A stretch of 8,059 nucleotides of DNA from a virus (lineage: Duplodnaviria; Heunggongvirae; Uroviricota; Caudoviricetes), in the IMG/VR virus record IMGVR_UViG_2737471861_000013, positions 1 through 8,059 of that record. The stretch is one strand, 5' to 3'. The notes beneath the pieces were generated by a model that was not told where the DNA came from, made no database searches, and saw only the letters and a program-made list of their open reading frames with translations. Numbering within the stretch: the stretch's first letter is position 1; each line of letters starts with the position of its first letter. A program made the position numbers and the translations under genes. Positions 1 through 8,059 of the stretch are shown here, piece after piece.

Positions 1-679
1 AGAATTTTTTGATGTTGTTAATCGCGGTACGGCTGTATCGTTCGCGCTGCTCGACGATCCCCAGCTTCACCATCTGGTGATATGCCTGATTAGCTGTCAG
101 GCGGATACCATACTGCTTCAGCAGTGCACTCAGTGACAGCGTGGGGCGGCTTGAGCCATCAGGCGCGTCAGCAGGAGCATCAATGGCATAGCGCGGTGCC
201 AGATTCGGTAAGCCAACAGCCTCCTGGAGTTTCTGACAGGCACCAAGCACTGAAGAGTTAGACAGGTTTAACTCCCTGCGCATAAAGTCCAGCAGAATCA
301 CTCCAGCCTGCATCTTGTCAGCAGCCTGCCCGGATAATTTTTCCGGTGCGCTGGTTACCATATCGAAAGTACGGATCACCTTCAGATGGAATGACGGGCT
401 GATCCACATTGCATAGGCATACACCAGTTCTTTGCAGACATACGTCCCCTGGTTATTTCCGCCATTAATGACGCTAACTGGTTGATTTTGTTCCAGAGGC
501 GGAATTCCCCCCTCGGTGAAAAGTTGTTCAATCAATTCACAGGTTTGCTTATTGGAGAGCCAGTATTTCGGGCGGTTTTTTTGTTCTCCCCCGGCTGCCC
601 TGTGCAGATCGTTCAGGCTGTAACGCCCATAAGCATCACGACGAACTTCAATACCATCAATGACCATCAGATTATTCAT
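1..679 (-). CDS. KilA-N domain antirepressor-like protein, 5' partial in window (N-terminus at 679, C-terminus beyond position 1)
   Basis: Hand translation of the minus strand from ATG 679..677 gives an open frame of at least 226 codons with no stop to position 1 (MNNLMVIDGIEVRRDAYGRYSLNDLHRAAGG...KNRPKYWLSNKQTCELIEQL...YAYAMWISPSFHLKVIRTF...). The YSLNDL, KYWLSN and WISPxFHLKVI motifs are typical of KilA-N domains as recalled. An AGGAG ribosome-binding site lies about 9 nt upstream. The ORF track omits it because there is no in-window stop. Confidence 0.55.
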   Translation of the reverse strand, partial: MNNLMVIDGIEVRRDAYGRYSLNDLHRAAGGEQKNRPKYWLSNKQTCELIEQLFTEGGIPPLEQNQPVSVINGGNNQGTYVCKELVYAYAMWISPSFHLKVIRTFDMVTSAPEKLSGQAADKMQAGVILLDFMRRELNLSNSSVLGACQKLQEAVGLPNLAPRYAIDAPADAPDGSSRPTLSLSALLKQYGIRLTANQAYHQMVKLGIVEQRERYSRTAINNIKKF

Positions 680-698
680 ACTTCGTTTCTCCTCTTGC

Positions 699-1088
699 TC
701 AGGCGGCTGCACCCGCCGTTTTCTCGTACTTACTGATAGTGATCTCGACCTTCCCTTCCGGGATAACCGGTCCCCACTCCACCAGCATTCTTTTCACCTG
801 GCTGTCGTCTTCCCACACACCCGCGTGGGTCAGAACGTCAAACAGCGCCTTGTTATAGTTGTCCAGATCGCGGATCCGGTTATCCGGAGGAAACAACACG
901 ATCTCCACTGAAGCAGGTGCCGACGTTGGTTTCGGCAGACGACGTAACTGTTCAACTATTGCTGCGCACGCCGCGCTCTGAAATTTTCGCCCCGCCGCGC
1001 TTATCAGGCTCTTACCTGCAAACGCCCCTTTGTTGGGGTGTCGCCAGTACGTGTTCACGCTGGGCGGAAAAGGCAGGATCAGCTTCAT
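699..1088 (-). CDS. rusA: RusA-family Holliday junction resolvase
   Basis: 129-aa ORF with LPFPPSVNTYWRH near the N-terminus, RDLDNYNKALFDVLT...GVWEDDSQV in the middle and a conserved C-terminal region, matching the RusA pattern. Its ATG overlaps the upstream stop as ATGA (translational coupling). Confidence 0.85.
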   Translation of the reverse strand: MKLILPFPPSVNTYWRHPNKGAFAGKSLISAAGRKFQSAACAAIVEQLRRLPKPTSAPASVEIVLFPPDNRIRDLDNYNKALFDVLTHAGVWEDDSQVKRMLVEWGPVIPEGKVEITISKYEKTAGAAA

Positions 1089-1738
1089 GCCACTATCTCC
1101 CTGACCAGCCGTTCTGCCTGCTGGCGAACCTGCGCCAGAAACGCCTCACCACATGCCTCAAGTTCATCGCGCCCGATGTAGCTGATTGCCGGTCCCTTCC
1201 AGGTCTTATCGAAAACAGCAATAGCACCAGCGAAGAAAGCACCTGTCGGCACCTGCTTCTCGTCTTTCGGGATAAACCAGGCAGGCAGTTCAAAACCAAT
1301 ACGCCCGCGAATAAAAGTAATATGGTCTGCATCTTCCGGCCACCACACTTCGCTGGTGGCAGCTTTGATCAGGAAAACATAGCGCCCGCCTTTATCACGC
1401 ATAGCACTGGCATGTTTCATGATGTAACGCATGCCGGTGATGTATTGCCCCTCATGCTGACTGGCGCGGCTGTATGGGGGATTACCAAAGGCAGCACCTT
1501 TAAGCTCCGCAAGACGTTCTGACCAGTCATGCGCCAGCGCGTTGTCTTCCGCCGTGTAATACGCGGCACATTTGGCGTTATCACCGTCGGTGAACAGATC
1601 CAGAACAAACGGGCCAAACAGGGTGTTAATTCCCCAGAAAATGTTGTCCGGCGTGCGCCACTGATCGCCCACTTCCTTCAGTTCATGGGCTGGTTTGTTC
1701 CGCAGTTCCACCAGCGCCTGGCAATATTTATTACTCAT
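1085..1738 (-). CDS. Phage-type DNA N6-adenine methyltransferase (Dam family)
   Basis: Contains the GNPPY catalytic motif (FGNPPYS) and DLFTDGDNAKCAAYYTAED in the pattern of phage Dam methylases. The track ORF begins at 1771, but the ATG at 1738 (MSNKYCQ...) is preceded by a GGGGG ribosome-binding site and overlaps the upstream TAA as TAATG, so 1738 is preferred. Confidence 0.8.
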   Translation of the reverse strand: MSNKYCQALVELRNKPAHELKEVGDQWRTPDNIFWGINTLFGPFVLDLFTDGDNAKCAAYYTAEDNALAHDWSERLAELKGAAFGNPPYSRASQHEGQYITGMRYIMKHASAMRDKGGRYVFLIKAATSEVWWPEDADHITFIRGRIGFELPAWFIPKDEKQVPTGAFFAGAIAVFDKTWKGPAISYIGRDELEACGEAFLAQVRQQAERLVREIVA

Positions 1739-2226
1739 TAAGCCCCCACGTAATTCCCTGACAGATACCACTCTTCACCTGATGCAGCCCGCTTGCTGCT
1801 TTTCCGTAAACACCGTTCACGACGCGCAAGAAAATTGTTTCGCTCTGGCTGGGAGTGGCTTTCACGGAATGCCTCCATCCACACCGTTGCAGCACGACGG
1901 TATAAGCCCCTGGACTCCAGTTCTTCCGCCTGGCGGCTCAGGCACAAAATCACCCGCGGGTCGTTAGTGCCGACATAGAAATTGCGCACAGGTCTGGTTT
2001 CACGAACTGGTTGTGGTTCCGGATCCTGCGCTCTCTCAGTCAGGCGCGGGAAATGTCTGCGTGTATCCCCTTCACAACGGTGAGCCACACGCCCACTCTG
2101 ACGTAACTTGCTTGCTGACTGCAGAACGCGCTGCCGTGAGTAACCTGCAAAAGCATCCGCAATGTCTCCGGAAGTACACCCCGGATGGGCTTCAATGTAT
2201 TTCTGAACTTCATTCAAAAGACTCAT
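1738..2226 (-). CDS. Putative regulator: N-terminal winged-helix-like region fused to an ANR/PerC-like C-terminal motif
   Basis: ORF in the nin-like position. The C-terminal segment AEELESRGLYRRAATVWMEAFRESHSQPERNNFLARRERCLRK fits the LE-G-Y-AA-W-A ... N-F-A-RRERC pattern recalled for small ANR/PerC-type regulators; the N-terminal roughly 50 aa look like a wHTH. Start chosen at ATG 2226; GTG 2232 is an alternative. Confidence 0.5.
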   Translation of the reverse strand: MSLLNEVQKYIEAHPGCTSGDIADAFAGYSRQRVLQSASKLRQSGRVAHRCEGDTRRHFPRLTERAQDPEPQPVRETRPVRNFYVGTNDPRVILCLSRQAEELESRGLYRRAATVWMEAFRESHSQPERNNFLARRERCLRKSSKRAASGEEWYLSGNYVGA

Positions 2227-2228
2227 GA

Positions 2229-3170
2229 TCACCCCCTGAATCCTGCCGGGATCTGGCTGTAGTCCACGTTGTCGTAACTGGCTTTGAAGTACGGGTCTTC
2301 GCGTTTTTCTGTGTACGTGCTGACGGACGGCGATAAGCGCAGGGAAAGCTCATCCCATTTTTCCCGCAGCTTCGACGGGCTGAGCACGTTACGGCACCAG
2401 AACGGATCGCGGCTGACGCGGCTGTACATCTCGCAGATTTGTTTGTGAGTACGACCATCCTGCACACACATCAGGCGAATTTCGTTTGCCCAGGCTGTCC
2501 AGTTCGGTTCTTTGGGACGAACCACCTCGCCGTCACATTCGGCGGCCTGCTCGTACAGGGCGATGATTTTTTTCCAGAGCCACTGTGCGCAGGTCAAATC
2601 ATCCTGCGTTCCCCACTGGCGCTTTTTAGGGCTGAATACAACCGCATCAGGATGGCGAGTTAAAAACTCCTGTTCAGCCGTCTGCGTGTCCGGTTGCGAA
2701 GCGTCCGGACGAGAAGTTTTTTTATCTGACGGATCATGTTTTGATTTTACTGACGGATCCCCGCCAGATTCTGACGGGTGAAAACCCGCTTTTTTGCCAG
2801 ATTTCGACGCATCAAATTTTGACGGGTCAGATTTTGATGCGTCAGATTTTGACGGGTCAGAATCTGACAGTTGAGAAAATGCCGCTGCCTGAAGCTTCGC
2901 AACGTTAAGCTGATAAACATTCGACGCATTGCGGTTACCCTGGCGACGCGCCTTACGCGTTAACCAGCCTTCTGCTTCCAGCCGTGCGATAGCCGTCCTG
3001 ACGGTACTCATCCCCGCGCCAATCTGGCGGGCAATGGTTTCAATTGATGGCCAGCACACACCTTCGTCATTACTGAAATCAGCCAGGCGGGCCATAATTG
3101 CCACGCTGGATAATTTCATGCCTGACGCTGCGCAACCATCCCATACATAGCCGGTTAATTTAGTGCTCAT
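2229..3170 (-). CDS. Replication initiator (lambda O-like replisome organiser): N-terminal HTH DNA-binding domain, repetitive linker, C-terminal protein-interaction domain
   Basis: 313-aa ORF preceded by a GAGGT ribosome-binding site. The N-terminus has an HTH-like segment (SIETIARQIGAGMSTVRTAIARLEAEGWL). A low-complexity DPSKSDASKSDPSKFDASKS linker is encoded by tandem DNA repeats, as ori iterons lie inside lambda O. It sits directly downstream of the cro/cII-like genes. Confidence 0.75.
   Translation of the reverse strand: MSTKLTGYVWDGCAASGMKLSSVAIMARLADFSNDEGVCWPSIETIARQIGAGMSTVRTAIARLEAEGWLTRKARRQGNRNASNVYQLNVAKLQAAAFSQLSDSDPSKSDASKSDPSKFDASKSGKKAGFHPSESGGDPSVKSKHDPSDKKTSRPDASQPDTQTAEQEFLTRHPDAVVFSPKKRQWGTQDDLTCAQWLWKKIIALYEQAAECDGEVVRPKEPNWTAWANEIRLMCVQDGRTHKQICEMYSRVSRDPFWCRNVLSPSKLREKWDELSLRLSPSVSTYTEKREDPYFKASYDNVDYSQIPAGFRG
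2721..2875. repeat. Tandem iteron-like repeats (about 8 copies of a ~15-bp unit, consensus near ATTTTGACGGGTCAG) inside the initiator gene; candidate origin of replication
   Basis: Visible directly: ...atctgacggatc / tactgacggatcc / attctgacgggtg / atttcgacgcatc / attttgacgggtcag / attttgatgcgtcag / attttgacgggtcag / aatctgacagttg. An A/T run (agtttttttatc) lies at the low-coordinate edge. Confidence 0.6.
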
Positions 3171-3179
3171 GACCGACCT

Positions 3180-3518
3180 CTATTTCCATGAATTTACGAC
3201 GAAACTGTTCGAGCGGGCTGAAGCACTCATGCTCATAGCCTTCACGGAGGTAGATAACCCGTTGTGTTTCCGGCTCCCAACGAATGACTCTGACGGGCAC
3301 TCCGTAGTGATCTTTGAACCAGCGGTTAACTTGTCGCAAAGGACTGTCTCCTTCTGCCGGTTGAAATCCCCCACAGCCCACTCTGCAAAGCTGTGGGTTA
3401 CAATTTCCCTGTCACCTGGTACATTCACTGCATAGCAATACTCCACCTTCGCTTTTCCACCCGGTACAGGAAGCGCAATCAGTTGCGAGCGACGGTAGTG
3501 TGTTGTTAAACTGTTCAT
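3180..3518 (-). CDS. Hypothetical small protein (reading frame of the C-terminal half uncertain)
   Basis: The ATG at 3518 overlaps the upstream stop as ATGA, and the TAG stop sits inside the ribosome-binding site of the initiator gene, so the operon architecture fits. However, the C-terminal half is Ser-rich, and an alternative frame over 3160..3381 gives a more protein-like sequence (see findings). Confidence 0.4.
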
Positions 3519-4066
3519 GCGTTAGTTTCTCCACAGTCACGACACGCCACGGCGCCCGGAGCTGCACACTCGCGGGCGTCATTACTTTCTGAAATGCAAA
3601 AAATTTTGTAGACCAGTGCTGCATGCTCCTGCAGCTTCGAAATTGAGAGGTACAGCTCGTCGTTAATTGCTGTCTTCTCATGCGGTTCCACTACACCGTC
3701 TTCAATTGCTGAACGAATCTGTTTTGAATAACTGCCGATCTGTTCAATGACCTCCAGCAGGCGTTGGTTGATATCGGCGTTGTCCACATCCTCGATATCA
3801 GGAAGAGACACAAAGACGCCATTTGCAGACTGCGCCACAGCGTCAGCAATGAAGTGAGTTCCACCAGCACGTTGCAAAATCATTGCCCATCCCAGCGGGA
3901 AAATCTGATCGCCATCGGCACGAAGGCGGTTAAATAATGCGTTCTCTGTTACGTCCAGCCAGTCAGCAGCTTCAGCGTAACCCCCCGGCAACGCTGCGAT
4001 AGTTTTTCTGACAGCTTTCACGTACCACTCAGGCTGTTTTTCTACTTTCCAGTGATGCTTACCCAC
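3515..4066 (-). CDS. YdaT-like (CII-position) regulatory protein, with a C-terminal Cys cluster
   Basis: Second gene of the early operon after the YdaS/Cro-like gene. The track ORF starts at 4177 and would overlap the cro-like gene by about 80 nt. A GTG at 4066 is preceded by a strong GAGGAG ribosome-binding site with 6-nt spacing, so that start is preferred. The C-terminus carries C-x8-C-x7-C-x2-C. Confidence 0.5.
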
Positions 4067-4094
4067 GGTTAACTCCTCGTTTCTGTGGTTACGT

Positions 4095-4358
4095 TTACGC
4101 AGCTGAACCGCTAACTTTTGAATAGCACTCAGGTAATCCATCATTTGGATTGGGGTAAATATCAGGACGCAGTTCATGAGGGGTCACGGACCAGTTTCCC
4201 AACTCACAAAGTTGTAAAACCCGTTCTGACGGGACTTGATTGTTAATTACCCAATTAGCGACGGATTGAGTGGACTTAAAACCAAAGTGACGGGCTACTT
4301 CAGATAAAGATTTTCCCGCAGCTTTTACTGCTTTCTCTGTGTAGTTTTGAGATGACAT
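4095..4358 (-). CDS. Cro/YdaS-family HTH regulator (first gene of the early-right operon)
   Basis: 87-aa protein with an HTH (GKSLSEVARHFGFKSTQSVANWV) and an ELRPDI motif as recalled for YdaS-type proteins. It is divergent from the repressor gene across an operator-bearing intergenic region, with a GAGGAGAAAGG ribosome-binding site upstream. Confidence 0.75.
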   Translation of the reverse strand: MSSQNYTEKAVKAAGKSLSEVARHFGFKSTQSVANWVINNQVPSERVLQLCELGNWSVTPHELRPDIYPNPNDGLPECYSKVSGSAA

Positions 4359-4388
4359 ACCTTTCTCCTCTGAAATTCAGAGGGATGA

Positions 4389-4426
4389 TGCTACTTAAAA
4401 TAGCAAAATGCAACTACTTAAAATAG
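4389..4426. promoter_or_regulatory. OR-like operator region: two tandem copies of the CTACTTAAAATAG core, 23 bp apart, between the divergent cro-like and repressor genes
   Basis: TGCTACTTAAAATAGCA (4389..4405) is a 17-bp near-palindrome, 14/17 self-complementary. A second copy, CTACTTAAAATAG, lies at 4414..4426. The same motif recurs at 6636..6652. Confidence 0.55.
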
Positions 4427-5169
4427 AAATGACTAGCGTATGTGATGCGAGTAATCTTCTACCTATGGTAGAAGAACAGAAGTATCCAGATTTCGCCAAG
4501 AGACTAAATGAGCTAATGACAAACAAGGGAATTTCTGTCACCCAACTCAAAAGTCTTGTGGGCGTTACATATGAAATGGCGCGGCGATACACAATCGGCG
4601 CTGCGAAGCCTCGTGCCTCTGTCATGAATAAACTTGCATTGGCTCTGGGGGTATCAGCTTCATATTTAGAATATGGTGTTGGCGAGAGAGAAGGATGTAA
4701 GGAAATGGCAAGCATCCCCAATCCAACAAAACCCGATGTATACAGGATAGAAGTTTTGGATCTTAGCGTTAGCGCAGGACCTGGGACCTATATGCTTTCA
4801 GACTATGTTGATGTGCTCTACGCCATTGAGTTCACAACAGAGCATGCCCGTTCTCTTTTCGGTAATCGTTCTCAAGATGATATTAAAGTTATGACTGTAA
4901 ATGGCGACAGCATGTCCCCTACTCTAGTTTCCGGAGATCGACTGTTTGTCGACATTTCTGTTCGCAACTTCCAAACTGATGGTGTTTACTCTTTCGTTTA
5001 TGGTAAGACGTTCCACGTTAAACGTCTACAAATGCAAGGCAACAAACTCGCCGTTCTTTCGGATAATCCAGCCTATGAGAAATGGTACATTGATGAGAAG
5101 TCCCAAGATCAACTTTATGTTATGGGCAAAGCATTGATACACGAATCAATTAAATACAACCGGCTTTAG
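4408..5169 (+). CDS. cI: CI-type prophage repressor (N-terminal HTH, C-terminal S24 LexA-like autopeptidase)
   Basis: HTH segment FAKRLNELMTNKGISVTQLKSLVGVTYEMARRY; S24 motifs GDSM (catalytic Ser) and VKRL (catalytic Lys); candidate Ala-Gly autocleavage site (SVSAGPG). No ribosome-binding site precedes any candidate start, consistent with a leaderless transcript. The true start may be ATG 4429 or 4465 rather than 4408. Confidence 0.85.
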   Translation: MQLLKIEMTSVCDASNLLPMVEEQKYPDFAKRLNELMTNKGISVTQLKSLVGVTYEMARRYTIGAAKPRASVMNKLALALGVSASYLEYGVGEREGCKEMASIPNPTKPDVYRIEVLDLSVSAGPGTYMLSDYVDVLYAIEFTTEHARSLFGNRSQDDIKVMTVNGDSMSPTLVSGDRLFVDISVRNFQTDGVYSFVYGKTFHVKRLQMQGNKLAVLSDNPAYEKWYIDEKSQDQLYVMGKALIHESIKYNRL

Positions 5170-5339
5170 TTCTTCGTTTAGACTATAGAACTAAAGGTAA
5201 AAAAATAATATTTAGCAAGCAAGTGCTATTACTAATAGTTGTTTTACTCTCTTATTTTTATTAAACATTATCATTAACAATATAAAATAATCACCCTGCG
5301 TAAATTACAATATGCTGGGGGTCGAAAGGATAGAGAAAT

Positions 5340-6416
5340 ATGACAAAATCAATTTGTTTTTTTAATCATAAAGGTGGGGTAAGTAAAACCACAACAACCT
5401 TCAATCTTGGATGGGCACTTGCGGATGAAGGCAAGAAAGTATTGATGGTTGACCTTGATTCGCAATGTAATCTAACAGGAATGGTTCTTGGCTATGAAAA
5501 GATTGATGAGGGTTTAGATTCTTTTTATTCTAGCAGAGATAACTTAACTCTTGGACCTATTGTAGAATATTTGATTAATGGCGGACAACCTGAAGCATAC
5601 CTTGAAAAAGAAACGGGAAAATTACACCCTACACTGCATGAAAACCTTCTGCTTCTTCCCGGACATTTAGATGTTTCGGACTTAGATTCACAGATAAGTG
5701 TTTCTCTAAAAATTGCTGCTGGTATTCCTGCTACAAGAAATATACCAGGGAACCTGCCAAAAATATTACAGCTAATCGCCATGAAGAATAATATTGATTA
5801 CATTCTTTATGATCTCAGCCCTAATGTTGGAGGTTTAAATGAAGTAGTTCTCATGTCAAGTGACTATTTTATCGTACCTGTAGCTCCAGACTTTTTTTGC
5901 TGGCAAGCAATTCGCTCTCTCTCAAAAAATATACCTCGCTGGCACAAAGAATTAGCATTATTTAAAGAAAATAATGATGGTAACTCTTCACAATCAATTA
6001 AAAATGCACCGCAGTTTCTAGGTATGATTCAGCAGAGATACAGGCCGCGTAAAGGAGCACCTGTAAAATCTTTCGAAAAATGGATGGCAGCTATCCGTGA
6101 TGCTGTTGATTCGATCTTAGTGCCAAATCTAGAAAAAATTACCTGCATAATTCCACGAGATAAAGTGCAACATGCAATTAACAAAACAACAGTCAGTGGA
6201 GATTTATCAGCCTATGATCTTGCGCATATTTCCGATTTCAACTCATTAATCGCAATAAGCCAACAACTAGCGACACCTGTTTTCTCCATCAGTGATCAGC
6301 AAATTCGCGATTCAGGGCAATTTGGGCATGCCTTAAATACAATGAAATCAAGCAGAGACGCCTTTAACGAACAATTTAAAGGGCTGGCTCAACGAGTTCT
6401 AGAACTTACAAAGTAA
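5340..6416 (+). CDS. Orphan ParA/MinD-family (SIMIBI) ATPase with a ~100-aa C-terminal extension; no adjacent ParB
   Basis: Deviant Walker A KGGVSKTT at residues 11-18, an A'-like VLMVDLDSQCN and a B-like IDYILYDLSPN. Ribosome-binding site AAAGGA about 9 nt upstream. Markedly AT-rich compared with the replication region. Lies between the repressor gene and the left operator. Confidence 0.8.
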   Translation: MTKSICFFNHKGGVSKTTTTFNLGWALADEGKKVLMVDLDSQCNLTGMVLGYEKIDEGLDSFYSSRDNLTLGPIVEYLINGGQPEAYLEKETGKLHPTLHENLLLLPGHLDVSDLDSQISVSLKIAAGIPATRNIPGNLPKILQLIAMKNNIDYILYDLSPNVGGLNEVVLMSSDYFIVPVAPDFFCWQAIRSLSKNIPRWHKELALFKENNDGNSSQSIKNAPQFLGMIQQRYRPRKGAPVKSFEKWMAAIRDAVDSILVPNLEKITCIIPRDKVQHAINKTTVSGDLSAYDLAHISDFNSLIAISQQLATPVFSISDQQIRDSGQFGHALNTMKSSRDAFNEQFKGLAQRVLELTK

Positions 6417-6423
6417 TGCATGT

Positions 6424-6459
6424 GCCCGGCCGCATAACCGGGCTTTACTCTTCTTTCTC
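6424..6459 (+). terminator. Rho-independent terminator candidate after the ParA-like gene
   Basis: GCCCGG-ccgcataa-CCGGGC hairpin (6-bp GC stem) followed by the T-rich tract TTTACTCTTCTTTCTC, 8 nt after the stop codon. Confidence 0.55.
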
Positions 6460-6635
6460 CCTGATTAATCTCATAAAAAACTCCCTCCTCATAATTCACT
6501 ATGCTCAATACCTACTCCAACTTCGTGCGATATTTTCAGTTTACAGCATAGTAAATCAGCAAAAACATTTAACTTTCAATTAATTATAGAAAAATCATAG
6601 ACAACAACAAATATCTACTTTTTGTTGTTGATTTT

Positions 6636-6652
6636 TGCTACTTTAAGTAGCA
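6636..6652. promoter_or_regulatory. OL-like operator: 17-bp palindrome TGCTACTTTAAGTAGCA matching the OR sites, with nearby half-sites
   Basis: Near-perfect dyad sharing the TGCTACTT...AAGTAGCA arms with 4389..4405. Extra half-sites CTACTT (~6615) and AAGTAGC (~6695). Overlaps -35/-10-like hexamers (TTGCTA ... CATAAT/ATGTAA). A 10-bp palindrome CAACAACAAA/TTTGTTGTTG lies at 6602..6630. Confidence 0.5.
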
Positions 6653-6744
6653 ACATAATGTAAGCTATCACGAACAGGCAGGACGCCCACGAAGTAGCCG
6701 CCTGGGGCATATGAAGTCCAGGATGATTCGTTAGCAACAAAAAA

Positions 6745-8059: not shown

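Follow-up and report, generated by a model that had tools for sequence, protein, structure and literature searches.

EPEC PerC and the EHEC Pch proteins (PchA/B/C, PchD and PchE) are, like the YfdN protein considered here, encoded on mobile elements in Enterobacterales. The effects of Pch and other PerC-family proteins include activation of LEE1 and extend to curli and flagella (PMC4764244, PMC6265319, PMC7369912). Pch proteins associate with DNA at loci bound by H-NS and lower the occupancy of H-NS at LEE1 (PMC4764244); H-NS could not be co-precipitated with PchA (Fukui et al., PMC4764244), so that contact with H-NS is not established for PerC modules. LEE1 can also be repressed by a member of the family, a protein of a phage-inducible chromosomal island (PMC11773190). 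The ANRs (Aar, Rnr and Cnr) have a single domain and a mass of 4.4-9.5 kDa (PMC10148876); they occur together with AraC-family regulators (PMC4983702), which are described as their activators. Three helices are predicted for ANRs, helices 2 and 3 mediating oligomerisation and the binding of partners, and their signature residues are A10, E14, A22, W26, A29, W43 and R47 (PMC4983702). ANRs bind AraC-family proteins (PMC4983702) and act on H-NS (PMC5570504). Judged from the scores that the ANR model gives to YfdN and to Pch proteins, PerC and ANR proteins look like a single superfamily.

Identity and start of the yfdN gene

The window, by which we mean the whole 8,059-nt stretch of viral DNA analysed here, carries on its minus strand an ORF that runs from an ATG at 2226 to position 1738, a total of 489 nt that specify 162 aa and a stop codon. 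The first-pass annotation was right to take this ORF as real but put its length at 163 aa, having counted the stop codon. The ORF is yfdN, known from the CPS-53/KpLE1 prophage of E. coli K-12 and also called orf40 in SfV and sb43 in ST64B. It agrees in every base (100%) with the yfdN gene of E. coli OkiPb01716 (product WP_074419742.1, annotated as "PerC family transcriptional regulator") and shares 97.8% DNA identity with that of K-12 MG1655. Among complete E. coli genomes, 2,668 out of 5,426 have a match (about half), K-12 strains included. The K-12, SfV and ST64B versions agree with it in length and in both domains, and apart from the choice of start codon no substantial difference sets them off. 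Phages SfII, SfIV, mEp460 and Stx2/Stx2c carry the same protein. The features that we describe below are as follows.

1738-2226, minus strand: yfdN coding sequence, stop codon TAA at 1740-1738 (from the ORF list and the 100% DNA match to OkiPb01716 yfdN)
2047-2226, minus strand: winged helix-turn-helix (wHTH) domain, residues 1-60 (AlphaFold2, Foldseek, weak profile matches)
1960-2046, minus strand: linker, residues 61-89, Pro/Glu-rich, variable and predicted to be disordered (AlphaFold2)
1798-1959, minus strand: PerC/ANR-type three-helix module, residues 90-143 (Pfam PerC, hhalign, AlphaFold2)
1744-1770, minus strand: C-terminal tail motif W-Y-L-S-G-N-Y-V-G, residues 153-161 (family alignment)
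2229-2237, minus strand: junction of initiator gene and yfdN, with the initiator TGA at 2231-2229 and AGGGGG at 2237-2232
1736-1740, minus strand: junction TAATG of yfdN and dam, the yfdN stop codon and the dam ATG overlapping by 1 nt

PGAP, which gives the product the name "PerC family transcriptional regulator", starts the gene instead at a GTG at 2232, for a protein of 164 aa. The minus strand around the start reads CAGGGGGTGATCATG, and a Shine-Dalgarno-like AGGGGG lies 5 nt 5' of the ATG at 2226; the same run abuts the GTG at 2232. This spacing, together with the invariant M-S-L with which homologues open, favours the ATG at 2226 as the start.

The first-pass annotation had pointed to the fusion of an ANR/PerC-like motif to a winged helix. 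This fusion is not new, since the gene is already known as yfdN, is already named a PerC-family member by PGAP and already belongs to PHROG 1324, a family that spans YfdN from end to end (E 2e-77), that carries the label "transcriptional activator" and in which the two-domain architecture is already contained. RefSeq phage records likewise label YfdN a transcriptional activator. The PerC connection is in the literature as well as in public databases: in a 2018 paper, where yfdN is termed "the K12 unique PerC homologue", the gene was deleted as a precaution prior to tests of Pch proteins (PMC5931665). The open-access papers searched yielded no functional study of YfdN as such; the other mentions of yfdN come from lists of screens or transcriptomes (ASKA overexpression, a nitric-oxide transcriptome) and are non-specific. 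Our additions are support at the level of the fold for a winged helix in the N-terminal part, the motif in the tail, and the constant place of the gene behind an initiator gene. As a sequence finding, the gain is one domain annotation, the N-terminal winged helix, on a gene that already has a name.

A winged helix joined to a PerC/ANR-type module

Structure prediction, which the first-pass annotation had proposed as a check, returns the arrangement that it had read from the sequence, with a wHTH at the front of YfdN and a three-helix PerC/ANR module at the back. The AlphaFold2 model, computed from an alignment of 38 homologues (mean pLDDT 80.9), has four parts: a winged helix, a disordered linker, a three-helix module and a tail of low confidence. 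A comparison of full-length YfdN with the sequences of PDB chains gave no match at E up to 10, and there is thus no solved relative.

In the N-terminal domain (pLDDT 85-91) helices at residues 3-13, 19-25 and 31-44 are followed by strands at residues 47-52 and 55-60, which is the H1-H2-H3-β-hairpin wing topology of a winged helix (residues 3-60 of the model). Foldseek against the PDB matches this domain to the winged helices of ArsR/SmtB, MarR/MepR/SlyA, BlaI/MecI and Fur/PerR proteins and of archaeal viruses, over 58-68 columns with an rmsd of 1.5-2.5 Å and a probability of 1.0; the E-values of these matches are about 0.007-0.1 and none reaches 0.001. By its predicted topology, the wHTH of the first-pass annotation is supported at the level of the fold. 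In a BFVD fold search with YfdN, the 50 matches listed are likewise generic wHTH ones only. With sequence profiles, the N-terminal domain matches a MarR-like family weakly (PHROG 1687, E 4e-5) and BilQ more weakly (E 8e-4; 19 bits, where the cutoff is 125); Pfam, run on this domain alone, gave no match, and no curated sequence family matches the wHTH of YfdN above threshold. The winged helices of ArsR/SmtB, MarR, BlaI/MecI and Fur/PerR proteins have their fold topology and their size (about 60 residues) in common with the YfdN domain, but the dimerisation helices of MarR and ArsR proteins are absent from YfdN, where a PerC-type module follows the wHTH instead.

Together, the recognition helix H3 and the wing of YfdN carry +7 net, as against a mean of +3.4 for the family; some members are neutral here, and in some members the N-terminal domain as a whole is neutral or acidic. 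From this charge we think it most likely that the basic winged helix of YfdN binds DNA. Winged helices can also serve as protein-binding modules, which counts against this reading.

The linker that follows has a pLDDT below 50 at residues 64-75; within the family its length ranges between 1 and 28 residues. Beyond it, the three helices of the C-terminal module (residues 90-105, 109-122 and 126-143) are modelled with a pLDDT of 94-97. Pfam PerC (PF06069) matches residues 98-149 with 37.8 bits (E 2.4e-9), above its gathering score of 22.6, and the C-terminal domain is thus a PerC module by profile. The NCBIfam ANR model (NF033650) matches residues 96-142 with 26.3 bits (E 4.7e-6), a score that lies below its cutoff of 32. 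Of the joint ANR/PerC assignment that the first-pass annotation had put forward, the PerC half thus stands and strict membership of the ANR family does not; the motif itself is real and lies at the C-terminus, where the annotation had placed it, as the two profiles and hhalign agree. In the latter comparison, a profile of the YfdN C-terminal domain matches a 104-aa Pch-type protein with 97.7% probability and E 2e-12.

YfdN has the three-helix core and nine invariant positions in common with PerC and the Pch proteins. The core motif reads A-x2-L-E-x2-G-x2-R-R-A-x3-W...C, and in an alignment with the Pch-type protein, PchD and PchE (A5) A17, L20, E21, G24, R27, R28, A29, W33 and C56 are invariant. 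The Pch proteins, however, start directly at the core motif and continue after the conserved Cys with a different extension (PP...MG). The comparators (104 aa for the PchA-type protein, 89 aa for PchD and 90 aa for PchE) are single-domain proteins without a wHTH, and their size, about 90-105 aa, is typical of the PerC family, while YfdN has 162 aa with the wHTH in addition. The expectation that small single-domain proteins are the norm (89-104 aa for Pch, below 10 kDa for ANRs) was therefore sound, and YfdN is an extended, two-domain form. We also considered whether PchD and PchE might be proteins of the YfdN type, in which case their phenotypes would transfer to YfdN; this was ruled out, both being short and single-domain.

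YfdN scores nearer the ANR model than the tested Pch proteins do (26.3 bits, as against 17.9 for PchE and 13.6 for the Pch-type protein). The ANR model matches the same helices, and the three-helix architecture predicted for ANRs agrees with that of YfdN. A manual reading places five of the seven signature residues of ANRs in register in YfdN, as A100, E104, A112, W116 and A119; the counterparts of W43 and R47 are F132 and R136, each one position off (signature from PMC4983702). YfdN is nonetheless unlike ANRs in that its score is below the cutoff, in that it is more than twice their size, and in that it has a wHTH, a tail motif and no AraC-family partner gene in the window. The tail, although modelled with low pLDDT, is conserved across the YfdN family as [WC][YF]L[AS]G[NR][YF]xG, with G157 in 33, G161 in 35 and an aromatic residue at position 159 in 36 of 38 sequences, and PerC, Pch and ANR proteins lack it, judging from an alignment with short PerC-family proteins. 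By analogy with these relatives, the C-terminal module most likely serves for oligomerisation, for contact with host proteins bound to the nucleoid, or for both.

An exhaustive HMMER search over 1.84 billion representatives gave only 105 clusters at E <=1e-3. These include many proteins of 138-165 aa that align with YfdN from end to end at 25-48% identity, which argues for a conserved protein and subfamily and against a chance ORF; the two-domain architecture is that of a subfamily distinct from the short PerC proteins. In the homologue listings that we compared, all matches that carry a name and cover most of YfdN come from Enterobacterales.

Position behind a replication initiator and divergence among related loci

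The gene order in the window is a cro-like gene (YdaS-type), a cII-like gene (YmfL), a DUF4222 gene, the initiator gene, yfdN, dam (PF05869) and RusA; past the end of the window follow KilA-N, DUF968 and Q. The initiator, a protein of 313 aa with HTH_36/DnaD_N, is encoded directly 5' of yfdN, its TGA ending 2 nt ahead of the yfdN ATG, and with the overlapping stop and start codons at the other end yfdN is apparently translationally coupled between initiator and dam. We detected no sigma-70-like promoter and no terminator-like site on the yfdN strand between positions 600 and 4500. The gene lies in a tight early-right (pR-type) operon, and its product is expected after induction, not while the prophage is repressed; the lack of a detected promoter and the place in mid-operon downstream of cro and cII argue against expression in a lysogen. 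The first-pass annotation had suggested that the gene might act in lysogenic conversion, which needs such expression, and on this evidence that suggestion is weakened. Nor does the neighbourhood support its proposed link to an AraC-family regulon, as no AraC-family ORF is present in the 8-kb window or in the 18-kb prophage stretch.

For comparison we took 40 related loci, of which 4 come from genomes and 36 from IMG/VR; a profile search of genome contigs with a narrower alignment (A3) gave 8 loci. An ORF of 253-353 aa lies directly upstream of the YfdN gene in all 40, overlapping it by 4 nt in 38 and separated from it by 2 nt in 2. By BLAST, this ORF resembles the initiator of the window in 36 of the 40 loci, and in 7 Pfam-scanned loci it is an initiator with HTH_36/DnaD_N and/or Phg_2220_C. 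In locus L006 the upstream ORF (353 aa) has no Pfam match and is linked to the initiators solely through BLAST similarity of its C-terminus. In SfV and ST64B, too, the initiator gene adjoins the YfdN gene, with dam downstream. The genes for Pch proteins have other sites: they are found next to lysis genes, within the SpLE1 island, or behind the primase and SSB genes of a satellite-like element.

Downstream of the YfdN gene, most loci have an N6-adenine methyltransferase gene of one of three unrelated families (Dam in 25, D12 class in 8 and MT-A70 in 2 loci; none in 5), and then, in most loci with enough downstream sequence, a LexA_DNA_bind-like gene and RusA. We considered and rejected the idea that YfdN controls the downstream methyltransferase: three families occupy the slot in 35 of the 40 loci, and it is empty in 5, so that a link to YfdN is not obligatory.

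Most viral-contig loci encode a YfdN-like protein with only 25-35% identity to that of the window, while the N-terminal half of the initiator and Dam are about 80% identical. The N-terminal domain of YfdN is the most variable part of the region, at 16-63% identity against about 80% for the flanking genes. From such comparisons, with roughly the last 120 residues taken as the C-terminal segment of the initiator, the type of YfdN appears to track the C-terminal and not the N-terminal domain of the initiator. Thus in L006 an initiator with a different N-terminus but a related C-terminus is followed by a related YfdN, and L081 is alike. There are exceptions: in L074 and L079 the YfdN type is unchanged although the initiator is unrelated, and in L003 the initiator is identical but the N-terminal domain of YfdN shares only 63% identity. 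Spearman coefficients between YfdN and the two halves of the initiator are similar (0.69-0.73), and the co-variation of initiator C-terminus and YfdN does not separate functional coupling from plain adjacency.

Possible functions of YfdN

We favour, with a probability of roughly 0.4, the view that YfdN is a phage early regulator in which the wHTH tethers a PerC/ANR module to DNA and thereby brings about activation or counter-silencing. Induction of the prophage would switch on the early-right (pR-type) operon, so that YfdN would be made together with the replication proteins; the basic winged helix would then pick sites on DNA, and the C-terminal three-helix module would oligomerise, contact nucleoid-bound host proteins, or do both. 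The outcome might be that transcription is activated or de-silenced at sites chosen by the wHTH, in a manner similar to the relief of H-NS silencing by Pch proteins. The identity of the gene, both folds, the PerC membership by profile, the place in the operon and the conserved gene order are results of the analysis, and the binding to DNA, the partners, the link to H-NS or the nucleoid, the direction of regulation and the targets are inferred. On the side of a regulator we note the PerC profile match, the core in common with Pch proteins, the three-helix module, the ANR signature residues in register, the charge of +7, the action of Pch and ANR proteins on H-NS, the Enterobacterales origin of the named homologues, the packing of the gene between initiator and dam, and the labels of PHROG 1324 and the RefSeq phage records. 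On the other side we note the Foldseek E-values above 0.001, a wHTH that lacks an above-threshold family and the neutral or acidic N-terminal domains of some members. We also note the failure to co-precipitate H-NS with PchA, and that the sign of regulation varies within the PerC family, as with the chromosomal-island repressor of LEE1 (PMC11773190).

The constant neighbourhood of the initiator gene raises the possibility that YfdN is instead a replication accessory that works with the upstream initiator, either linking to the replication proteins of the host as an adaptor or modulating the firing of the origin. The adjacency of the two genes in 40 of 40 loci and in SfV and ST64B would fit such a role, as would the tendency of the YfdN type to follow the initiator C-terminus (L006, L081), the absence of a helicase or helicase-loader gene between cII and RusA in the window, and the fact that PchE adjoins a primase and SSB module. 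In lambda, P follows O, and the relationship of the O C-terminus to P resembles the tracking of YfdN with the initiator C-terminus. Adjacency alone, however, would yield the same co-inheritance, and the similar coefficients for both halves of the initiator, the unrelated initiator with the same YfdN type in L074 and L079 and the divergent N-terminal domain behind an identical initiator in L003 all speak against a specific partnership; moreover, homologues have no reported role in replication, and the characterised relatives act on transcription. We consider a replication role unlikely, and we would give somewhat longer odds to the specific proposal that the three-helix module or the WYLSGNYVG tail docks on the C-terminal domain of the initiator or on a host replication or nucleoid protein. 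Were this correct, YfdN would fill the slot of lambda P in phages with DnaD/HTH_36-type initiators, and the PerC/ANR fold would be a general phage adaptor module that was later co-opted for virulence regulation.

Two further readings take their cue from one or the other domain. In line with the first-pass annotation, YfdN might be an ANR-like anti-activator that binds AraC-family regulators of the host, H-NS or both in the lysogen and rewires host regulons, a form of lysogenic conversion. The ANR profile does match the same helices (E 4.7e-6), at a score above those of PchE and the Pch-type protein, the signature residues are largely present, and ANRs bind AraC-family proteins and H-NS (PMC4983702, PMC5570504). 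We nevertheless regard an ANR-like role as distinctly unlikely, given a score below the cutoff, a protein more than twice the size of ANRs, a gene in mid-operon for which we found no promoter of its own and which is present in about half of the complete E. coli genomes, and a window that holds no gene for an AraC-family partner of the kind that ANRs accompany (PMC4983702). The N-terminal domain, for its part, could be homologous to lambda Ren, in which case YfdN might be an exclusion or anti-exclusion protein. A Ren-like family (PHROG 142) matches residues 3-63 with E 0.0038, hhalign aligns the N-domain profile with lambda Ren over 49 columns (E 8.7e-5, a probability of only 60%), and PHROGs 1687, 633 and 19053 are matched by Ren and YfdN alike. 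The position is equivalent as well, Ren coming immediately after the replication genes in lambda, and an N-terminal domain that is the most variable part (16-63% against about 80% for the flanks) is what would be expected of a specificity determinant. The likeness could, however, be generic to winged helices, PADLOC returned no defence-system match for YfdN, and among the 50 BFVD fold matches listed there is no Ren-named protein, nor is there a PerC-type viral model. We know of no established mechanism of action for lambda Ren, and a Ren-like reading therefore predicts little; we think it very unlikely.

YfdN-type genes are very common, being found in E. coli, in the serotype-converting phages of Shigella, in Stx2/Stx2c phages and in the Salmonella phage ST64B, and the relatives of YfdN among the PerC, Pch and ANR proteins govern virulence programmes that include LEE, curli, flagella and the AggR regulon. 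YfdN is thus a reasonable object for a small wet-lab study. If it is indeed a DNA-tethered module that is made on induction, YfdN could link the induction of a phage to the silencing of host or phage genes.

Gene order and divergence around yfdN

A backbone of replication initiator, YfdN-like gene, methyltransferase slot, LexA_DNA_bind-like gene and RusA is kept in the window (699-3170) and in the compared loci L006, L008, L009 and L014-L093. Where the slot is filled, its occupant is an N6-adenine methyltransferase, which can belong to any of three unrelated families: Dam (PF05869) at 25 loci, D12 (PF02086) at eight and MT-A70 (PF05063) at two, with the slot empty at five. The slot is a fixed position undergoing non-homologous replacement.

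Comparison of window positions 1738-3170 with L003, L006, L009, L014, L068, L074 and L081 showed that divergence across the region peaks in the YfdN-like gene, its wHTH half above all; identity is 16-63% in this segment, whereas it is about 80% in the initiator N-terminus and Dam. The type of YfdN tracks the C-terminal domain of the initiator, with L074 and L003 as exceptions.

The initiator gene itself contains tandem repeats, with weaker copies from 2727, and these repeats code for the low-complexity SDPSKSDASKSD stretch of the protein:
2798-2872: tandem 15-bp repeats, 5-6 copies, consensus approximately CAGATTTTGACGGGT
They look like origin iterons embedded within the initiator gene, a likeness to lambda O, whose gene likewise carries embedded origin iterons.

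The two ends of YfdN

The N-terminal domain of YfdN (window 2047-2226) shows a weak yet recurrent similarity to lambda Ren (ren, L010 1681-1971), seen both as a match to the Ren-like family PHROG 142 (E 0.004) and in a direct hhalign comparison (E 9e-5, probability 60%). Lambda Ren also occupies an equivalent position, 3' of the replication genes. At the other end of the protein lies a conserved motif:
1744-1770: tail motif [WC][YF]L[AS]G[NR][YF]xG, residues 153-161
The motif is restricted to YfdN-type proteins, and the structure of the tail is predicted with little confidence. Some partner could dock on this short motif.

Genes beside the immunity region

Two further genes are found near the cI repressor gene:
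5340-6416, plus strand: ParA/AAA_31-family ATPase (358 aa), adjoining cI
6999-7433, minus strand: 'ECs1072 family phage-associated' gene, after the ATPase gene
PADLOC gave the ATPase a weak match to PDC-M28B (E 6e-9) that is confined to the P-loop region. Both genes may be moron or defence cargo flanking the immunity region.

PerC-type genes and replication modules

We note that one 214-aa variant of the YfdN family (P0182) has two wHTH domains in tandem preceding its PerC-like module. The PerC-family gene pchE lies in Sakai Sp7 (L013 41104-42045), a satellite-like element, immediately 3' of an SSB gene with a primase gene farther upstream. Because pchE follows primase and SSB genes there, the link between PerC-type genes and replication modules is not confined to a single kind of mobile element.

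Follow-up and report, generated by a model that had tools for sequence, protein, structure and literature searches.

A stand-alone ParA/MinD-fold ATPase gene as repressor-adjacent cargo of a lambdoid prophage and its candidate role in inter-element conflict

RexA and RexB are a pair formed by a sensor and a membrane protein, and BstA is a KilA-N-type DNA-binding protein. In lambda and in Salmonella BTP1, respectively, the rexAB and bstA genes lie just downstream of cI and upstream of OL/pL and possess their own terminator. The interval between cI and N that houses them is a known mosaic hotspot (PMC8585504). ParA-like genes and putative partition systems of the P2 hotspots have been read as partition functions, which were untested there (Rousset et al.; PMC9122126), and a dyad consisting of a ParA/Soj-like ATPase and a HEPN protein was predicted to be a toxin-antitoxin system in which the ATPase serves as the antitoxin (Anantharaman et al. 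2013, PMC3710099). The gene described here shares with rexAB and bstA its slot, its orientation, its own terminator and, presumably, expression in the lysogen, and it further resembles bstA in consisting of one gene that keeps its position beside the repressor in different genera (PMC8585504). It nevertheless has no sequence or fold relationship to either system; it encodes a ParA/MinD ATPase.

The window, by which we mean the whole stretch of 8,059 nucleotides that was analysed (positions 1 to 8,059 of the IMG/VR record IMGVR_UViG_2737471861_000013), corresponds to the early and immunity region of an E. coli prophage of the lambdoid, CPS-53/KpLE1-like type. Strain OkiPb01716 contains an identical sequence; there, the prophage has integrated at a tRNA-Thr gene adjacent to proA and has genes for a tyrosine integrase as well as for head, tail and lysis functions. 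A cro-like gene (4095–4358, minus strand) and the gene for a cI-type repressor (4465–5169, plus strand; HTH_3 and Peptidase_S24 by Pfam) diverge from the OR region that lies between them, a pair of CTACTTAAAATAG-type operator copies recognized in the sequence at 4385–4430. The longest open reading frame of the repressor begins at 4408, and the RefSeq start corresponds to 4465. A second pair of operator copies, OL (6611–6656), is found at the start of the early-left operon and is an inverted copy of the OR pair (46 nt, 80% complementary), the operators of both regions being built on a CTACTT..AAGTAG palindrome. Between the repressor gene and OL, and in the same orientation as the repressor, lies the gene under study (5340–6416, plus strand), which encodes a deviant Walker A ATPase of 358 aa with the ParA/MinD fold that belongs to an uncharacterised '3pg5-like' family and is labelled 'ParA family protein' in RefSeq (WP_000167381). 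The succession of repressor, ParA-like gene and OL is the same arrangement as the cI-rexAB-OL topology of lambda.

An earlier, sequence-only reading of this DNA took the gene for accessory cargo in a rexAB-type slot, and comparison with related prophages agrees: with cI upstream and OL downstream, the interval is an exchangeable cassette (5174–6600). It was delimited by blastn against E. coli prophages with the same cI allele (92–93% identical) and other cargo, in which homology stops at 5171–5173 and restarts at 6585–6614; the boundaries fall exactly at the cI stop codon and at OL. One prophage with this allele (L097) has the interval filled by two small unrelated genes and another (L098) by a different ParA-superfamily gene. 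The latter, also annotated 'ParA family', was considered as an allele of the window gene and rejected, as its identity of 23% marks a different lineage. The AT-rich spacer upstream of the gene (5170–5339, plus strand, 27.1% GC) contains a promoter-like element (ATTAACA at 5273–5279 and TATAAAAT at 5281–5288, within a predicted site at 5262–5291) and a ribosome binding site (AAGGA, 5326–5330). An element of the form ...ATTAAC...TATAAAATAAAGG... accompanies the gene in the Klebsiella, Pectobacterium, Lonsdalea, ST160, Morganella and Pantoea copies. Because no terminator was predicted in the spacer between cI and the ParA-like gene, transcription may also reach the gene from the cI promoter. The stop codon is directly followed by an intrinsic-terminator-like hairpin (6424–6443, plus strand) of 6 bp, all GC, and every cassette compared has its own hairpin, differing in sequence, at this point; beyond it nothing is conserved among these cassettes, and the downstream DNA is unrelated. 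The gene has a GC content of 37.7% (27.6% at third codon positions) versus 53–56% in the O-like, Dam and RusA genes, so that its AT-richness, like its own ribosome binding site and terminator, had been read correctly in the earlier account.

Thus, the repressor-to-OL hotspot of this integrated lambdoid prophage houses a self-contained moron, with a predicted promoter-like element and a terminator, an atypical composition, and an insertion site between genes that are adjacent in related phages. Several candidates for a further component of the cassette were considered and set aside. A conserved RNA or peptide downstream of the gene (6417–6600) was rejected, the position of the terminator being all that the cassettes have in common there, and Rfam gave no match in the cassette. 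The window lacks the small convergent open reading frame that was considered as a hidden partner, and the Salmonella and Klebsiella copies of it resemble each other weakly (29% over 41 aa). The repressor upstream was rejected as an obligate partner, for the type of repressor varies with the context (S24-type, HTH-only or Arc). A centromere array was likewise rejected: no tandem repeats were found in 5100–6800 and no iteron-like repeats in the cassette, the sole repeats being the OR/OL operators.

The 358-aa product possesses the motifs of a SIMIBI-class ATPase that the sequence-only reading had named. The deviant Walker A sequence KGGVSKTT occupies residues 11–18 (NHKGGVSKTT), the Walker A' sequence DLDSQ residues 38–42, and the hydrophobic-D Walker B sequence ILYD residues 155–158. 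In 41 homologues, the signature lysine K11 as well as K16, D38, D40 and D158 are invariant. Pfam matches the protein to AAA_31 (2e-29) and CbiA (5e-14), and the structure model contains the complete ParA/MinD three-dimensional fold. A search of viral folds in BFVD returned weak matches only. Judged by its intact motifs, the product is probably a catalytically intact ATPase of the ParA/MinD type. Strand 1 of the model begins at residue 3, which agrees with the absence of an N-terminal HTH noted earlier. A C-terminal extension of about 100 aa that had been proposed from the sequence was not borne out: there is no C-terminal extension domain, and the terminal helix (residues 330–357) is a confident part of the predicted structure and probably packs against the core. 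Relative to ParA, Soj and McdA (PDB 8ray, 6iub and 6noo), the protein differs by approximately 100 residues of family-specific insertions, and these systems also differ from the window in that here there is no ParB or McdB partner and no centromere, and the replicon is integrated. Besides the catalytic residues, two motifs are invariant and specific to the family, QQRYRPR (231–237) and DFNSLIA (299–305). By fold topology only, R235 and R237 may match the DNA-binding arginine of Soj; a profile-to-PDB alignment aimed at placing RYRPR on this arginine stopped short of that region.

Full-length homologues number in the thousands, and hence the open reading frame does not owe its existence to chance. 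They are approximately 357 aa long and share 60–65% identity across gamma-, beta-, alpha-, delta- and epsilon-proteobacteria, and similarity to classical ParA, Soj and MinD sequences is confined to the P-loop region. No NCBIfam model reaches its cut-off with the 358-aa protein. A profile search of 1.84 billion cluster representatives yielded 278 clusters at E <= 1e-30, and the whole clade of the window protein falls into one of them. The closest solved structure is PDB 3pg5 (DIP2308 of Corynebacterium diphtheriae), which is about 22–25% identical to the window protein and in which the otherwise invariant QQRYRPR motif is not conserved. Because 3pg5 is a structural-genomics protein whose function is unassigned, it permits no functional transfer. 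A literature search found no experimental or functional study on this ATPase family, on orf23 of ST160/SE1 or on 3pg5. The cassette is carried at >=99% identity by approximately 109 of 5,426 complete E. coli genomes (about 2%), and near-identical DNA was not found among sequenced phage isolates.

In prophages of seven further genera, the slot next to the repressor is taken by homologues that are 59–88% identical to the window protein, and this placement recurs despite unrelated repressors, replication modules and integration sites. Repressor-adjacent copies are found in Salmonella prophages at three or more integration sites (73% identity), in a Klebsiella prophage (61%), in Pseudomonas capeferrum (64%), in Morganella and Pectobacterium, and, after an Arc-type repressor, in Acinetobacter; together with the E. 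coli copies, they bear out the placement beside the repressor that the sequence-only reading had considered. In the P22-like phages ST160 and SE1 the order is c2, DUF3024, ParA-like gene and gene 24. Other copies lie between Q and the holin gene in Serratia, in the arc/ant region in Chromobacterium, in accessory slots at prophage ends, at the end of a P4-like satellite in Aeromonas, and in an int-AlpA-primase island of Megalodesulfovibrio (M. gigas), next to HicAB, DarTG and a type I R-M system. A 31% identical homologue is located at the variable, accessory end of a Pf-type inovirus prophage. About one third of the close-clade loci are lone insertions between housekeeping genes, e.g. prfC|X|azlDC and dnaKJ|X|rdgC, with no obvious defence neighbours. 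Neither a ParB gene nor a centromere adjoins the gene here or in any of the more than 25 annotated contexts of homologues, as the earlier reading had held for this locus, and the survey of placements did not find the homologues to be consistently paired with ParB on plasmids or phage-plasmids.

Distant members of the family provide the link to the published dyad. The window ATPase belongs to the same sequence family as the dyad ATPases (35–45% identity over the full length), and both were retrieved by the same two family-specific peptide patterns. These relatives form branches in Chloroflexota, Cyanobacteria, Acidobacteriota, Spirochaetes and others, and their ATPase gene is translationally coupled to the following gene, with which it overlaps by 17 or 4 nt at its stop codon. 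The partner is a HEPN_RiboL-PSP protein with the RNase motif in 16 loci and, in 4 loci, a 311-aa second Rx4H protein that ends in RNDAIH. The distant relatives form ATPase-HEPN dyads of the published kind (PMC3710099), although the HEPN family named there is MAE_18760, whereas the partners found here are RiboL-PSP by Pfam, and the 2013 dyad is itself a prediction, so that the likeness is one to a predicted system. The ATPase is fused to a CE-clan cysteine protease in five cluster representatives, and Schlafen/AlbA_2-ATPase fusions, HTH_3-ATPase fusions and tandem ATPases also occur. One protein (P0096) has an extra N-terminal domain (PF22746) that was uninformative by eye. The combination of a conserved NTPase with variable effectors is a pattern typical of conflict systems. 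In a neighbour-joining tree the window protein falls within a separate clade, all copies of which are partner-less, and the effector-coupled relatives form separate, more distant branches; neither the window nor any member of its clade (>=49% identity) was found to have a HEPN gene.

We propose that the gene acts in inter-element conflict, most simply by protecting the lysogen against superinfection, a candidate role to which we give an even chance. A conflict role is favoured because of the intact switch ATPase, the autonomous cassette, its recurrence in accessory slots, the lack of partition partners and the effector-linked relatives; the support for defence as a candidate function is thus by association. 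The gene would be expressed in the lysogen, be it from a promoter of its own or through transcription that continues from cI, and its product would form an ATP-dependent sandwich dimer that serves as a nucleotide switch, as in all members of the fold. The ATP-bound dimer may bind to DNA or the nucleoid, or to a component of the invading phage, and then sequester or block its target, and the lysogen, and hence the prophage, would be shielded from superinfecting phages. The window ATPase would then correspond to the sensor or switch half of the systems that, in its relatives, combine a ParA-like protein with an effector, but would operate with no dedicated effector. Because the window protein contains no effector domain, such a sequestration mechanism is without direct precedent, and since its clade is never associated with an effector partner and the coupled relatives are distant, the function may have diverged. 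We offer only tentatively, as something that may well prove wrong, the narrower proposal that a stand-alone ParA/MinD ATPase with no nuclease, toxin or membrane effector constitutes a new single-gene immunity factor of prophages and satellites, which acts by ATP-dependent binding or sequestration of the DNA or a key protein of the superinfecting phage and of which the HEPN-, protease- and Schlafen-coupled relatives are 'armed' versions of the same sensor.

The fold and the superfamily are already known and the ATPase-HEPN dyad has already been predicted; what appears to be new is a stand-alone phage-borne clade that travels as repressor-adjacent cargo. The novelty claimed in the sequence-only reading therefore holds for the stand-alone clade, of which no description as repressor-adjacent cargo was found in the searchable literature, but not for the association of a ParA/Soj-like ATPase with conflict, which dates from the dyad prediction of 2013 (PMC3710099). 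If the cassette protects lysogens, it would define an unusual class of prophage immunity based on a positioning-type ATPase that lacks an enzymatic effector. If so, it would also open to experiment, for the first time, a family of about 280 sequence clusters, the sole solved structure of which, 3pg5, has no assigned function, would permit the 2013 prediction of ParA-like and HEPN pairs to be tested with respect to the ATPase as sensor or as antitoxin, and would correct the label 'ParA-like partition protein' in ST160, SE1 and phi297, which wrongly implies plasmid-like maintenance of integrating phages. About 2% of complete E. coli genomes carry the gene, as do prophages of Salmonella, Klebsiella, Serratia, Pseudomonas and others, so that a phenotype of any kind would matter for the host range of therapeutic phages.

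The effector-coupled relatives could also be taken to mean that the solo ATPase is an orphan 'antitoxin', which mimics the ATPase partner and neutralises HEPN or protease effectors of the host or of rival elements, thereby aiding establishment and replication of the phage or satellite. The ATPase was cast as the antitoxin of the HEPN toxin in the 2013 prediction (PMC3710099), in the relatives its gene precedes the HEPN gene, to which it is translationally coupled, nearly all carriers of the solo clade are phages and satellites, and at least one effector-coupled relative comes from an Enterobacterales MAG (L070). However, the solo clade is a separate branch with 35–45% identity to the coupled ATPases, coupled systems were rare among the proteobacterial matches sampled, and a placement next to cI, opposite the late and early operons, suggests lysogenic rather than early lytic expression, all of which makes counter-defence unlikely. 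A further reading is a moron that alters host physiology or lysogeny control; here the ATPase would alter MinD/ParA-type positioning or assembly in the host (division, flagella, pili or chemoreceptor arrays) or tune induction, with a fitness effect unrelated to immunity. Although we rate this slightly above counter-defence, it too is improbable: an identity of 60–65% among hosts that differ greatly in envelope and motility systems speaks for a universal target, the effector coupling of the relatives points to conflict systems, and no min, flh or bcs neighbours were seen. Features of MinD, FlhG or FleN are likewise lacking, as the protein scores 35 bits against the cut-off of 213 for NCBIfam minD_bact, has no membrane-targeting tail, its terminal helix being confidently modelled, and has no min or flagellar neighbours in the window context.

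Least probable of these alternatives is partition or maintenance, in which the ATPase would segregate or position an excised or episomal prophage, a satellite or a Pf replicative form with the aid of an adaptor or centromere that has escaped recognition. An episomal state is possible for P4-like satellites and Pf phages, and the fold matches of the protein are closest to ParA, McdA and Soj. PHROG 164 and depositors name the protein 'ParA-like partition protein', a label for which other phage records substitute 'regulatory protein', and P2 hotspots often hold putative partition systems (PMC9122126). Yet this prophage is integrated and has an integrase, and the E. coli matches are chromosomal at 200 of 202 places. 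No ParB, adaptor or repeat array is conserved beside any copy, the sequence after the terminator is unrelated between cassettes, and copies that form single-gene islets among housekeeping genes leave nothing to be partitioned. The score of 55.8 bits with NCBIfam ParA_partition is well short of the cut-off of 180, and those with RepA, SopA and PrgP are also far below their cut-offs. The few full-length matches on plasmids point away from a partition locus as well, for the two that were examined lie among CDI toxin, umuDC and PD-T4-5-like Abi genes or at a prophage end; in the Pantoea plasmid copy the PD-T4-5-like Abi gene is two genes away. Plasmid-prophage partition, which the sequence-only reading had kept as its alternative, is disfavoured on these grounds.

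PADLOC-DB 2.0 contains no known or candidate defence model that the protein matches over its full length. PDC-M28B, the ParA-like component of a candidate defence system, matches residues 3–40 (the P-loop) only, and the window protein is not a member of it. The DUF3024 gene that shares the c2-pL slot with the ParA-like gene in ST160, SE1 and Morganella is the PADLOC single-gene candidate PDC-S43 (2e-41), a protein distinct from the ATPase and not encoded in the window. The repressor-adjacent position has also been occupied by a second lineage of long ParA proteins, which is 23% identical to the window protein, lies downstream of cI in Pseudomonas aeruginosa phage phi297, Klebsiella phage ST11-VIM1phi8.2 and the E. 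coli prophage L098, and likewise has 3pg5 as its best PDB match.

In phage ST160 (L093, 4521–4862) and in Morganella (L013, 5418–5759), the slot between the repressor gene and pL houses, besides the ParA-like gene, a gene for a DUF3024 protein, which matches PDC-S43, a single-gene defence candidate of PADLOC, over its full length (E = 2e-41). In L097, a prophage whose cI allele is that of the window, the slot (3277–3976) is filled by two small overlapping hypothetical genes encoding proteins of 115 and 126 aa, neither of which gave a significant match to defence models; this pair is an alternative, uncharacterised cargo of the repressor-adjacent hotspot. Three more temperate phages or prophages, namely L098 (3496–4581), phage phi297 (L107, 3510–4562) and phage ST11-VIM1phi8.2 (L108, 3498–4574), have a long ParA-like ATPase gene of a second lineage immediately after cI. 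Members of this lineage share only 23% identity with the window protein, and their best PDB match is likewise 3pg5.

Elsewhere in the ATPase family, fused members occur (P0183, P0185, P0206, P0207, P0209, P0258 and P0130), in which the ATPase is followed by a C-terminal Ulp1/RickCE-like cysteine protease (proteins of ~610–670 aa) or preceded by Schlafen/AlbA_2 and HATPase_c_4 domains (a protein of 731 aa) or by HTH_3 (431 aa). In four loci of distant relatives, the ATPase gene is translationally coupled to a gene for a 311–339-aa protein (~7020–7985 in L051, L052 and L079; 1132–2151 in L070), which had no Pfam match in the L052 and L079 copies and no PADLOC match in the L052 copy. An Rx4H motif (RNDAIH) at the C-terminus of the L052 copy suggests an undescribed HEPN-like family.

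The early-left operon of the window carries what looks like a second moron-like insert, an AT-rich gene for an 'ECs1072 family phage-associated protein' (6999–7433, minus strand), which is oriented opposite to the operon and whose 3′ end overlaps a 68-aa ORF of PHROG 1744 (6821–7027, plus strand). An unannotated element (6667–6780) separates OL from the first early-left ORF; it is conserved, at 92–100% identity, in ~1,500 of the 5,426 complete E. coli genomes, making it far commoner there than the ParA-like cassette. It contains a terminator-like hairpin on the minus strand (6762–6743) and may be where the ECs1072-family transcript ends, or a pL leader. Farther downstream, 7544–7766 (plus strand) matches the full model of the Rfam sRNA family STnc100 at 42.2 bits (E = 1e-6), slightly under the gathering score of 47.

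The O-like/HTH_36 initiator gene (2229–3170, minus strand) contains, at 2798–2872, a series of five to six 15-nt iterons that resemble CAGATTTTGACGGGT and recur at 15-nt spacing; they probably constitute the phage origin. An Rfam 'mir-5880' match to the same segment is an artefact of these repeats.
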